From assembly GCA_052168235.1 (NCBI GenBank), contig JBQLZK010000006.1:32001-96000 (forward strand): a DNA stretch of 64,000 bases, written 5' to 3'. Made by a program: the position numbers and the translations under genes. The notes under the pieces were generated by a model, which saw only the letters and a list, made by a program, of their open reading frames with translations, did no database searches and was not told the origin of the DNA. Positions 1-64,000 of this stretch are shown piece after piece. This DNA is from Thainema sp. (lineage in GTDB: Bacteria; Cyanobacteriota; Cyanobacteriia; Phormidesmidales; Phormidesmidaceae). Positions within the stretch are counted from its first letter, which is position 1; each line of letters starts with the position of its first letter.

Positions 1-1
1 A

Positions 2-271
2 TTCCCGTGCGATCGCACCTGTAGTTCGCAGTTGTTCCACTTCTTCGGCGCGAATTTCGGTATCAGTGGACAGCAGTAAAACCTGATGGCTGGCTTGGGG
101 AAAGTATCGCTCGACCAGATGATTACGATGTTCGGAGTCGAGCCGTCCCAGGGGCGTGTCGATGGCGACGGGCAGTTGCCGACCGGAAGCGCTAGCTAAT
201 CCCCAAAGAAGTGCGATCGCAAGGATCTGTTTTTCGCCAGCGGAAAGCCGATGTTTGGGTGGCCATGCGCC
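2..271 (-). pseudogene. dndD: C-terminal fragment of DNA sulfur-modification ATPase DndD; 5' part missing; runs off the window end
   Basis: My translation of the minus strand gives PKHRLSAGEKQILAIALLWGLASASGRQLPVAIDTPLGRLDSEHRNHLVERYFPQASHQVLLLSTDTEI, the ABC signature/Walker B region typical of DndD. The frame is closed upstream by TAA at 272-274 and has no in-frame ATG. Confidence 0.85.
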
Positions 272-601
272 TTACCCTTTTGGCAGGTATTTGACCAAGG
301 CTTTCATAACTTCTCCGGGTTGAAATTGCAGGGGACGATCGGCGTTGGGGGCGGAGAGGAAGTCTGTCCATTCGAAGGTTTCGGCAAAGCCGAGCTGGTG
401 GAGGGTGTTGATGATGGTGGTAATGGATTGTTTGGAGCCGATGACGAGGATTTTGACGGGTTCGCGATCGCGTTTGGGGTAGGAGTAGAGTTTGAGAGAA
501 ACGGAAAGAGAGACGGTTTCTGAGGAGTCGGATGAGTTGGAGAGGAAGGATTGGGTTTGCATAGTTGTCGCCTTAAAGTGTGGCATCAATTTGGATGCCA
601 A
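272..601 (-). CDS. Small cyanobacterial hypothetical protein, divergent from an XRE regulator
   Basis: 109-aa ORF; the REPVKILVIGS...LHQLGFAE..EW motif recalls a cyanobacterial family; true start uncertain. Confidence 0.65.
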   Translation of the reverse strand: MASKLMPHFKATTMQTQSFLSNSSDSSETVSLSVSLKLYSYPKRDREPVKILVIGSKQSITTIINTLHQLGFAETFEWTDFLSAPNADRPLQFQPGEVMKALVKYLPKG

Positions 602-678
602 TAATCATAGGCGTCAGTTCTGACTGCGTCAACCCTTTTGATGCCATTATATTTTTCATCCTCTGGAAAGATGGAGGC

Positions 679-912
679 ATGGGAAAAGCAGGAGCAGCAC
701 TCAAGCAGGTACTTGAGCAATATGAAATCAGTCAATATAGTCTTGCTGCGGTTCTTGATGTAGAACGCAACAACGTCTATCGATGGGTCAACGAAAAGCG
801 TGATCCATCTGGTGAAAGAATCGTTGAAATTGTTAGAGCACTAAAGTCTATGAATTCTGAAGCAGCAGAAACATTTGTTTCTTTATATTTAGGAGATGAA
901 CTCTTAGACTAA
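679..912 (+). CDS. XRE-family helix-turn-helix regulator
   Basis: MGKAGAALKQVLEQYEISQYSLAAVLDVERNNVYRWVNEKRDP is an HTH_3 pattern; ATG at 679 follows GGAGG. Confidence 0.85.
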   Translation: MGKAGAALKQVLEQYEISQYSLAAVLDVERNNVYRWVNEKRDPSGERIVEIVRALKSMNSEAAETFVSLYLGDELLD

Positions 913-1250
913 AACCGCAATCTACCTGTAGCAAGCATTCGATAACCCATTGCCATTGATGCAAACGAAACGAAGAATTGCCATAAACTAGTTGGATTTA
1001 ATACGGCTCGACTGCTAGCGAAGATCAAAACGATGCTGACTCCCACAAATATCCAACCATAGCTTTTGAGACTCATGGGCAACGCAACTAGCCATACAGT
1101 TCCGAGCACTAAGAGCAAGATGGAGAGATCAGCAGCAATTCCACGCCAAAAATAAGGATAAACATTCGTAGTAAAGAATATGTTTCGACCCAAAAAATAA
1201 ATTCCAAGCAGAATCAATGCAAAACCAATCAGTTGAATAAAGAATCTCAT
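909..1250 (-). CDS. Small multi-pass membrane protein
   Basis: 113 aa with about four hydrophobic segments. Confidence 0.75.
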   Translation of the reverse strand: MRFFIQLIGFALILLGIYFLGRNIFFTTNVYPYFWRGIAADLSILLLVLGTVWLVALPMSLKSYGWIFVGVSIVLIFASSRAVLNPTSLWQFFVSFASMAMGYRMLATGRLRF

Positions 1251-1289
1251 AACGCCACTTAACTCAAATAACTATTTTGGATTGAGGAA

Positions 1290-2249
1290 TCAAGCGATTT
1301 CCCATCGTTCTCTATGCCAACTCAGCGCTTCTAAACTGGGTCTAAATTTATCCTCAGTAGGTAACTCAATTTGCTCACCTTTGAAATCCATCATTCCTCG
1401 GCTTTCTATTGCTATTTCTTCTGTAAATCGATCTCTTGGAATAACTATACGATAATCATTGCTAATTCCAAACCAACCATGATCAAAAGCCCAATGATGA
1501 TTTTTGCAAAGCGCTAAACCATTAATAAAGCGATCATCTCTGAATTCCGAAAACGGCTTAATGTGTGCTCCATCAACAATATTCTGAGCATCAGAGCTAA
1601 TGATTTTTAAACGGCAAAATGCACAACGTTGATCATAGAGAGAAACTACGATTCTTCGAAACGCACCATTCCTCACAACAATGTTTTCTTCATTCTTTAG
1701 ATCTTTGATGCTATATGTCGCACCTCCTTCTTTTAAAAGCCGATTTTTAACGATTTCAAATTCATCTACAAGTGCAAGTTGCTCAATTTCGGAAGTTTGC
1801 TCAGAAAACCAAGTATCAATTAAAACCTTTAGCAAAAATATTCTTTGTTCAGGATTTTGCAAAAGAAAGAATAGCTCTGAATCAAAATAGGCGTGTTGAA
1901 CTGTTTTTCTGACTGCTGTAACTCCTTTACGGCCTAACTTAGTAGCTGATGTAGCTTCGCTGTCTGGATCTAGGTAAAGATGCCAAAATTTATCACCTGT
2001 TAAATGAACAAAAGGAAGTGATATATCAGAACGATGATCAGTTGTTACTAAGCTACGCCAATATTTTAGGAAGGTTGAAATTAGTTCAGGTGATAAAGGA
2101 ATTCTGTTCTTATAGATTTTTCCTTGTTCAATCAACTCAAGAACTGAAATAAGCAAAATAGGTTTATGTGGAGCGCTTCCTCGCTCTCGATTTCGGTTTA
2201 CATTGAGATTTGCGAACTTTCTCGCGTAGTAGTGCAAATCTTTTTTCAT
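1290..2249 (-). CDS. SBD-HNH endonuclease, putative phosphorothioate-dependent restriction enzyme
   Basis: N-terminal APHKPILLISVL and LPFVHL..DKFWHL (SBD-like); C-terminal CAFC...DGAHIKP...NGLALCKNHHWAFD (HNH). Confidence 0.85.
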   Translation of the reverse strand: MKKDLHYYARKFANLNVNRNRERGSAPHKPILLISVLELIEQGKIYKNRIPLSPELISTFLKYWRSLVTTDHRSDISLPFVHLTGDKFWHLYLDPDSEATSATKLGRKGVTAVRKTVQHAYFDSELFFLLQNPEQRIFLLKVLIDTWFSEQTSEIEQLALVDEFEIVKNRLLKEGGATYSIKDLKNEENIVVRNGAFRRIVVSLYDQRCAFCRLKIISSDAQNIVDGAHIKPFSEFRDDRFINGLALCKNHHWAFDHGWFGISNDYRIVIPRDRFTEEIAIESRGMMDFKGEQIELPTEDKFRPSLEALSWHRERWEIA

Positions 2250-2267
2250 AAATGTAAACCAGACTAA

Positions 2268-2831
2268 CTATGCTTCATCAAGTTTTCTCATGTACGTGCT
2301 GTACATTTTCATAAAGTACCCCGGTGGCTCTTGAAAACTATCAGTCTGTGAAATTTGTTTAACTTGATCCAGTTTACCTGGAAACCATCGACCGACTAGA
2401 ACCGCCCGTAAACTATCACGCAAAGATTGTTCTTGTAAAAAATCAAACAAGTCCTCATCTAAGTAAGCATGGCTAATTGCACGTTTCACCTCTGCCAGAG
2501 TCTTTAACTTTATCTTTTTAGCTAAAACTTTCTCAAAACCTGGATTGGCGTATAAGTGCCAAAATTTACCGCTTTTCATATGGAAAAACGGTCGTGAGAT
2601 ATCGGGATAATGACTAGCCGATCCTAAATAGCTCCAATACTTTAAAAACGTTCGATTGATTTGTCTAGATAATTCAATTCGATTCTCATGAATTACTTCG
2701 CGTTCAAAGAGTTCAATAACTGAAAGCAATAGAATTGGCTTGTGAGGCGCAACGCCATGAGCACGATCTACCCGTATCCTCTCAAATTTCTTTGAGTAAT
2801 ATGCAAGAAGCTTAATTCTTTCTAAATCCAC
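2268..2831 (-). CDS. Stand-alone SBD-like protein with no nuclease domain
   Basis: APHKPILLLSVIEL, TFLKYW, RPFFHMKSGKFWHL and HAYLDEDLF parallel the N-terminus of the downstream gene; no HNH motif; GTG start. Confidence 0.8.
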   Translation of the reverse strand: MDLERIKLLAYYSKKFERIRVDRAHGVAPHKPILLLSVIELFEREVIHENRIELSRQINRTFLKYWSYLGSASHYPDISRPFFHMKSGKFWHLYANPGFEKVLAKKIKLKTLAEVKRAISHAYLDEDLFDFLQEQSLRDSLRAVLVGRWFPGKLDQVKQISQTDSFQEPPGYFMKMYSTYMRKLDEA

Positions 2832-2895
2832 TTGCTTTAAGTTTAGTGGCTTGTACTACAGAATGAATGATAGACGAAAGATTTCTCTCATGAGA

Positions 2896-3153
2896 CTAAT
2901 CTGATCTTTTATCATCTAGCATCTCTCTCTTAATTTCTTGTATCAAGTCTATAATCTGTTGCCGAGTTTCGTATCCTTCTGCAACTAAAGACTCCTTTAA
3001 TTCTTGTTGAATCTGTTCTACAGAACTCAGCGGTTCACGCAAAGCTGTTTTTCCTAAATACCCAAGCCTCAACATATCTTCTAGATATACTACGAACTCT
3101 CGATCTCCAGAGACTACTTTAATATTGCAGAGATAAAGCCCATTATCATTCAT
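2896..3153 (-). pseudogene. Chimeric ORF: HepT/DUF86-like N-terminal stub joined to unrelated sequence
   Basis: Start overlaps the MNT stop (ATGA); MNDNGLYLCNIK resembles HepT N-termini; no R-x4-H HEPN motif follows. Confidence 0.5.
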
Positions 3154-3476
3154 AGCGGTATCGCATCCTGCATCACCCGATCCTTAATCCGCTCGTGCAG
3201 AGCCGATGGAGTCGCCACATCCACCGATCTCCCCAATAAATCCTCCAGATCCTGTATTAGGCCAATGTGGTCAAGCAAACTGCGCCCCGGCTCCAGGTCT
3301 ACTAACAAATCAATATCACTCTGCTCATTCGCTTCTCCTCGCACTACCGAGCCAAATACCCGAATATTAGATGCTCCATGTTGTGCGGCAATAGAGACAA
3401 GATCTGCCTTTTGCGCTCTTAATCGAGCCAGTAGATCATTCACCCTAGAAGCCTCTAGATTGGAGTCTTGCATCAC
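3150..3476 (-). CDS. mntA: Minimal nucleotidyltransferase (MntA-type antitoxin)
   Basis: FGSVVRGEANEQSDIDLLVD gives GS-x10-DxD; C-terminal LEDLLGRSVDV. Confidence 0.9.
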   Translation of the reverse strand: MMQDSNLEASRVNDLLARLRAQKADLVSIAAQHGASNIRVFGSVVRGEANEQSDIDLLVDLEPGRSLLDHIGLIQDLEDLLGRSVDVATPSALHERIKDRVMQDAIPL

Positions 3477-3506
3477 ATCACCTCCAAAACCTCAGTCCAC
3501 TCAAAC

Positions 3507-3569
3507 TCATTTACACTCTGCCGCACCAGCTTGATCAACGAAACCTACTTCTTTTACAAATGTTGCCAA
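3507..3569 (-). pseudogene. Possible stub of a PemK/MazF-like toxin
   Basis: TTG start with GAGGAGG upstream overlaps the DUF2281 3' end; (M)ATFVK resembles the start of the usual partner toxin, then the frame diverges and stops after 20 aa. Confidence 0.4.
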
Positions 3570-3748
3570 GCCTCCTCCTCGTCAGGTAACAACCAGTCCT
3601 TATTTAAGGCAGACTCACTCAATAAAGCAGTTTCAAACTTCTCCTGTGCCTGAGTCATATTCAAAAACTGAATAAACGACAATACTGTTGTCAAAACATC
3701 TTCAGGAGCTTTTTCTAACTCCTGCAAAATTAAATCTTTAATCGTCAC
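3554..3748 (-). CDS. DUF2281-like putative antitoxin
   Basis: ILQELEKAPEDVLTTVLSFIQFL...ALLSESALNKDWLLPDEEEAWQHL. Confidence 0.8.
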   Translation of the reverse strand: MTIKDLILQELEKAPEDVLTTVLSFIQFLNMTQAQEKFETALLSESALNKDWLLPDEEEAWQHL

Positions 3749-3759
3749 TTCTCAACTTC

Positions 3760-5493
3760 CTACATCGCAGTATAAGTATTCACCCGATACCCTAGTTCAC
3801 TCCCTAACAGCCGCGTCACTGCTTCTAGCTGCCGCAACGTTTCTTGCGTGACCCCATCCTCAACTGATCCATCACCGCAGTAAAACAGCGTATGATCCGT
3901 ATTCAACCGATTTTTCATCAAAGCTCGTAAGGCTGGAATCTTATTCTCCGCAGTACCAATCAGCCGAGCCCGCTTAGAAAGCAACAAGGTCAGGTTCTCA
4001 TTATCTTCATCATCACCACCAATTGCGATCGCACGGCCAATCTTGACTGATAAATCGGCATACTCCAGCACCTCGTCATCCGTCAGTTCCACCAAAATCG
4101 GGTAGTAGCGATAATGCACCAGCGCCCCCTGTTCAATGGCATTCCGTAGGGTAAACTCCGGCTCCAGTACCTCGCCAAAATAGTCAAACAGCGCCTGGGT
4201 GCCCCGATCATCAAAATACCGCTCCGGTGTCGCCGACAGTCCTAATCTCAACCCCACTGTCTTTGGCAAACTGGCCGCCAATCGTTGCGCTCCTAAGTTA
4301 TGCGCCTCATCCCCAATCAACAGCGTCTTCTTGGGAAACGAACCAAGCTGCGACTGAAAGCCCTGACTAGTCAGCGTCGCATTCGTTGTAATCACCGTGA
4401 CAAACGGCTGCAGTTCTAATTTCAGGTTAAGCAACTGATTCGACAGATTGCTCTGCCACTGCTTCAAACTCTCATAGGCCAAAATTGGCTCTAGCCCAAA
4501 CTTCCGGCACTCCCGATCCCACTGCTGCACTAAGTGACGGTAAGGACACACTACAATCAGCGCTTGCAGCTCAATTTTCTCGTATAGCTCTGCGGCAACA
4601 GCCAAAGCGGTAATTGTCTTTCCGCTTCCTGTTGCCATTTTCAGTGTGCCGCGCCCATTATTTGCAAACCAATTCTCCACCGCCTGCTTTTGGTAATCCC
4701 GTAGATTGAGCCAGAATGGTTTAATTGGGATTCCTTGAAGTTTGGTGGCTACTTCATCAGGAAAATCTAATTCATAATCTCCTTTAGTACTAGCAGCATA
4801 AGGCTCTCGCGTCGGTGGTTTATCAGGGCAGTACTTTTGGATCAGAGATCGCGTTACCGCCTCCGGAAACGGCATCACATCAACCTTGGGCGTGCGATTC
4901 TGCCACAACTCCTCAAATGCCTCTGCTCGCATACGTGCCCATTCGTCAAGTCCGGGTTGCCAAGACGCACAAACCTCTAATACCTCAAAATTATGCTGTA
5001 AGCCATTTTCACTTTCATTGGCTGAGCCGTTGAAAGTTACTAAATTCCCCTCATCATCAGCAAAGATACCCAGCTTTTCGTGATAGATGCCCCGTAACGC
5101 TTCAGGTACAGCTAACTTGATCTCTAGATTTCCCCGCGCCAGCAACCAAGTCAGAGCTGCGAATCGCTGTTTCACAAAATCGGGCATATCCTCTTGATCA
5201 AAGCTTCTCAGCAATGCCCGATTAATCACCTCATCTCGCTGCTGGAGACCCTGCTGAATTGCTTCCACATCCGCTTCAGACAATTGTGGTGATGTCACCA
5301 ACCGCATCCGCCCACCCGACTGAATAAATGCTGTTAATCCCCTCGCCACCAGTGCCAGCACCGAGCTCGAAAAGTATCCCACCGCACGGTTGTAGACGGT
5401 TGCCTGCTTCAAACAAGGAATATAGAAATCCTCAACTAAGTTGGACTCACTACTGCGATATCTCTTGCGAAGGTTTAGCGCTTTCAGATTCAA
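3760..5493 (-). pseudogene. PLD-nuclease/SF2 DEAH helicase of the dnd-associated restriction enzyme type, C-terminally truncated
   Basis: HEKLGIFAD...NGSANES (PLD), MATGSGKT, DEAH and LSATPER are present; the ORF ends at GYRVNTYTAM before helicase motifs V and VI. Confidence 0.8.
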
Positions 5494-5635
5494 GTTAGAA
5501 CCTCAAATCCATACTTCCCCTAGGATAAATGCACTAATCATCTCTTAACCCTGAAATATAAAGCAATTGTCACAAAGCTACTATCTGCATTTTGGTCAAA
5601 CCTATAGCCTCGCGGCGTGAAGCATTAACAGCATG

Positions 5636-6835
5636 TCACAGAGCACTTCGTTCTGGACTGGTTGGGGTCTTTGGCTGAATTGGGTTTTGTTGCTCCAGCA
5701 TCAAGGCAAGCTGCTTTTGAAACTGCGCCAAGCCAAACTTGCTGATTGCCCGGTTTCTCAATTTCATCTTCTGAGCATGGCTGTTTAAACAGTTGCGATC
5801 GCACAAAATATCAATCAGCGTTTGAGCAATCTCTAACTCATCATCCGGGTTAACTAAATAGCCCATCGTGCCGTGTTCCAGTGGATCAACAGCTCCATCA
5901 CAATTTCCGGCTAGCACTGGCTTACCACACGCCAAAGCCTCTAAATAAACAATGCCAAAGCCCTCGCCTTTACTGGGTAGGGCAAACACATCGCATAAAT
6001 TATAGTGATCGCACAACTCCTGATCTGGAATAAAGCCAGTCAACGTCACAGCGTCCTCCAGACCAAGCTGATCAATCAACTGCTGGATGCGCGGCGTATC
6101 ATCCCCTTTGCCCGCCAAAATATAATGCACATCGGGAATCTGCTGACGAATGATCGGTAACGCCCGCAGAATTTGGTCATACCCCTTATACGTATCGAGC
6201 TTGCCCAAGCGGCTGACCGTGAAAATCACAGGCTGCTGTGGCTGCAATCCATAGCGCTTTAGCAAATAGTCAGGCTTCGGCCCAATTTGAAACTGTTGCG
6301 GATCGAGCGTATTCGGCAGGACAACAACCTGTTCAGCCCGCAAATCTTGTTCGTGCAAAATGCGATCGCGGGTAAAATGGCTGACGGCAACAACCTGATC
6401 GGCCTGCTGGAGTGCTTTTCGCAAGTGAGTCCGCTGCAAATCCCAAACCTCCAGCCCGTGAGCAATCACCCAGTAGGGAACCCCAGAAATCTGCTTCAGC
6501 CACTGGCAGACAGGACTGTAGTTGACATGAGAAGCGATGATCAGCGAAGGCTGAGCCTGAACCCCCCGTTGCAGCGTTCGGCCCGCCATCAGCACCGTTT
6601 GCACAATCCGGGGATGATCGCCTAAACAATGAAATCGGGTTTGCGGTAGTAAACCAAATCGATCATGGATATGATCCAGCCGATCGTATTTGAGAAATAA
6701 GTCATACTCAGCGTCTGGGTAAAGCTGCTGGAGCGTTTTCAGCAGAAAAATAGAGTAGACCTGAATTCCACCTTTGAAGCCAAAAATATTAGGAAGCAGT
6801 AAGAAAAAATGGGCCGTTTCATCTAAATTACTCAT
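5636..6835 (-). CDS. Glycosyltransferase family 4
   Basis: GGIQVY, HGLEVW, KGYD, EGFGIVYLEALACGKPV. Confidence 0.93.
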   Translation of the reverse strand: MSNLDETAHFFLLLPNIFGFKGGIQVYSIFLLKTLQQLYPDAEYDLFLKYDRLDHIHDRFGLLPQTRFHCLGDHPRIVQTVLMAGRTLQRGVQAQPSLIIASHVNYSPVCQWLKQISGVPYWVIAHGLEVWDLQRTHLRKALQQADQVVAVSHFTRDRILHEQDLRAEQVVVLPNTLDPQQFQIGPKPDYLLKRYGLQPQQPVIFTVSRLGKLDTYKGYDQILRALPIIRQQIPDVHYILAGKGDDTPRIQQLIDQLGLEDAVTLTGFIPDQELCDHYNLCDVFALPSKGEGFGIVYLEALACGKPVLAGNCDGAVDPLEHGTMGYLVNPDDELEIAQTLIDILCDRNCLNSHAQKMKLRNRAISKFGLAQFQKQLALMLEQQNPIQPKTPTSPERSAL

Positions 6836-7840
6836 CGGAATTGATGCAAGAGCTAGGGGAGACTGTTTTACCGACTTACCTTGGAAAGGTATTATTATCT
6901 AATCAAACTATTTTAATTCAACACTTGAGCAGTTGGTGTTGATAGCAATATCGGCGGCGCATCAAGATGAGAGTTAACTAAAAAAATAAGGTTGGTACCA
7001 ATCGTCACTAAACAATAGCCAATCGATAAACCTAAAATAATGCAATTGCTCTTTTGATTCGCACGATCAAAAATCCGATTTGTATGCTTAATCATTAGAT
7101 CGATAACCTTAATATCTACATGGTGAACTGATGGTGAGCGGTTTGAAGCTGCAAGTTTTGTGTGCTGGTCGCAACAGCATCAACGGTTTCTGCCTTTTTG
7201 CCATATTTCGAAAATGGTCAAACATACGAGAAGAGTTTAATGACTGTCTTGCAGCTTTCCCCACTTTTGGAATAGCTTGTGTTCGCTATACTCCCTTAGA
7301 AATCAAATTAAATAGGTACCATTTCCCATCTCTTCATGTGACTTCAGGTGAAGTTATTTGTGAGAAGCAATAAATTAATTGGTGATGCAGCAATTAGCAC
7401 GTCGTGACACCATACAGTTAATAATGGTGATATTCATCACGCCTAGAAAGTCGTCTAGAAAGTGAGATCGCATTCTCCAAGTCGCACTTGAAATCCAAAC
7501 CAGCGAATGCTATTGCCCAGATTCAAACGTTTGTGACGAAATTTGAACGATAGGCGGTGAATTTTAACGATTTCATCAGAATTTGCTGATGGACGGAAAC
7601 TCGTTGATTGCAGTCTATCGGCTCCCATTCCACCGCTCCCCAGCCAGTAAAGTGTCATCCAAGCTACAGATGGCTCTGGTCAGTCAGAGAACACTCTTAA
7701 TCAGCTTGAGCAACTTGAGCAACATCTTGAGTGCGATCGCAATTTAATCGCATAACGACTACTCCACAGATTTGCGATCGCGCCATCAACGCTGCCCAAA
7801 CACTGCCCAACTATATAGGAACCGTGGACAGGAGACTCCC

Positions 7841-9046
7841 ATGCCGCAAACGCTTTTCAAAGTAGACTTGACCAAGCCAATGGATCAACAGGAGCTACCG
7901 GGACATAACCGTTGGCATCCCGACATTCCAGCGGTTGTGTCGGTCAATCCTGGCGATGTTTTTCGGATTGAGTGCAAAGACTGGACAGACGGCCAGATCA
8001 AAAACAACGATAGCCCTGATGACATTCGAGATGTCGATTTAACTGTGGTGCATGTGCTGAGCGGTCCCATTTGGGTGAATGGGGCAGAACCTGGCGATAT
8101 TCTGGTGGTAGACCTGCTGGATATTGGGGCGCTGCAAGGCGATGAGTGGGGCTTTACTGGCATCTTTGCCAAAGAAAACGGTGGTGGCTTTTTGACCGAT
8201 CACTTTCCGGAAGCGGCCAAGGCCATTTGGGATTTTCAAGGAATTTATACCTCGTCGCGCCACATTCCCAACGTCAAGTTTGCGGGCATCATTCACCCCG
8301 GTCTAATTGGCTGTGCCCCCTCCCATGAGCTACTCGCCACCTGGAATCAGCGAGAACGTGAACTGGTTGATTCTGCACCGGATCTGCGAACCTATGGTAC
8401 GGGGCTAGCAGGGGATATGCCTGTTTATGCGGCTCTCCCCAATCCGCAAAATGCCATCCTGGGCACGCTGCCGAAATCTGAATATGAGCGGGTGGCAGCC
8501 GAAGCGGCTCGTACCGTGCCACCGCGTGAACATGGTGGCAACTGCGATATCAAAAACCTGTCCAAGGGCACCCGCATCTACTTTCCGGTTTATGTAGAAG
8601 GAGCCAAGCTATCGATGGGTGATATTCACTTCTCCCAAGGCGATGGCGAAATCTCGTTTTGCGGCGCAATTGAGATGTCCGGCTACATTGACCTACACGT
8701 AGACATCATTAAAGGCGGCGTTGAGAAATATAACCTGGTGAATCCCATTTTTAAACCCGGCCCCGTGGAACCGCACTATTCGGAATACCTGGTATTTGAA
8801 GGGATTTCGGTAGACGAGCATTCCGGCAAGCAGTACTACATGGATGTGCATATTGCCTACCGACGGGCCTGTTTGAATGCAATTGAGTATCTGAAAAACT
8901 TTGGCTTCACAGGTGAGCAAATTTACCTGATGCTCAGTTGTGCTCCGGTTGAAGGCCGAGTCAGCGGCATCGTCGATATACCCAATGCCTGCTGCACGCT
9001 GGCGATTCCCACTGCCATTTTTGATATGGATATCCTACCCAAATAG
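7841..9046 (+). CDS. fmdA: Formamidase (FmdA/AmdA family)
   Basis: HNRWHPDIP, GGNCDIKNL, GDIHFSQGDGEISFCGAIEM; ATG at 7841 follows GGAGA. Confidence 0.95.
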   Translation: MPQTLFKVDLTKPMDQQELPGHNRWHPDIPAVVSVNPGDVFRIECKDWTDGQIKNNDSPDDIRDVDLTVVHVLSGPIWVNGAEPGDILVVDLLDIGALQGDEWGFTGIFAKENGGGFLTDHFPEAAKAIWDFQGIYTSSRHIPNVKFAGIIHPGLIGCAPSHELLATWNQRERELVDSAPDLRTYGTGLAGDMPVYAALPNPQNAILGTLPKSEYERVAAEAARTVPPREHGGNCDIKNLSKGTRIYFPVYVEGAKLSMGDIHFSQGDGEISFCGAIEMSGYIDLHVDIIKGGVEKYNLVNPIFKPGPVEPHYSEYLVFEGISVDEHSGKQYYMDVHIAYRRACLNAIEYLKNFGFTGEQIYLMLSCAPVEGRVSGIVDIPNACCTLAIPTAIFDMDILPK

Positions 9047-9317
9047 TTTGGTAGTTCTCAAAAGGTAATGATGTTTTGTTATATGGGCAGCGTTCACACA
9101 ACAAAACATTATTACCTAACGACCACTCCCCATCATTTTTGTGGGGTGGGTGAGCGACCGCTGATTCTGGGCCTCAAATTTGTTTGGGTCACGAGTTTCA
9201 CGTTGCTCAACTCAATCCGCAAAAAACAAGTCACGGTGTTGAAGAAGGTGAGCATTGCCCACCCTACAGCCCTTTACTACAGACTTTTCCAGCTCTTTTC
9301 AGTTTTACTTATTCTCC

Positions 9318-9584
9318 ATGCCTCTCTACGAATTTCGCTGCACCACCTGCGGTATTTTTGACCAGTGGCGCTCAATGGCCGAATCCAGTCTGCCTGCTTT
9401 TTGCCCAACCTGTGATGTGCAAGGAAAGCGAATCTACTCACCGCCCGCAATCAATCTTTCATCGGCACTACCTAGCCGGTCTCGTCGTTCAGAACCAGAA
9501 GTCGTAACGCAATCAAACCGTGAGCCAGAGAAACCCAAATTCCAAGGTCAACGCTGTGGTCGCCCGTGGATGCTGAATCACTGA
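9318..9584 (+). CDS. fmdB: FmdB-family zinc-ribbon protein
   Basis: MPLYEFRCTTCG...CPTC...RPWML, directly downstream of fmdA. Confidence 0.9.
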   Translation: MPLYEFRCTTCGIFDQWRSMAESSLPAFCPTCDVQGKRIYSPPAINLSSALPSRSRRSEPEVVTQSNREPEKPKFQGQRCGRPWMLNH

Positions 9585-9592
9585 CGAATCAT

Positions 9593-9681
9593 TAGACTTT
9601 ATCGGAAATTGTTTTGTAGTGCGGCTCAGCCGCGCTACAAAACAGTTTCCAACCCCAAAACTTTATTTCCAATAAAGTCTA
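9593..9681. mobile_element. 89-bp MITE-like element
   Basis: Terminal inverted repeats TAGACTTTATCGGAAAT / ATTTCCAATAAAGTCTA (16/17), an internal hairpin, and flanking direct repeats TGACGAATCAT / TGACGAATTAT. Confidence 0.65.
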
Positions 9682-9784
9682 TTGACGAATTATTGATAGG
9701 GTGATTGGGCTGCACCGTGTTAATGTTTGCCGACTTATCAGTTTGCCCTGCTAATCTAGTGAAAGTCAGCAGGGCAAAAACGAG

Positions 9785-10432
9785 ATGAAAGTTAAGCACA
9801 GCATCAATCTCAGTAAAGGATTAACGGCTCCTTTTGTGCTGGGCCTGATGATGATTTATCAAAATTTTTCAGTAGCAGCCTGGGTTTATCTAGCGCTGCA
9901 TGGCACATACGGGATGTTGTGGCTGCTGAAAGATCGACTCTATCCCGATAAGCAGTGGGAACAAGAAATCTCTTTGCCAATGGGGTTGATAACGTTTGCT
10001 GTGGTGAATCTGTATTGGGTTGCGCCGTTTATTTTGATTAGCACTGGCGCTCAACCACCATTACCTTTAATTGCGGCTGCGATCGCAACTAATATTCTGG
10101 GCGTGTTTCTGCACTACGGCAGTGATGCGCAGAAGTATTACACCCTCAAGTACAAATCTGGGCTAATTACAGAGGGCTTTTTTGCCCGTTGCCGCAACCC
10201 CAACTATCTCGGCGAAATCTTCATTTATTTGGGATTTGCCATGCTGACGATGCACTGGCTACCGTTTGTGATTCTGGGCGGATTTGTTGCGGGTGTCTTT
10301 GTACCCAATATGCGGAAAAAGGATCAATCGCTGTCTCGTTACCCGGAATTCGAAGCGTACAAAGCGAGATCGGGACTGATTATTCCGAAGCTGTTTGTTA
10401 ATCAGCAGCAGATAACTGAGGAATCAGCATAA
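9785..10432 (+). CDS. DUF1295 / isoprenylcysteine-methyltransferase-like membrane protein
   Basis: Multiple TM helices; LITEGFFARCRNPNYLGE. Confidence 0.85.
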   Translation: MKVKHSINLSKGLTAPFVLGLMMIYQNFSVAAWVYLALHGTYGMLWLLKDRLYPDKQWEQEISLPMGLITFAVVNLYWVAPFILISTGAQPPLPLIAAAIATNILGVFLHYGSDAQKYYTLKYKSGLITEGFFARCRNPNYLGEIFIYLGFAMLTMHWLPFVILGGFVAGVFVPNMRKKDQSLSRYPEFEAYKARSGLIIPKLFVNQQQITEESA

Positions 10433-10455
10433 GTAGAGGTGCGATCGCAACCGTT

Positions 10456-10713
10456 TCATTCATAATGCGACCACACGGAAACGACGCGAATGGTTTTTGT
10501 TTCGTTGTCTACCGAATAAACCAAGCGGTGTTTGATATTGATGCGCCGCGAATAGTACCCCTGAAGATTTCCTGCGAGTTTTTCATAGGGTGGCTCATAA
10601 GGATTGCGCCTGAGAATGTCTCGTAAACTCTTAAGATTAGTCTCTAGATTGGCTGCTCTTAGCTTTTTCGCGTCCTTCAGAACTTGACGACTAAACTGAA
10701 TCGTCCATTCCAT
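10456..10713 (-). CDS. yoeB: Txe/YoeB-family toxin
   Basis: PPYEKLAGNLQGYYSRRINIKHRLVY...WSHYE. Confidence 0.92.
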   Translation of the reverse strand: MEWTIQFSRQVLKDAKKLRAANLETNLKSLRDILRRNPYEPPYEKLAGNLQGYYSRRINIKHRLVYSVDNETKTIRVVSVWSHYE

Positions 10714-10960
10714 CTAATTCTTCCAAAAACTCCTCTTCTGAAACCCACTCATCCGCCTGTTCAGCCGCCTTTACCGAGGCTACTAAACCTGGAATTGACT
10801 GCAAGTAAAGAGTTTCTTGCAAGCTATCCCAATCAGCTTTGGACAGCAAAACAGCGTTTCCTTTGCGACTGGTAATTTCTCGGGGGATGTGATCTTTGTT
10901 GACTTGCTCAACTAGGTTAAACAGGTTAGCTCTAGCCTGACTTGCACTGAGAGACTCCAT
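10691..10960 (-). CDS. yefM: Phd/YefM-family antitoxin
   Basis: SASQARANLFNLVEQV...AVLLSKADWDSLQETLYLQS; overlaps the toxin gene. Confidence 0.92.
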   Translation of the reverse strand: MESLSASQARANLFNLVEQVNKDHIPREITSRKGNAVLLSKADWDSLQETLYLQSIPGLVASVKAAEQADEWVSEEEFLEELDGMDDSV

Positions 10961-10976
10961 TGACAACCTCAATTGA

Positions 10977-10994
10977 TGTACGACTTATTGTACT
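10977..10994 (-). promoter_or_regulatory. Probable yefM-yoeB autorepression operator
   Basis: Two TGTAC cores 12 bp apart just upstream of the antitoxin start, like the known TGTACA double operator. Confidence 0.55.
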
Positions 10995-11019
10995 GTGGAG
11001 AATTTGAGAACTGCCAGTA

Positions 11020-11481
11020 TTAGTCCTCTTGCACAACTGGATACTGATCAAAGCGATGCATCAAATCCAGAAGCTCCTCCTGTGTGGGTTGCCGACCGTC
11101 TTTTGTCAGTTCAGCCAGTCCTTCAAAATATTGTTCACGTGAATCGGCAGGACAGAACATAATCAACAATTTTGCGGGTACATCTCCTGGATTGGAGAAG
11201 CCATGCGGCGTATTTTCGGGAACTAGCATGAGTGCGCCTGGGGCAGCCGATATCCGTTCCTGATTGAGAACCAGCTCAACTGCCCCTTCCACGACGTAAA
11301 AGATTTCCGTCAGTTGCTTGTGAATGTGGGGGCTGGCACCACCACTACCCGGTGCCATCGTGAATTCGAATAAGCCGAAGTGACCGTGGGTATCGTCACC
11401 CGTGACCTTGAAGGTGCAGGTACTAGTGCGAATCTGCACAGAGCGACCTTCACCAGGCTGCAAAATTAGCGGTAAAGACAT
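11020..11481 (-). CDS. Cupin-domain protein
   Basis: PHIHKQLTEIFYVVEG...VPENTPHGFSN. Confidence 0.9.
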   Translation of the reverse strand: MSLPLILQPGEGRSVQIRTSTCTFKVTGDDTHGHFGLFEFTMAPGSGGASPHIHKQLTEIFYVVEGAVELVLNQERISAAPGALMLVPENTPHGFSNPGDVPAKLLIMFCPADSREQYFEGLAELTKDGRQPTQEELLDLMHRFDQYPVVQED

Positions 11482-11542
11482 GAGACCTTTTATATTTAAT
11501 GGGGCAATTGCGACAACCATAACCGCATTAATTTTAATCAGC

Positions 11543-12253
11543 TCATCTGCTGCTGAACTCAGGCCGTACGATTCTTAGCATCTCGTTCGCACCTTTTTGG
11601 AACTCGTACGCCACTGGCACCTGTTCAACGCTGTATCCCGCTTCAGTGAAGGTGTTGATGACGGGATCAAGGTGTTGCGATCGCAGTAAATCCAGCGTCA
11701 GCAGCGGAAAAATTCGCACTTCGGAACTGACGCGCAGCATGTCGCGAATCGAGTCAATGTGAAACGCCGTATCAAAATGGTCAGAGTACAGAAACAGCAG
11801 GTGAGAACATAGCGCTAGGTCAAACGCATTGTCGGCAATATCCAAACTGGGCAGCGTCTGCACCTGATAGCGTCTCTCGCGCTGGCCCTGGTCGTAGTCC
11901 TGAATAAACCGCTGGATGGTTTGGCTGCGACTCTGGCGCAAATCTGCGGGGGAACGGTGATAGCCCCAGACATAATCATTGGACGTTGCGGTCACCTGTT
12001 CAATAATGTCGTCCACGACGGTATTGAAGCGCTCTAGGATATCGGCTCCGCTAAATTGGTAAATGGGATCAACTGACAGGACAGACGCGCCCAGCGCGGT
12101 CGCTTCGGCGTTGAAGCTGGCTGGCCCATCGCCTACGCCAATGATGCGCCGCTGCAAGTCGGCATCGGTTAGATTAAAAATCTTGCGATATTCATCCAGG
12201 GAGCGACCAAAGGGGACAACCTGTTGAAGTTTTACAACCATTTGCGATGACAA
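11543..12253 (-). CDS. Class I SAM-dependent methyltransferase
   Basis: IIGVGDGPASF, FDLALCSHLLFLY. Confidence 0.85.
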   Translation of the reverse strand: MSSQMVVKLQQVVPFGRSLDEYRKIFNLTDADLQRRIIGVGDGPASFNAEATALGASVLSVDPIYQFSGADILERFNTVVDDIIEQVTATSNDYVWGYHRSPADLRQSRSQTIQRFIQDYDQGQRERRYQVQTLPSLDIADNAFDLALCSHLLFLYSDHFDTAFHIDSIRDMLRVSSEVRIFPLLTLDLLRSQHLDPVINTFTEAGYSVEQVPVAYEFQKGANEMLRIVRPEFSSR

Positions 12254-12381
12254 AACGCTATCAATAGAGTTTAGCTAGCCTCTGTAAAACAACAGCATCT
12301 GAATCGTTGTGTTTTGATAATAGAAATGCATCTTGTTAATTGATTGACAAATATCGTAAGCCCACAATCGTGAACTGAACG

Positions 12382-13209
12382 ATGAGCCAACCCCTCACCC
12401 ATTTGTCTCAAGGCCATCTCAACCTGTTAGAGCAGTGTCCCCGCAAGTTTCAGCATACGTACCTGGATCAGTTGCGGACTCCGCCGACGCCGGAGCAGCA
12501 GCAGCGCATGGAGTGGGGGCAGCATTTTCACTTGCTCATGCAGCAGCGCGAGTTGGGTTTACCGCTGGATGTCCCGGCTCAGACAGAACCGGATCTCTCT
12601 CAGGCCATGCAGGCTCTGATTGCGGCGGCCCCCGATGTGTTTACGCCAACTCCCGATCAGTTTCGCCAGAGTGAACATCGCCGCACGCTAGAAGTGCAGG
12701 GCTACTTGCTGACGGTTGTGTATGACCTGTTGCTGCTAGAGCCAAGTCAAGCTCAAATCCTCGACTGGAAAACCTATCCCAGACCGCACAATCGCGATCG
12801 CTTAGCGCGAGATTGGCAAACGCGGCTCTATCTGTACGTGTTGGCAGAAACCACTGATCTAGAGCCGGAGCAGATTTCGATGACCTACTGGTTTACGAGA
12901 ACCGGACAATCAGGGGGCGCTCATTCATCCCATCAGCCTGCCTATAAACCGCAGTGCGATCGCTTTGCCTACAACCACACATGGCATGAGCAGACGCGCC
13001 AGCAGTTGACCACCTTACTCACGCGGTTGACGCAGTGGCAGCAGGATTACCAACAGGGAATTGAATTCCCGCAGGTGAGTCTAGAAAACGGAAGTTGCGA
13101 TCGCTGTTCTCATGCCATTCGCTGTTATCGGCTGGATGCCCAACCACAACCGTTTGATGTCGCGGCAATGTCCATGTCTCTAGATGAGATCGAAGAGGTC
13201 GTTCTCTAG
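12382..13209 (+). CDS. PD-(D/E)XK nuclease, solo Cas4/AddB-like
   Basis: CPRKF...YDLLLL...ILDWKT...QTRLY...CDRCSHAIRC (four-Cys Fe-S staple). Confidence 0.85.
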   Translation: MSQPLTHLSQGHLNLLEQCPRKFQHTYLDQLRTPPTPEQQQRMEWGQHFHLLMQQRELGLPLDVPAQTEPDLSQAMQALIAAAPDVFTPTPDQFRQSEHRRTLEVQGYLLTVVYDLLLLEPSQAQILDWKTYPRPHNRDRLARDWQTRLYLYVLAETTDLEPEQISMTYWFTRTGQSGGAHSSHQPAYKPQCDRFAYNHTWHEQTRQQLTTLLTRLTQWQQDYQQGIEFPQVSLENGSCDRCSHAIRCYRLDAQPQPFDVAAMSMSLDEIEEVVL

Positions 13210-13263
13210 GACGAAATCTACCAGGAAAACCCAGACTATAGTGATTTCAGTTAAGAGTGAGAA

Positions 13264-13310
13264 AACGAGAGAGGAGAGTGCCTCAGGCTGAGGCACTCTC
13301 CTCTCTCGTT
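13264..13310. repeat. Long palindrome between convergent genes; terminator or repeat element
   Basis: AACGAGAGAGGAGAGTGCCTCAG-G-CTGAGGCACTCTCCTCTCTCGTT. Confidence 0.8.
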
Positions 13311-13349
13311 CTTAAAATCATGACCGATGCACCGCTGCCAGATAGAGTT

Positions 13350-14429
13350 TTACGCCACGATTGACGTTTTCGGACGTGCGAAGATCATTCGGCCTGCCGA
13401 TGTTTGTAGAGAGCCCGTTACGACCACGCCCATCTCGTCACCGATATAATCTGCACCTTCCTCGACCACAACCATCGTGCCATCATTCAGATAGCCAACG
13501 CCCTGCGAGGCTTCTTTACCTTCTTTGAGAATACGCAGTTCCAGATCATCACCTGGCAAATAGGCAGGACGTAGCGACTGGGCCAGATCGTTGATATTGA
13601 GGACTACTACCTGCTGTAGGCTGGCAACCTTATTGAGGTTATAGTCATTCGTCAGCAAGGTTCCATGAATTTCTTGCGTCAGCCGCACCAGTTTGGCATC
13701 GACGGTCGTGAGGTCGTCATAATCCGTGGTGTTGATGACAAGGCGGTTGGGATAGGCCTCTTGCATGCGTTTGAGAATATCGAGTCCCCGCCGACCCCGC
13801 ACTCGCTTTTGGTCATTGGAACCGTCGGCAATCAACTGCAGCTCTTGCAGCACAAACTGGGGGATGAGAATTTGACCTTCGAGAAAGCCGGTTTGCAGCA
13901 ACTCCTCGATCCGACCGTCGATGATGCAGCTAGTGTCCAGCACCTTGGTCGTTGAAGGCTTGAGGGTGCCCTCAGCCAGCAGCATGGTTTCAACACTGTT
14001 GGGATTAATCAGCCGCAGCAGCGCCCGACCGTGAGCATCGGCCAGATTAACTCCTGTCACCGCAAAGATAACGCTACCAAGGACGGCGGTTAGGGGTTTA
14101 ATAAAGGCAAATTCTTGTGGAATGGGCAGCAAGAACAGCGGGGCCAGCATTAGATTCGCGACCAGCAAACCCAGCACGAGACCCACCGCACGGCTGAGTA
14201 GTTGATCGACTGGCATGTCCCGAACTTGGGCTTCCACTCGACGATAGGTGGTTTGAGCGGTGATGCCTATTCCTAAGCCCAGCAGACCGCCAAAACCTGC
14301 CGTTACTAAGCTTAAGCCTTCTAGATTGGTGACTTGGGCGAGAGTATTTTCTGGCAGCAGTTCAACGCCATAAAAGCCAATGCCTGCCCCTGCTAGGATG
14401 AATGAGAAAATAATAATGGTATCAAGCAT
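13350..14429 (-). CDS. PIN/TRAM-domain membrane protein (YacL-like)
   Basis: TM N-terminus; KVLDTSCIIDGRI, LLTNDYNLNKVA, QGVGYLNDGTMVVVE, QTSAGRMIFA. Confidence 0.93.
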   Translation of the reverse strand: MLDTIIIFSFILAGAGIGFYGVELLPENTLAQVTNLEGLSLVTAGFGGLLGLGIGITAQTTYRRVEAQVRDMPVDQLLSRAVGLVLGLLVANLMLAPLFLLPIPQEFAFIKPLTAVLGSVIFAVTGVNLADAHGRALLRLINPNSVETMLLAEGTLKPSTTKVLDTSCIIDGRIEELLQTGFLEGQILIPQFVLQELQLIADGSNDQKRVRGRRGLDILKRMQEAYPNRLVINTTDYDDLTTVDAKLVRLTQEIHGTLLTNDYNLNKVASLQQVVVLNINDLAQSLRPAYLPGDDLELRILKEGKEASQGVGYLNDGTMVVVEEGADYIGDEMGVVVTGSLQTSAGRMIFARPKTSIVA

Positions 14430-14566
14430 AGTTTCCCAGCCCTTGGACAATGGTCTGAAACCGTAGTCAAATTCTTGGCCTCATTATATCGCTCTCATTC
14501 CCAGGACTTGTTCAGCGTGGCCAATTGTAGCGTATAGACACAATTTACCTTCCATCGCGATCAACG

Positions 14567-15883
14567 ATGAATCATGACCCCACACGCTGGCATGGCAATC
14601 CTCAGGCTGCTTATGTGCATATTCCGTTTTGCCGTCGGCGCTGCTTTTACTGCGATTTCCCGATTTCGGTGGTGGGCGATCGCAAACGAGGTGAAACGTC
14701 AGGCACGATTGCTCAGTATGTTGACGAGTTATGTCAGGAAATCATAGCAACACCAAAGATTGCAAACCGTCCGTTGCGAACCGTGTTTTTTGGTGGCGGC
14801 ACCCCATCTTTACTCGCCGTTGAGCAAGTCCAGCAGATACTGGATACGTTGCACCAGCAGTTTGGCATTGCGGCCCCTGCCGAAATTTCGATGGAAATGG
14901 ATCCTGGCACGTTCGATTTAGCCCATGTCACGGGGTATCGAGAGGCCGGAGTAAATCGGATTAGCTTGGGCGTGCAGGCATTTGATGATGATCTGCTGGA
15001 ACGCTGTGGTCGCTTTCACCGGGTTGCGGATGTGTATCAAGCCGTTGATCTACTCAAGACGGCGGGGGTGAAAAATTTCAGCCTTGATTTGATTTCGGGT
15101 CTGCCGACTCAAACCTTGACCCAGTGGCAGACATTTCTAAAAAACGCGATCGCACTTCAGCCTGCCCATATCTCTGTCTATGATTTGACGATTGAACCGA
15201 TGACACCGTTTGGGCGGCAGTATGAACCGGGCCTTGCGCCTCTGCCGTCCGATGAAGCCACCACCGAGATGTATCGCATGGCGCAGCAGGTTCTCACGCA
15301 GGCTGGCTATCGCCACTACGAAATTTCCAACTATGCCCAGCCCGGATATGAATGCCGCCACAATCTGGTGTATTGGCACAATCAGCCTTACTACGGCTTC
15401 GGTATGGGAGCCGCCAGTTATATCAACAACCAGCGCTTCTCCCGGCCCCGCACCCGCCGCGAGTATTTTGACTGGGTCGCAGCTTATCAGCAGAATCACG
15501 GCAAAATCGAGTGCGATCGCACATCCCCAACGGAGCAAATGCTGGATACGCTAATGCTCAATCTGCGTCTGGCCGACGGCATCCCACTGGTGGATTTGCA
15601 AGATCGCTTTGGTGCAGAGCGCCTGCGTCAAGTTAGCCAAATCTTACTGCCCTTTTGCGATCGCAATTGGATCATCCTCAAACATCATCAATCATCAACC
15701 CCGACCGCGCTCTCCCCCCAAGCTACTCAACAACTGCTCACACCTTTGGTGAATCGGAACGAGACGTGCGATCGCAACCCCGATCTAACTCATTTCCACC
15801 TCTGCCTCAGCGATCCAGAAGGCTTTTTGTTCTCAAATGTGGTGTTGTCGAGTTTATTTCAGGCATTGGATGGTGAGACCTGA
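14567..15883 (+). CDS. hemW: Radical SAM heme chaperone HemW
   Basis: YVHIPFCRRRCFYCDF, FFGGGTPS, YEISNYA, HNLVYW. Confidence 0.93.
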   Translation: MNHDPTRWHGNPQAAYVHIPFCRRRCFYCDFPISVVGDRKRGETSGTIAQYVDELCQEIIATPKIANRPLRTVFFGGGTPSLLAVEQVQQILDTLHQQFGIAAPAEISMEMDPGTFDLAHVTGYREAGVNRISLGVQAFDDDLLERCGRFHRVADVYQAVDLLKTAGVKNFSLDLISGLPTQTLTQWQTFLKNAIALQPAHISVYDLTIEPMTPFGRQYEPGLAPLPSDEATTEMYRMAQQVLTQAGYRHYEISNYAQPGYECRHNLVYWHNQPYYGFGMGAASYINNQRFSRPRTRREYFDWVAAYQQNHGKIECDRTSPTEQMLDTLMLNLRLADGIPLVDLQDRFGAERLRQVSQILLPFCDRNWIILKHHQSSTPTALSPQATQQLLTPLVNRNETCDRNPDLTHFHLCLSDPEGFLFSNVVLSSLFQALDGET

Positions 15884-15945
15884 GGTCAACTCTGGCCGGA
15901 TCTCTCTACTAATCGATCGGTTTTCCTCCCATTCATTTCCAATCG

Positions 15946-15961
15946 GTTCGGTCAATTCGAC
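15946..15961 (+). promoter_or_regulatory. K-box-like element upstream of dnaK
   Basis: GTTCGG-TCAA-TTCGAC against consensus GTTCGG-NNAN-CCNNAC, about 160 bp upstream of dnaK. Confidence 0.5.
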
Positions 15962-16120
15962 TGCATATGTGATTAAAGCCGAATTGGGTTACCCCGAAGG
16001 CTTGCCTATCCTAATAATTAAGCGCTCACAAAAAGCAACCTCACTGTAATTCTTACCAATTCATTTTTTGAGTCGCAGTTTTTAGATTAGGACGCAGATT
16101 AGGGAAGTTAGAGAATCAAT

Positions 16121-18025
16121 ATGGCTAAGATTGTTGGAATTGACTTAGGTACAACCAACTCCTGTGTAGCGGTTATGGAAGGTGGTAAGCCAACTGTAAT
16201 TGCCAACTCAGAAGGCGGACGCACAACCCCATCCGTTGTCGCCTACGCCAAAAATGGCGATCGCTTGGTGGGCCAAATTGCGAAGCGTCAGGCCGTCATG
16301 AATCCACAGAATACTTTTTATTCCGTGAAGCGATTCATCGGTCGAAAATCCGACGAAGTGAAGCAAGAAACCACCGAGGTTTCCTATACCGTTGAGCGAG
16401 ACAGCAGCGGCAATGTCAAACTGGACTGTCCACAGCAGAGCAAGAAATTCGCCCCAGAAGAAGTCTCTGCTCAGGTACTTCGTAAGCTGGTCGATGATGC
16501 TAGCAAGTATCTCGGCGAAACCGTGACCCAAGCGGTCATCACTGTCCCGGCATACTTCAACGACTCGCAGCGACAGGCCACCAAAGATGCAGGGAAAATC
16601 GCTGGCGTTGAAGTCCTGCGGATTATCAACGAGCCGACTGCCGCATCATTGGCTTACGGTCTCGACAAGAAGAGCAACGAAACCATTCTGGTCTTTGACT
16701 TGGGTGGTGGTACGTTCGACGTATCCGTCTTAGAAGTCGGTGACGGCGTGTTTGAAGTCCTGTCTACCTCTGGTGACACTCACTTAGGTGGTGACGACTT
16801 CGACAAGAAGATTGTGGACTGGATTGCCGAAGAGTTTCAGCGCAATGAAGGCGTTGATCTACGCAAAGATAAGCAAGCGCTCCAGCGACTGACTGAAGCC
16901 GCTGAGAAAGCCAAGATCGAGCTATCTAGCGCAACCCAGGCCAGCATCAGCCTGCCGTTCATTACGGCGACGCAGGACGGGCCGAAGCACGTTGACATGA
17001 CCTTGACCCGCGCTCAGTTTGAGTCCCTCTGCTCTGATCTGCTGGATCGCTGTCGCGTACCCGTGGAGCAGGCGCTGAAGGATGCCAAACTGTCAGCGTC
17101 TGACCTAGATGAAGTCGTGCTAGTGGGTGGTTCAACCCGGATTCCGGCAGTACAGGAACTGGTGAAGCGGATTACCAACAAAGATCCGAACCAAGGCGTG
17201 AACCCTGACGAAGTGGTTGCCATTGGTGCCGCAGTCCAAGCGGGTGTCCTCGGTGGCGAAGTGAAAGATATTTTGCTGCTTGACGTGACGCCGCTGTCCC
17301 TCGGTGTAGAAACGATGGGTAGCGTCATGACCAAACTCATCCCGCGTAACACCACCATTCCGGCCAAGAAGTCTGAGGTCTTCTCGACTGCTCAGGATGG
17401 CCAAACCAGCGTTGAAATCAACGTCCTCCAGGGTGAGCGGGAAATGGCTAATGACAACAAGAGCTTGGGCACGTTCCGTCTTGACGGTATTCCTGCCGCA
17501 CCCCGTGGCGTACCGCAAATCGAAGTCACCTTTGATATTGACGCCAACGGTATCCTGTCTGTCTCCGCGCAGGACAAAGCATCCGGTAAGCAGCAGTCGA
17601 TTACGATCACTGGCGCATCCACGCTGGATGACAACGAAATCAACCGCATGGTCAAGGATGCTGAAGCGAATGCGGAAGCTGACCGCCAACGCCGTGAATT
17701 AGTTGACGCTAAGAACAGTGCCGATGCCCTGGCTTATCAGGCCGAGAAGCAGCTCAAGGATCTCAATGGTCAAGTGCCTGAAGCCGATAAGACCCGCGTC
17801 GAAGCCCTGGTCAAGGATCTGCGGGAAGCGGTGAACAGCGAAGATCGCGATCGCATTCAGTCCCTCACCCATGATCTGCAACAGGCACTCATGCAAGTGG
17901 GCAGCGCTGTTTACGGTCAGGCACAGCAGGCCCAAGCTGACGGTGCAACTGGCACGGGTGAAGCGGGTTCTGCCAACGGCAGCAATGACGATGTGATTGA
18001 CGCTGACTTTGTCGAGTCGAAGTAG
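16121..18025 (+). CDS. dnaK: Chaperone DnaK (DnaK2-type)
   Basis: [29 protein letters not shown]-terminal DDVIDADF. Confidence 0.98.
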
Positions 18026-18071
18026 TGTCGGCCATCACGCTTGCACCTTGCTGATTAGGAATTTGAACGGT

Positions 18072-18101
18072 TTTTGCCGCCGCATTGCGGCGGCAAAAAC
18101 C
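18072..18101 (+). terminator. Hairpin downstream of dnaK (approximate bounds)
   Basis: TTTTTGCCGCCGCA-T-TGCGGCGGCAAAAA. Confidence 0.65.
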
Positions 18102-18294
18102 TCGTCAGGTTTGGGTGCAAATTGCATGCTTAAAAATTTTGCAGAGGAAGTGCAGCTGCGCTTCCTCTTTTTGGGGCGTATTGAGCTTTTTAAGTTTGGT
18201 CGTATTAAGGTGTGTTTGCAAAATTCGATTCAGTGAACCGAAACCTCTACAGTAAAAAGATGAGTGGAAATACTTTGTCGTACCCGATTAACTA

Positions 18295-18480
18295 ATGCGC
18301 GATTCTGATCTCACTGATGTCATCATCTGGACTCCCGAAGCGGAGGCCAAACTCAAAAACATCCCGTTTTTTGTGCGATCGCAGGCACGCCAGCGAATTG
18401 AGGCCATTGCCAGAGCTGCGGACGAGCAAACGGTCACAGTTGAACTGGTCGAACGAGTACGTCTCCAGTTCGGGCAGTAA
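18295..18480 (+). CDS. PCP_red-domain small protein
   Basis: [25 protein letters not shown]. Confidence 0.85.
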
Positions 18481-18503
18481 CGCTGTGCCAAATCAGCGCT
18501 GAT

Positions 18504-18538
18504 AGTCAAGGTGCCGCGCATAGCGCGGCACCTTGACT
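18504..18538. terminator. Hairpin between convergent genes
   Basis: AGTCAAGGTGCCGCGC-ATA-GCGCGGCACCTTGACT. Confidence 0.7.
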
Positions 18539-18542
18539 GTTC

Positions 18543-19808
18543 TCAGTCACTGTGAGGTTCGAGTAGCGTTTCAGCAAATTCGTATAAATCCGATTCGGAA
18601 TGACCGCTAAGCTGCCGATCTTTCAGCTCCAGCAGACCCTGCGCCAGATTGGTGGCCTGCTTTTTGTAGAGATAATGCGCGCTCAGCAAGTCGAGATACA
18701 CTTCTCGCTCGATTTGGCTGCGATCGGCAGTCTCGGACAAAGGTGAAGCGTAGGCTGTGCTGCTGGCTTCATACTTGAGCAGAAAAATGAGTGCGCCGCT
18801 TTTTTCCTGGAGCTGATCCTGGAGCGATCGCACATCGAGATCGAGCCGTTCGAAGCCAACTTGTCCTTGAATCCTGAATTCCACGACGGGAGCAGGTTCC
18901 GCCGGAATCTTGCCGCTCTGGACAGCCTGTTCAACAGTTGCGATCGCAGTTTGTTCAATGTCTTCAATCGTTTCTTGACCACGTGTTTGCAGCGACAGGC
19001 GCACAACCGGACGCTGATAGTAATCTTGCTTGAGCGTGGCTTTAATCGTTTTCGTTTGTGGCTGCACATCAACCAGATAAACGCCTCGCTGATAGCTGGC
19101 TTCTTCGACGCTGTTCGCTTCCAGCGATCCTGGATTAAAGATCCAGCCCTCCATTTCATAATTTTTGTGGATGTGCCCCAGTGCCAGGTAGTCAATGCCG
19201 ACGTCTCTTAGTGGCAGCAGTTCGCTGTAGCGCAGCGCTCCGGCATAGCGAGCAATTTGATCCTCTAGCCCGTGGTGAAACATCAAAATGTTGGTTCCAG
19301 CATGGGCGGGCAGTTCCTGTACGGCTGCGGCAATTTGCTCAATCGCTTTCGGTGCAGTTGCGCCATACCAGTAGGCCCCAATGACGCGGACGCCGCAATC
19401 CAAGTCAATATAGCCTCCCCTGCGGCCATCCCACGGTTCATAAAATGGCTCACCTACAGCAACATCACCAGGTTCGAGCAAAATCAACTGGCCCCAATCC
19501 GACAGGTAGCGCAGCCAGCTTGTGTTGATGCCGTAGGGACGATTATCGTGATTTCCCTCAATCGCAATTACCGGAATGTTGGCCGCTTGCAGCATGCGTA
19601 AGCAAAGCTGTGCCTGGTTCAGCACCGAGGGTTGAATATTGCGGTGCTCAAACAAATCGCCAGCAATCAGCACAAAATCAACCTCTGCTTCGATGGCATA
19701 TCGCTCAAGGACATCGCGTAAAGCCAGAAAGAAATCTTTGGTGCGCTCTTTATTCTGGTAGCGATCGAATCCCAGATGAATATCTGCGAGATGCAAGAAA
19801 CGTGCCAT
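18543..19808 (-). CDS. sbcD: SbcD/Mre11-family nuclease
   Basis: HLADIHLG, AGDLF, GNHD, YLALGHIH, NPGSLE. Confidence 0.92.
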   Translation of the reverse strand: MARFLHLADIHLGFDRYQNKERTKDFFLALRDVLERYAIEAEVDFVLIAGDLFEHRNIQPSVLNQAQLCLRMLQAANIPVIAIEGNHDNRPYGINTSWLRYLSDWGQLILLEPGDVAVGEPFYEPWDGRRGGYIDLDCGVRVIGAYWYGATAPKAIEQIAAAVQELPAHAGTNILMFHHGLEDQIARYAGALRYSELLPLRDVGIDYLALGHIHKNYEMEGWIFNPGSLEANSVEEASYQRGVYLVDVQPQTKTIKATLKQDYYQRPVVRLSLQTRGQETIEDIEQTAIATVEQAVQSGKIPAEPAPVVEFRIQGQVGFERLDLDVRSLQDQLQEKSGALIFLLKYEASSTAYASPLSETADRSQIEREVYLDLLSAHYLYKKQATNLAQGLLELKDRQLSGHSESDLYEFAETLLEPHSD

Positions 19809-19877
19809 AAGCCAAGGCTCAATGAGTTCGACAAGCTGAATCAGTCAAGCTAAATGGTAGCAAGCTTGTTCCCAGAA

Positions 19878-19891
19878 AGTACATCTGTTTC
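19878..19891 (-). promoter_or_regulatory. Possible LexA box upstream of sbcD
   Basis: AGTAC-ATC-TGTTTC has one mismatch to the cyanobacterial consensus RGTACNNNDGTWCB; 70 bp upstream of a DNA-repair gene. Confidence 0.35.
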
Positions 19892-19971
19892 AAACAAAAC
19901 CTTTTTGTTACTCGCCCAGTCGCAACTGGGAAATCTTAAACTCAAAGGTCAATTCGGCGGGAATCGTCATC

Positions 19972-20925
19972 ATGAAATTAACTCAGGGGACAAGAAAGTT
20001 CGGGGGACGCATTGTCTTATCCGTTCTGATTGACATCGCAATGGCCGGACTTCTGTACGTGACCTTGAATTGGATCGTTGCACTGATATCCCTCTTGTGC
20101 GGATTTTTCTCTATTTGGGTGAAAAATCTAGCCCTTAGTGACGGTACGAAGAATTTTTGGCTTCAAGTTAGTTCACTGGTTTTCATGACGGTATTCCTAA
20201 CCGCTGTCGTAGCCTCGCTGTGGAGTTGGATAGCCGCGATCTCAGTTTTGGTTTTGGGTGGGTTTGTCATTATTTGGTTTGTCGGATTTGTCAAAACCGC
20301 CTTGCTCAATGCCTTACCAAACGAATGGAACGGCGAACTGACTCGCCCCGAAGACTGTCTTTGGCTAGATCAAGACTGGCTACGACAGCAAACCCAAGCG
20401 CTAGAAAACATCGGCTTTCAGCACCTCCAAGACTATCGCATCCCCGAACAGCCCACCTTTGGTCGCTGCATGGTTCATCCACAGCATCAGTGCTATGCCG
20501 AAATTGGGGTTGTCTACAGTCCCGCAGGCGAACGAATTAGCGAGACTGTTGTGATTACCAGTGTGCTGACGGATGATTGGACAATTGTCCACGTCAACCG
20601 CGATGTGAATCTGCTATCGGAAAGCATGCTCTGTCTGTGGCGACATCCCAAATCACTCTCTGTCGTGCAAGTACATCCCACACTGGCAAGCTTGTTAGAT
20701 GCCCACCTGCAATTTCGCGATCGCATGCAGTGCGATCTGGGTATTTCAGTTCTTCCAGATTCCTCTTGGGACGCGTATGTGCAGCTCGAGCGGTACGGAG
20801 TAGTTCATCGTAACCAAGCTTTGAAGCGGACGAATTTATTGTTAGGTATGCTCAATGTGGCCAGATTTGAACTCAATCCTCCATCTCAATGGCTGGGCGA
20901 CTATGGCAAAAAACTGAAGGCATAA
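19972..20925 (+). CDS. Hypothetical membrane protein
   Basis: 317 aa; hydrophobic N-terminal third and soluble C-terminal domain. Confidence 0.75.
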   Translation: MKLTQGTRKFGGRIVLSVLIDIAMAGLLYVTLNWIVALISLLCGFFSIWVKNLALSDGTKNFWLQVSSLVFMTVFLTAVVASLWSWIAAISVLVLGGFVIIWFVGFVKTALLNALPNEWNGELTRPEDCLWLDQDWLRQQTQALENIGFQHLQDYRIPEQPTFGRCMVHPQHQCYAEIGVVYSPAGERISETVVITSVLTDDWTIVHVNRDVNLLSESMLCLWRHPKSLSVVQVHPTLASLLDAHLQFRDRMQCDLGISVLPDSSWDAYVQLERYGVVHRNQALKRTNLLLGMLNVARFELNPPSQWLGDYGKKLKA

Positions 20926-20961
20926 GCCACACTGGGAGCACAAGTAGCTCAAGGTAAATCC

Positions 20962-21450
20962 ATGAAACCTCTGCGACTGTCTCCCCCCCTTTACCTGGGG
21001 ATTGCCATGATTGCGATCGCAGTTTTAGTGTCGAGTTGTGGCAGTCCTCCCACCGATTCCACGCAACCGACCGTTCCCAGTGAGCCGACTGAATCCGCTG
21101 AGACGAGCCCCGCTGCCACCGAACCCGCTCCCACACCGTCTGAAACACCCCAACCAGACAATATGTCCCCAGACCTGTCCCAGAGTACCAACGTGCCGGA
21201 TCAGGTGGTTAATCAGGTTAAAACTGCGATCGCGCAGTCAGCGGATGTCTCTACTGAGGCCATTCAAATTACCAGCGCCGAACCTCAAACCTGGCCCAAT
21301 GGCTGTCTAGGACTAGCCAGCGCCGATGAATTTTGTACCCAGATGCTCGTCGAAGGCTGGCGCATCGAAGCAACTGACGGTGAAACAACCTGGATTTATC
21401 GCACAGATGCCACCGGATCTCAGGTTCGCCAAGAAACAAGGATGACTTAA
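20962..21450 (+). CDS. Putative lipoprotein
   Basis: Lipobox VSSC, Pro/Thr-rich linker, WPNGCLGL...CTQMLVEGW domain. Confidence 0.8.
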   Translation: MKPLRLSPPLYLGIAMIAIAVLVSSCGSPPTDSTQPTVPSEPTESAETSPAATEPAPTPSETPQPDNMSPDLSQSTNVPDQVVNQVKTAIAQSADVSTEAIQITSAEPQTWPNGCLGLASADEFCTQMLVEGWRIEATDGETTWIYRTDATGSQVRQETRMT

Positions 21451-22064
21451 TCCTGCACAGACTCAGGTGATTCAACGGGTTCAGCGGGTTCAAATTCAAC
21501 TTTGTCGTAAATATCGGCCAGCGCGATCGCAAATTCCATCACCGCGAACTCAACCGTATCGTCAGGCTGATTATATTCCTGAAACACCCACTGCTTCTCA
21601 CCTGTTTTGGCATAGTGTTCGACCAGATAAGCATACTGATCGACCAAGATATATTCTTGAAAACCAAGGATGGTGCGATAGGCGGCAAACTTGTCGCCCC
21701 GGTCGTCGTTGCGGGTTGATTGGGAGAGCACTTCGATGATCAGCACGGGATTGGTAATCGTGTCTCGCCGCCCTTCTTTATAAGCCAGCTCTCCCGCAAC
21801 CACCATCACGTCTGGATAGGTGTAAATTTGCGGCTCAGGAATCCAGAGCCGCTGATCGGCTACAAATACCTCATAGGATTGTCCACGCAAACCCATCGTC
21901 AGCGCTGTGCATAGATTGCGGATAATGCGATTGTGATTCGGTGTTCCACCTGTCATTGGGATCATGTCTCCCCGAATGTATTCATGGCGGATTTTGGACT
22001 CCAGTTCCCGTGCAAAATACTCATCGGCAGAATAGGTGCGGGAGGCTTGGGCTTGAGCAACCAT
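21447..22064 (-). CDS. Uma2-family endonuclease-fold protein
   Basis: RHEYIRG, YPDVMV, IIEVLSQST, EYILVDQ. Confidence 0.92.
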   Translation of the reverse strand: MVAQAQASRTYSADEYFARELESKIRHEYIRGDMIPMTGGTPNHNRIIRNLCTALTMGLRGQSYEVFVADQRLWIPEPQIYTYPDVMVVAGELAYKEGRRDTITNPVLIIEVLSQSTRNDDRGDKFAAYRTILGFQEYILVDQYAYLVEHYAKTGEKQWVFQEYNQPDDTVEFAVMEFAIALADIYDKVEFEPAEPVESPESVQD

Positions 22065-22124
22065 GATGTAACTCTCCTCAGGAGGTTTACGCTTTGACCA
22101 TATCACTTTTGCCAAGGCTGGCGT

Positions 22125-23705
22125 TTAGGATTCTGATTTGGGTTGAACCTCTTGCATCAGTGGGGCCAACTCGTCTTTGAGCCGTCCAGCGCGAATGAAC
22201 TGGGCGTAGGTATCAGACTCAATCGCCAGCAGTTCCTCCATCACTTCTTCTTCTTCGTATTGAGCCAGATCCGGATGTTCGCGTCTCAGTTTGGCTAGGT
22301 CTTCTTTTACATCAGTAATCTGTCCCTGCACCAGCGCTTTTTGATAGTTGTAGAACTCTTCGTCGATTTCTTGACGAGTCATCATTTGGTTGAGCCGATC
22401 CAGAACGCGATTCATGGCAACCCGCCGAGCGGACGCTTGGGAATAGGCCAATCGCAGTGGCTGATCGCCGAGCAGATTAAGCCGTTCCAGCAGGGATTTT
22501 GTGGTTAAACCCTGTACCAACAGGGTAAACAGCATGACGCCAAAGACAATGGCGATAATTTCTTCTCGCTGCTCCAGAATTTCCGGAACGCTCAGCGCCA
22601 GTGCTACAGAAACGGAACCGCGCAGACCACCCCACCAGAGAACGGTTTGATCGGGGATGGTGATTTTAGAATCTACAGCCCAGTTGCTGAATAGTCCCAG
22701 AGCAAAGATGCTGAGCGCACGAGTGGCGATGAGGATGATGATTGCGATCGCAATTAAATCTAAGTTCTCACCCAAACTGGCAAAGCGCACCTGATCGCCA
22801 ATCAGCAAAAATACAATCGAGTTGACGAAGAAGGCTAAAAACTCCCAAAACTCAGACACAACCAGGCGAGTGCGAGCATTCATACCGATGCGGGAGCCAA
22901 AGTTACCTAGGATTAAGCCAACCGTGACAACGCCGATGACGCCAGAACCACCTAGTTCTTCGGCAATTAGGTACGTACCATAGGCGGAGACGAGCGTCAG
23001 GGATTGTTCGACTAGGGGCAAATCAAACCGCTGAGTCAAGAACGAAATGCCGAAGCCAATCAGTCCACCAATGCTGATGCCCACGCCGACAAATACAAAG
23101 AAGCGGGCTAGGCTAACGGGAATATCAAAGCTTTCGACTCCCAGCGCTAGACCCAACAACAGATTAAACGCGACAACGGCAACGCCGTCGTTGAACAGAC
23201 TTTCCCCTTCCATCAGGGTCGTGAGCCGCTTGCTGACCCCCAGTTCTCGAAAGAGCGCGACGACGGAAACCGGATCGGTCGCTGACAGACTGGCTCCAAC
23301 CAGCAGCGCTGTTGCCAGCGATGCACCCGCCAAATACTGTAGACCACCGACCAGTCCGACGATGCAAATAATCACACCGATAATTGCATAGAGCGTAATC
23401 GGAATCAGGTCGTTCTTCAGATTGCTCCACTTAATATTCCAAGCGGCTTCAAACAGCAGTGGCGGCAAAAAGATAAATAGAATTAACTCCGGTGATAAAT
23501 TGACCAGCCGCACATCTACGATCGCAAGTGCGAGACCGACAATCAGCAACAGCAATGTGTAGGGAATATTGCGCAACCAGCTAGAGACCCGCGACAGCGT
23601 TGCCACGCCCAACGAGACGGACAGCACGAGCAAAAACTGCTTTAGATTTTGTTCGATGGCTGCATCATTAACGGCGGCAGTCGCCAGCGTGATAATTTCG
23701 TGCAT
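22125..23705 (-). CDS. CPA1-family Na+/H+ antiporter
   Basis: FLPPLLFEA, SATDPVSV, EGESLFNDG, WGGLRG. Confidence 0.95.
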   Translation of the reverse strand: MHEIITLATAAVNDAAIEQNLKQFLLVLSVSLGVATLSRVSSWLRNIPYTLLLLIVGLALAIVDVRLVNLSPELILFIFLPPLLFEAAWNIKWSNLKNDLIPITLYAIIGVIICIVGLVGGLQYLAGASLATALLVGASLSATDPVSVVALFRELGVSKRLTTLMEGESLFNDGVAVVAFNLLLGLALGVESFDIPVSLARFFVFVGVGISIGGLIGFGISFLTQRFDLPLVEQSLTLVSAYGTYLIAEELGGSGVIGVVTVGLILGNFGSRIGMNARTRLVVSEFWEFLAFFVNSIVFLLIGDQVRFASLGENLDLIAIAIIILIATRALSIFALGLFSNWAVDSKITIPDQTVLWWGGLRGSVSVALALSVPEILEQREEIIAIVFGVMLFTLLVQGLTTKSLLERLNLLGDQPLRLAYSQASARRVAMNRVLDRLNQMMTRQEIDEEFYNYQKALVQGQITDVKEDLAKLRREHPDLAQYEEEEVMEELLAIESDTYAQFIRAGRLKDELAPLMQEVQPKSES

Positions 23706-23752
23706 AAGCGTTTGTTCTCCTCACATTTCGCCAGATGAGTGGCCGCATGACC

Positions 23753-23829
23753 ATAAATGCAGAGTTCCAAAAAGCCGGGGGAGCGCCCCGGAGGGGCGCT
23801 CCCCCGGCTTTTTGGAACTCTGCATTTAT
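23753..23829. repeat. Perfect 77-bp palindrome (37-bp arms, GGA loop)
   Basis: ATAAATGCAGAGTTCCAAAAAGCCGGGGGAGCGCCCC-GGA followed by its exact reverse complement. Confidence 0.95.
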
Positions 23830-24086
23830 TGCTGCAACCTACTACCACACCCCGCATTTTATCTGGCATCTGCCATTTAGGCAGGAGACTTTGGATAGGT
23901 AACAGAAATGCGAACTCACAACTTGCACTTTCCCGACTCAGCACCCAAAGCGGTTATTGGGCGCAGGCTATGAATCGACCTCAAACGACTGCGCCCAAAC
24001 ATCCTGCATCATCGCAGTCGGCAATGTAGCCCCTACAACACTGATTCTGACGAGACAGCCGCCATGATTGAGAGCAAGAACATTAT

Positions 24087-26030
24087 TTGAATGCATTTGA
24101 GTGCCGATTCCTGATTATGTGTCATCCCAAAATCGGTTTTTGGCAGGGCAGTCCTGGTTCTCTTTCTAGACGCTTATGCCTTGTTGGACTGTTTTTGCTC
24201 ACGGCTCTTATTATCGGTTTGAATTCTGTCACTAATCCTTTGGCTATGTCTGCTTCAACCCCTGGTTTATTAACGGATCCCTTTCTCCAGCTACCAACTG
24301 CTGATTCCGTCAACGTGGTTTGGTTTACGGAGTTTGTAGGGCAAGGGCATACGGTGGCCTACGGCAGAGACCTGGAGCAAACGGTTGAAGCCGTTACCAC
24401 TCAGCTCAGTCGCACCCGTGAAGACAGTAAATCTAAGATCAGTAATCCCCCCGCAACGCCGACTCCACGACCGATTTGGCGACATGAGGCGACGGTAACA
24501 GGGTTAGGATCAAAGACCCGCATCCCCTATCGAGTTACCAGCATTACCGATCAGGGCGAAACGATTCAGAGCAGAACGTTTACCCTAGCGCCAGCGCCAC
24601 AGACGGGGGCTGACTTAAAGATCTTGCTCACCTCTGATCACCAGTTGATGCCGATGACGGCTGCTAATCTGCAAAAGGTGGAGGAAACCGTTGGTCGAGT
24701 CGATGCGGTGTTTCTAGCGGGCGATTTGATTAATATCCCCGATCGCGCATCCGAGTGGTTTGACGATCAGCGAGGCGGTGCGTTTTTCCCAGCTTTACAG
24801 GGGCGTGGGCACTATCAACTGGAGAAAGAGGAGCAGACGAGGGTCTATCGGGGTGGAGAAATTATTCAACATGCGCCGCTGTTTATTGCCGTGGGCAATC
24901 ATGAGGTGATGGGACGGTTTTCGGATCAGAAACTCTTAGGTCAGCAGTTTAATGATCCTGTTCCCAAATGGGTTGCAGCGGAACGATACCAGCAGCAGGA
25001 AAAGGCTGTTAATCCTCGAAAAGATCCCGATATCCGTCAAGCCTGGATTAAATCCGCTTCGTTTAATACCGATACCGTTGAGGAAATCTTTTCCCTGCCG
25101 CCCGATCGACCGGAGGGCAAAAACTACTATGCTGTCACCTTTGGCGACGTTCGCCTGATCGTTCTCTACGCCACCAATATTTGGCGGGTTCCCAACTTAT
25201 CGCCCAACGGTAGCGGTCGCTATGTTGAGGCATCAGCGCAGCTCAATCAACCAGAAGAATGGGGTTATGGGCAGCATATTTTTGAACCGATTGGTAAAGG
25301 CAGCGATCAGTACAACTGGCTGGTCAAAGAGCTGAATCGGCCTGAGTTTCAGCAGGCTCGCTACAAGATCGTCATGTTCCACCATCCGCCCCACACCCTC
25401 GGCGGCAACATCGTGCCTGCCTACACTGACCCGGTGCAGATTATTGAGCGGGACAACACGGGCAACATTACCGCCGTTCGCTACGAGTATCCCAAAGATC
25501 AGGACTACCTGATTCGCGATGTGGTGCCACTGCTGGAACAAGCGGGCGTTCAACTGGTGTACTTCGGCCACTCCCACATTTGGAATCGCTTCGTCAGCCC
25601 CAACGGCCTGCACTTTTTGGAATCGTCCAACGTGGGCAACACCTATCAGGCCCATCTAGAAGATAATCCGCGCGAAGTACCCGATCAGCGCTGGCAGGAA
25701 GAGTATGCGGCAGTGGGCGACCCGAACGGTCTAGAGCCAATCATGCCAACCATTAGTCCAGTACTCGACGAAGAAACCAATCAGCCAATGCCCTACATCG
25801 CCAGCAACGACATCACTGTATTCAGCATCCTAGAAACGAAAACCGGAACCATCAGCAGCTATCGGTTTGATACTCGAAAACCGGATTCCCCAGTCGAGAA
25901 ATTTGACGCATTCGAGATTGCACCCGCAACATCTAATTTGCTTTCCACTGCTCCAGCGTCTTTTGCCGTATTAATAGGCGCGATCGCACTTTCCCTGACA
26001 ACCCTCTGGATCATGGCTTCAGTTGCCTGA
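24087..26030 (+). CDS. Secreted or membrane-anchored metallophosphoesterase, purple-acid-phosphatase-like (start uncertain)
   Basis: TSDHQ, AGDL, GNHE, MFHHP, GHSH; hydrophobic segments at both termini. Confidence 0.88.
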   Translation: MNAFECRFLIMCHPKIGFWQGSPGSLSRRLCLVGLFLLTALIIGLNSVTNPLAMSASTPGLLTDPFLQLPTADSVNVVWFTEFVGQGHTVAYGRDLEQTVEAVTTQLSRTREDSKSKISNPPATPTPRPIWRHEATVTGLGSKTRIPYRVTSITDQGETIQSRTFTLAPAPQTGADLKILLTSDHQLMPMTAANLQKVEETVGRVDAVFLAGDLINIPDRASEWFDDQRGGAFFPALQGRGHYQLEKEEQTRVYRGGEIIQHAPLFIAVGNHEVMGRFSDQKLLGQQFNDPVPKWVAAERYQQQEKAVNPRKDPDIRQAWIKSASFNTDTVEEIFSLPPDRPEGKNYYAVTFGDVRLIVLYATNIWRVPNLSPNGSGRYVEASAQLNQPEEWGYGQHIFEPIGKGSDQYNWLVKELNRPEFQQARYKIVMFHHPPHTLGGNIVPAYTDPVQIIERDNTGNITAVRYEYPKDQDYLIRDVVPLLEQAGVQLVYFGHSHIWNRFVSPNGLHFLESSNVGNTYQAHLEDNPREVPDQRWQEEYAAVGDPNGLEPIMPTISPVLDEETNQPMPYIASNDITVFSILETKTGTISSYRFDTRKPDSPVEKFDAFEIAPATSNLLSTAPASFAVLIGAIALSLTTLWIMASVA

Positions 26031-26085
26031 CTTGAAACATTACAAATATATTTATTAGCTTTGCGATCGTCATTTCAATTTCACT

Positions 26086-26739
26086 ATGGACTCTCTTAAA
26101 CAATCCTTGGCTAGAATTTTAAACATTTGGCAAGAAGACAGAGAAGACCTAATTCCGCATCTTCAGCCAGGTCTTTCTACTGAGGAAATCCAAGAGCAAA
26201 TTTCAAAATTTTCACTTCAACTACCCGAAGAAGTGTATGAGCTTTATCGATGGCGAAATGGTGTCAACCAGTTAAAAGCATTTGGTGCGAATACGGATTT
26301 TTTGCCGGGTGGGTTAATTTTTTTATCGCTTGAAGAAGCATTACAAGCTTATCAACACATTGATGAGTACCGACAATTAGTTATTTCTATAGACGAAAAA
26401 GATGAAAATGCTTGTAGACCCTGGTTTCCTCTTTTCGGCAGCGATGGCTCGTACTTGGTTGTGTTTGGTGATGTAGCGCCCCAAGAAACTTCGCCGATAT
26501 TTGACTTATATATTGAAGGAGGTAGTCCAATTAGCCTGAAATACCAAAATCTGACCGAGTTGATGTCGATTACAGCAGAATGCTACGAAACGGGTGCTTA
26601 TTACTTTGAAACAGAGGTGGTTGATAATTTTGGTACTGTTATTGAGTATCTAGTTGCAGATGAACAGGAAGTCGCTCAAATCAGACGATGCCACAATCTC
26701 AAGAAGCTAGGAATTCAATTGAAAGACCAAATCATGTAA
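26086..26739 (+). CDS. SMI1/KNR4 (SUKH) family protein
   Basis: LQPGLSTEEI...LPEEVYELYRWRNG...FLSLEEA...WFPLF. Confidence 0.85.
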   Translation: MDSLKQSLARILNIWQEDREDLIPHLQPGLSTEEIQEQISKFSLQLPEEVYELYRWRNGVNQLKAFGANTDFLPGGLIFLSLEEALQAYQHIDEYRQLVISIDEKDENACRPWFPLFGSDGSYLVVFGDVAPQETSPIFDLYIEGGSPISLKYQNLTELMSITAECYETGAYYFETEVVDNFGTVIEYLVADEQEVAQIRRCHNLKKLGIQLKDQIM

Positions 26740-26813
26740 GTTAGGCTCCGTATTTCGCCTGTTTTCTAAACTGGGTTTAAAGTTGAAATAGCAGCAGCAA
26801 CGGCATAACTCCC

Positions 26814-27392
26814 ATGACAAGCGTTTTAGACCAAACCAAATATCTAACGATGGAGGAGTATTTGGCCTATGACGATGGCACGGATACTCGCTATGAATTA
26901 GTGGATGGAGAACTGGCCGAGATGCCACCGGAATCAGATGAGAATTTGAACATCGCCAGACGGCTGTTTTTGGAATTGATTAAGCATCTGCCACCCGAGC
27001 GAGTAGTTTGGGGTACAGAAGTCGAAGTTACGGGGAAACGAGCGCGCTGTCGTTTGCCAGATTTGCTGGTGCATACGGAAGAATCCAAAGCAGCACTGGC
27101 TGGGGCTAAGCGAGCGACCATTACACGGGATATGCCGCCCCCAGCGCTAGTAATTGAAATTGTGTCACCAGGGCAAACGAATAGAGATCGCGACTACCGC
27201 TATAAGTATGCTGAGTATGCCGCACGGGGAATTGATGAATACTGGATTGTCGATCCAGAAACGCGACAGGTGACGCTGTGTCGCTGGGTGAATGGACTCT
27301 ACGAAGACACCGTCTTTCAAGTAGCCGAACCGATCAAGTCTGAGCTAGTGCCGAAATTTGGCCTGGCGGTGAAGGATGTTTTTGCGGGATAA
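26814..27392 (+). CDS. Uma2-family endonuclease-fold protein
   Basis: [29 protein letters not shown]. Confidence 0.92.
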
Positions 27393-27417
27393 GCGATTAT
27401 AGGAACCAGTACCAAGA

Positions 27418-27452
27418 ATGACAAAAGCCCCGCTCAGCGGGGCTTTTGTCGT
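27418..27452. terminator. Bidirectional terminator-like hairpin
   Basis: GACAAAAGCCCCGCT-C-AGCGGGGCTTTTGTC between convergent genes. Confidence 0.75.
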
Positions 27453-27483
27453 GGATTATTCAGCGTTTTGGGGTCAGCCTCGG

Positions 27484-29349
27484 TTAAAACTGAATCAAGT
27501 TGCCATTGATGCTCTTGAACTCAAAGGTGCCGACCTCTTCTCGATAGGTACGTCGGGTATCCCGCAGCATACTGACGGCTAGCGTCTCGCCCAGCAGGTT
27601 ACCACCCGTTGGAATACCGACACCGCAGCGATTTGCGCCAGCGTTGGGGCCAGAGATCGTACCGTCTGTGCGCCAGTGCATACCCGCTCCATCCCGGAAG
27701 AGGGTGACGTTGGCGATTAGCTTATTGAGTTCACCGTGGATGGTCAGCGGTTCAGCGCCATCAGGGGTTCTGTAGTCAGCTAGCCGCTGGCCACCCTCGA
27801 CGGGCACTTTAGGACAGGGGAATGGCCCATCCGCATAGTAGGCTTTTGCTACAGTTGCCGCCGCTGCGATGAAGGCCGAGTGACCACCCGGATAAGCGGG
27901 GTGAGTCGGGCAACCTTCGGGGAAGCCCATCGGCAACAGCCAAGTGCCATTGCGATCGCCCCGATCGTGCGTGATATTCTGCTGGCGATTGTGCTCAAAA
28001 ATCAGATCCAGAACCTGAGTTTTGCGCCAAACATCGGCCCCTGCACCAAACAGATCGTTGAACTTCTCGTTGTTCAGGGGATTTGCCGATGCGCCGCCCA
28101 GGACGCCGCGCCGGAAGAGTTCCAGCCGCTGAACATAGACTTCAGGCCGCAGACGACGATGGACACACCACTTCTGGAACCAGGCGTGCTTGAGCGCATA
28201 TACTCCAGCCAATCCAGCCTGAATGGAAACATCTGGCGCACCCAGGCTACCAAATGGAACCGAGGTGGTAATACTGCGATCGCGACCGTAGGGAATAGCG
28301 GCAGAAGGCTTAGCACCTAACCCAGCCAGAATCAGCGTTGCCCACAGCCCAGCCTGATGGGGCAGATCGATATGAACCCACTGTCCGCCATCTCGCAGTG
28401 TGGTGATGTAGCGGCTGCCATCCAGTACATCTCTGCCGGACGTATCGTCGTTGCCATTGTTGATTCGATTCCAGGTGTCCAGGTCGGTCATGTAGTCCAG
28501 ACCAGGCCGAGGATAGTGCTGAATTTGGCGGATTAGCTGGTTGCCGAATTTGAAATCCTGGAGCAGAAACTGTGAGACATGCGGCCCGCGATCGCAACCT
28601 TCATACGGCCCCCGAAACAGCGTTTGGGGCGTGCATTCGAAGCCAAACTCCTGCTCAAATCCCAAACTGTTGAGATCCTCACAGGCTGCCAGAATCAAGC
28701 CGTTAACTGCGCTGTTGGTGTACTGGTCAAACGGAATATCGCGGCAGAGCGCCATCCAGTAGCGTTCTACCATGTCGATGGCCGTGCTGCGACTATCGAA
28801 TGTTGGTGCAGGTGCCATCCGCGCCCCGTTCGAATCATTGCCAATGGACTGATAGGAGTAGGCATTGAGCGGATTCACCTGCTTCCGTACACCGCCGCCC
28901 AGTTGCACCTTTTCAAAGGCTGCTTGAGTGCCTGTTCGGATGGCATCCAGTAGTGAATCCAACGATGTAGCGTTGACTAGACCATTGGCATCATGAGCCA
29001 GAGCCTTGGTGTAGGATGCAAACCCTGGAAAGCCCAGTTTTCTAAACCGTTGCTCATCTCCATTTGCCTCTGGCGGACAAATGTCAAAATCGTCAAACGC
29101 ATCATCCCGCTGCTGGTCACGAACGGTGCTGGCATTGCTGCGACGGTCTTCAAGGTTTTGCGGGTGCAGATGATCTTGCTGGCAGTCTTGCATAAAGGGG
29201 CTCCTCAAGGAATCAGCTTGTAAATCGCTATCGTTATAAAAAGGCAGGCTTACTTTAGGCTCTAAATAAGCCGGAGGTAGTGCAAGCAGAGGCGGCTCTT
29301 CCGGGGGGAACTGCAGCCGTAATAGTCCAAATATCTTCCTGAGATCCAT
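27484..29349 (-). CDS. Vanadium-dependent haloperoxidase, bromoperoxidase-like
   Basis: YWMALCRDIPF, QKWCVHRRLRPE, PEGCPTHPAYPGGH, GELNKL, RDGAGMHWRTD. Confidence 0.92.
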   Translation of the reverse strand: MDLRKIFGLLRLQFPPEEPPLLALPPAYLEPKVSLPFYNDSDLQADSLRSPFMQDCQQDHLHPQNLEDRRSNASTVRDQQRDDAFDDFDICPPEANGDEQRFRKLGFPGFASYTKALAHDANGLVNATSLDSLLDAIRTGTQAAFEKVQLGGGVRKQVNPLNAYSYQSIGNDSNGARMAPAPTFDSRSTAIDMVERYWMALCRDIPFDQYTNSAVNGLILAACEDLNSLGFEQEFGFECTPQTLFRGPYEGCDRGPHVSQFLLQDFKFGNQLIRQIQHYPRPGLDYMTDLDTWNRINNGNDDTSGRDVLDGSRYITTLRDGGQWVHIDLPHQAGLWATLILAGLGAKPSAAIPYGRDRSITTSVPFGSLGAPDVSIQAGLAGVYALKHAWFQKWCVHRRLRPEVYVQRLELFRRGVLGGASANPLNNEKFNDLFGAGADVWRKTQVLDLIFEHNRQQNITHDRGDRNGTWLLPMGFPEGCPTHPAYPGGHSAFIAAAATVAKAYYADGPFPCPKVPVEGGQRLADYRTPDGAEPLTIHGELNKLIANVTLFRDGAGMHWRTDGTISGPNAGANRCGVGIPTGGNLLGETLAVSMLRDTRRTYREEVGTFEFKSINGNLIQF

Positions 29350-29779
29350 AGGACAGATAGGAGGGGAGTAGCAGAACCTTGCGTATCAGGTCTAGTTAAA
29401 AATCGGCATTACTTTTTGTGAAAGGCCGGATTCGTCCGCTTTTCACAGAAAAGTATTGGATTTCTACACACCGACTCGACATCAATCTAGGTTCTTGAGT
29501 CTGTGCAGCTACCCTGATGAGATAAACGAAATAGATGTTGACCAGAGCTACGCAGCGACGCTGTTTTGCTGTTGATTCAATATCGCTAATTTAATGGCGC
29601 TGTCATAAAAAGTACATGCCCCATGTGGGTACTGTTGAAAACCTCGAAATATTTTGCAATTGGATGTAGAGAAAACACCTCTACATCCAATCCATTCTCA
29701 GCTTCAGCAGTCCCTTGGAGCGCTATCCTGGCATTCGCAGCCTAGTCTTTAGGCATCTCAAGTTAACTCAACCAGCCCG

Positions 29780-30067
29780 TTAAACCAACCAGCCCGTTTC
29801 GTCTTCGTCGTGGCGGCGCTGTTGGGCTTCGACAGCATGACGCAGCCGATAGCCGGACTGTCGATCACACCAGAGTTTGATGCCAGATGCGATCGCACGA
29901 TCGCGATCCTCGGTTAAGTGGTCTAATTTGGCCAGCAAATCCGCATCCAGCGTCACCGTGATGGCGACGGAACCTGATGTATTGAGCTGCAGTTCAGACG
30001 AGCGAGAACTCGGTTGAATCGCATGAGAGTTGGATGAACGGACGGGCTGACTATTTTGCTGTCCCAC
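29780..30067 (-). CDS. Hypothetical protein, possible ribbon-helix-helix
   Basis: ITVTLDADLLAKLDHL...RAIASGIKLW. Confidence 0.6.
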   Translation of the reverse strand: MGQQNSQPVRSSNSHAIQPSSRSSELQLNTSGSVAITVTLDADLLAKLDHLTEDRDRAIASGIKLWCDRQSGYRLRHAVEAQQRRHDEDETGWLV

Positions 30068-30165
30068 AAGAATTCCTATACGTAAGTTTTAAGGTTGCAA
30101 CGCTGTGTCCTTGTATAAAAAGCTTGCCTAACAAGCTTTTTATACACATGAATCGATTTTTGCCA

Positions 30166-30852
30166 CTACTCGACAAGACCATGCTCTAGGGCATAGCGTA
30201 CCAGTTCAGTCCGGCTATTGGTGCCCGTTTTACTAAATAAGCGGCTTACATATTTCTCGACGTTGCGGACGCTGGTTTCTAGGCGGCTGGCGATTTCCTT
30301 ATTCATCAACCCCTCGGTGACGAGGTCGAGGACGCTCTGCTCCCGTGGCGTAAAGTCGATCTGAATCGGCGCAGGCGTCTTGTTGATGTTGCTTTTCTGG
30401 GTTAGCATCGCCTTGATTTCGGCGATCTGCCGGGCCATGTCGGCCAAATCAGGCAAATCACCGGCTTCTGAGCGAGCGGCTTGGCGACGAGCCAGGATGT
30501 TCTCCACCATTGCCACTAGCTCATCCGGATCGAATGGTTTGGGCAGATAGGCATCGGCCCCCGCTTGATAGCCCTGGATGCGATCGCTAGTCATACCGCG
30601 CGCCGTCAAGAAAATCACGGGCATGGTTTTGAAGCGGGCATCTTCCCGCATTTGCTTGAGGAAGGCATAACCATCCACCTGGGGCATCATGATGTCCGAA
30701 ATGACTAGGTCGGGCGCATCCTGCTCCAGTTTTTCCCAGCCTTCTTTGGCATTACTGGCAACGCGAACATCAAACCCACTGTCTTCTAGATAGGCTTGTA
30801 CCGCTTCCCGCAGTCCGGGTTCATCATCGACTAGCAGCAACTTTCCTGTCAT
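30166..30852 (-). CDS. rre1: NarL/LuxR-type response regulator Rre1 (Ycf29)
   Basis: Receiver domain (LLVDDEPGLREAV, SDIMMP) plus LuxR HTH TPREQSVL..GLMNKEIA..VRNVEKYVSRLFSKTGT. Confidence 0.88.
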   Translation of the reverse strand: MTGKLLLVDDEPGLREAVQAYLEDSGFDVRVASNAKEGWEKLEQDAPDLVISDIMMPQVDGYAFLKQMREDARFKTMPVIFLTARGMTSDRIQGYQAGADAYLPKPFDPDELVAMVENILARRQAARSEAGDLPDLADMARQIAEIKAMLTQKSNINKTPAPIQIDFTPREQSVLDLVTEGLMNKEIASRLETSVRNVEKYVSRLFSKTGTNSRTELVRYALEHGLVE

Positions 30853-30968
30853 CGTGGTTCTCTCGCGTGCAATCAATCAAAATTTCTTTTCTATATAACA
30901 AATCTAGCGAACTTCGCGCGATTCTCCGACAAAATCAACCTAAGAGCAGATTTAAATGTGGGAAAACC

Positions 30969-31005
30969 GAGAGGGGTTGCGCGGCACTGCCGCGCAACCC
31001 CTCTC
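30969..31005. repeat. Palindromic intergenic element
   Basis: GAGAGGGGTTGCGCGGCA-C-TGCCGCGCAACCCCTCTC. Confidence 0.8.
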
Positions 31006-31038
31006 GCAAAATTTCTATGCTGGAATTTTGGTTGAGAT

Positions 31039-31470
31039 TCAGATATCCCAGTCTTGATACATTAGCTGATTGAGAATTTCCCTGCCGCCAGGGGTGAAGA
31101 CCTGGACGCGAATTACCCGTGGATCGGAAGGCCGCCATGCGACTTGATAGAGATAGCCGCCGTTATTCCAGGTGTAAACTCTGCGATCGCTGCTGCCGGA
31201 TACGCTTGCGCCAACCAGTTCAATCCAGTTACTCGTTCCTTTCTCTTCGCCGTAATACACAAGCGCGTTATTGGAATAACTGATGTTGACGTACCAGCTT
31301 GAGCTTTGGAAAGTGCCCAGCGGTGCATACGTTTGGGCAATATATTCGGTGCTACTGGTTTCGGCAGGATGCTGTGAGGATGCCGATGCTGATGCGATCG
31401 CAGTTTTGGGTGCAGCGATTAACAGCGTCAGCAGCAGTCCGGAGGTGATGTAGGTGAATGATTTGAACAT
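31039..31470 (-). CDS. Secreted hypothetical protein
   Basis: Signal peptide followed by a small beta-rich domain. Confidence 0.75.
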   Translation of the reverse strand: MFKSFTYITSGLLLTLLIAAPKTAIASASASSQHPAETSSTEYIAQTYAPLGTFQSSSWYVNISYSNNALVYYGEEKGTSNWIELVGASVSGSSDRRVYTWNNGGYLYQVAWRPSDPRVIRVQVFTPGGREILNQLMYQDWDI

Positions 31471-31683
31471 CGGAAAAACCTATTGTGTCAGGAACTTAGG
31501 CTAGAAATTCGGCAAAACCGATAGATTTAGCGTTCCCTTTCACAAATTCGGGTGAACACTAAATTCGTAACTGGCATGACAATCACAAAACTTGAATAAA
31601 ACTGATAAACCGCTAGCAGTCGCTTTGGCAGAAGATCGCTTAACGTATAAAGCAGAACCTCTTGTCAGGCTCACTACAAAACG

Positions 31684-32322
31684 ATGGCAAGACCCAAAAT
31701 TACTGTTGAGTTCACAGCGGCTGCTATGCTTACACAAATCGTTCGCCCTATGGTACGCACCCAGCTTCGGCTTCTAGCCAACAGTCACGCAACCCGTGCG
31801 ACGCTGATTGAGACAATTGCTCACTGGCTGGGTTTTCTGGGAGTAAGGGCACATGTAACGCAGCTTGATGCTAATTCGGGCGAAATCCGCGTGTCGCTGA
31901 CGGTGGGCAAGCCAGAATCCTGTGATGGTTCAGACTGGCAGTGCATTTTAGACAAGCTGAATTCCGAAGCCAATTCACCGACACCGCAAACAGCCGACTT
32001 TACACCCCAGCAGACGCGACAGCTCCAGCGTTTACTCGCCTACGTGGTGCGGGCAGGCTATCCGGATCAGAATGTGAATTGGGCCGAAGTGCAGCCCCAT
32101 TTACAGGTGCTGGGCTTTGACGAGATGATGCAGCGTGGGATTCAGTCGGCAGCGAAAATTCCCCAGTCACTGGACGTGCTAATGGATGACTTAGATTCAG
32201 ATGTGGCCGCAGTGGCGCTGCCAATGGCGGTAAGTATCGCCCTGCTAGATCGGCAGGTCAATTCATCGGAAGATCAGGCACTGGCGGCGCTGTTTGACGC
32301 GATGAAACAGCCTGTAGCGTGA
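31684..32322 (+). CDS. Hypothetical protein with possible TerB-like C-terminus (start may be 31726)
   Basis: 212-aa ORF ending AVSIALLDRQVNSSEDQALAAL. Confidence 0.7.
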   Translation: MARPKITVEFTAAAMLTQIVRPMVRTQLRLLANSHATRATLIETIAHWLGFLGVRAHVTQLDANSGEIRVSLTVGKPESCDGSDWQCILDKLNSEANSPTPQTADFTPQQTRQLQRLLAYVVRAGYPDQNVNWAEVQPHLQVLGFDEMMQRGIQSAAKIPQSLDVLMDDLDSDVAAVALPMAVSIALLDRQVNSSEDQALAALFDAMKQPVA

Positions 32323-32369
32323 TTTACGTTACGCAAGGGCGAATGGCCATTCGCCCCTACAGGCATGTT

Positions 32370-33605
32370 CTATTCAGATGGAGATGATGCGGTGGGCGAC
32401 ATGACGGCGAATTCGCCGGAGGGCTTGATGTAGCGCCATTGGTCGCCTTGTTTGACGGAGGCGAGGCCGTTGGAGAATTTTCCGGCGCGATCAAACTGGG
32501 GTTCAATAATCATCTGGCCGGACTGGTCGATGTAGCCGTATTGGCTGCCAACGAGGACAGCGGCTTTGCCTTCCGAGAAGTTTTCTACATAGTCATATTG
32601 AGGTGCGATCGCAACTTTTCCCGTTTTGTCGATATAGCCCCAGCGGTTGTCGATCATCACGCCCGCCAGTCCTTCTGAGAAATCGGTGGCGAATTCATAC
32701 TGTAAATCAACGACCACATTGCCATCGGCATCAACGAAGCCCCATTGTGTCCCTTGCCGGACGCGGCCCAGGCTGTCTGAAAATTCAAATACGCCGTCAT
32801 ACTGGGGTTCAACAACCCATTCGCCAGTGGGATTGATGTAGCCCCACTTTTCGCTGGCGTTGCGGGCGGCGGCCCGCTGTTCGGAGAAATTCCAGGCGTC
32901 TGTGAGTCCAGGCAGAATAGTGAGTTGACCGCTTTTATCCACATAGCCATAGCTGGAGCCCCGTTTGATGGCGGCCAGCCCCTCGGAGAATTTAGCGGCT
33001 AGATCGAACTGGGGCGAAATCACCATGTTGCCGCTGGAGTCGATGTAGCCATATTTCTGCAGCTTCACCGCTGCCAGCCCTTCTGAAAATGGGGAAGCTT
33101 GCTGATACTGCGGCGCGATCGCAAGTTCGCCTGCCCGGTTCAAATAGCCGTAGCCGAGACCGACTTTGGCGATTGCCAGTTCTTCTGAGAAGACGGATGC
33201 TTCTTCAACATTGGGATCAACTGCGATCGCAAGTTTCCCGTCGGGATAGATATAGGCCAGTCGGTCTTCCACGCGAACGAGAGCCATTCCTTCAGCAAAA
33301 TCGGAGGCAAAATCAAACTGCAGCATGATTGAGGATGAAGACGGTGACGAATCGGTATCCTCTAAATCATCTAACGTTTCGGGCGATGTTTCGGGCAATG
33401 TTTCGGATGGTTCAGTTGAAGGAGTGGGTGGCTGAACGTCAGATTTTCGACCCAACCCCAATCTGAGGATAGACAGTTGCCCATCGGGGCGTTCTGGAAT
33501 GCGGTCTTGGCAACCTGTAATCCCGGCAGCGGCGACGATTAGACATCCCAAGGCAGAACGAACGGTGTGAAAGTGAGGTGACATGTGCGGTAGTGTGATG
33601 AGCAA
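32370..33605 (-). CDS. WG-repeat lipoprotein
   Basis: Lipobox ITGC; repeated FSEGLA...WGYID..G..VI.PQY units. Confidence 0.92.
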   Translation of the reverse strand: MLITLPHMSPHFHTVRSALGCLIVAAAGITGCQDRIPERPDGQLSILRLGLGRKSDVQPPTPSTEPSETLPETSPETLDDLEDTDSSPSSSSIMLQFDFASDFAEGMALVRVEDRLAYIYPDGKLAIAVDPNVEEASVFSEELAIAKVGLGYGYLNRAGELAIAPQYQQASPFSEGLAAVKLQKYGYIDSSGNMVISPQFDLAAKFSEGLAAIKRGSSYGYVDKSGQLTILPGLTDAWNFSEQRAAARNASEKWGYINPTGEWVVEPQYDGVFEFSDSLGRVRQGTQWGFVDADGNVVVDLQYEFATDFSEGLAGVMIDNRWGYIDKTGKVAIAPQYDYVENFSEGKAAVLVGSQYGYIDQSGQMIIEPQFDRAGKFSNGLASVKQGDQWRYIKPSGEFAVMSPTASSPSE

Positions 33606-33778
33606 TGATTGATTCGTAGCGAACGGGGCGCAGGTTTTCCTCTTTCAGGAGATAGAACTGGCAGGTGAACGCAGCAACACAGCCGCTAGATAGCTATTTC
33701 CCAAGATGCCGGAGAGGACGGCATGATGGAGAAAGGGGCAAACAAATTGCCTACAAAAGTTGACGTTGTCAGAGAACG

Positions 33779-34882
33779 ATGAGTAAACGGGTTTTGATTT
33801 TAGGTGGACAGGGCCGCATTGGCAGCAGCGTAGCGGCAGATGTCTTGCAGTATACGACGGCTGAGGTGACGGTGACGGGGCGTGTCCCGAAGTCAAACCC
33901 GCAGACGTTTTCCCGTCCGGTGTCATCCCTCACGCTGGATTTAGAGCAGACTGCTGCGCTGGAAACTGCGATCGCAGATGCCGATCTCGTCATCCACTGC
34001 GCGGGGCCGTTTAGCTATCGGGATGGCCGGGTGCTGGATGCTTGCATTCGCCACGGGGTGAACTACATTGACGTGGCCGACAATCCGGCCTATGTAAAAA
34101 GTGCGATCGCGCAGTCTCAGCCAGCAGCGGCAGCAGGCGTGACGGCAGTGGTCAGCACCGGAGTCTTCCCCGGCATTTCCAACAGCATGGCGCGGCAGAG
34201 CGTTGAGCAGTTGGACAAGGCCGAACGCTTGCACCTCAGCTATGTCGTCTCCGGTTCCGGCGGCGCGGGCGTGACGGTGATGCGAACCACGTTTTTAGAG
34301 CTGCAGCACCCGATTAATGCTTGGATCGATGGCCAGTGGCAACCCGTAAAGCCCTACAGCCAGCGGGAAGTGGTTGATCTGCCAGATCCCTATGGTCGTT
34401 GTGGAGTGTACTGGTTCAACACGGTGGAAGCGCTAACGCTACCAATGTCGTTTCCGCTGCAAACGGTGATTACGAAGTTCGGCTCTGTGCCCGATTTTTA
34501 TAACCACCTGACCTGGATGATGGCGCACTGGCTGCCGAAGCCCGTTTTGCAGCGTCCCAGCACGGTTGAGTTTCTGGCCAAAGTCAGCTACCGGATGACG
34601 GAAGCAACCGATCGGTTTACCGGGATTGGCGTGGCAATGCGAATTGAAACTCAGGGCACGAAGGACGATCAACCGATGCGCCACGTCAGCACCGTTGTCC
34701 ATGAGGATACGGCAACTTCGGCTGGCTACGGAACGGGCAGCATAGCGGAGCTCATTCTGTCGGGCCAACTCGATAAACCGGGGGTTTGGCCCGTGGAGCA
34801 AGCACTGACAACAGAGCAGTTTGAAGCAACAATGGCTCAACGAGGACTGGTGATTGAACAATCCTCACAACCAGTCCTGTAG
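33779..34882 (+). CDS. Saccharopine-dehydrogenase-like oxidoreductase
   Basis: LILGGQGRIG, HCAGPF, NYIDVAD, TGVFPGISN. Confidence 0.9.
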   Translation: MSKRVLILGGQGRIGSSVAADVLQYTTAEVTVTGRVPKSNPQTFSRPVSSLTLDLEQTAALETAIADADLVIHCAGPFSYRDGRVLDACIRHGVNYIDVADNPAYVKSAIAQSQPAAAAGVTAVVSTGVFPGISNSMARQSVEQLDKAERLHLSYVVSGSGGAGVTVMRTTFLELQHPINAWIDGQWQPVKPYSQREVVDLPDPYGRCGVYWFNTVEALTLPMSFPLQTVITKFGSVPDFYNHLTWMMAHWLPKPVLQRPSTVEFLAKVSYRMTEATDRFTGIGVAMRIETQGTKDDQPMRHVSTVVHEDTATSAGYGTGSIAELILSGQLDKPGVWPVEQALTTEQFEATMAQRGLVIEQSSQPVL

Positions 34883-34977
34883 GTGGGTAGAGCAACGTGA
34901 AACCCAATAGCAATTGCCGCTTTTTGTGGTTTACTAAAGCCCAGTGTCTGTAAATCATTGGGTTTCACGTTTCAACT
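34879..34977. repeat. REP-like inverted repeat pair between convergent genes
   Basis: AACGTGAAACCCAAT ... ATTGGGTTTCACGTT, preceded by GTAGGTGGGTAGAG. Confidence 0.65.
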
Positions 34978-34979
34978 TT

Positions 34980-37865
34980 TTAGAAGGTAAACTGCAAACC
35001 ACCAGAGACAAGCGGGCCATCATCATCAGTTAGAACCTCTTCTACGCGTAGGAAGATACCAGGCCCTACAGGATCGCCAGTCCCAACCGTCTCTTGAATG
35101 TGATCGCTGTTTTCGTCATAGATGAACTGGTTGAGAGCCACCTGTACCGGATTGCCGTTCACATCTTCAATCAACGTGAACATCGCATCGCCATTCTCAT
35201 CAAGCTGGGGCGCTGTCTTATAAATGGGAAAGAGGTTGCCGTCTGCATCATATCCATAAGCAGGACGCTGTTGCTCACCAAAGGGATTCACAACCAGCTC
35301 GGCGCGTAAACCGACGTCGCCACCATCACTCTGTTGACCAAGAACGACCCCTCTGGCAAAGAGTTCAGCCCGTATTGTATTGGCCGCAGCAGTCCAAGGG
35401 GTGTTACCAAAGTTGAGGACATAGCCAAGCGCCAGTTCTCCCACCAGGGGTGAAAAATTGGGATACGTGTCAGTGCTCGCTTCAGCTTGGCGATTCACTA
35501 GCACCGGATCTCCAACCGTGCTAGTCGATTGAGCATCAATCGTGGAGTCATACAAGAACTCAGTACCATGCAGGATTTCAGTACTATGCTCCTGTGATCT
35601 GTCGGTTACAACTTCTTCAAAGACTTGTTCAGGGTCTAAGGTCACTTTCAAATTAGACAGTATGCCGTCAGAATTAACATCGAAGCTCGCAATTCCCTCT
35701 TGCTGGGTCGTTGTAAAGGTGGTTTCTGTGGTTTCGGTCGTGATGGTATCAACCTGAGTAACCGGGGTATGGAAGGTATCGGTTGTGATCGTCCGAGTCA
35801 GGGTTTCGACTTGTGCTTCATAAAACGATGTGGTTGTCGTAATCACATCTTCCTGATTGCCCAAGCCCAGCGTCAGAGAACCCCGCGCATACAGTCCTCC
35901 CGCTACAGTCGTGGCATAGTAACCTGATTGTCCAGGAGCACCCGGAATCAACTCGTCTGGGGTAGAGAGAATAGTGCCAACTCGCGCATCAGCGTCGCCA
36001 GGGTTTCTATTGTCTACGGTTGCAACAGGGTCGCCACCCGGAGTCTGGACATAGCTGCCTTGAATGCCATTGAAATTGTTGGTAACGGCATTATTGCTTG
36101 GCAGCGTATCTTCTACGGCATAGACTTTGGTTGTTTCGGGCACAAAGTTGCCAGGATGATGAGCGGCAGAAATGACTCGGAATCCACCATCTGCAATTAA
36201 ATAGCCTGCTGCTTTATCTAGATTGACGGCATAAGTCTGATTCAACTGCAGCGCTTGGCCATCCTGTTGGGGAACGAGCGCATAGATCACACGCTGAGCT
36301 TGACCCGCTTCGATGGTTAGGGCATTTGTTACATAACCATCCTGATTCCATTGCGGCATAAATTCAATCCGGCCATCGCTCCATTCAATAATCAGGCCGC
36401 CCACGTTGTCGGCATAGGCAGAATCTCCCCGGCCCACTAAGTTTGGATTCGGAGGGGCAATGATGACATCTTTGTCTGTGGGCAGCTCCAACACGCCGTT
36501 GATAGGCGACAGTTGCTCACCCGGAACTACTTCATCGGGTATAGCAGGTACATAGCCAACGATGCGAGTATTGTGGTTGAGCCCAGTTGGCTGCAGCAAG
36601 CGAGGGCCATCTGGATCAGGATTGACAATGGGATTGCCATACATGTCGATCGCATCCTGATGGGTAGAGTTGAAAAACTGTGTGAGGCCGACGCTCATAA
36701 CTAAACCAGCCTGATTGTTGCCAGCCGAGGGGTTAACGCTGACAGAGCCTGTGAGCAACGTAGGAGCTGCATCCGGATTGTCATTGAGGGGAGCCAACTG
36801 ACCTGTCAGGCTGGCCCCATCGGTTCCGAGCCGAAGTTGGGCAGCGGCAGAATACTGACTGTAGATCAGCTGCTCGTCTTCGGGTGTCCTAACGCCTGCG
36901 GCATGGAATAGCGTATTCGAGTTTGTTGTAGATAGCTCTATTTCTCCATAATCACGGCTTTCCTCAACCTCAGTGAATTGCTGTGTCGAAACCGCTGTCG
37001 TTTCATCGACGGTTTGCTCTTGCCGAACGAATGGGTTAAGCGTCGTTTCGATGACTTCAGTGTAGTAGCTAATCCTGCTACTAATCTCTTGCGTCTTCTT
37101 GATGATGTGAGCTTCACCATCACCTTCTGGAAACAGAAGATAATCGCCATCGTTAAAGTCGTGGTCAAATCCATCTTCGACAGCCAAATCCCCATCATTC
37201 ACGATGTAGATGGCAGATTCATGTTCAGTGGATTGTCCACCATTCTTCCCTGGTCTTAAGTTGAGCACGCGCAGTTCGACTGTATCTTCTGCACCGTAAA
37301 CCGCGTCAACATGAGCGTTCTGGGGCAAGGATTGACCATTTGGATCAATTCGAACGCGATCGCCGCTGACAAAAACCTTTTCAGAACTCTGCAAGGTGCC
37401 ATCGGGACGATACACGTTAACTTCAATGCCTTCACCATAATGATGGTTGCCTGCACTGTGCTGAATAGCGAACCGGGTTCTCATTCGTAGAGTTTCAGTT
37501 TGCAGTTCAAAGCCAGGTGCAACCTGCTGTAATTCCTCATTAACTTGCTCATTAATATTGTCAGTATCGGCTTGAATTTCAATGCTATTAGGAGCCAATT
37601 GGCCTTCAATAACAGATTGATTATGCCGTTCTTGAATATTAAAAATTGGTTCTTGAGGCAAAGGAATGCCAGAGGAATTCCTATCAGAACCTGTGATGAT
37701 ATCAAAAGCGTTTCGATTAACTTGAATTGAACCATCCTGATTGACAAATACATTAGAAGTGGTTTGAGCATTAACGGCTTGAGGGCAGTTGATTCCTATT
37801 GAAATAAGCAATAAAGTTGAAAAGGTGTAAGCAGCTTTTTGGGAGATGAGGGCGATTCTTTTCAT
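34980..37865 (-). CDS. Large secreted protein of unknown function, possibly outer membrane
   Basis: 961 aa; signal peptide ending VNA-Q; acidic and Thr-rich; ends GGLQFTF. Confidence 0.8.
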   Translation of the reverse strand: MKRIALISQKAAYTFSTLLLISIGINCPQAVNAQTTSNVFVNQDGSIQVNRNAFDIITGSDRNSSGIPLPQEPIFNIQERHNQSVIEGQLAPNSIEIQADTDNINEQVNEELQQVAPGFELQTETLRMRTRFAIQHSAGNHHYGEGIEVNVYRPDGTLQSSEKVFVSGDRVRIDPNGQSLPQNAHVDAVYGAEDTVELRVLNLRPGKNGGQSTEHESAIYIVNDGDLAVEDGFDHDFNDGDYLLFPEGDGEAHIIKKTQEISSRISYYTEVIETTLNPFVRQEQTVDETTAVSTQQFTEVEESRDYGEIELSTTNSNTLFHAAGVRTPEDEQLIYSQYSAAAQLRLGTDGASLTGQLAPLNDNPDAAPTLLTGSVSVNPSAGNNQAGLVMSVGLTQFFNSTHQDAIDMYGNPIVNPDPDGPRLLQPTGLNHNTRIVGYVPAIPDEVVPGEQLSPINGVLELPTDKDVIIAPPNPNLVGRGDSAYADNVGGLIIEWSDGRIEFMPQWNQDGYVTNALTIEAGQAQRVIYALVPQQDGQALQLNQTYAVNLDKAAGYLIADGGFRVISAAHHPGNFVPETTKVYAVEDTLPSNNAVTNNFNGIQGSYVQTPGGDPVATVDNRNPGDADARVGTILSTPDELIPGAPGQSGYYATTVAGGLYARGSLTLGLGNQEDVITTTTSFYEAQVETLTRTITTDTFHTPVTQVDTITTETTETTFTTTQQEGIASFDVNSDGILSNLKVTLDPEQVFEEVVTDRSQEHSTEILHGTEFLYDSTIDAQSTSTVGDPVLVNRQAEASTDTYPNFSPLVGELALGYVLNFGNTPWTAAANTIRAELFARGVVLGQQSDGGDVGLRAELVVNPFGEQQRPAYGYDADGNLFPIYKTAPQLDENGDAMFTLIEDVNGNPVQVALNQFIYDENSDHIQETVGTGDPVGPGIFLRVEEVLTDDDGPLVSGGLQFTF

Positions 37866-38494
37866 GGCTGAAATCTGTCAATTACATGGTGTTTGGGGGG
37901 CAAGCGCAACTGAGTTTATATCTCGTTGATTGTTGCTTAATGAATACTTGATGCTAAATACATCAAGCATTTACATTCTTGTTCCCGACAGATTTATTAC
38001 CCTTTTGAGTGATATTGATCAGCCGCCGTCCTTGAGTTTAAGCGCTGAAAATATAGAGTGATTGATATTGCCTTTTTGTGTGATAGTTGAAGGCAATAGG
38101 TGTGATAGGTTGCTTTTTTGCCTGTGATCAACGTCACAATGCTGCGGAGGCTGCTAAATTGATTTTCTATTTATTTCTAAATGAAATATGTTCGTTAGTG
38201 CTTTATCTGGAGCGATTTAAGATTTCGAGAACTAAAGGTAAGAATGTGTTGGTACTTCATTGAAGCGTTAATCGACAAATGTACGGTGAAATCATCACAG
38301 TGTTTAGGGCAATACTTGACCCTAGAAGAGATTTTTATCTACCCGCAGGCATATCGCAAATCCATTGCTACCAAGCCACGATGCCTTGGCCAAAGCCAAG
38401 CTTGAAACAATAACAATCTGTTATTGAGATTTACTGCTGAAAAGTGCGATCGCAGTTATCGAGCATGTCTCGACTTGGGCTTAAGCTAATATCA

Positions 38495-41326
38495 CTAGTC
38501 GAACTGAGGTGGTACTTCCTGGGGGGACAACTGATCTTCAACTGAGGGGCGAGGTGCATCTAGACCACCAGCACCGCCATTAGCCCCTGCTGCTGCCCCA
38601 TTGGCTCCACCAGCGGCATCTTCTTCGCCACCTACAACGACTGTATCGGGTTCTTCCGGTGTTGGGTCAAAGGTCTCAATCGTCACCGAGCGCACCACCT
38701 GTTCGCCTGCGCTATTGCTTACCTGGAGGCTGACCACGGTGGTGTTTGGCTGAGGACTCAGCGGTAGCGGAATGGCTCCCTGAAGCGGGACAGTGCCGGG
38801 TGCCGGCTGGAGCTGAGCGGTGGTGCCGGGGTTCGGCTCAATCGCCCAAGACAGCACCAAATTGGGTAACGGTCGGCCTTGATCGACTGGAATCACATAT
38901 TTGGTGCGGGCTGTTTCGCCATTTAGTTGAAACTTGAGAATCCGGGGGGGCCGGGGCACGATTTTGACCGGATCGGTCGTGCCAGCAATCGGTTCTTCCG
39001 GCATCCCCGATTTGGGAATCACCGTCAGCTCAAAGATGTAGTTCCCAGCCTGTCGGGCAGCCGTGGGAATGTTGCGGCAGATCAGATTCACTTCCACCAC
39101 GCAAAACGGCTCCAGGATCTCTGGCAGTCCCTCGCGCAGGTCAATCTGGACAGGCGGCAGAACCACTGCTCCTTCAGCGTTTTTGCCCACAATCTGAATG
39201 GCGCGAATTTGCTCCGGTTGGGACAGCGCCCAGTTTAAGCGCACCGTATAAGGATCGGCGGCGGGATTAACGCTGAGCTTTTCGGGGGTAAATGGATTGG
39301 CGTCGTTGGTGGGTCTAGCTGCGGGTGCTTGAGCGTTAGCTGAATTAGTGGTGGTAGTGGTTGCGATCGCAACTGGAGGGGCCGCCGGATAGCTAGGCTG
39401 GGTAGACTCAAACACCAGAATTTCCGGTAGCGGTTCGGGCGTAACTGTTACTACTGGGGTTTGCTGCTGGAGCGGCTGACCGCCTCGCCGACTGGGTTCT
39501 GGAATTAGCGTCAGGACAAAGGTGTAGTTGCCGGCGCGACGCGCATCGGTGCGCAAGTTGCGGCAGGTGAGCAGTTGCGCCTGAATGCTGCAAAATGGCT
39601 CCAGATCTTCAGGTATTTGATTGCCAGCAAACTCATAGGTTAAGGGGCCACTGATCACTGCTCCTTCTGCCGATTGGCCGATGATTTCGAGTGACTGAAT
39701 GCGTTTGGGATAGCTGACCTGAAAGCCAAGCCGCACCGCATCGCCATCGGCGACAGCATATTCGGTATCCTCCGGCGCAAAGCGAACAATTGCAGGGGAC
39801 GGGGGCGGTCGCAGCAGAAACCACCAGATCAGCCAGACAAACGTCGCCAAACCTAAAATCGCTAGCAGAATCAGCGGTAGAATTTGCCACCAGGGTCGGG
39901 ACTCCCAGACGATGTAGCCCTGCATGGGAATATCAGGGAGGGCACGACCATCGGCATCAGTCACCTGGACGCCAAAGTTGAGCAACCGCCCACCACCAAT
40001 TAGCGGGCGCTTCCACTGATTCTTGGGCTGTACATAGATCTCGCTCGTCAAGGTTTGACGCGGCGATAAATGCAGCTCTGACGGTTCCAGCCTGTATTCA
40101 CACTGGTCGCCGCCATCGAGGTGCATGACGGCAATTAGCAGATGACGAGGAATGTTGCCCTGGTTGGTGGCCTGAACGGCAAACAGTCCGGCATTGGTCT
40201 GTACGCGACTGATGAGGGTGCGAAAGCTCAGATCCACCTGGTAAATCGGCTGGATTTCCAAATAGAGCAGATCAAGCAGCGCTAAATCGGGATTATTTTC
40301 CGACAGGAGGCGCAACGTCGCGATGTAGCTGCCAGCCAGAGCTTCAGCAGGAGGGGTGATCATCAGCAGAATGATGCCGCGCGCTCCTGGGTTGAGGTCT
40401 AAATAGTCCTCTGGCAGCGATAGGCCAATATCTTGTGCCCCTTCTGGATAGGTAATGGAAAACCAGTTGGTCGGTAAGTCACTACACCGCAACCGAAATC
40501 GATCAACCCGATCGCCCCGGTTATAGACCATCACCTGAAATTGGAGGACGGTGCCGGGTAATAAGCTGGCGGGCTGAGCGGTGGTTGTGGTGGGCTGGAG
40601 AGCAAAGGTGGGATCGCTGACCTGTATTTCACTTTCGACGGGCGGCAGCACCTGCAAAATCTGGGCGTAGCGCAGCGGCGGATAGTTGGGATAGTGGCGC
40701 GGGGCGTCAACGGTCAGCCAGTAGCGATGGGTATCGGGCAGTGCATCAACGGGGATTTGGAACCGGAAGAGGACTTCGCCGCTTTGACCGGGACTGAGGG
40801 CCAGCCGTTCTTGGGTGGATTCACACCAGGAGTAAAGCGCGGGTGGCAAATCATCGATAAAGATGTCAATAATCGCGCTCTGATTGCCTTTATTCGTAAT
40901 CGTGGCGCTGAGATCGAGGCTGGCACCGGGTGTCACCACATCTTCGCCGGAGGAGTTGAGGATGACAGTGATGGGCTGTTCGGGGGCAGCGTTGGTCGAG
41001 ATAATGCTGCTGCTGGTGTCGCGATTCAGTAGCTCGGCATCGACGTAATATAGGGGATTGCCTGGATCTGAAGAGGTGACGATCTTGACATAGCCCTGCT
41101 GGACGAGATCGTCTAAAACAGTCGGTAATCGAAGATCGGTGTAGTCATCAACTCCCAACGCGGCCTCAATTTGTTGGGCACTTGCTGCTCCCTGCCGCAC
41201 CAGGCACAAGACAACCTGTCGATGAGATTCGGGTAGCGCAAATAGATCAGCAACGCTCATGTCAGTAGAGCGATCCTGGCCGACAGCAGATTGGGAGGGA
41301 TCGGAATCGAATTGGCGTCCGGTCAT
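38495..41326 (-). CDS. CIS-associated membrane protein: HTH-like N-terminus, Ig-like repeats, one TM helix, duplicated Cys-pair domains
   Basis: TM PWWQILPLILLAILGLATFVWLIWWFLL; internal repeat PFC..LTCRNLRTDARRAGNYTF / PFC..LICRNIPTAARQAGNYIF; last gene of the baseplate cluster. Confidence 0.75.
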   Translation of the reverse strand: MTGRQFDSDPSQSAVGQDRSTDMSVADLFALPESHRQVVLCLVRQGAASAQQIEAALGVDDYTDLRLPTVLDDLVQQGYVKIVTSSDPGNPLYYVDAELLNRDTSSSIISTNAAPEQPITVILNSSGEDVVTPGASLDLSATITNKGNQSAIIDIFIDDLPPALYSWCESTQERLALSPGQSGEVLFRFQIPVDALPDTHRYWLTVDAPRHYPNYPPLRYAQILQVLPPVESEIQVSDPTFALQPTTTTAQPASLLPGTVLQFQVMVYNRGDRVDRFRLRCSDLPTNWFSITYPEGAQDIGLSLPEDYLDLNPGARGIILLMITPPAEALAGSYIATLRLLSENNPDLALLDLLYLEIQPIYQVDLSFRTLISRVQTNAGLFAVQATNQGNIPRHLLIAVMHLDGGDQCEYRLEPSELHLSPRQTLTSEIYVQPKNQWKRPLIGGGRLLNFGVQVTDADGRALPDIPMQGYIVWESRPWWQILPLILLAILGLATFVWLIWWFLLRPPPSPAIVRFAPEDTEYAVADGDAVRLGFQVSYPKRIQSLEIIGQSAEGAVISGPLTYEFAGNQIPEDLEPFCSIQAQLLTCRNLRTDARRAGNYTFVLTLIPEPSRRGGQPLQQQTPVVTVTPEPLPEILVFESTQPSYPAAPPVAIATTTTTNSANAQAPAARPTNDANPFTPEKLSVNPAADPYTVRLNWALSQPEQIRAIQIVGKNAEGAVVLPPVQIDLREGLPEILEPFCVVEVNLICRNIPTAARQAGNYIFELTVIPKSGMPEEPIAGTTDPVKIVPRPPRILKFQLNGETARTKYVIPVDQGRPLPNLVLSWAIEPNPGTTAQLQPAPGTVPLQGAIPLPLSPQPNTTVVSLQVSNSAGEQVVRSVTIETFDPTPEEPDTVVVGGEEDAAGGANGAAAGANGGAGGLDAPRPSVEDQLSPQEVPPQFD

Positions 41327-41526
41327 CTTACAAGCATGGGTACAAGCGGATTGGTGAGTTCAAGTTTCAGGATTTCGATTCAGGTCTTTATTTGTATCAC
41401 ACGGTAGGCAGTGCCTATTGTCCTAGTACATTGAGCTTAAACTAGGTGGGTTAAGCGATCGCAAAACGCGACGTTGGAGTGCTTTTTAGGGGATTAACAC
41501 GGTGGGCACTGCCCAACCCTACAGAT

Positions 41527-43890
41527 TTATGGACAGCTACTAGATTTGTCAGCACTTGAATACAAATTGACCCGATGATTATCTCCTCCGCTGGTTACTA
41601 ACACTCGATTGGGCAGGCGAATGATATCGACGCTGTTGATTGGTTTACGGGAGCGACCCAGGCGTTTTCCTTTCAGAACCCTACCATCGGCATCCAGTGA
41701 CCACAGCATCACTGTGCCATCTTCGCCGCCACTGGCTAGATAACAGGCATCATCGCTCAGCGCGACCGAACGCACTGCTTGGCCATCATGACCGTCCGAC
41801 CAGCTATCTAAATTCGTACAGCGTCCTTGATTTTCCAGACAGTCGTTGAGATCCCAGAGGGTAATGCGGCCCTGGGTGTCAGCGGTGGCTAGATGACTAG
41901 GCCGACGGGTGGCGCTGGATAGGCTAACGATGTAGTCATTCGCGTCGCCAGCCGGATAGCTGAGTGAGATGGGGTTGGAGCTGGGTTCCGTAGTCTGCCA
42001 GAGTACCAGTCGGTTGAATCGACCTGCGATCGCAAGTGTCTCCTGCTCACTGCCCACCAGCGCAATCGCCTGCACCGCAAAGTTAAGCGACTTTTCAGCG
42101 ACCGACGGCAGGACAACCGGATCAGCCTGATTTGGATTAGCTCGATTGAGCCGATTACCGACACCGAGATCCCACTGCACCACGGCACCGCTGCCGTGGC
42201 CGCTGAATAAGTAGCGGGCATCGGGGCTGAACTGGAGGGCAAACACGCGATCGTCTGCCTGCGGTTCGCCACCGGGACGGAACTGGAGCTCAAATTCCTG
42301 CTGATCGCGCAGCAGATCCCAAATTTCCACCTCGCCGTTTTCAAATCCCAGTGCGATCGCATCATTATTGATGGGCCGATAGCTGGCAACTCGCACCGCC
42401 TTGTCAAACTTAAGTGGATTGCCCAACCTTCGCTTCATCCGGCCAGTTCGTAGCCAGCGCCGCACGGTTTGGTCATCGGAGGCGCTGACTAATTCATTGG
42501 CCTGACCATCGAAGCGCACCGAGTTGACTGGGCCGCGATGCTGGTTGCGCAGCAGTGGCGGGATGAAGAAGAGTCCTACCAGCGCCACCAAGGCCAAAAG
42601 CTGGAGCCAAAACGCCACGTGGGGGCGAGCCGTTAGCGTCAGGGTTTCAGAAACAGGGCGACGCTCAATATTGCTCAGTAAGTTAACGCTGTTTTCCTCG
42701 GCAGGATTGGCCTCTAGCGGATTGGGCGGCAGACTAGCCATCGGCGCAGAAGGGGCAAGCCGGGGATCATTGCTCGCGAGAGAACTAGCGGCTGGAGCAA
42801 ATCGTCCGTCCGGATCGAGATCGGGCGTGACGCGAAACTGATACTGGTGCGGCCAGCCCAGCAGCGGTCGTTTGGCCTGGATGTAAACCTGAGCCGTGCT
42901 GACCGATCCGGGCTTCAAATCAATCCGGGCTGGCATGACTGTGATGCGATCGCGAAAATCGGACGCGGTGCGATCGCGCTTTAGCCAGCGTCGCCAAGCT
43001 GGAATCGGGGGCGGTATAATCCGCAGACTGGCTGGTTGTGCCCAATTGCTTTGGTTGTTGAGCTGAACAGTGTAAATGCCCTGCTGAGTGCGATCGCGGT
43101 TGGCTCTCTCGTCCAGTTCAGCATCAATGGTGATGTCGTCTGATGCCACTGCTGCCGCCGGAATGATGGACTGAATCGGCTCCACATCCAGCTCCATCAC
43201 GCCCCAAGGCTGCACATACAGCGTACCGCCCACCTGCACCGAGGATGAGAGCGACTGGAGCGCCTCCACCTGAAAGGCGTAGGTTTGACTAATCGCTTCC
43301 GTAGAGGCCGGAATCTGGCAGACAAATAGCATACGCGATTCGCTCTGGGGTGGAATTTGCAGCCGTCGTTCGCTGCCCTCCACCAGCCAGTCGCTGGGTA
43401 AGCCCTTCAGCCGCAGCAGCACGTTGCCCATCGTCCGGTTCGGATTCAGCAAGCGCACTGGAATTTCAACGCTGTGTCCCGGTAAGCCGCTGAGCTGGGG
43501 TGCAGCCAGCTCGAGCTGGGGCGGAAACACGCCGCTGCCCTCGATAATCAGCGTGACCACCCGCCGATCTTCTTCACGCAGCTCCAGCGAAAAGACGCGC
43601 ACGGTCAGCGTCATCTTGCCGACGAATCCGCCGGGAACGGGCGGCACGTCCAGAATCGAAATTGAGAACTGGGTGCGATCGCCCGCTGGAATTTTGGCCG
43701 ACAGGTCAGGGGCGAGCCGATACCAGTGATCGGTGGCATTGATATCGACGCCGGAGGCCAGCAGCTCAAGCTGAAAGGTGGCAAACGACGAACTGAGATT
43801 CGACACGGCCACCTCAAACCCCTGCGGCTGGCCCCCTGGCTGAAACCGCAGCGTTTGCGTAGATAAATCAGTAGTGAGCAATTTAGACAT
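41527..43890 (-). CDS. CIS-associated protein: Ig-like domains, TM helix and WD40 propeller
   Basis: TM FWLQLLALVALVGLFFIP; WD repeats such as SASDDQTVRRW, ATADTQGRITLWD, ASGGEDGTVMLWS. Confidence 0.8.
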   Translation of the reverse strand: MSKLLTTDLSTQTLRFQPGGQPQGFEVAVSNLSSSFATFQLELLASGVDINATDHWYRLAPDLSAKIPAGDRTQFSISILDVPPVPGGFVGKMTLTVRVFSLELREEDRRVVTLIIEGSGVFPPQLELAAPQLSGLPGHSVEIPVRLLNPNRTMGNVLLRLKGLPSDWLVEGSERRLQIPPQSESRMLFVCQIPASTEAISQTYAFQVEALQSLSSSVQVGGTLYVQPWGVMELDVEPIQSIIPAAAVASDDITIDAELDERANRDRTQQGIYTVQLNNQSNWAQPASLRIIPPPIPAWRRWLKRDRTASDFRDRITVMPARIDLKPGSVSTAQVYIQAKRPLLGWPHQYQFRVTPDLDPDGRFAPAASSLASNDPRLAPSAPMASLPPNPLEANPAEENSVNLLSNIERRPVSETLTLTARPHVAFWLQLLALVALVGLFFIPPLLRNQHRGPVNSVRFDGQANELVSASDDQTVRRWLRTGRMKRRLGNPLKFDKAVRVASYRPINNDAIALGFENGEVEIWDLLRDQQEFELQFRPGGEPQADDRVFALQFSPDARYLFSGHGSGAVVQWDLGVGNRLNRANPNQADPVVLPSVAEKSLNFAVQAIALVGSEQETLAIAGRFNRLVLWQTTEPSSNPISLSYPAGDANDYIVSLSSATRRPSHLATADTQGRITLWDLNDCLENQGRCTNLDSWSDGHDGQAVRSVALSDDACYLASGGEDGTVMLWSLDADGRVLKGKRLGRSRKPINSVDIIRLPNRVLVTSGGDNHRVNLYSSADKSSSCP

Positions 43891-43964
43891 GGTTGAAGAC
43901 CAGGTTAAACCTCTGAATGGGTGAGGTGGGTTCGGCTGTGCCGTCTTGAAGAGAATCGCATGGG

Positions 43965-44031
43965 AAACCCCAATTTATTTTTTGTCAGCAGCTTGCTGAG
44001 CAAGCTGCTGACAAAAAATAAATTGGGGTTT
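43965..44031. repeat. Perfect 67-bp palindrome inside the CIS cluster
   Basis: AAACCCCAATTTATTTTTTGTCAGCAGCTTGCT-G followed by its exact reverse complement. Confidence 0.95.
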
Positions 44032-45404
44032 TAACTGTTTTGCATCATCATGCGCCGCCGCCAAGCAAAGTGGAGAATATTAATTCCCAATTCTTGAGCA
44101 CCGCGAATTTGGTCGCGGGTCAGGGCCAGATTTTCGTCATAGCCCCAGCCGCTGGATAAGCTGCCGATGACCAGAATAATGCCGCCCCAGTTCAGCACTT
44201 CAATCGTGGTTTGATTCAGCACCGGATAGCGGACAAAGCGGAACGGACGACTGCGTAGTGGATGCTGACCGTTGAGCTGTCCCGTTCCCGAAAGCTGAAT
44301 GCCCACCTGTTCCGCAAAGGTGGTGATGGAACTCACCAATGTCTCAACCTCTTCGGCCACACAAGTGTGAATTTCGCCCAGCTCCGCTACAAATTCGCGC
44401 TCCAGATGGGGCAGCTGAGCCGATTCCGTGCGGATGGCCGCGAGGGCGCTGCGCACGTCATACTGCACCTGCATTAGCTCATCCAAATTGGTTTGATAGG
44501 CAGGTACTTCAATGATCAGTGTGCCGCCGTGCTGAAGATATTGGCCAATCGGTTGCGCTTGGACAGCCGTTAAACCTGCTAGCTGGCTATGGCGCATATA
44601 CAGCAGATCATGGTTGGCGAGGAGCGCTTGGGTGGCGGCGGTCGTCACTTGTCCGGGATTGGTTGGTTCTAATCCGCCAAGGGAGAGCGTTTCCAGCGAT
44701 AGATTGGTCACTGAGCCACCACTCTGCAATGAGGGATAAAGTACCTCTAGCGACTCAAACAACCCCGCAAAATCCAGCTCCGTCTTCCAGGTCTCACTCT
44801 CGTTAGTTTCCAGTTGGGCGACCTTGATTAAACCTTGAGGTCGCGATCGCACAATTTGCCGAAAGCGCAGATCCACCTGATTGGCGGTTGGGAAAAAGCA
44901 GTCTGTTGGCATTTGCAGTTCCACGACACCCGGCTGTAGCTCAATGCGGCACAGCTCCACGTCTAATTCATCCGGTGGCGAATTACGCTCATCCAGCCGG
45001 AATGTTTCTTGCACAACCGTCGTTTCGCTGGTGATTGCCTTTAGCTGATCCGGGTCAACATAGCTGAGGACAAGATAAACCGTAATCGTTGATGAAACTG
45101 GCGTGGCTGCAATCCGATAGGTAACAGGTGACGGCACAACGATCGGATTACCCTTGGCATCAATGGCCATCCCCGGCTGCACTTGAAGCCAACGTCCATC
45201 GCGATACTGGGAGCTGATTTCACTAGGCGCAGGAATCACTTGGACATGCAGGCCGCAGACAATACCGGGCTGGTTCAGCGCCTGAAAATGCAGGTTCTGC
45301 CGCTGCCGATGATAGGCATGGGCCACCTGCCAGCGATCGGCGGTGAGCAGCAGACCGTCGCTAACCTGGAGGCGTTCGAGTGGCTGAATCGGAGGCGTAG
45401 ACAT
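44031..45404 (-). CDS. CIS baseplate-attached protein (fibre-shoulder-like N-terminus, DUF4159-like C-terminus)
   Basis: ERLQVSDGLLLTADRW..AHAYHRQRQ...PGIVCGL..V..QPGMAIDAKG; C-terminal YLQHGGTL, HPL...PF, AQELGINILHFAW. Confidence 0.75.
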   Translation of the reverse strand: MSTPPIQPLERLQVSDGLLLTADRWQVAHAYHRQRQNLHFQALNQPGIVCGLHVQVIPAPSEISSQYRDGRWLQVQPGMAIDAKGNPIVVPSPVTYRIAATPVSSTITVYLVLSYVDPDQLKAITSETTVVQETFRLDERNSPPDELDVELCRIELQPGVVELQMPTDCFFPTANQVDLRFRQIVRSRPQGLIKVAQLETNESETWKTELDFAGLFESLEVLYPSLQSGGSVTNLSLETLSLGGLEPTNPGQVTTAATQALLANHDLLYMRHSQLAGLTAVQAQPIGQYLQHGGTLIIEVPAYQTNLDELMQVQYDVRSALAAIRTESAQLPHLEREFVAELGEIHTCVAEEVETLVSSITTFAEQVGIQLSGTGQLNGQHPLRSRPFRFVRYPVLNQTTIEVLNWGGIILVIGSLSSGWGYDENLALTRDQIRGAQELGINILHFAWRRRMMMQNS

Positions 45405-45555
45405 GATGATGACTGATGGTGTTGTTAAACAAAGGATGATTAAAGTGTTGTCGGATGGGCGTTGTCCACCCGTTCAACCGAGAAGATTGGGGTAGGTTTA
45501 GCGCTAGCGTAACCTAATGACATCATCAAAATGGCTGAAATTAATTGAAATTAAG

Positions 45556-46641
45556 TTAGTTTTCACCTATAGAAAGAACGTTCGTGATGGTCACCACGGG
45601 AGCAGGGAGCCGTTCGACCTGCAAATCGTAGGAGCAAAAGGCGGGTTTTTCTTGCTCAATAATGGAGTGGACTAAGGTTTCATCAATCGGATAGTCTCCT
45701 TCTGGACGTAAACAAATTGAAAAGTGAAAAGGCCGACTGCCGCCCAGGGTGGCATCTTGACCAATGTGGGCGACGCCTAGCACAAAGCCCTGGCTAAAGT
45801 TTTCGGTAATGCTGATGTGTTTGCTCGCCTCATCCCGCAGATGTTCGTCCAGCGGCAAGCCCGTTGCTAAATGCAGGAAAAAGCGCAGACCACGCCGAGT
45901 GCCGCGCCAGCGATAGATTTGCATAGCGTGGCGGATGAGAAACCGTTGGCGCTCTATGGAAATCGGAGCTTGGAACGACCAGCCGACCCAGTGAGACAGA
46001 AAAGGCAAAAAAGCCGTCGGTGCAGTGAGCGGATCAAGATGCGCCCACATGGTTTCCAGGGTGTTCACCGACGGCTCAAACGTTTCCTCAAACAGCTTGA
46101 GAAAACGACCCACAAAATCAATATCGCGGTACAGATCGGGCAGGAAATTCAGGTACAGACTGCGAGGCCGAATGTGAAGCTGAAACGGTCGTGTTTCTCG
46201 CTGGGGCTGTCCCGCTTCTCCATCCCGAAGGGTTAATGTGAGCTGTCCTTGGTAGTCTAACTTGAGCGGCACCTGCTGACCAGAGTAAGACTGCTCAAAA
46301 AAGTCAGTTGTGATCGCAAAATATAGAACCGCATCCAGTTGATGATCCGGCGGCAGTTCTGAGCCTTCAACTCCACCAATCCGGCACCACTCGGCGGGAA
46401 AATCGCCATTCACCTGCAAGTTGATCTGAAGTGGATTCGCCCCGTAGTTCTGCACCTGGACAATCAGTTCGCTTGGCTCCCCTGGACGAATCAGCAAGCT
46501 GAGTGGATGCGCCAGATCTGGCGCTTGGAAAAACGTATCGTCTGCCAGTGCCACCGCCAATTCCGACGATGGCACCGCATCTGGCACCTGCATCGGCGTC
46601 AGCAATAGGCGATAGGTTTGACCAGAGCGAGCTTGTGTCAT
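45556..46641 (-). CDS. Phage tail/baseplate wedge protein (P2 gpI-like)
   Basis: YLNFLPDLY, FVGRFLKLFE, LDPLTAPTAFLPFLSHWVG, IYRWRGTRRGL, IIEQEKPAF. Confidence 0.9.
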   Translation of the reverse strand: MTQARSGQTYRLLLTPMQVPDAVPSSELAVALADDTFFQAPDLAHPLSLLIRPGEPSELIVQVQNYGANPLQINLQVNGDFPAEWCRIGGVEGSELPPDHQLDAVLYFAITTDFFEQSYSGQQVPLKLDYQGQLTLTLRDGEAGQPQRETRPFQLHIRPRSLYLNFLPDLYRDIDFVGRFLKLFEETFEPSVNTLETMWAHLDPLTAPTAFLPFLSHWVGWSFQAPISIERQRFLIRHAMQIYRWRGTRRGLRFFLHLATGLPLDEHLRDEASKHISITENFSQGFVLGVAHIGQDATLGGSRPFHFSICLRPEGDYPIDETLVHSIIEQEKPAFCSYDLQVERLPAPVVTITNVLSIGEN

Positions 46642-46662
46642 CCAGGTACCCTTAACTAACCT

Positions 46663-48873
46663 TTAACTAATCAAACTAATGGTGTGGGTTGAGCGCAGCT
46701 GATTGTCGGCCCACGAGCAAATCAGCCCCAAGCTGCCGGGCCGCACGATGTTGTCCGGCGCAGGCGAGCGTCGCCACTGATCCTGATGCCGCCGGAACTC
46801 AAACAGCAGCACGGCTCCCAAATAGCGCACCCCAGCAGTGCCCTGAATCAGAGAAATAATGTCCGAAGGGTAAACAGGTGCCCCAAACGGCCAGCCGTTG
46901 CCGTCTCGTCCCCCCGTCAGCGGATTCAAAAACCGATAGAGCGACACCTGAATCTGCTGCAAAATCGCCTGCTGCGCCTGGGAATTAGCGTATTCTGGAT
47001 CGATACCTACCTCTGTTTGCACCCCTACTCCAACATATTCCGACTCCTTGAGCTGCACCTCAATCCCCAGCAGTCGCCGCTCGTTCAGATACCCCTCAAT
47101 CTGCTGGCGCAACTGCGGCGTCATCAAAAACTGATCGGGCGGAATGCCCACGCCCCGCTCGATCCCCATAATGTTGGTCTGCGGCACCACATAGACATCC
47201 ACCACACCTGGTTTATGACTCTGCTTGGGACAGCGACAGCGAGCCACCGCACCCTGCCCCCCCTGAAGCGTCAGCGCCTCAAAATCCTCTGGTGTCACCG
47301 CGCGATCGCGCGTGCGTAACATCCGGGGCACTCGCAGCACCGCATCTTCCAGCGATTCGGCATCGGCTCCGTTGCGGGCCGGAGTGTGGTTGGTCACTGC
47401 CGACACGTAGGGCACCGCTGACTTGACAATCCGCAGACTGTGGCTCTGGACATTGCCCTTGCGTCCACCGCCCGTCCGGTAGCGAGACATGCGCAGAATG
47501 GCTCCGCGTGGAGGTGCCGCACCATACTGGCGCTCCATCAAAGTTGCGATCGCACTTCCTTGCGCTCTTAAAGACGACATTTGATTCAGCGGCGAGCCTT
47601 GATCCATCTGGGTAATTGCCCGAATCTGAGTCTGCTCCTTCAACTGGCTCGGCTCTCGAATTAGTGGCCCAAACTGCAGTTCTCCCGTTAAGGAATCTAG
47701 CGTATAGTGGCGATCCTCTGGCCCTGAATCAGCAAAATCGTTCACCTCTGCCCAAATCTGTGGCAGCCCGTCCGGTGGCGTCACGATCAGATGTTCCCCC
47801 TCCCGACGCGGCAGAATCGGCGCTCCCTGAATCTGGAACTTCTGCCCCGCCAGTCCGTTACTCTCACCCAGCAGCTCATCCCGAACCACCGTACACTGAC
47901 TGGCATCAATCGTGCCGCCAATCGAGCGCACCGACACCCGCAGCAAGCGCGGCGAACTACTATACCCCGTCTGATTCTGATTTGCTTGCGGCGGCGTATA
48001 CACACAGCGCACCCAGCGGCCCTGATAGGTGGCGAACGATGTGACTGGAAATTGCTGCGGCAGGTGCAGCACCACCTCTGCTTCCTGCACAGGCGTCGTC
48101 CCGTCACCAATCTCATGGAAGCTAAATCCCTTCGTATGGTCATCCGCTTCCCGCAGCAAAATCGGCACCCAGCGTCCCCCGTCCCAGGCCTCCCAGCGGC
48201 GGGGCGGACGGTCGGGATTAATACCCGTGGAGGTGGCCGCTTCCCCGGACAGCGCTAGCGCCAACACATTCCCCTCAATTGGCTGATCGGGATCAAACAC
48301 AATATATAGACAGTTTCCTGGCTGCGGGCGCTCACTGAAAATCATCTGCTCTCGCCCCGACCAGGTGCCATCGGACTGGCGCGACCACAGGTTAGCAAAG
48401 CGATCGCGCAAAATCGTTGGCTGCGTCTCCAGTAGTTCCGACGTCAGCAGGTGATTGATTTCCGGTAGCCCAATCGTCAGTGTTCGCTCGGTGCTGAAGA
48501 TAATTGCCTCTTCGGTTTCCGTCCGCTCGGTGGCAACTTCCACGCCTACCGGAATCTGATACACCGTCGGTAGGCTAGCGGTTAAGTAAAACGTTGCTTC
48601 GGTAAACGCGGGCGCAGGCGGCTGGAGCCGAACCCCCAACAGTTCCAAAAAGCCCACGTAGTTGCGGCGCGGAATCTGGTTGAACCGCATCAGCATCTGG
48701 TCAGTCAACCAGGCAAACAGCTCAATCATTGTTACGCCTGGGTCGCCCGGATTATAGTTTGTCCATTCGGGACAGTACCGGGGAATCCGTAGAATGCACT
48801 CTTCGACCAGGTCTTTAAAGGCGCGGTCGTCGAGGTCGGATTTGGGCAGATTGGGCAGGAAGTCGAAGTCCAT
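46663..48873 (-). CDS. Baseplate assembly protein (gpJ/Afp11-like)
   Basis: LDDRAFKDLVEE...PEWTNYNPGDPGVTMIELFAW, YRTGGGRKGNV, RAVTPEDFE, GWPFG. Confidence 0.93.
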   Translation of the reverse strand: MDFDFLPNLPKSDLDDRAFKDLVEECILRIPRYCPEWTNYNPGDPGVTMIELFAWLTDQMLMRFNQIPRRNYVGFLELLGVRLQPPAPAFTEATFYLTASLPTVYQIPVGVEVATERTETEEAIIFSTERTLTIGLPEINHLLTSELLETQPTILRDRFANLWSRQSDGTWSGREQMIFSERPQPGNCLYIVFDPDQPIEGNVLALALSGEAATSTGINPDRPPRRWEAWDGGRWVPILLREADDHTKGFSFHEIGDGTTPVQEAEVVLHLPQQFPVTSFATYQGRWVRCVYTPPQANQNQTGYSSSPRLLRVSVRSIGGTIDASQCTVVRDELLGESNGLAGQKFQIQGAPILPRREGEHLIVTPPDGLPQIWAEVNDFADSGPEDRHYTLDSLTGELQFGPLIREPSQLKEQTQIRAITQMDQGSPLNQMSSLRAQGSAIATLMERQYGAAPPRGAILRMSRYRTGGGRKGNVQSHSLRIVKSAVPYVSAVTNHTPARNGADAESLEDAVLRVPRMLRTRDRAVTPEDFEALTLQGGQGAVARCRCPKQSHKPGVVDVYVVPQTNIMGIERGVGIPPDQFLMTPQLRQQIEGYLNERRLLGIEVQLKESEYVGVGVQTEVGIDPEYANSQAQQAILQQIQVSLYRFLNPLTGGRDGNGWPFGAPVYPSDIISLIQGTAGVRYLGAVLLFEFRRHQDQWRRSPAPDNIVRPGSLGLICSWADNQLRSTHTISLIS

Positions 48874-48878
48874 GTTGG

Positions 48879-49080
48879 GTGAGGAGTGAGGAGGAAGGCG
48901 AGAGGAGTGGGAGGGTGGATGGGTGAGGGGGTAGATGGGTGGGAGACTAAGGGAGAGGGGGGTAGATGGGTGGGAGGGTAGATGGGTAGGAGTTGTGTAG
49001 GGTGTGTTAGGTGTTAGGCGTTAGCCGTAACGCACCAGGCTTCTTACGCCTCACTCCTCTCGCCTTCCTCCTCACTCCCT
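48879..49080. repeat. Composite intergenic repeat: purine-rich short tandem repeats bracketed by a 26-bp inverted repeat
   Basis: GAGTGAGGAGGAAGGCGAGAGGAGTG and its reverse complement at about 49052-49077; repeated GGTAGATGGGT between them. Confidence 0.75.
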
Positions 49081-49497
49081 TCACTCAGGAGACATGAGAT
49101 AAAAGGGGTAAACAATGCTGCGGCGGACAGGGTTGTTTTTGGGGTGGTACTGGATGATGATGTCCACGCGACCGCGTAGCGGATCGGGTTCGGTCGCGAT
49201 TTGGTCGAGGATGATGCGCGGCTCCCATTTTTCGAGGGCTTCTTGGACGTGGAGCCTTACTAGCAGCAGGGTTTCGGTGCTCATGGGCATGAAGGTGAGT
49301 TCGGACAGCCGACAGCCGAAGTCGGGCCGATAAACTCGTTCGCCAATCCGCGTTCGCAGAATAATCTGAATCGATTCTTCGATATTTGTGCGGCCTGCGC
49401 TGAGCTGTAAATCCCCCTGGACGCTAATCCGCATGGGGAAACACCAGCCACGCCCCAGATGGGCATCGGGTTGTGTAGACTCGGCAAAGTTCGGCAT
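49081..49497 (-). CDS. GPW/gp25-family baseplate protein
   Basis: LGRGWCFP, IEESIQIILRTRIGERVYRPDFGCRL, WEPRI, VYPFYL. Confidence 0.95.
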   Translation of the reverse strand: MPNFAESTQPDAHLGRGWCFPMRISVQGDLQLSAGRTNIEESIQIILRTRIGERVYRPDFGCRLSELTFMPMSTETLLLVRLHVQEALEKWEPRIILDQIATEPDPLRGRVDIIIQYHPKNNPVRRSIVYPFYLMSPE

Positions 49498-49623
49498 TGC
49501 TGACGGCCACCTATACCACTGACTGCCGCCAGCTTAGCCATCTGGTTTCTGAGTTCCTATTCGCCAAAAGTCGAATACGGAGGTGAGGGTAATCACCCTT
49601 GGTTGGTGCAAGATGTGAGCATA

Positions 49624-50148
49624 CTAATTTTGAACCGTCTGTTTTTGATAGATGGTCGGAATGGCTATTGTTAGCAACATCATCAGGTTGGCGAGCCAGA
49701 ACAGCACGATGCTGGTAAAGCCAAGCAACTCTAAATGGGAGAGCGAGAGCTGGTTAAAGCCATCAAATAACTGCCACAGTCGAAACGCAGTATAGCAAAA
49801 GCCGATGGGCACGACGACGCTAGCAACGAGCCAGCGGCTGAACGTTGACTCTGAGAGGAGCTGTACGACTACGACTAGAACATAGCTACTCCAGAATGAC
49901 AAAGCGGCAGGTTGCTGCCGAGCTTGAATCCACAAGGCCAGTGGGACTAAAACTCCCAAAACCGACGCCAGCTTGACCCAAGCTTTCAGAAATGCCCCCT
50001 GTTTGTCGTTGAAGCCAATTTCGGCGGAAAAGGGCAGCCGTTGCGTTTTAACGCCGTAGCCATAACCAATGGCGATGCTAGTTGCGATCGCAATAAATAG
50101 CGCTATCACCAGTCCGTTATCTATTATGACTGCCTCCTGATTCAACAT
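49624..50148 (-). CDS. Hypothetical membrane protein
   Basis: 174 aa with about five hydrophobic segments. Confidence 0.75.
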   Translation of the reverse strand: MLNQEAVIIDNGLVIALFIAIATSIAIGYGYGVKTQRLPFSAEIGFNDKQGAFLKAWVKLASVLGVLVPLALWIQARQQPAALSFWSSYVLVVVVQLLSESTFSRWLVASVVVPIGFCYTAFRLWQLFDGFNQLSLSHLELLGFTSIVLFWLANLMMLLTIAIPTIYQKQTVQN

Positions 50149-50251
50149 CGATAAAAAAGGAAGTGCGATCGCACTTGCCTCTAATTTCTACTTTGAATGA
50201 TGGAAGCTAGTCTTGGAGCATGAATGAACGAAATCAGCGTTTGATCTTGGG

Positions 50252-50428
50252 ATGCGACTGATTATCCTGAAACACTACATTCGCGCCCACCAAATGGATG
50301 TCACCAACCGCTGGAAGCATTTTCTAGACGATGAACGCTACCGCCAACTCTTCCAGCACCCAAAACTCTGGGACTATTCCGAACGTATCTTCGGGCACTT
50401 TGCCGGAACAGAAGCATTGAAGTTTTAA
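50252..50428 (+). pseudogene. 58-aa ORF, probably an orphan 3' gene fragment
   Basis: My translation: MRLIILKHYIRAHQMDVTNRWKHFLDDERYRQLFQHPKLWDYSERIFGHFAGTEALKF; coding-like, family not recognised. Confidence 0.35.
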
Positions 50429-50505
50429 GTTCTAGCCATTCAATCGAGAACAGTTGACATTTGCTGTGTCAGCTATATTTGAAACATCCCAATCACTTGT
50501 TTTGA

Positions 50506-50583
50506 ATGCCAACTCTGTTAATAGTCGGCCCCTATCGCTTCTTCTGTTACGCGGGCGACCGTGATGAACTCTTTAACGATTGA
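50506..50583 (+). pseudogene. Truncated DUF4160-family putative toxin
   Basis: MPTLLIVGPYRFFCYAGDRDE matches DUF4160 N-termini but stops before the PPHVH motif and runs into the DUF2442 start. Confidence 0.75.
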
Positions 50584-50872
50584 ACTGCTCGAAATACCTC
50601 AAATTCAAAGCGTGACGATTACAGAGGACACGCTATCTGCCGATTTGTCTGATGGGCGTACGATATCTGTTCCACTAGCATGGTATCCACGTCTTCTGCA
50701 TGGTTCCGTGGAAGAACGCAGCCAATGGCGTTTGATTGGCAACGGTGAAGGCATTCACTGGGCAGAACTCGACGAAGATATCAGCATCAAAAACCTTATT
50801 CTTGAACAACTATCAGGAGAAAGTCAAAAATCATTTCAGCGATGGCTAGAAAATCGCGCAGCAATGACTTAA
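50564..50872 (+). CDS. DUF2442-family putative antitoxin
   Basis: LSDGRTISVPLAWYPRL...GEGIHWAELDEDISI. Confidence 0.9.
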   Translation: MNSLTIELLEIPQIQSVTITEDTLSADLSDGRTISVPLAWYPRLLHGSVEERSQWRLIGNGEGIHWAELDEDISIKNLILEQLSGESQKSFQRWLENRAAMT

Positions 50873-50914
50873 TCGTGTTTGAGTAAAAGTATCAGAAATC
50901 AGGAAGCTTGATTT

Positions 50915-51241
50915 ATGAGTCTCATTTTGGAACGCGAAACACCACCGCTGCGAGAGGATGAAACCGGAGCTATTCGAGTCGGAACTTCCAGGGTTTTGCT
51001 AGAGACTGTCGTACGAGCATTTCAGGATGGTGCCTCACCTGAATCGATTGTTCATCGGTACTCAACTCTTTCTTTAGCAGATGTATATAACACTATTGGT
51101 TATTATCTGCGACATCAGGATTCTGTCGAAGTGTATTTAAACCAGAGAGAACAGATGGCTGAAGCAGTGCAGCAACGTCTATCTAGTATTCAGCCAGATT
51201 TAACGTCGATTCGTGCTCGTCTACTCTCTCGGCAAAAATAG
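50915..51241 (+). CDS. DUF433-family putative antitoxin
   Basis: IRVGTSRVLLETVV..FQDGASPESIVHRYSTLSLADVY. Confidence 0.9.
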   Translation: MSLILERETPPLREDETGAIRVGTSRVLLETVVRAFQDGASPESIVHRYSTLSLADVYNTIGYYLRHQDSVEVYLNQREQMAEAVQQRLSSIQPDLTSIRARLLSRQK

Positions 51242-51251
51242 CAGTAGGGGT

Positions 51252-51602
51252 ATGCTGAAATTGTTGAGCGATGAGAACTTCAATGGTGATATCGTTCGAG
51301 GATTGTTTCTGCGCCAACCTGATCTAGATCTATTGCGAGTTCAAGATGTTGGTTTGCGAAAAATCGATGATCCGGCAATTTTAGCTTGGGCAGCAGACAA
51401 CGAGCGTATTCTTCTGACACATGACCGAGCAACAATGCCAGATTTTGCCTACAACCGTTTGGTTGGAGGGAAGGCAATGGCAGGGATGTTTGTCGTCAAT
51501 GATCGAATGCCAATTCGACAGGCAATAGATGAATTGCTGCTGCTCATCGACTGTAGTGAGCAGGCAGAATGGCAGGGGATTGTACTGTATCTACCGCTAT
51601 AA
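51252..51602 (+). CDS. DUF5615 PIN-like putative toxin
   Basis: LLSDENF...DDPAILAWA...RILLTHDRATM; follows DUF433. Confidence 0.9.
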   Translation: MLKLLSDENFNGDIVRGLFLRQPDLDLLRVQDVGLRKIDDPAILAWAADNERILLTHDRATMPDFAYNRLVGGKAMAGMFVVNDRMPIRQAIDELLLLIDCSEQAEWQGIVLYLPL

Positions 51603-51636
51603 CAGTTCAAGCTCTAAATATGTCTGACCGCAAGCG

Positions 51637-52281
51637 TCATACTTGCTCAAACTGATAGCCAAATTCGGCGATATCCTTGGTGTACCAGTCGCGGACGATT
51701 TCTACTGCTTCGTCGGAGTAGTAGGCGCTGTAGTGCTTGTGCTTGGAGGCGTTGACGTGGGGCAGTTTGGCCTTTGTGCCGATCCGTTGGGCAATTACAT
51801 CAAAATCTTCATTTAGGCGCTCGAAGCGACCGATGAAATCCACATCGATCTGGTCATTTTCATTTACAAGCCAGTCTACCTGGGGCAAAAACATCTTGGG
51901 CTTGTCGTAATACTGCGGATCTTGCTCAACCAGGGTACGCTTGAGCCAATTCTCAAAGCTAACGTTCTCTTCTCCTAAGCCCGTTTGGTTATTGCGCATC
52001 CGGTAATGGTAAAGCGACACAACCCGCCCCCAGGGATTACGGACGATGGTGAACTTAAACGCTTTCTGCCAGCGGTCTTCGCTGATCTCGGTCTTCAGTT
52101 CCTGTACGGTGCGATGGCGTTGGGGGAGACGGATGGCGCGTTCGATGCTGGTGCCACCGTTTTTGTTGATATGAACAAAGATGTAATCGACTGAGGCTGG
52201 ATCAGATTTGAGATGCCAGTAAAACTCGCGGGCCCGATCTTTCAATGCAACCGGAATCAACTGTTTGAGTTGCGCCATCAT
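51637..52281 (-). CDS. Sulfotransferase family 2 protein
   Basis: FVHINKNGGTSI, FTIVRNPWGRVVSLY, DFIGRFERL, FGYQF. Confidence 0.9.
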   Translation of the reverse strand: MMAQLKQLIPVALKDRAREFYWHLKSDPASVDYIFVHINKNGGTSIERAIRLPQRHRTVQELKTEISEDRWQKAFKFTIVRNPWGRVVSLYHYRMRNNQTGLGEENVSFENWLKRTLVEQDPQYYDKPKMFLPQVDWLVNENDQIDVDFIGRFERLNEDFDVIAQRIGTKAKLPHVNASKHKHYSAYYSDEAVEIVRDWYTKDIAEFGYQFEQV

Positions 52282-52384
52282 GAGCGTCCTACGTGAGATG
52301 AGTGAACTGCCAACAGCTTTAGCGTACCCATTTCGGTTTATAAAAACGCGATCGCACGTCCATCACTATCTTTAGACTGAACCG

Positions 52385-52966
52385 TTAGCGTCGCCACTGA
52401 TTGGCACGAATATTGTCCTGAGCAAGGCGGGCCGTTTCTTCGATGCGCTTGGCGCGAGTTGCCGGACGTTTGGCATTGGCAATCCACTCTAGAATGCCGC
52501 GTTTAGCTGAGCGAGGAAACGCGTCAAAATTCTGACGTGCGGCATCGTATGCGGCAAACGCCGCGTCTAGATCATCTGGAATGACCAGTGCTTCAATCTC
52601 ATCCAGTGCCGCCCACGATCCGTCCTGTTTCGCGGCTTCAATTTTGGCCATGCCCGCAGGCGTCATTTGCTCAGCCGCCAGCAGTTTTTCTACCCGCTCT
52701 TTATTCAGCTTTGACCAGCCGCTACCCGGTTTGCGCGGCGCGAGCCACAGCATTGTGCGATCGCAATCTAGCTTACGCGGTAGGCTATCGATCCAGCCGA
52801 AGCAAAGCGCTTCTTCAACCACGTCATCGTAGGACACATATTTCTCGCCACAGTGTTTCTTGAACGTGACCACCCAGAGACCGTCCACGCGATCGCAGTT
52901 TTCCACGAACCAAGCGCGTAGTTCTTGGCGATGCTCGATTTGAATGCGATCGCAGTTGTCATTCAT
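52385..52966 (-). CDS. YdeI/OmdA-family protein
   Basis: EEALCFGWIDS, PRKPGSGWSKLNK, AKRPATRAKRI. Confidence 0.92.
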   Translation of the reverse strand: MNDNCDRIQIEHRQELRAWFVENCDRVDGLWVVTFKKHCGEKYVSYDDVVEEALCFGWIDSLPRKLDCDRTMLWLAPRKPGSGWSKLNKERVEKLLAAEQMTPAGMAKIEAAKQDGSWAALDEIEALVIPDDLDAAFAAYDAARQNFDAFPRSAKRGILEWIANAKRPATRAKRIEETARLAQDNIRANQWRR

Positions 52967-52971
52967 ACAGG

Positions 52972-53619
52972 TTAACTAGCAAATAAGAACCATAACCACC
53001 AATAGATCCAAGCTATATAGTGGGCGACCACAATGATCCAAAACTCTAATTGATAGGATTTCTTTTTATTCTTGTGTCGAAAGCAGCGCTGAGCGGCAAA
53101 CCCACCAATCCACCCACCTAGAATTTCGTAGGAATGCAAAGTTTTTTCTGCGATGCGATGCTGGTTGGTTTTGGCTCGCCGCTTATCATTTGCATAAGCA
53201 TAAAAGGCTGCAACGCTCATTACGGGGTACAGAACTAGCGGGAGCGGATTAGCTGTCGTAATTAGAAGGATGACTGAACTAACTATTGGAAAAATTGAAA
53301 GTAGAGATACTTCGAGGATTGGGAAAGGAGCTTTCTGTAAGACATAAGCCCCACTGCCTTGATTTGAGCTTTTGTTTGCAGCGGACTCAGTTTGCTTACG
53401 TCGGGCACCTGCGATAAAAGCATTACAAGCTCGCGTTTTGCCATCTTGCGTTGTGACGTAGTAATAAATAGTGTCGCCTTCTTGGGGCCGACGAGTTGCG
53501 TCTTTTAGCTCATAGATATGCAGAAAAATATCTTCGCCGCCATTTTTAGGGCGAATAAATCCAAAGCCTTTTTCGTCTTTCCAGGTGATGAGAATGCCTT
53601 GATTCAGGACAGGTTTCAT
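52972..53619 (-). CDS. Cold-shock domain plus DUF1294 protein
   Basis: WKDEKGFGFI..DIFLHI; DKRRAK...RIAEKTLH..GGWIG..AQRCFRHK. Confidence 0.9.
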   Translation of the reverse strand: MKPVLNQGILITWKDEKGFGFIRPKNGGEDIFLHIYELKDATRRPQEGDTIYYYVTTQDGKTRACNAFIAGARRKQTESAANKSSNQGSGAYVLQKAPFPILEVSLLSIFPIVSSVILLITTANPLPLVLYPVMSVAAFYAYANDKRRAKTNQHRIAEKTLHSYEILGGWIGGFAAQRCFRHKNKKKSYQLEFWIIVVAHYIAWIYWWLWFLFAS

Positions 53620-53748
53620 AGCGTAGCGGCTGATTAATAGCTCAGATTAGATTGCCCAAATTCAGACAGTACTACAAAATTTGCGTCTCTAACTTGTGCT
53701 GTTAGGAAACTCCCTCTTTGGACGAAGAGAGTTTCTTTCAAGTTATGG

Positions 53749-54981
53749 ATGGGTGGAACGCTGAGAATCGGCACATTGAAAGAACAAGTTCCATCGTTGT
53801 TATTTCCCTATACTGTTTTGTCTGAATCTGCTTTGTCTGAATCTGCGATCGCAAATACTTCTGGCGCTGCCAACCTGCAAAATGTGCCCTATGCGCCAAC
53901 CCTGCCTGCCACACAATCCGCTGTGATGAATACCGCTTATCGGCGGCGTCTCTGGATGCCAGAGCAGGTGCTATTTACCCCGGCGGCACTGGATGAGGCT
54001 TGGGGACAGCAAATCTTACAACGCGTGGAAGCACTTGGCTTACCTGTGCAGAAGCTGAAGCAGAATCGAATCACGGGTTTGCGCGGTGAAACAGAGCGTG
54101 AAACATACGCGATCGCAAAACGAACGCTGGCGGTTGTCACTGCACCTGCTAGCCAGCTCAAGCTCAGTCCCATTCCGCCCTCTGCCGATTGGCAGTTTCA
54201 TCTGGCTCAGGGCTGTCCGGCTCACTGTCAGTACTGCTATTTAGCAGGCAGCTTGCAGGGGCCGCCTGTAATCCGGGTCTATGCCAACCTGCCGCAGGTT
54301 TTGGAGAACCTAAAGGATTACGAAGATCCCGAAAAGCCAATCACGACTTACGAAGTGAGCTGCTACACCGATCCGCTGGGCATTGAGCATCTGACGGGCA
54401 GTTTGGCGGAATGCATTCGCTATTTTGGCACCCGCGATCTCGCCCGATTACGCTGGGTTTCCAAGTTCGATGCGATAGATGATCTGGTCAATCTCGACCA
54501 TAACGGCCACACCCGCTGTCGGTTTAGCATTAATGCCCTACCGATTTCCCGCACGTTGGAAGGCGGAACCGCTTCAATTGCCGAACGGCTGCAAGCGATT
54601 CGTAAATTGGCATTACCTACGGAACAAGGTGGTGGCGGTTATCCTGTCGGCTTTGTGATTGCGCCGATTATGCCGATTGAAAACTGGCAAGACGAATATG
54701 ACCAGCTTCTGGACATGGCCGCTGATGCACTCGATTTTGACTGCGACCTGACCTTTGAGCTGATCTCCCATCGCTTTACCCCCGGTTCAAAAGGCGTTTT
54801 GCAGGAGTGGTACCCCAACAGCAAGCTGGATTTAGACGAATCCACCCGCACCGTCAAGCGCAACAAATTCGGCGGCACCAAGTACGTCTACGACAAAGAC
54901 ACGATGAAAGATTTACGGTCGTTCTTTGAAACCGCGATCGCAAATCGTTTTCCCAAAGCCGAGATTTTGTACTGGACGTAG
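53749..54981 (+). CDS. Spore-photoproduct-lyase-family radical SAM enzyme (start probably further downstream)
   Basis: GCPAHCQYCYL, YEVSCYTDPL, HNGHTRCRFSIN, GYPVGFVIAPI, FELISHRFT, KYVY. Confidence 0.88.
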   Translation: MGGTLRIGTLKEQVPSLLFPYTVLSESALSESAIANTSGAANLQNVPYAPTLPATQSAVMNTAYRRRLWMPEQVLFTPAALDEAWGQQILQRVEALGLPVQKLKQNRITGLRGETERETYAIAKRTLAVVTAPASQLKLSPIPPSADWQFHLAQGCPAHCQYCYLAGSLQGPPVIRVYANLPQVLENLKDYEDPEKPITTYEVSCYTDPLGIEHLTGSLAECIRYFGTRDLARLRWVSKFDAIDDLVNLDHNGHTRCRFSINALPISRTLEGGTASIAERLQAIRKLALPTEQGGGGYPVGFVIAPIMPIENWQDEYDQLLDMAADALDFDCDLTFELISHRFTPGSKGVLQEWYPNSKLDLDESTRTVKRNKFGGTKYVYDKDTMKDLRSFFETAIANRFPKAEILYWT

Positions 54982-55133
54982 AGAAGTGAGGCGAGAGGAG
55001 TGAGAAGTGAAGGCTGTAAAGGGCTGTAGAGGCTGTAAAGGATTTAAGTTTCGGATCAGTTTGGAATGGTTAATTCACCCTGTCACCCCATCACCCATCC
55101 ACCCTGTTACCCATCTACTCATCCACCCAAAAT

Positions 55134-56093
55134 ATGATTTCCACCATTTCCTCCCAAACACCCATCATTCAAACTCCTCCGTTCAATGAGGCCGCAATCC
55201 AGCCTCAACTCGGCTTGGTCTGCATTACCACGTCTCCGGATGTGCGGTTCAAGACCTTGACCCGTAAGCGGCTGTTGGCGATGAGTCCGGCCCAGCAGGT
55301 GGAGGCGCTGACGGTGCTGTATGACGAGAATCTGAGGCGTCTGCGGGGAGCGGTTGACTTTTGCGATCGCAACCAGATCCATCTGTATCGGATGATTTCC
55401 AATCTGTTTCCCTTCGCGGATACGGAAGTCGGTCAGCCTGTACTGGAATCACGTCAGGATCAGCTCCGAGAAATTGGCGAGCAGGCGCAGGCGCTGGAAA
55501 TTCGGTTGGTGCTGCATCCCGATCAGTTTGTGGTGTTGAACTCTGATAAGCCTACGGTGATTCAGAACAGCGTCAAAATTTTGAGTACTCACGCGCAGGT
55601 GTTTGACCGGATGGGACTGCCGCAAACGCCTTGGGCTGCGATTAATATTCATGGCGGCAAAGGCGATCGGGCCGAGCGGCTGATTGCGTCCATTCATGAG
55701 TTACCGGACTCAGTTCGCTCTCGGCTGACGCTGGAAAATGACGAGTACACCTACAGTGCAACTGCGATCGCGCAAATTTGTCAGGCGGCTGGCGTGTCGA
55801 TGGTGTTTGACGCTCACCATCACCTGGTACATGAGCAGCTTGATAGCTACGACGATGCCAGTGTAGGACAGGCTTTGGCATTAGCGCGTGACACCTGGCC
55901 TGATCCGGCTTGGCAACTGGTGCATATTTCGAACGGACGCGATTCACTCCACGACCCACGCCACAGTGATCTAATTTGGGATATGCCGCAATCGTTTCAG
56001 TTTGTGCCTTGGATTGAGGTAGAAGCAAAACAAAAGGAATTGGCAATTGAGCACCTGCGGCAGAATTGGCAACCTGCTCAGAACGCATCCTGA
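55134..56093 (+). CDS. uvsE: UV damage endonuclease UvsE/UVDE
   Basis: LGLVC, LYRMIS.LFP, LVLHPDQFVVLNS, LTLENDE, FDAHHH, VHIS, EVEAKQKE. Confidence 0.93.
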   Translation: MISTISSQTPIIQTPPFNEAAIQPQLGLVCITTSPDVRFKTLTRKRLLAMSPAQQVEALTVLYDENLRRLRGAVDFCDRNQIHLYRMISNLFPFADTEVGQPVLESRQDQLREIGEQAQALEIRLVLHPDQFVVLNSDKPTVIQNSVKILSTHAQVFDRMGLPQTPWAAINIHGGKGDRAERLIASIHELPDSVRSRLTLENDEYTYSATAIAQICQAAGVSMVFDAHHHLVHEQLDSYDDASVGQALALARDTWPDPAWQLVHISNGRDSLHDPRHSDLIWDMPQSFQFVPWIEVEAKQKELAIEHLRQNWQPAQNAS

Positions 56094-56147
56094 GTTTGCG
56101 CTCTGGGAAATCCTTTACAGCCCTTTTAGGTTCTTACCCTCTCACTC

Positions 56148-56229
56148 GGGGTTGCTGATTTTAAATATGAATTGTGATGTGGGGGAACCACCTCCACATC
56201 ACAATCCATATCTAGATTAAACAACGCCC
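56148..56229. repeat. MITE-like palindromic element
   Basis: Ends GGGGTTGCTGATT ... ATTAAACAACGCCC with internal hairpin ATTGTGATGTGG...CCACATCACAAT. Confidence 0.55.
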
Positions 56230-56285
56230 TCATTCCTCTCACCTCACTTCTTCGAGTGCTAAAAGCGATTGGTCGCTGATCAACA

Positions 56286-57431
56286 TCAAGTTTGAGTTAG
56301 AGACAATTGTGGGCGGTCAAGCAGTTGATAATACATAGCCTCGACTTGGCGAATGTTGTCGCTTAGGGTGTACCGCTCCAAGACGCGCTGACGGGCTTTC
56401 TGGCCCAGCAGAGTCGTAATTTCAGGATGATCTTGCAGAACTGGAAATAGGGTATGGAGCTGAGACGTGACTCGCTGCGGATTCAGGATGATGCCTGCGC
56501 CATCTTCCAGCACTTCACCATCGGCTCCGACATCGGTCGCCAGACAGGCCGCTCCACAGGACATCGCTTCTAGTAACGAGAGGGATAGCCCTTCTACAAG
56601 TGACGGCAAAATAAACACATCTGCCGCCTGCAAAATCTCAATCCGCCGCTGTTCGTCGGCCACAAACCCCAGCCACACGATGCCATCTTCCGCACCATAG
56701 AGGGACATTAAAGAAGCGGCGAGAATGCCGTTGCCAACAATCACGAGTTTGCTGCCAGGACGCATCTCCGCCTGTCGCCAAGCCTTCAGCATCGCTTCCA
56801 CATTTTTTTCGGGTGCCAAGCGTCCCTGGTAAACAAAAACGCGATCGGCATTGAGTTCGTGTTTGAGCGTAGAAGGGCCGGGCATATACTTCATTGGCTC
56901 CACGCCATTGGGAATCACCGCTACTTTCTCGATGGGGACTCCCAGTCGCACCAGCAGGTCTTGCTGAATTTTGGAAAACACAATTACGCGCTGATAGCGA
57001 GCCAAGAAGGGCGCATACACCTGATATGTCAGGTGCTGCGTCCCTGACGTCAGATTGCGGCGCTTGTGATCAAACGGCGGATGAAAGGTTGCGACCAGAG
57101 GAATATTGAGTTCCTCACAGATTTCTGGCAGCAGAAAGTCCAGCGGAGAGAGCGTTAAGGAGGCGTGAACCAGATCCGGCTTTAGGTTTTTGAGAGACTG
57201 GGCTAAAACCTTACTGGATTTTAGGGATGGAATGGTATAAATCTGCGACTTGTAGAGAAATGGGATGGATACCTCATTGAACTCAGAATGCGACTGGGAA
57301 TTATCGCTTTCCTGGGCAAAATGAAGAAAACTAACTTGATGTCCGCGTTCTAGCAAAGCATTGGTTATCTCTCGACCGTAGGTAACATTGCCGCAAAACG
57401 GGGATTTTTTACCGAGCCATGCAATGTGCAT
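56286..57431 (-). CDS. dgdA: GT4 glycosyltransferase, DGDG synthase DgdA
   Basis: MHIAWLGKKSPFCGNVTY, HASLTLSPLDF, EGLSLSLLEAM. Confidence 0.85.
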   Translation of the reverse strand: MHIAWLGKKSPFCGNVTYGREITNALLERGHQVSFLHFAQESDNSQSHSEFNEVSIPFLYKSQIYTIPSLKSSKVLAQSLKNLKPDLVHASLTLSPLDFLLPEICEELNIPLVATFHPPFDHKRRNLTSGTQHLTYQVYAPFLARYQRVIVFSKIQQDLLVRLGVPIEKVAVIPNGVEPMKYMPGPSTLKHELNADRVFVYQGRLAPEKNVEAMLKAWRQAEMRPGSKLVIVGNGILAASLMSLYGAEDGIVWLGFVADEQRRIEILQAADVFILPSLVEGLSLSLLEAMSCGAACLATDVGADGEVLEDGAGIILNPQRVTSQLHTLFPVLQDHPEITTLLGQKARQRVLERYTLSDNIRQVEAMYYQLLDRPQLSLTQT

Positions 57432-57582
57432 TCAGGGATCACTGTAGGATTGCTAAATATATTAGAGGAGGAACGACTCCTGCAAAAGGGATTAGTCGCG
57501 GCCCGCGGCCCACTCAAAACCGGGGAAACGTTTGTCCAAAGCGCTTCCCGGCATTTAATTTGAGTTTTTTATGACGACTCAC

Positions 57583-59292
57583 TTACGAGGTAGAAGTCCT
57601 TGTATCGGAAATATACCAAGTTAGCAGTCCGCCTGTGAGCACGATGGTGGCTAATCCCAGCAAAACGGGTTCTAATCCCCAAAGGGTTTCGGCTACACCT
57701 GCCAGCGCTAACGGCAGACTCAGCGCGATATTCACGGCATTATTTTGCAGGCCAAAGATTTTACCCCGCATTGCTTCCGGCGTTTCTTCCTGAATGGTGG
57801 TCTGCATGGGAATGCCAATAATGGCGGCGAAGGTGCCCAGGATGCCAATCAGAATTAGTGCAGGCCAGAGTCGTTCAGTGTAGTAGGCCAATCCACTTAA
57901 TGATGCAGCCATGCCAATCGAACCGTAGAGGCTGAGCTGCGATCGCGAAAATTTCTGGCCGAACTGGCCAATAACACCTGCACCTACGGCCATACCTGCG
58001 CCCGCAGCGGCCAGCAGGAAACCAAATTGAGACGAGCTGATTTCCGGTATCACTTCCGCTAAGCGCACCGCCAGTACAGCCAATGCCGCAAACACGGAGA
58101 ACAGCAAAACGAGCTGAATAATCGCGTTACGCACCAGGGGTTGCTTGCCGAGATAGCGCAAGCCATCGCGAATATCGGCCCAAACGTGGGGTTGCTCTTG
58201 ATCGCGGTGTTGAGCCTTCTCGCCTGTGTTGATAATAACTAAGATTAAACCTGCGATCGCATAGCTGCCGCCCACCAGTAGTTCTTTACCAATGCCGCTA
58301 CCGCCATCCAGCTTATCCAGCCACAGATCGGCCACTTCTAACAGCGGTTCGCCAATGGCAAAGCCGATGATCACCGACGCCATCATTGTCGTCGTGTAGA
58401 GCGAATTGGCCGAGAGTAAATTTTGGCGCTTGACGATCAGGGGAATGGCCGACTGCTCAGCGGGGGCAAAAAACTGGGTCAGGGTGGATACCAGGAACGT
58501 AATCACCAGCATCAGGCAAAAACCGATGGGCAAACCTGCGATCGCACCCCAGTCCTGGGACAGCCACAGCAGGAACGGCAGTGCCAGCACGAGTACGCCT
58601 CGCACTAAGTTGGTGGCTACGAGTACCCCTTTCTTAGGCCAGCGGTCAACGTACACCCCCGCAATGGAGCCAAACAGCACGGCTGGAATCGTAAACGCAA
58701 TCATAATCGCCGAAACCCAACCGCTAATCGTCTGGTCAGCGGCCTGGAATCGAGTGGAAATCAGCGCAATCATCAGCACCAGGTAAACCTTATCGGCTAA
58801 TTGCGAGAAAACCTGGCCGCTCCAAAGGGCTAAAAAATTGCGATTTTTTAAGACAGCCAGAAAGCCACTGGATTCCGTTAAGTTGGTTACAACGTCCGAA
58901 GCCGGTTCTGTCGGGGGGGCTGAAGGGTGATGGCCGTTGCCGTCGTCTCTATTCTGAGCGACAGCTGGCTGCTGTTTTTTATGGGTAGGTTGAACCTCTG
59001 CAGTCGCTTTAGATTTGGCAGAAGCTGCCGCTGATACAGTCTTGGAATCTGGCGTGGCTGATTTTGAATGATCGGACTTGCTCGGCGATCGGTTGGGATT
59101 GGTATTTGAACGAGGGGATTGGGGCGGTGATGCAAAACGGCTGGGCGAGGATGGTTTGGTTGTTGAGAACGAATGATCAGAAAAGCGGTCGGATTCGAAG
59201 TCTGGCGACGAATCTAGCTCACCCCGCCGATTGGAGACTGCTCCACGGGTTGAACGGGTCTGTTTAGACTCTGAATCAAACAATTGCATCAC
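57583..59292 (-). CDS. MFS transporter with disordered N-terminal extension
   Basis: NRNFLALWSGQVFSQLAD, AGVYVDRWPKK, many TM helices. Confidence 0.92.
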   Translation of the reverse strand: MMQLFDSESKQTRSTRGAVSNRRGELDSSPDFESDRFSDHSFSTTKPSSPSRFASPPQSPRSNTNPNRSPSKSDHSKSATPDSKTVSAAASAKSKATAEVQPTHKKQQPAVAQNRDDGNGHHPSAPPTEPASDVVTNLTESSGFLAVLKNRNFLALWSGQVFSQLADKVYLVLMIALISTRFQAADQTISGWVSAIMIAFTIPAVLFGSIAGVYVDRWPKKGVLVATNLVRGVLVLALPFLLWLSQDWGAIAGLPIGFCLMLVITFLVSTLTQFFAPAEQSAIPLIVKRQNLLSANSLYTTTMMASVIIGFAIGEPLLEVADLWLDKLDGGSGIGKELLVGGSYAIAGLILVIINTGEKAQHRDQEQPHVWADIRDGLRYLGKQPLVRNAIIQLVLLFSVFAALAVLAVRLAEVIPEISSSQFGFLLAAAGAGMAVGAGVIGQFGQKFSRSQLSLYGSIGMAASLSGLAYYTERLWPALILIGILGTFAAIIGIPMQTTIQEETPEAMRGKIFGLQNNAVNIALSLPLALAGVAETLWGLEPVLLGLATIVLTGGLLTWYISDTRTSTS

Positions 59293-59415
59293 CGAAATAT
59301 AATATGCGACAGATGAGTTAATGATTGCCTGCCAGCATGACCTGTAGACAGCGCCATGACTGACAATACTTTTTAGAAAATCAAATCATTGAAAGAAATT
59401 TATCCTCTTCCATGA

Positions 59416-60453
59416 TTATGGGGGATTCACGGACTTTGTGACATAGGGTAAGAAACAAGTTTCAACGAGCGCAGCGGAACGAATCGGCTGCTCAAAGTGA
59501 TACTGAGCGTATTTGCGCAAAAGCTGCTCCATTTTGAGCCAGTCTGGGCCACGGCAGCTAAAGCGAGCGCGCAGTTCAGTTGCCACTGCCGCTAAAGAAA
59601 TAGATTCGCTTAGCTCGGTTTGGGCCATTTCCTGCAAGATTTTGAGTTCGCGTGCATTGAGACGATAATCAACGTCGGCGAGCGGCTGAGCGTGATGCTC
59701 AGTTTGATACCGCCCTGCGCCTTCAGCTGCGATCGCAGATGGCATGGCAGATGCTGTAGATCTGGTAACGGCTTGAGTGGCTGGGATGGATGTGCGATCG
59801 CGACTCACAGCTCGACGATTGGTGCGGACAGGACTGCTCATGCCTGCTGCCTGCATTCGCTGATATCGCTCAGCTTCAAGCTGATCCAAGGCAGGCAGAC
59901 TCAGTACGCCGCCCGCCGCCACGCTGAATCCGGCTTGCCAATCTGGGAGATCAAAATCCGGCACAATCGGTTCCTGCGTCATGCAGCAGTCAAAAATCTG
60001 TGGCTCTACCCCAGCCATCAGCAGCAAGTGAAAAACGCCATGTACCAAGTACACCAGGCTGGTTGCTGAAGATGCCTGCTCAATCTGTTGCAAGTACTGC
60101 TGTAGCCGCTCAAATAAGTCTTCTTGAGGCTGATCACTCAGCGCCTGATAGAGCACTAGCTCAGCCAAGTACTGGCTAACCGTCAGCTTGCACAAGTCCT
60201 GACTCAGCCCCGGATAAGAAGTCACCGTTTCAGCCTGGATAATCTTGTCGAGACTTTTACCTTTAACAATTAGAAGCTGATTGACCACAAACAGCCCACT
60301 GCGGGCACTGAGGCGGGAATTGTGCTTGCGCGATCCGGGTGCGATCGCACGCAGCAGCCCGTGTTCTAGTGTCAGTACCGTCAGCAATCGATCATACTCA
60401 CCAAAGGGTATGCTTCTCAGATTGATACCAGTTGCTTTGTATGTTCGACTCAT
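59416..60453 (-). CDS. recO: DNA repair protein RecO
   Basis: YKATGINL...GEYDRLLTVLT.EHGL.RAIAPGSRK. Confidence 0.93.
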   Translation of the reverse strand: MSRTYKATGINLRSIPFGEYDRLLTVLTLEHGLLRAIAPGSRKHNSRLSARSGLFVVNQLLIVKGKSLDKIIQAETVTSYPGLSQDLCKLTVSQYLAELVLYQALSDQPQEDLFERLQQYLQQIEQASSATSLVYLVHGVFHLLLMAGVEPQIFDCCMTQEPIVPDFDLPDWQAGFSVAAGGVLSLPALDQLEAERYQRMQAAGMSSPVRTNRRAVSRDRTSIPATQAVTRSTASAMPSAIAAEGAGRYQTEHHAQPLADVDYRLNARELKILQEMAQTELSESISLAAVATELRARFSCRGPDWLKMEQLLRKYAQYHFEQPIRSAALVETCFLPYVTKSVNPP

Positions 60454-60484
60454 GAATAGATGGAGAGGGGCTTAACTTTTACTG

Positions 60485-61177
60485 TTACTGTTCCTCGCGT
60501 TCTTCTTTTACATTATCGCGCGAACGAATCAAGTCGGGGCCACGGGATGTGCCCAGTCGAGTGGCTCCGGCCAAAATTAAATCGGTGGCCTGCTGATAGG
60601 TGCGGATGCCGCCCGATGCTTTGATGCCAATGCGACCTTTCGTCAAATCATACAGAAAACGAACATCGGCAATGGTGGCCCCACCATACCAACCCGTGCT
60701 GGTCTTCAAAAAGCTGACGCCTGCGTCCAAGCACAATTCTGCGGCCAGCTGCTTCTCTGGAGGTGTCAATAGGGTCGTTTCCAAAATAGCCTTGACCACA
60801 ACGCCCGTCGCATCACAGATTTCTGCGATTTCGCGATGCACTTTATCGGCTAGTCCGGCTTTCACCCAGCCTAAGTTAATCACCACATCCAGCTCGGCTG
60901 CGCCATACTCAACGGCTTCCTGCGCTTCATATAGCTTAGTAGCTGACGTTGAGGCTCCTAGCGGAAACCCAATGACGGTGCACACTTTAGGCGCTTTACC
61001 GTGCAATAGCGTGGCGGCCTGCTGGACGTGGGCGGGTAAGACGCACACGGCAGCAAACCGAAACCGCTCGCTTTCGGCGCAGCACTGCTCAACTTGCTCC
61101 GGCGTTGCTGTCGGAATCAGCAGGGCATGGTCAATAAATGGAGCAATATCGATTTCGGCAGCAGCACCAATAGCCAT
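60485..61177 (-). CDS. deoC: Deoxyribose-phosphate aldolase
   Basis: [41 protein letters not shown]. Confidence 0.96.
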
Positions 61178-61510
61178 AGTGATTTACACAGGTGAACTTA
61201 CACGGATAAAAGACTTATTCTCACTTCTACCAAATATTTTCATGAAATTTAAACTTTTCTCATCTAAATCACGCTGAGGGTAGAGTTCGTTCTGCGATCG
61301 CACCCCAAAAATCCGGGTTTTTCCTGAAGCAGATTTTACTCGCTATCTGCTATGACCTGATTTATTCTTCTGATGTAGCATTTAATACGAATGCGAAAAA
61401 CCGAAAATTTACATGCCAGAAAGCCATCTTAATTGAATAAATACTTCAAAATTTGGCAGGCTACCTAAGATGGTAGATAGAGAGATTCCCGGAATGGACG
61501 GCTAGAAGGT

Positions 61511-62041
61511 ATGAAAAATCAAGAATATACGGCGGCAAGGCGGCATGATCCAGCCCATCAGGCAGAACAGCCAGATGTCGAGATTTTGGGTAAAACGGGT
61601 CAAACCGTCATCTATGTTTTCCCCAGTGGAAATGCTCAAGTTAAACGTGGTCAGGTTCCCAGTGAACATCGCGAGTCGCAGCCTAAGACAGAATCGCCGT
61701 CACCCGCTTCTTCAACTTCACCCGCTCAGTTAGCTATCCCTGCTCACACAACCCCCACTCAGATAGTACCCGTTCAGACAGTACCCATTCAGACAGCATC
61801 ACTGGCTCAACCAGCTCCCGGCTCTCAATCACAGTTGAATTATCAAGTTCATCATCAACCTGAAAGTCAAACTCAAAGTCCTGCAAATGCCATTGAACAA
61901 CCGGTGCAGGCGGGTTTACTGAGTGCTGTGCAGAAAGAGGTAGTGCAGTATGATCAAGCCGCAACCGGCATGGCGATCGAAGAAATCCTGGTCGCTCGCG
62001 GCTGGTTCAATGAGGCAACAATGGCGGCATTTTTGAATTAG
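61511..62041 (+). CDS. Hypothetical protein with degenerate MshEN-like C-terminus
   Basis: Pro/Gln-rich middle; QAGLLSAVQKEVVQYDQ..GMAIEEILVARGW. Confidence 0.65.
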   Translation: MKNQEYTAARRHDPAHQAEQPDVEILGKTGQTVIYVFPSGNAQVKRGQVPSEHRESQPKTESPSPASSTSPAQLAIPAHTTPTQIVPVQTVPIQTASLAQPAPGSQSQLNYQVHHQPESQTQSPANAIEQPVQAGLLSAVQKEVVQYDQAATGMAIEEILVARGWFNEATMAAFLN

Positions 62042-62075
62042 TACTTGCCATCGTTAAGGGTTAGGACTCCAATGA

Positions 62076-63044
62076 TTAAGGCTCAAGCCACTCAATTTGA
62101 GCCGCTTTTTCGGGTAGCTTAGCCTGTCGCTGCCCCTGCGATCGCGCATTGGCACATAGGAGCGATACCGGAGTACCCAGCCAGTCCGCTCGGGTCGCTC
62201 GGCCTGTAGTGCTCTTGAGCAAACCTTTGGGTAGTTCTTTGAGCAGCCAGCGGCCCACACTATGTAGATATTCCTGCTGAGTTAAATCCCGCATCAGATC
62301 AACCTCGTGCAGTTCATGCAGGTAGCGATTGGAGCGTCCATAGCGCCGCCATTGGCTCACTAGGTCAGACAAATTAGAGCGATGGCGATGGCGCACAACC
62401 GCATCTGGCTGGAACTCAATTCGCCAGTCTCCTGTTTGCAGCACCCGCCAACAGAGATCGGCATCGCCACCTGTCGTTAAATAGGGCCGAAATAGCCCTG
62501 CTTGCTCGAATGCGGCCCGACGCACAGCTAGATTGGCCGTTTGACCATAGGGCAAAAATGAATGGGCCAGCGTATGCTTCTGCGACAGCGTTTCCTGCTG
62601 CTCAGCATGGTGCTCCAGCCAGGTTTGGCCCGGTAGGGCTTTAATTTCGCCTGCGACCAACCCAACTTGTGGATCGGCAAACGGCTGCACCATGCGCTCA
62701 ACCCAATCGGGCTGAGGCCGACAGTCGGCATCGGTAAAAATTAGAATTTCACCCGCTGCGGCGCGGATGCCAGCATTGCGGGCGGCGTAAGAACTTTGAA
62801 TATTAGGTTCGCTCAAAACGTGTAGCGTCCAGCCCAATTCCTGGAATTGGGATTGGGCAATTTTGAGCTGTTCCAAGGTGCGATCGCAACTGCCGTTATC
62901 GACCAGGCAATATTCAACCGCTGATTGGGGATAGGATTGCGATCGCAGCCCTGCTAGCAGATCGGGTAAATCCGCTTCTCCGTTGTAAATGGGAATGATG
63001 ACGGAAGCCTGCACTTGAGTTAAAGCCGCATTTGAAACTGCCAC
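62076..63044 (-). CDS. Glycosyltransferase family 2
   Basis: SVIIPIYN, VDNGSCD, ARNAGI, FTDADC. Confidence 0.93.
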   Translation of the reverse strand: MAVSNAALTQVQASVIIPIYNGEADLPDLLAGLRSQSYPQSAVEYCLVDNGSCDRTLEQLKIAQSQFQELGWTLHVLSEPNIQSSYAARNAGIRAAAGEILIFTDADCRPQPDWVERMVQPFADPQVGLVAGEIKALPGQTWLEHHAEQQETLSQKHTLAHSFLPYGQTANLAVRRAAFEQAGLFRPYLTTGGDADLCWRVLQTGDWRIEFQPDAVVRHRHRSNLSDLVSQWRRYGRSNRYLHELHEVDLMRDLTQQEYLHSVGRWLLKELPKGLLKSTTGRATRADWLGTPVSLLCANARSQGQRQAKLPEKAAQIEWLEP

Positions 63045-63182
63045 GTTTGCTATCCTTCAGCCCATCTGTTCACATCTTCCATAGAGTGCCCATCTGCAAC
63101 TGGTATTTTGATCCTTGCCCGAACGAATCATCTCATACTGGTTCTCACTTGACATCTTGCCAAACCAGTACCCCAACCCGCA

Positions 63183-63280
63183 CTAGTGCTGTGTCAGGTT
63201 TGGATTGAGGGTTGAGGAGTCGCGCCTTGCGCGACTCCTCAACCCTGGGAACTATCAAAACAAAGCTGACAGACTACTAG
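63183..63280. mobile_element. 98-bp MITE-like element
   Basis: CTAG-ended imperfect terminal inverted repeats (CTAGTGCTGTGTCAGGTTTG / CAAAGCTGACAGACTACTAG) and internal hairpin AGGGTTGAGGAGTCGCGC-CTT-reverse complement. Confidence 0.65.
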
Positions 63281-63664
63281 ATATAGCGTGTAATATCGAA
63301 TGCGCATGATTAACCATGCCCAATAGAATGATTCATTGCTGTGACTATTGACCGAACTAACAGCGAAACAGATTACTTAGTGCGGGAGATAACGTTTTAG
63401 ACGCTATTTGTCAGGATAAGAGTGTTCGGTTGCTGCAAACCAGCGAATGACAAGGTTGTGGCAGTGTTCAGATTTTTCTATATCCTTCTTTTTGACCTTG
63501 AGTTTGTTGCACCTAGCTTGGACAAATGCTGGTGTTTTTCCATCAGGTTTGAGCAGAGAAGTTCGAGTGGAAAATTCTGAGTACTGGCTACATTACACAT
63601 TGCTCGAAATGTCTAGTCATGAGCAGTTCAGGCCAACTAAACGACGCAGATTAGGAGACTACAT

Positions 63665-64000
63665 ATGAAACGCCTATTTATCGGAATACTTTCTGTACTT
63701 GCTGTAGCAGGTACTGCGACAGCAGTTAAAGCAGAACAGGATACCCAAGTTTATGGTGATCCATCTGATGGTGGCCCAGGTTATACCTATGACACCCCCA
63801 ACGTAGATGATGCCAACACGGGTGACAACTACGAGATGGATTCTAATACGCCCAGCGTCTACGATGATTTCTCTCGTCGTGACGAGGCAAACGACATGTC
63901 TGGCTATCGCACCAGCCCGTTTGAGCTAACCTACCTTGCTTACAGCGGCTATCTGGAAGACCAAGGCATTGAAAGCTACAGCACGCTGCTGCAAAACATT
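63665..64000 (+). CDS. Secreted hypothetical protein (partial; runs off the window)
   Basis: My translation: MKRLFIGILSVLAVAGTATAVKA-EQ... then SPFELTYLAYSGYLEDQGI; open to the window end. Confidence 0.75.
   Translation, partial: MKRLFIGILSVLAVAGTATAVKAEQDTQVYGDPSDGGPGYTYDTPNVDDANTGDNYEMDSNTPSVYDDFSRRDEANDMSGYRTSPFELTYLAYSGYLEDQGIESYSTLLQNI

Follow-up and report, generated by a model that had tools for sequence, protein, structure and literature searches.

Gene content of the locus

The window analyzed here is a 64,000-nucleotide stretch of one contig of Thainema sp. (GCA_052168235.1, JBQLZK010000006.1:32001-96000; genome G000), and its first 5,493 positions hold the features listed in Table 1. 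The central genes encode proteins with a sulfur-binding domain (SBD), predicted to read phosphorothioate (PT) modification, and they are bracketed by two truncated genes.

Table 1. Features of window positions 1-5493
Feature	Position	Strand	Remarks
dndD C-terminal remnant	1..271	-	110 codons in all; last 59 nt left of the window at C6:31942-32000
orf109, cyanobacteria-only small protein	272..601	-	Start probably the ATG at 559; lies ahead of dndC in intact relatives
Cro/C1-type HTH protein	679..912	+	Divergent from orf109; Pfam HTH_3 1.4e-07
memb113, hydrophobic small protein, 113 aa	909..1250	-	Not part of the G003/G115 archetype
SBD-HNH nuclease, 319 aa	1290..2249	-	N-terminal SBD and C-terminal HNH_2; predicted PT-DNA-dependent restriction endonuclease
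SBD-only paralog, 187 aa	2268..2831	-	Directly upstream of SBD-HNH; the pair recurs in relatives
p85, small protein	2896..3153	-	Homologs between pbeC and pbeD in G115 and G116
MntA-like nucleotidyltransferase, 108 aa, toxin-antitoxin-like	3150..3476	-	Pfam NTP_transf_2 2.2e-15
p64, DUF2281-like small protein	3554..3748	-	Weak Pfam match, 20.6 bits
Right deletion junction	3749..3763	-	PbeA homology ends after Ala576, then ATG TAG, then 12 nt to the p64 GTG start
Truncated pbeA, 577 aa	3760..5493	-	HKD/PLD nuclease domain and helicase motifs I-III; PADLOC PbeA, Pfam PLDc_2, ResIII

Residues 6-147 of SBD-HNH match the solved domain SBDHga (PDB 8h0l; phmmer E 4.5e-21), and its residues H, K, L, P, and H align with the sulfur-pocket residues H25, K26, L75, P76, and H79, whose roles are described in PMC10602919. 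The C-terminus carries an HNH_2 domain (Pfam, 6.7e-10) in which DGAHIKPF...NGLALCKNHHWAFD is conserved across nine homologs, and profile NF045808 gave 113.2 bits against a cut-off of 180 over a full-length alignment (positions 5-280 of 284). The SBD-only paralog is 43-44% identical to the N-terminal half of SBD-HNH and 63% identical to SBD190 of G003. Relative to the congener G001, SBD and SBD-HNH each have a dN/dS of 0.08, indicating purifying selection. We propose that the pair would bind PT-modified DNA through the conserved sulfur pocket and that the HNH domain would cut it.

Among the smaller genes, the HTH protein is probably the regulator of the island; it is 71% identical to a 75-aa homolog in G003 (16679-16903 of L001), and its position is kept in relatives. 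memb113 is found in G001 (98%) and G005 (66%), with a dN/dS of 0.03 relative to G001. p85 is 47-48% identical to its G115 and G116 homologs and had no family match in Pfam, PADLOC, or NCBIfam. The MntA-like gene scored 46.1 bits against NF047752 (MntA; cut-off 60), has homologs between pbeC and pbeD in G046 and G116, and is absent from G001; the HEPN domain of a type VII MntA/HepT pair was not found by the same three resources in the overlapping downstream p85. Homologs of p64 directly follow pbeC in G027 and G115 (61% and 78% identity). No match to orf109 was found in Pfam, PADLOC, or NCBIfam, and its nearest Atlas clusters are cyanobacterial hypothetical proteins.

Truncation of PbeA and loss of the Pbe module

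As the original prediction noted, the PLD-helicase stops abruptly, with NTYTAM followed directly by a stop codon, before motifs V and VI. The window protein is 577 residues long, compared with open frames of 708-750 aa for the homologs of 13 relatives and for a second copy in the same genome. Alignment with the relatives places its end at a conserved YTA/E, after which ~130 residues are missing; these include RCLDEGVDIP and QFIQRRGRILR, which we take to be helicase motifs V and VI. The PADLOC PbeA match (7e-197) covers profile positions 1-569 of 682, and the N-terminal HKD/PLD nuclease domain is present (PLDc_2 1.7e-07, residues 50-197), with HEKLG...GSANES invariant in the alignment. A complete SF2 helicase core, with the second RecA lobe and motifs V and VI, is absent from the window protein, and helicase activity has very probably been lost with the truncation. 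The gene is still open over 577 codons, which is unexpected for long-dead DNA and may reflect either a recent truncation or a retained nuclease role.

By Pfam, PADLOC, and the synteny of relatives, pbeB, pbeC, and pbeD are absent downstream of the window pbeA. When the missing parts were searched against the whole genome by tblastn, only a paralogous PbeABCD on contig C3 was matched, which is complete, has no adjoining dnd genes, and holds the sole other pbe copies of the genome. All four genes are present in this second system, which may have rendered the loss of the first one tolerable.

The dndD remnant and the missing writer

On the minus strand, the frame that extends leftwards from 271 has the sequence GAWPPKHRLSAGEKQ... 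and continues past the window edge. With the adjoining 59 nt, it matches positions 548-650 of 650 of the DndD profile TIGR03185, with 170 bits against a cut-off of 245.85. In agreement with the earlier claim that dndD survives only from PKHRLSAGEKQ onward, the remnant begins at this motif and keeps the ABC signature LSAGEKQ, the Walker B/D-loop, and the H-loop region; Walker A, the coiled coil, and a start codon are missing, and no ORF with an ATG, GTG, or TTG start is listed there. Its identity to the C-terminal part of DndD is 74-76% for G003 and G070, compared with ~27% for PbeC, and it also drew DndD/PbeC-type PADLOC matches.

Neither dndB nor dndC lies between the two stumps (Pfam, PADLOC), as had been predicted, and the suggested search of the whole genome found no intact dndB, dndC, dndD, or ssp marker; no full DndD was detected by profile search, and DndB was not found at all. 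The assembly is a 205-contig draft of 99.99% completeness, and a writer might lie on unassembled DNA. The best DndC-like match reached 143.9 bits (TIGR03183, cut-off 290.4) over positions 14-358 of 447, with the C-terminal ~90 profile positions missing; for comparison, the genuine DndC of G027 scored 676.9 bits. DndE is intact just left of the window (PF08870 2.8e-43, 147 bits) and 91% identical to that of G003, and a PD-(D/E)XK gene is inserted between it and the dndD remnant. The predicted end state, a conserved PT-reading nuclease in a genome with no canonical writer found, thus matches the data, and the SBD/SBD-HNH pair would there restrict PT-marked incoming DNA in type IV style, the host DNA itself being presumably PT-free.

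The remaining genes are nevertheless strongly constrained. Relative to G001, the dndD remnant has a dN/dS of 0.08 and a TIGR04096 methyltransferase-like gene one of 0.09, with lower values for DndE (0.02) and the DndC-like paralog (0.01); because of this constraint, some DNA modification may still be made, so the claim of a writer-less host is unproven. The start-less remnant, too, has evolved in the manner of a translated gene.

Such values could be taken to mean that the dndD C-terminal lobe, DndE, the DndC-like paralog, and the methyltransferase-like protein make up a pared-down DNA-marking module that still works, and that the SBD/SBD-HNH pair works with its mark. In keeping with this, of the 21 substitutions between the remnant and its G001 counterpart, 16 affect the third base of a codon (p 7e-5). 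Seven lineages with independent truncations have each retained the final 94-163 dndD codons, and other cyanobacteria have short ORFs that start at PKHRLSAGEKQ with their own Met (P0030, P0035, P0004). However, the start codon is missing in G001 as well as in the window, the DndC-like paralog is far below the DndC cut-off and incomplete, and a C-terminal ABC lobe without Walker A cannot bind ATP by itself. Moreover, recombination with intact alleles could have imported codon-patterned variation, and in the comparison of L073 with G033 (24 of 30 substitutions at third positions) the junctions differ, so these may be separate recent truncations. We consider a working module of this kind improbable.

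A further suggestion, possible if doubtful, is that the last ~95-110 dndD codons are a retained translated minigene for the C-terminal ABC lobe, kept with DndE, the DndC-like paralog, and the TIGR04096 protein after loss of the canonical PT writer; expression of the window copy would then do without a canonical start codon and might depend on read-through from, or coupling to, the in-frame upstream orf109. If so, the recurrent lobe-sparing truncations would reflect selection rather than chance. Whatever the cause, the dndD C-terminal lobe has been repeatedly spared and shows coding-like evolution even without a start codon.

Junctions and base composition

Both junctions flagged for checking, at 271 and 3760, are real. 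The left one is formed by the TAA stop of orf109 (272-274), in frame with the dndD remnant, and is identical in the independently assembled G001, whose block is collinear with that of G000 at ~92% identity. The right one is bridged from 3662 to 3836 by a 175-nt contig (record 22) of metagenome run X4 that is 95% alike.

The block between them was also correctly described as AT-rich and free of HIP1. GC content is 35-40% over ~600-3200, and HIP1 (GCGATCGC) sites occur at 9, 213, 464, and 4025, with none between 465 and 4024. This gap of 3561 bp is the longest of the window, followed by others of 3253 and 3236 bp; at a density of 1.19 sites per kb, roughly one gap of such length is expected among the 77 sites, so the HIP1 gap alone is not beyond chance.

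Synteny with relatives and origin of the block

Relatives with intact flanks (G003, G060, G115, G116, G027, and G046) allowed the island archetype to be reconstructed. On one strand, it begins with pbeA (HKD nuclease-SF2 helicase), pbeB, pbeC (CxC-type ABC ATPase), toxin-antitoxin-like small genes (p64, p85, MntA-like), and pbeD (DndE cognate), and continues with SBD and/or SBD-HNH, HTH (on the opposite strand), orf109, dndC, a variable gene, dndD, and dndE; a convergent DndC-like paralog and the TIGR04096 methyltransferase-like gene close it. The order in G003 is PbeA-B-C-D, SBD, SBD-HNH, HTH, orf104, a DndC remnant, p313, DndD, and DndE, and in G115, which has a full DndC, p64 and p85 are found in addition between pbeC and pbeD. 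In the window, p64, the MntA-like gene, p85, SBD, SBD-HNH, HTH, and orf109 have the same positions and order as in relatives with intact PbeABCD and/or DndD-DndE, and memb113 is the sole block gene outside this shared synteny.

The original prediction was that a dnd locus had been gutted at both ends and replaced by PT-targeting genes, and that gain of a nuclease toxic to a PT-modified genome may have driven the loss of the modification genes. Spelled out, a foreign 3.5-kb AT-rich block with PT-targeting nuclease genes would have been inserted into a dnd modification locus in place of its interior, and the writer would have been lost because the nuclease is toxic to a PT-modified host. Such a switch from writer to restrictor would be a striking case of defense-system conflict shaping a locus, and the base composition, the lack of HIP1, the truncation of both flanking genes, and the failure to find a canonical writer are all compatible with it. 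Published data seem to favor it too, as PMC7461809 places SBD-HNH enzymes near dnd genes in <3.6% of cases and does not expect them to occur together with dnd clusters of matching specificity.

Comparison with the relatives nevertheless argues against replacement. The orthologs of the block genes are syntenic where the flanks are intact and equally AT-rich there (in G003 and G060, the SBD/HNH genes have 36-39% GC, versus 55-58% for PbeA, PbeC, and DndD). Both flanking genes are truncated, as claimed, but the helicase is PbeA of a PbeABCD system and not part of a dnd writer, so that two distinct modules were damaged rather than one locus gutted at both ends. Furthermore, SBD-HNH homologs adjoin uninterrupted dndC-dndD-dndE in five species (G064, L061, L083, L089, and L095), and in G019, G116, and G121 intact homologs share the genome with an intact writer. 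The homologs beside intact dndCDE are 41-59% identical to the window protein and keep the HNH residues in all four that were aligned, the L095 copy being cut by the locus edge and outside the alignment; the sulfur-cavity His/Lys are kept only in L061 and G064 and are replaced in L083 and L089. Carriage of SBD-HNH beside an intact dnd had been named in the original prediction as a ground for rejecting it, and on this point the inference that toxicity caused the loss of the writer fails. Arrival of a foreign block is contradicted by the synteny and highly improbable.

Positions 1-5493, together with ~8 kb to the left, are instead very likely an eroded copy of a three-part composite PT defense island that recurs in this cyanobacterial family. 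The erosion appears to have proceeded through deletions in which two modules were largely lost, and the nuclease genes for sulfur reading that lie between these modules seem to be original parts and not newcomers, which points to ordinary deletional decay of a composite island of a known kind. We infer three lost stretches: one deletion would have taken pbeA from codon 578 to its end together with pbeB and pbeC, another pbeD, and a third everything from dndC through the variable gene to dndD codon ~546. The dndD deletion appears older than the split between G000 and G001, because the orf109-TAA-dndD junction is common to both. The deletions may have occurred in more than one order, and at the pbeA end the common ancestor may have differed from the window, as G001 keeps PbeA residues 1 to ~66 alone, with a different junction.

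Broken writers beside SBD-HNH

A weaker form of the toxicity claim survives, in that writers beside SBD-HNH are often broken, through many different lesions. In the closer sample, dndC and/or dndD are broken beside SBD(-HNH) in G003, G005, G007, G033, G060, G070, G100, G115, and G116-C2, by a DndC stub, a frameshift, a TAG stop, an IS-like insertion, or internal deletions. An SBD-HNH match was found at 16 of 80 species-level loci, and DndC and DndD are both uninterrupted at four of these 16 (L061, L083, L089, and L095); at L064, the DndC ORF lacks its first ~60 residues, in frame. Where the nuclease is not in cis, DndC, DndD, and DndE are uninterrupted in G027, G046, G121-C32, G019-C21, and G116-C4.

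This pattern could mean that SBD-HNH is ancestral to the island and that the combination of writer and PT reader is unstable, the writer being repeatedly inactivated, which is compatible with deletional decay of the island. Yet toxicity would act in trans, and both are intact in cis in five species and in trans in three. The samples were gathered through the counted genes themselves, relatives are non-independent, so several stubs may stem from one event, and the count leaves out 11 loci without a DndC match and, with flanks of 6 kb, misses any SBD-HNH located farther upstream of an intact operon. The pattern is equally well explained by survivorship, as after the death of a writer a PT-dependent nuclease would be the only part still harmless and useful. 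We therefore regard conflict-driven erosion as a tentative addition to deletional decay of the island, and one that is on the doubtful side.

Comparison with known systems

Compared with canonical DndBCDE clusters (TIGR03183 DndC, TIGR03185 DndD, PF08870 DndE), the locus shares DndE and a true DndD C-terminus but lacks a DndC equivalog, DndB, and the DndD N-terminus and coiled coil, and it has the extra PD-(D/E)XK gene. The truncated helicase shares its HKD/PLD and SF2 architecture with the CxC-ABC ATPase-DndE system PbeABCD, which is described in Xiong et al. 2019 (PMC6459918) and re-annotated in PMC10853773 as an HKD-SF2 helicase, a small protein, a CxC-ABC ATPase, and a DndE cognate. Relatives have all four genes of the cassette, arranged as published and adjoining dnd genes, and a published survey gives such a tandem placement in 936 bacterial taxa; the window copy differs in keeping only the first 577 residues of PbeA, with pbeB, pbeC, and pbeD gone.

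The nuclease resembles the PT-dependent restriction endonucleases ScoMcrA, SprMcrA, and EcoWI, as well as SBDHga (8H0L), in the five residues of the SBD pocket and the catalytic HNH His/Asn/His region, and PT-dependent cleavage is predicted from this likeness. Unlike these enzymes, it has no SRA domain and is paired with an SBD-only paralog. The cyanobacterial copies also differ from known SBD-HNH enzymes in being embedded in Pbe/Dnd islands, of which they are a standard component, and can sit inside intact dndBCDE operons (L089); the simple view of an enzyme that solely attacks PT-DNA is thus hard to uphold, raising the question whether the nuclease serves the neighboring writer as its restriction arm.

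Gene layout of the locus

The window corresponds to G000:C6:32001-96000. Every sequence observation behind the original prediction was borne out when the window was re-checked, and the genes at its left end and in the adjoining DNA are collected in the table below. An Atlas search with orf109 returned unnamed cyanobacterial clusters only. HIP1 sites, whose high frequency is a mark of a cyanobacterium, number 77 in the window and occur at 1.19 per kb genome-wide.

Genes at the left end of the window and in the DNA to its left
Feature	Position	Strand	Length (aa)	Remarks
PLD-helicase (truncated PbeA)	5493..3760	-	577	
p64	3748..3554	-		small protein
Nucleotidyltransferase (MntA-like)	3476..3150	-	108	
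p85	3153..2896	-		small protein
SBD-only paralogue	2831..2268	-	187	
SBD-HNH protein	2249..1290	-	319	
Hydrophobic small protein	1250..909	-	113	
HTH gene	679..912	+		sole plus-strand gene in the listed region
orf109	601..272	-		ends in TAA
dndD remnant	1-274, on to G000:C6:31942	-		open frame GAWPPKHRLSAGEKQ..., directly 3' of the orf109 TAA and past the window's left edge
PD-(D/E)XK gene	left of window			
DndE	left of window			intact; PF08870, 2.8e-43
Two Uma2 genes	left of window			
DndC-like paralogue	left of window		404	convergent; 143.9 bits against a TIGR03183 cut-off of 290.4
TIGR04096 'dnd-associated putative methyltransferase'	left of window			841 bits

The block is shared with relatives

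Among 101 related genomes searched, PbeA had a match in 32, SBD-HNH in 35 and full DndD in 20, and the loci were then fetched. The island of the relative G003 encodes, on a single strand, PbeA (706 aa), PbeB, PbeC, PbeD, SBD, SBD-HNH, an HTH gene (on the opposite strand), orf104, a DndC reduced to a 127-aa C-terminal stub, p313, DndD (656 aa) and DndE, with a DndC-like paralogue converging on it. The fullest archetype, in G115, has PbeA, PbeB, PbeC, p64, p85, PbeD, SBD-HNH, HTH, orf104, a full DndC (544 aa), DndD, DndE, the DndC-like paralogue and a methyltransferase-like gene, and its p64, p85 and SBD-HNH are 78%, 48% and 56% identical to those of the window. In G046 and G116, an MntA-like gene lies between pbeC and pbeD. 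With the exception of the small hydrophobic ORF, all AT-rich block genes thus have homologues in the same position and order in relatives with complete flanking modules (PbeABCD and/or DndD-DndE).

The SBD and SBD-HNH genes of G003 and G060 have a GC content of 36-39% and pbeD of 40-42%, against 55-58% for PbeA, PbeC and DndD; the block genes are equally AT-rich in these genomes, so the composition argument for an insertion fails. HIP1 depletion was also rejected as a sign of foreign origin, since it is due to the AT-richness common to the orthologues and the length of the gap is within chance. The original prediction had described a dnd locus gutted at both ends, with its interior replaced by PT-targeting genes. 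Its gene identities and the end state that it described hold, but there was no replacement: the block is syntenic in relatives and is ancestral rather than inserted.

Immediately upstream of the near-complete G003 island are TnsB, TnsC and TniQ genes (L027 11908-15198) that match type V-K CRISPR-associated-transposon models, and this adjacency raises the possibility that the island is transposon cargo there.

Losses on the Pbe and dnd sides

The window helicase matches the PADLOC PbeA models (7e-197) over profile positions 1-569 of 682 only and contains the Pfam domains PLDc_2 and ResIII. The available text of PMC10853773 describes PbeABCD as an HKD nuclease-SF2 helicase (PbeA), a small protein (PbeB), a CxC-type ABC ATPase (PbeC) and a DndE cognate (PbeD), and that of PMC6459918 shows that it provides PT-dependent defence against viruses next to dndCDEA. 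As the literature treats PbeABCD as a defence module, the truncated helicase belongs to defence and not to the dnd writer. Compared with the archetype, pbeA has lost codons 578 to its end, pbeB and pbeC are missing, and pbeD is absent between p85 and the SBD gene. At the pbeA junction (3749-3763), homology stops at Ala576 and is followed by ATG TAG and then 12 nt to the p64 start. On the dnd side, the loss comprises dndC, the variable gene and the first ~546 codons of dndD, with the junction at the orf109 TAA.

When the missing Pbe and dnd parts were compared with the whole genome (tblastn), the sole match was another PbeABCD, a paralogue on contig C3 (G000:C3:122563-134791, locus L022). All four of its genes are present and dnd genes are absent nearby; pbeA and pbeB are ~5.5 kb apart, with unrelated ORFs such as Uma2 and TPR genes in the gap, and pbeC is separated from pbeD by a Uma2 gene.

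The genome of the congener G001 matches that of the window in gene order, at ~92% identity, over the stretch that starts with the Uma2 genes and ends with the SBD gene. Its orf109-TAA-dndD junction is the same, so the dndD deletion arose before the two species separated and is no product of the assembly. The pbeA end of G001 differs, having only PbeA residues 1 to ~66 and p64, without the MntA-like gene or p85. Read support was obtained in part: four runs gave short, low-depth contigs, and a metagenome contig spans position 3760, whereas none spanning 271 was among the records listed. Of the words sampled from window 1-6000, a fraction of at most 0.23 occurs in any one public run, and none of the matches listed is an RNA run.

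Across the island (C6:25249-34924), intergenic DNA is 97-99% identical between the two species and synonymous sites of flanking genes carry 0.13-0.48 substitutions per site; silent coding positions are far less conserved than non-coding DNA.

A probable PT-reading nuclease, with no canonical writer found

The writer search covered the window's own genome (99.99% complete, 205 contigs), and no DndC equivalog, full DndD or DndB was found in it, the only SspD-like match being the DndC-like paralogue. DUF4007 (PF13182), taken as an SspB marker, gave no match, but its control also matched in no genome, so this blank is uninformative. To the extent that sequence can show it, the end state of the original prediction thus stands, with a nuclease that reads PT and no canonical PT writer.

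Small C-terminal DndC ORFs in G003, G060, G070 and G005 were considered as products of an inversion splitting dndC and are instead deletion stubs, since DndC is full-length (530-562 aa) in G027, G046, G064 and G019, and the convergent 404-aa gene is a paralogue in its own right, sharing 26-29% identity with operonic DndC.

The nuclease itself is maintained. The N-terminal domain of the SBD-HNH protein matches the solved SBDHga (8h0l; E 4.5e-21), whose sulfur pocket is given in the accessible part of PMC10602919 as H25, K26, L75, P76 and H79, and the aligned residues are H, K, L, P and H. The C-terminal part consists of an HNH_2 domain, in which a DGAHIKPF...NGLALCKNHHWAFD region is conserved. 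In the 187-aa protein, a paralogue, the SBD stands alone; both genes have a dN/dS of 0.08 relative to G001 and are thus under maintenance. The SBD-only gene lies upstream of SBD-HNH, a tandem that recurs in G001, G003, G005, G007, G033, G060, L052, L061 and L074 and suggests that the two proteins act together; no description of the pair was found in the portions of the literature consulted.

Coexistence of nuclease and writer

The original prediction proposed that nuclease toxicity may have selected for writer loss, and named as refuting evidence a routine presence of this SBD-HNH next to intact dnd in relatives. Relatives do carry it there, and the proposed cause is unsupported. SBD-HNH occurs together with uninterrupted DndC (534-562 aa), DndD (653-678 aa) and DndE in G064 and in the loci L061, L083, L089 and L095; the L061 protein is 59% identical to that of the window and keeps all pocket and HNH residues. 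Furthermore, in G019, G116 and G121 an intact dndCDE island shares the genome with an intact SBD-HNH that is encoded at another place and is 55-75% identical to that of the window. In L089 (447-6763), dndB and dndC flank the SBD-HNH gene in a dndBCDE operon that is otherwise canonical and uninterrupted, a position that builds a PT-reading nuclease into the writer operon. Within a family sample of 123 genomes, DndC scored above the cut-off in 9 and was full-length in 7 of these; SBD-HNH had a match in 5 of those 7, compared with 42 of 123 overall.

The loci also show a real tendency in the other direction, and as a secondary hypothesis and not a finding, the coexistence of SBD-HNH and writer could be unstable. 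The dndD remnant retrieved 80 species-level loci. Sixteen of them have an SBD-HNH match within their flanks, and just 4 of the 16 have uninterrupted DndC and DndD. These counts were sampled through the genes being counted, come from relatives that are not independent, use 6-kb flanks beyond which a nuclease upstream of an intact operon may be missed, and leave out 11 loci without a DndC match; these four limits keep the hypothesis secondary. A fifth locus (L064) has an in-frame DndC ORF without the first ~60 residues, and in the remaining 11 DndC is absent or a stub and/or DndD is truncated. Lesions in closer relatives are also varied, including DndC stubs, a frameshift in DndD, a TAG stop, interruption of dndD by an IS-like ORF (G115) and internal deletions, although the five loci and three genomes with both systems intact speak against instability. 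An early figure of 1/17 intact writers in SBD-HNH islands was shown by the 80 loci to be an artefact of sampling close relatives.

The ORF within G115 dndD (L041 6201-6965; 254 aa) has a CxxC zinc-finger-like N-terminus, is guessed to be IS-like and interrupts the gene near residue 614; as the island is otherwise complete, the interruption looks recent.

The dndD remnant

The remnant corresponds to positions 548-650 of 650 of TIGR03185 DndD. A PbeC fragment was rejected, as identity is 74-76% to the full DndD C-termini of G003 and G070 and ~27% to PbeC, and a DndE 91% identical to that of G003 follows it. Only a single TAA separates the remnant from orf109, whose reading frame it shares. Relative to G001 it has 21 substitutions, 16 at third codon positions (binomial p 7e-5), with 4 amino-acid changes in 105 codons and a dN/dS of 0.08, while the four codons right after the TAA have fully diverged (GAWP versus GKLL). 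Given the near-identity of intergenic DNA, these changes outnumber non-coding ones and are codon-patterned.

DndD was matched from residue 30 or earlier in 64 of the 80 loci, was partial at contig or locus edges in 11 and was internally truncated in 5. Independent truncations in seven lineages all keep this C-terminal end, starting at residue ~494 (L074), 501 (G100), 534 (L076), 545 (L098), 547 (the window's genus), 550 (L073) and 563 (G033). In G100 (L034 6882-7529), an in-frame internal deletion fuses residues 1-61, with the Walker A region, to residues 501-656. The resulting open frame of 218 codons would specify an ABC head lacking a coiled coil.

The codon-patterned changes, the end spared in seven truncations and the short predicted proteins of other cyanobacteria that start with their own Met at the same PKHRLSAGEKQ boundary (P0030, P0035 and P0004) would fit a translated minigene, although the window's remnant has no ATG, GTG or TTG start. 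The L073 and G033 remnants differ from each other at third positions in 24 of 30 substitutions, but their junctions differ, so they may be separate recent truncations. Besides translation, the pattern may reflect recombination with intact alleles that brought in codon-patterned variation, or chance. No ochre-suppressor tRNA that would read the TAA was found among the genome's 66 tRNAs; the sole suppressor-like one has anticodon CTA (amber-suppressor-like, ARAGORN label 'Pyl'; G000:C38:26305-26377, minus strand).

Comparison with known systems

Mutated dnd clusters or different specificities might account for the co-occurrence of such nucleases with dnd, as proposed in the available part of PMC7461809, and the corresponding part of PMC10853773 proposes instead that they are restriction partners of the writer. 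Taken together, our results indicate that the locus is a decayed example of the composite Pbe/SBD-HNH/Dnd island, a kind that is already known.

What the first reader, a model, noticed from the sequence alone, without database searches (positions are those of the whole stretch)
1290..2831. Tandem SBD-only gene plus SBD-HNH gene: candidate two-component phosphorothioate-sensing defence module
Seen: two co-oriented genes 18 bp apart share a paralogous N-terminal domain (APHKPILL, TFLKYW, PFxH...KFWHL, HAYxD..LF), and only the second has an HNH nuclease. Known: SBD-HNH enzymes of the ScoMcrA/SprMcrA kind bind and cut phosphorothioated (PT) DNA. Inference: the intact nuclease-free SBD, which has its own C-terminal tail, could be a partner that widens specificity, a protective cap on PT sites, or a regulator of the nuclease. 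I know of no description of this pair as a system.
Basis: partly seen in the sequence, partly recalled or inferred. Interest (0 to 1): 0.8.

Follow-up and report, generated by a model that had tools for sequence, protein, structure and literature searches.

The report
Nuclease-free sulfur-DNA reader paired with nuclease
Two neighbouring cyanobacterial genes encode a DNA-sulfur (phosphorothioate) reader without a nuclease and a related reader fused to an HNH nuclease; the pair is conserved in dozens of species inside DNA-sulfur-modification defence islands, and it looks like a split form of a known kind of restriction enzyme.

Summary
On the minus strand, a 187-aa gene (2268-2831) lies 18 bp upstream of a 319-aa gene (1290-2249). 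Their N-terminal domains are 44% identical. Both match the solved phosphorothioate (PT)-binding domain SBDHga (8H0L, E ~5e-21). Only the long gene has an HNH domain.

The short gene ("S") is not a decayed copy:
- In 83 loci examined, 55 carry S.
- All 44 intact S genes with visible downstream DNA have an SBD-HNH gene next to them.
- S forms one clade and evolves under purifying selection (dN/dS 0.07-0.25).
- The sulfur-pocket residues H-K...P are kept in 47 of 47 S proteins.
- 14 of 41 partner nucleases have lost the pocket lysine. No S protein has.

The pair sits in a cyanobacterial Dnd/Pbe island, which is eroded in this genome.

Best reading: S is a dedicated PT-reader subunit for the nuclease. 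This is inferred; co-folding was unavailable. A protective-cap role is less likely. I found no published description of the pair. I rate it a new variant of a known kind, of moderate to high interest.

The parts
2268..2831 (-). S: nuclease-free sulfur-binding-domain protein, 187 aa. Pocket residues are H30 (2742-2744), K31 (2739-2741), R80 (2592-2594), P81 (2589-2591) and H84 (2580-2582).
   Evidence: ORF. PDB 8H0L match, E 6.9e-21. AF2 pLDDT 89.7 and Foldseek 8h0l_A TMt 0.87. H30, K31 and P81 are invariant in 61 family members.
2271..2351 (-). S-specific C-terminal tail (aa 161-187). Conserved residues are I160, D164, P169, P170 and Y172. A helix is predicted for residues 171-186.
   Evidence: Column conservation. 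Secondary structure and pLDDT 74-79. The sequence diverges from the linker of SBD-HNH proteins after about residue 168.
2250..2267 (-). 18-bp spacer between S and the nuclease gene, with no terminator-like site.
   Evidence: In 39 tandem loci the ORF-call gap ranges from -56 to +108 nt. 24 of these lie between -4 and +23, and larger overlaps come from over-extended start calls.
1290..2249 (-). P: SBD-HNH nuclease, 319 aa. The SBD covers aa 1-165 (1755-2249) with pocket signature H28, K29, L78, P79, H82.
   Evidence: PDB 8H0L match, E 4.5e-21, and TagI HNH match. NF045808 at 113 bits, below the 180-bit cut-off. PADLOC HNH model PDLC04132, E 5.6e-19.
1464..1625 (-). HNH nuclease core of P (aa 209-262). 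The invariant residues are C209, C212, D226, G227, H229, N243, C248, K249, N250 and H251.
   Evidence: Pfam HNH_2, E 6.7e-10. Invariant columns in an alignment of 32 SBD-HNH proteins.
682..912 (+). Convergent Xre-type HTH gene (conserved 76-aa core). It is a frequent neighbour of the nuclease gene.
   Evidence: Pfam HTH_3. Found in 32 of 55 S-bearing loci and 11 of 28 solitary loci. dN/dS 0.03 against L036.
909..1250 (-). 113-aa predicted membrane protein between the HTH and P genes. It is a lineage-specific insertion and not part of the conserved module.
   Evidence: ORF, with no family hit. Absent at this position in G264, where the HTH gene ends 4 nt from the end of P. dN/dS 0.03 against L036.
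272..601 (-). p104: conserved small island protein of unknown family, lying between the HTH gene and DndD.
   Evidence: tblastn hits at 51-69% identity; in the wider scan it is found in 12 of 55 S-bearing loci. No Pfam hit.
1..262 (-). C-terminal fragment of DndD (matches residues ~550-656 only; 110-aa open frame that runs off the left end of the window).
   Evidence: G000:C6:31942-32262.
3760..5493 (-). PbeA (PLD/HKD nuclease plus SF2 helicase), truncated to 577 aa of about 706.
   Evidence: PADLOC PbeA, profile positions 1-569 of 682, E 7e-197. TIGR04095, positions 3-321 of 451. 58% identical to residues 1-577 of the 706-aa PbeA of G264.
2896..3748 (-). Three inserted small genes occupy the place where related islands carry the CxC ATPase and dnd_assoc_4. 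They are an 85-aa ORF, a MntA-like nucleotidyltransferase (3150-3476) and a DUF2281-like ORF (3554-3748).
   Evidence: Comparison with G264.

Best explanation
The two genes form a conserved two-gene module of sulfur-binding-domain (SBD) paralogues.

Ancestral state (shown by comparison). In cyanobacterial Dnd/Pbe islands a single SBD-HNH gene sits between the Pbe genes (PbeA, CxC ABC ATPase, dnd_assoc_4) and the HTH/DndC-D-E genes.

Origin of S (inferred from the tree). In a group of Leptolyngbya-like cyanobacteria this gene was duplicated in tandem. The upstream copy lost its HNH domain and gained a short conserved tail. It became S, a free-standing phosphorothioate (PT) reader.

Proposed mechanism (inferred):
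- S and the SBD-HNH nuclease P are made from one transcript.
- S binds the Rp-sulfur of PT-DNA with its intact H-K/R-P-H pocket.
- S acts as the PT-sensing subunit for P. It either recruits the nuclease to PT-marked DNA or gates it, probably through the conserved tail.
- P's own SBD is then a second reader, or in about a third of pairs a degenerate one.

In this genome the surrounding island is eroded: PbeA is truncated, DndD is a fragment, and the CxC ATPase and dnd_assoc_4 genes are replaced. The S-P pair is nevertheless intact and under purifying selection.
For: Shown:
- Both proteins are SBD homologues. S has the SBD fold.
- S keeps the pocket. H-K and P are present in 47 of 47 intact S proteins. 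H30, K31 and P81 are invariant in 61 cluster representatives.
- Adjacency. Of 83 loci examined (80, plus the window, G264 and G017), 55 carry S. All 44 intact S genes with visible downstream DNA have an SBD-HNH gene next to them: 40 in tandem, 1 split by an IS, 3 convergent. The 3 loci with S but no adjacent nuclease all have a broken S.
- S is a single clade (SH-aLRT 100, 23 rows) and is sister to most partner SBDs. The S and P sub-clades mirror each other.
- Purifying selection. dN/dS of S is 0.082 against its 92%-identical relative L036 and 0.07-0.25 in five other pairs. P gives 0.05-0.10.
- Subfunctionalisation signal. The pocket Lys is replaced by Gln in 14 of 41 scorable partner nucleases (13 with Y-Q, 1 with H-Q). 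It is never replaced in S (0 of 47). Among solitary SBD-HNH proteins it is replaced in 0 of 27 and 1 of 27. The HNH motif stays invariant in these partners.
- S persists while the neighbouring Pbe genes erode. Among S-bearing loci with a PbeA match, 22 of 33 have only PbeA fragments.

From the literature:
- R117Q weakens PT binding in ScoMcrA (PMC6224610, passages read).
- EcoWI-type SBD-HNH enzymes are dimers (PMC7461809, passages read).
Against: - No direct evidence that S and P touch.
- No SBD-SBD-HNH fusion protein was found (9 of 9 longer hits are 330-346-aa single-SBD proteins). The tool itself calls such a blank weak evidence.
- The loss of the H-K dyad needs only two changes on the tree. 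It is therefore one or two evolutionary events, not 13 independent ones.
- Solitary SBD-HNH genes hold the same island slot without any S (for example L101-L110). The nuclease therefore does not need S in general.
- In 3 loci S faces a very divergent SBD-HNH on the opposite strand. That fits a looser relationship.
- PT binding by S or P is not demonstrated.
- P scores below the NCBIfam cut-off for PT-dependent restriction enzymes (113 against 180 bits).
Confidence: 0.5

Rival explanations
1. Protective cap or antitoxin-like competitor. S occupies the host's own PT sites, or binds P, so that the PT-dependent nuclease does not cut the PT-marked host chromosome. P attacks only uncapped incoming PT-DNA.
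For: - The pair lies in islands that carry PT-writing genes.
- 51 of 56 SBD-positive genomes in the phylum sample have DndD above the cut-off. A PT-reading nuclease in a PT-writing host therefore needs some self-protection.
- S is encoded upstream of the nuclease, as antitoxins usually are.
- S has an intact pocket with a cationic lid residue, R or K in 43 of 47. That could give tight binding.
Against: - Solitary SBD-HNH genes with intact H-K pockets sit in the same islands with full DndD and no S (L101, L104, L105, L109, L124). A cap is therefore not generally needed.
- S remains intact in all 13 pairs whose nuclease has lost the H-K dyad. A cap would be superfluous there.
- S is under purifying selection (dN/dS 0.08) in this lineage, where DndD is only a fragment.
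- S-P pairs occur in genomes where no DndD above the cut-off was found: G017, G403, G404, G405. The completeness of the MAGs is unknown.
Confidence: 0.2
2. Independent PT reader. S is a free wHTH-type reader of PT marks with a regulatory or recruiting role for other island components (Dnd writer genes, Pbe, HTH regulator), or for gene expression. It is linked to P only by descent and position.
For: - The SBD is a winged-HTH fold according to PMC10853773 (passages read).
- S lies at the junction of the Pbe and Dnd modules.
- In 3 loci S is kept while the co-directional partner is replaced by a divergent convergent SBD-HNH.
Against: - S is kept where PbeA, CxC and dnd_assoc_4 are eroded or absent: the window, L063, L065 and others.
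- S is kept where DndD/E are missing (L071, L112).
- S was never seen intact without an adjacent SBD-HNH (0 of 44).
- The spacers are very short or overlapping, which suggests co-translation with P.
Confidence: 0.12
3. The domain no longer reads phosphorothioate. In this cyanobacterial clade the SBD-like wHTH domains of S and P recognise unmodified DNA, or another mark made by the island's DndC-like and TIGR04096 methyltransferase-like genes. The pair would then be an ordinary restriction nuclease with a DNA-binding accessory protein.
For: - P is below the NCBIfam PT-DNA_restrict cut-off.
- The island's DndC-like protein is also below the DndC cut-off, at 145 against 290 bits.
- PMC7461809 (passages read) reports that fewer than 3.6% of SBD-HNH genes lie near dnd clusters. 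It suggests that such cases may lack PT dependence.
Against: - The five sulfur-cavity positions of SBDHga are matched in P (H,K,L,P,H). S matches four of them, with Arg at the lid.
- H, K and P are invariant across the S family.
- Sequence similarity to a PT-bound crystal structure is strong, E ~5e-21.
Confidence: 0.1
4. Decaying duplicate. The short gene is a truncated remnant of a second SBD-HNH gene with no function.
For: - It arose by duplication and loss of the HNH domain.
- A few loci show broken S genes: L097, L099, L114, L135.
Against: - More than 120 clusters at 90% identity hold proteins of 150-231 aa that are 56-96% identical to S.
- S is a single old clade found in several cyanobacterial families.
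- dN/dS is 0.07-0.25.
- The pocket is invariant and the tail is conserved.
Confidence: 0.02

Closest known systems
SBD-HNH type IV PT-dependent restriction endonucleases (SprMcrA, EcoWI and relatives; NCBIfam NF045808)
   Same: P has the same two-domain layout: an N-terminal sulfur-binding domain and an HNH nuclease, with no SRA domain. It is 319 aa long. Its pocket residues and HNH motif are intact.
   Different: - P scores 113 bits against NF045808, whose cut-off is 180.
- It has a separate nuclease-free SBD paralogue encoded 18 bp upstream.
- It lies inside a Dnd/Pbe island. PMC7461809 (passages read) reports that such enzymes are rarely (under 3.6%) near dnd clusters.
SBDHga of Hahella ganghwensis Hga (PDB 8H0L), the sequence-promiscuous sulfur-binding domain
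   Same: It is the closest solved relative of both proteins, with E 4.5e-21 and 6.9e-21. The S model superposes with TMt 0.87 and rmsd 2.2 A. The cavity residues H25, K26, P76 and H79 are matched (PMC10602919, passages read).
   Different: - Hga fuses its SBD to a PD-(D/E)XK nuclease (PMC10602919). S has no nuclease at all.
- The lid residue is Arg in S (36 of 47) and Leu in SBDHga.
- S has an extra conserved C-terminal tail.
wHTH(SBD)+SAD(SRA)+HNH nucleases encoded in Dnd loci (Aravind laboratory survey, PMC10853773) and ScoMcrA
   Same: An SBD-bearing HNH nuclease is encoded within the neighbourhood of Dnd modification genes and is proposed to be an alternative restriction component (passages read).
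   Different: - There is no SAD/SRA domain here.
- The passages I read do not mention a free-standing SBD partner gene. I searched that paper for SBD, wHTH, standalone and solo. I did not see its supplementary data.
PT-sensing restriction partners of PT-writing systems (SspE, DndI, DndFGH, PbeABCD)
   Same: They are encoded beside PT-writing genes. SspE and DndI are reported to sense PT on host DNA in order to regulate a nuclease or nickase. For PMC9646914 I saw only the abstract in the search listing. For PMC11662687 I read the abstract.
   Different: They are unrelated in sequence. S gave no PADLOC hit, and P matched only generic HNH models. Whether S-P senses self or foreign PT is unknown.

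Membership tests
Sulfur-binding domain (SBD; ScoMcrA-like, Pfam PF26340) | Significant sequence similarity to an experimentally defined SBD | tested here: met
   phmmer against PDB 8H0L gives E 4.5e-21 for P (residues 6-147) and 6.9e-21 for S (residues 8-145). The local Pfam copy gave no SBD hit. PF26340 is, however, precomputed on many S-family clusters.
Sulfur-binding domain (SBD; ScoMcrA-like, Pfam PF26340) | SBD fold | tested here: met
   The S model has pLDDT 89.7. The top 11 Foldseek hits in the PDB are all SBD structures: 8H0L, 5ZMN, 7CCD, 5ZMM, 5ZMO, 7CCJ and 7CC9. P was not folded.
Sulfur-binding domain (SBD; ScoMcrA-like, Pfam PF26340) | Sulfur cavity residues: His, Lys/Arg, lid residue, Pro, His (SBDHga H25, K26, L75, P76, H79; ScoMcrA H116, R117, Y164, P165) | tested here: met
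   Window S has H30, K31, R80, P81, H84. Window P has H28, K29, L78, P79, H82. The residue list comes from passages of PMC10602919 and PMC6224610.
Sulfur-binding domain (SBD; ScoMcrA-like, Pfam PF26340) | Specific binding of Rp-phosphorothioate DNA | not testable with these tools
   Needs EMSA or fluorescence polarisation with PT and non-PT oligonucleotides.
SBD-HNH PT-dependent type IV restriction endonuclease (NF045808) | SBD plus HNH architecture with intact HNH catalytic and zinc residues | tested here: met
   P only. HNH_2, E 6.7e-10. Invariant C209, C212, D226, H229, N243, C248, N250 and H251. S lacks the HNH domain, so S itself is not a member.
SBD-HNH PT-dependent type IV restriction endonuclease (NF045808) | Score at or above the curated NCBIfam cut-off | tested here: not met
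   P scores 113.2 bits and S 30 bits, against a cut-off of 180.
SBD-HNH PT-dependent type IV restriction endonuclease (NF045808) | Resides in hosts that do not write the same PT mark (not coupled to dnd clusters) | tested here: not met
   The pair lies between Pbe and Dnd genes. 45 of 55 S-bearing loci show at least one dnd or pbe gene in the flanks. In this genome DndD is only a fragment.
SBD-HNH PT-dependent type IV restriction endonuclease (NF045808) | PT-dependent DNA cleavage | not testable with these tools
   Needs a cleavage assay on dnd+ and dnd- DNA.
PbeABCD / CxC-ABC-ATPase-anchored system | S or P corresponds to one of PbeA-D (HKD-helicase, small disordered protein, CxC ATPase, DndE cognate) | tested here: not met
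   S has no PADLOC hit and P matches only HNH models. The pair persists where Pbe genes are eroded or absent. Component definitions come from PMC10853773 (passages).

The most novel reading that the evidence does not exclude
S-P is a split reader/effector enzyme that reads the host's own phosphorothioate marks. S is the sensor and the HNH protein is an effector whose own pocket can degenerate. The pair would then serve as a compact self/non-self discriminator that functionally replaces the Pbe restriction module. That would explain two things: why PbeA, CxC and dnd_assoc_4 are repeatedly eroded in S-bearing islands, and how a PT-reading nuclease can live in a PT-writing host.
Probability: 0.2. 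Interest if true: 0.8.

Novelty: new variant of a known kind. Interest (0 to 1): 0.62.

Why it matters
- SBD-HNH enzymes are the only known readers of DNA backbone sulfur, and they are used as tools for PT mapping, PT-oligonucleotide capture and RNA editing.
- A natural, conserved, nuclease-free SBD with an invariant pocket, a cationic lid and its own tail is a ready-made PT-binding reagent.
- It is also the first hint that PT reading and cutting can be split between two proteins.
- The pair sits systematically inside PT-writing islands. The literature regards that arrangement as exceptional for PT-dependent nucleases. The pair is therefore a tractable case for asking how a PT reader-nuclease coexists with self PT.
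- Cultured strains carry the pair, for example Leptolyngbya sp. JSC-1, Leptolyngbya sp. PCC 7375 and Halomicronema hongdechloris C2206.

Tried and rejected
The interaction remains untested.
- Expression: no RNA holder was listed for the stretch, and no reads were laid.
- Rosetta-stone fusion: a search for longer proteins found only 9 single-SBD SBD-HNH proteins of 330-346 aa and no SBD-SBD-HNH. The tool calls such a blank weak evidence.
- Mobile elements: no match in the phage collection. The 15 plasmid records hold only SBD-HNH-type matches at 45% identity or less, and none is S-like. The Nostoc PCC 7120 pCC7120delta copy is not in a dnd context.
- Stop-codon read-through joining S to P: in the window the 18-nt spacer is in frame and has no stop. 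Spacer lengths in other loci are not consistently multiples of three, so I rejected this idea.
- Local Pfam gave no SBD family for S or P even at E <= 1. PADLOC gave nothing for S.
- A decayed local duplicate was rejected (see rivals).
- Dependence of S on the Pbe module was rejected, because S stays intact where Pbe genes are fragments.
- The wider FastTree of 120 SBDs did not recover S as one clean clade (2 changes; 40 of 47 in one starred clade). A single origin is not excluded there. The IQ-TREE run on 73 rows gave SH-aLRT 100.
Full report
**1. The observation**

The window carries two co-oriented minus-strand ORFs:
- 2268..2831, 187 aa, GTG start, called S here.
- 1290..2249, 319 aa, ATG start, called P here.

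An 18-bp spacer separates them, and no terminator-like site lies between them. BLASTP of the two proteins gives 44% identity over 163 residues, E 6e-45. The only correction is that S is the upstream gene.

**2. What the shared domain is**

- Both proteins hit one solved structure strongly: 8H0L, the sulfur-binding domain of Hahella ganghwensis Hga bound to phosphorothioated DNA. The E-values are 4.5e-21 for P and 6.9e-21 for S.
- P also aligns to the HNH region of TagI.
- NCBIfam NF045808 ('phosphorothioated DNA-binding restriction endonuclease') matches P at 113 bits and S at 30 bits. Both are below the 180-bit cut-off.
- An AlphaFold2 model of S, built on 61 family sequences, has mean pLDDT 89.7. 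Its top Foldseek hits in the PDB are exclusively SBD structures. 8h0l_A gives TMt 0.87 and rmsd 2.2 A over 146 columns, followed by 5ZMN, 7CCD, 5ZMM, 5ZMO, 7CCJ and 7CC9.

The SBDHga paper (PMC10602919, passages read) names H25, K26, L75, P76 and H79 as the sulfur cavity. Using the, 6 alignments and my own alignment, these positions correspond to:
- H28, K29, L78, P79, H82 in P.
- H30, K31, R80, P81, H84 in S.

Liu et al. (PMC6224610, passages read) state that the Pro and His are the most conserved residues, that the Arg is a Lys in most homologues, and that R117Q weakens binding.

**3.

Within the window:
- The gene upstream of S is PbeA, a PLD/HKD nuclease fused to an SF2 helicase (PADLOC E 7e-197; TIGR04095). 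It covers only profile positions 1-569 of 682.
- Between PbeA and S lie a DUF2281-like ORF, a MntA-like nucleotidyltransferase and an 85-aa ORF.

To the left of the window, in locus L004:
- DndE.
- A PD-(D/E)XK gene.
- Two Uma2-family genes.
- A short DndC-like protein (145 bits against a cut-off of 290).
- A TIGR04096 'phosphorothioation-associated methyltransferase'.

A same-family genome, G264, shows the intact version on one strand:
- PbeA (706 aa), CxC-type ABC ATPase (690 aa), dnd_assoc_4 (153 aa), S (190 aa), SBD-HNH (325 aa).
- Then a convergent HTH gene, a 104-aa protein, DndD (656 aa, 614 bits) and DndE.
- Then, divergently, the DndC-like gene and TIGR04096.

The window's island is an eroded copy of this layout:
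- PbeA is cut at residue 577.
- CxC and dnd_assoc_4 are replaced.
- DndD survives only as a 110-aa C-terminal frame.
- A second, apparently intact PbeA-CxC-dnd_assoc_4 set lies on another contig. No full-length DndD was found in this 99.99%-complete genome.

Two earlier notes of this scan, on the left flank, independently called it an eroded cyanobacterial Dnd island. That agrees with what I found.

**4. Is the pair conserved?**

- In a sample of 401 genomes of the phylum, 56 have an SBD. Only three of these (this genome, G264, G017) have S next to an SBD-HNH.
- The big protein collection holds 405 proteins with E <= 1e-10. The best 120 are all 150-231 aa, 56-96% identical to S, and named from filamentous cyanobacteria where named. 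Some carry Pfam PF26340 or the UniRef name 'ScoMcrA-like DNA su...'.
- Two scans of species-representative genomes gave 23 and then 80 loci.

I scored the 80 loci plus the window, G264 and G017, making 83 in all, by ORF calling and phmmer:
- 28 loci have a solitary SBD-HNH.
- 55 loci carry S.

Of the 55 S-bearing loci:
- 42 have S directly followed by SBD-HNH on the same strand. The script scored 39 of these. I added L090 and L100, where the nuclease ORF call over-extends into S, and L113, which has a 231-nt gap.
- 1 (G017) has an IS element inserted into the N-terminus of the nuclease gene.
- 3 have a very divergent convergent SBD-HNH.
- 6 end at a contig edge just after S.
- 3 have a broken S and no adjacent nuclease.

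Every one of the 44 intact S genes (160 aa or more) with visible downstream DNA has an SBD-HNH neighbour. ORF-call spacers run from -56 to +108 nt. 24 of 39 lie between -4 and +23 nt.

**5. Origin and selection**

- An IQ-TREE tree of 73 SBD domains puts all 23 S sequences in one clade (SH-aLRT 100, stem length 0.6). That clade is sister (support 89) to 15 partner SBDs plus one solitary SBD-HNH. The sub-clades of S and of the partners contain the same loci.
- A FastTree of 120 domains needs 2 changes for S and does not exclude a single origin.
- The closest non-S relatives of S are full-length SBD-HNH proteins that occupy the same island slot, between dnd_assoc_4 and the HTH gene. Examples are the Pseudanabaena loci L101-L110, at 52-54% identity.
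- The simplest history is therefore a tandem duplication of the island's SBD-HNH gene, followed by loss of the HNH domain from the upstream copy.
- Nei-Gojobori dN/dS of S is 0.082 against L036 (7 non-synonymous and 20 synonymous differences) and 0.07-0.25 in five closer pairs. P gives 0.05-0.10.
- The window and L036 are colinear over 6.1 kb at 92% nucleotide identity and share the eroded state. Both genes have therefore stayed under selection after the erosion.

**6. What distinguishes S**

Across 61 family representatives:
- H30, K31, P32, P81, F90, W91, H92, K108 and L109 are invariant.
- R80 and H84 are at least 90% conserved.
- The tail residues I160, D164, P169, P170 and Y172 are conserved.

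In the 83-locus set:
- All 47 intact S proteins have H-K and the pocket Pro.
- The lid residue is Arg in 36 and Lys in 7.
- Of 44 partner nucleases, 27 have H-K, 1 has H-Q, 13 have Y-Q and 3 are incomplete.
- All 27 scorable solitary SBD-HNH proteins keep H-K.
- In the phylum-sample set, 26 of 27 solitary proteins keep the Lys.

The nuclease's own pocket has therefore lost its cationic residue only where an S gene stands beside it. S never has. The HNH motif of those partners remains invariant. On the tree this is only one or two events, but the state has persisted in 13 species-level genomes.

**7. Mechanism**

Shown:
- Two SBD paralogues, one without a nuclease.
- Obligatory adjacency of S to an SBD-HNH gene.
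- Co-divergence of S and P.
- Purifying selection on both.
- An intact pocket in S.

Inferred:
- S binds Rp-PT DNA.
- S serves as the PT-sensing subunit of the HNH nuclease, probably through the conserved tail.

- Solitary SBD-HNH genes with intact pockets coexist with full DndD and no S.
- S is retained where the nuclease pocket is degenerate.
- S is under selection here, where DndD is a fragment.
- Pair-bearing genomes without a DndD above the cut-off exist: G017, G403, G404 and G405. The completeness of the MAGs is unknown.

Whether the module attacks foreign PT-DNA or uses the host's own PT as a self mark remains open. This genome may still write PT through its CxC ATPase, DndE and DndC-like genes.

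**8. Comparison with what is known**

- P works like, and is built like, the SBD-HNH type IV enzymes (SprMcrA, EcoWI). It is below the curated family cut-off, and it violates the expectation that such enzymes avoid dnd clusters. PMC7461809 (passages read) gives under 3.6% near dnd.
- In the phylum sample, 51 of 56 SBD-positive genomes have DndD above the cut-off, against 64 of 345 SBD-negative ones. I counted these by hand from the tables. Kin are not independent, so this is a description and not a test.
- The SBD-HNH gene often lies 3-6 kb from DndD and from a CxC ATPase on the same contig, for example in G032, G020, G260 and G098.
- The Aravind-laboratory survey (PMC10853773, passages read) already reports wHTH(SBD)+SAD+HNH nucleases in the Dnd loci of 698 taxa and redefines PbeA-D. 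The passages I read do not mention a free-standing SBD partner. I did not see its supplementary data.
- Full-text searches for SBD/PT/HNH, PbeABCD, SBD+cyanobacteria+dnd and 'sulfur binding domain' from 2023 onwards returned no paper describing the pair.

**9. Verdict**

I found no description of the two-gene form in print. It is a new variant of a known kind: a split reader/nuclease version of PT-dependent SBD-HNH enzymes, resident in Dnd/Pbe islands. Its mechanism is inferred, not shown.

Noticed in passing
window 1-262 (continues left to G000:C6:31942): The 110-aa C-terminal remnant of DndD is an open frame. Its dN/dS is 0.08 against the relative L036 (4.5 non-synonymous and 16.5 synonymous differences). 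That is not what a dead fragment should show. It lies next to a PD-(D/E)XK gene that takes the place of the rest of DndD.
   Followed up: partly
related loci L063-L135: PbeA is repeatedly eroded in S-bearing islands. 22 of 33 loci with a PbeA match have only fragments under 650 aa, often an 80-160-aa N-terminal stub right upstream of S. Among solitary SBD-HNH loci the figure is 1 of 8. ORFs split by MAG frameshifts may inflate this count.
   Followed up: partly
G000 contig 3, locus L062 6512-18791: A second, apparently intact PbeA (725 aa), CxC ATPase (690 aa) and dnd_assoc_4 set lies on another contig of the same genome. It has no SBD gene and no DndD beside it.
   Followed up: partly
window 909-1250 (-): A 113-aa predicted membrane protein with no family hit is inserted between the HTH gene and the nuclease gene. 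It is conserved in L036 with dN/dS 0.03 and is absent at this position in G264.
   Followed up: partly
window 2896-3748 (-): A MntA-like nucleotidyltransferase (PADLOC PDC-S09, E 5.7e-38), an overlapping 85-aa ORF and a DUF2281-like ORF fill the gap left by the lost CxC ATPase and dnd_assoc_4 genes. They look like inserted toxin-antitoxin-type cassettes.
   Followed up: no
window 1001-3000: GC content is 0.36-0.39 across the membrane gene, P and S. It is 0.44-0.55 in the 500-base windows on either side.
   Followed up: no
L004 11268-14818 and loci L071, L075, L112: The short DndC-like gene (about 400 aa, below the DndC cut-off) and the TIGR04096 methyltransferase-like gene stay together next to the S-P-HTH genes, even where DndD and DndE are missing from the locus. 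They may form a modification unit of their own.
   Followed up: no
L139 (Nostoc sp. PCC 7120 plasmid pCC7120delta, locus 9007-9975): A solitary SBD-HNH gene, annotated only as 'HNH endonuclease', lies on a mobilizable plasmid of a model cyanobacterium. No dnd genes are annotated nearby.
   Followed up: partly
L035 (G017) 9383-10866: An IS-type transposase is inserted into the 5' end of the SBD-HNH gene. The upstream S gene (181 aa) remains intact. No DndD was found in that complete genome (E 1.1e-4).
   Followed up: partly
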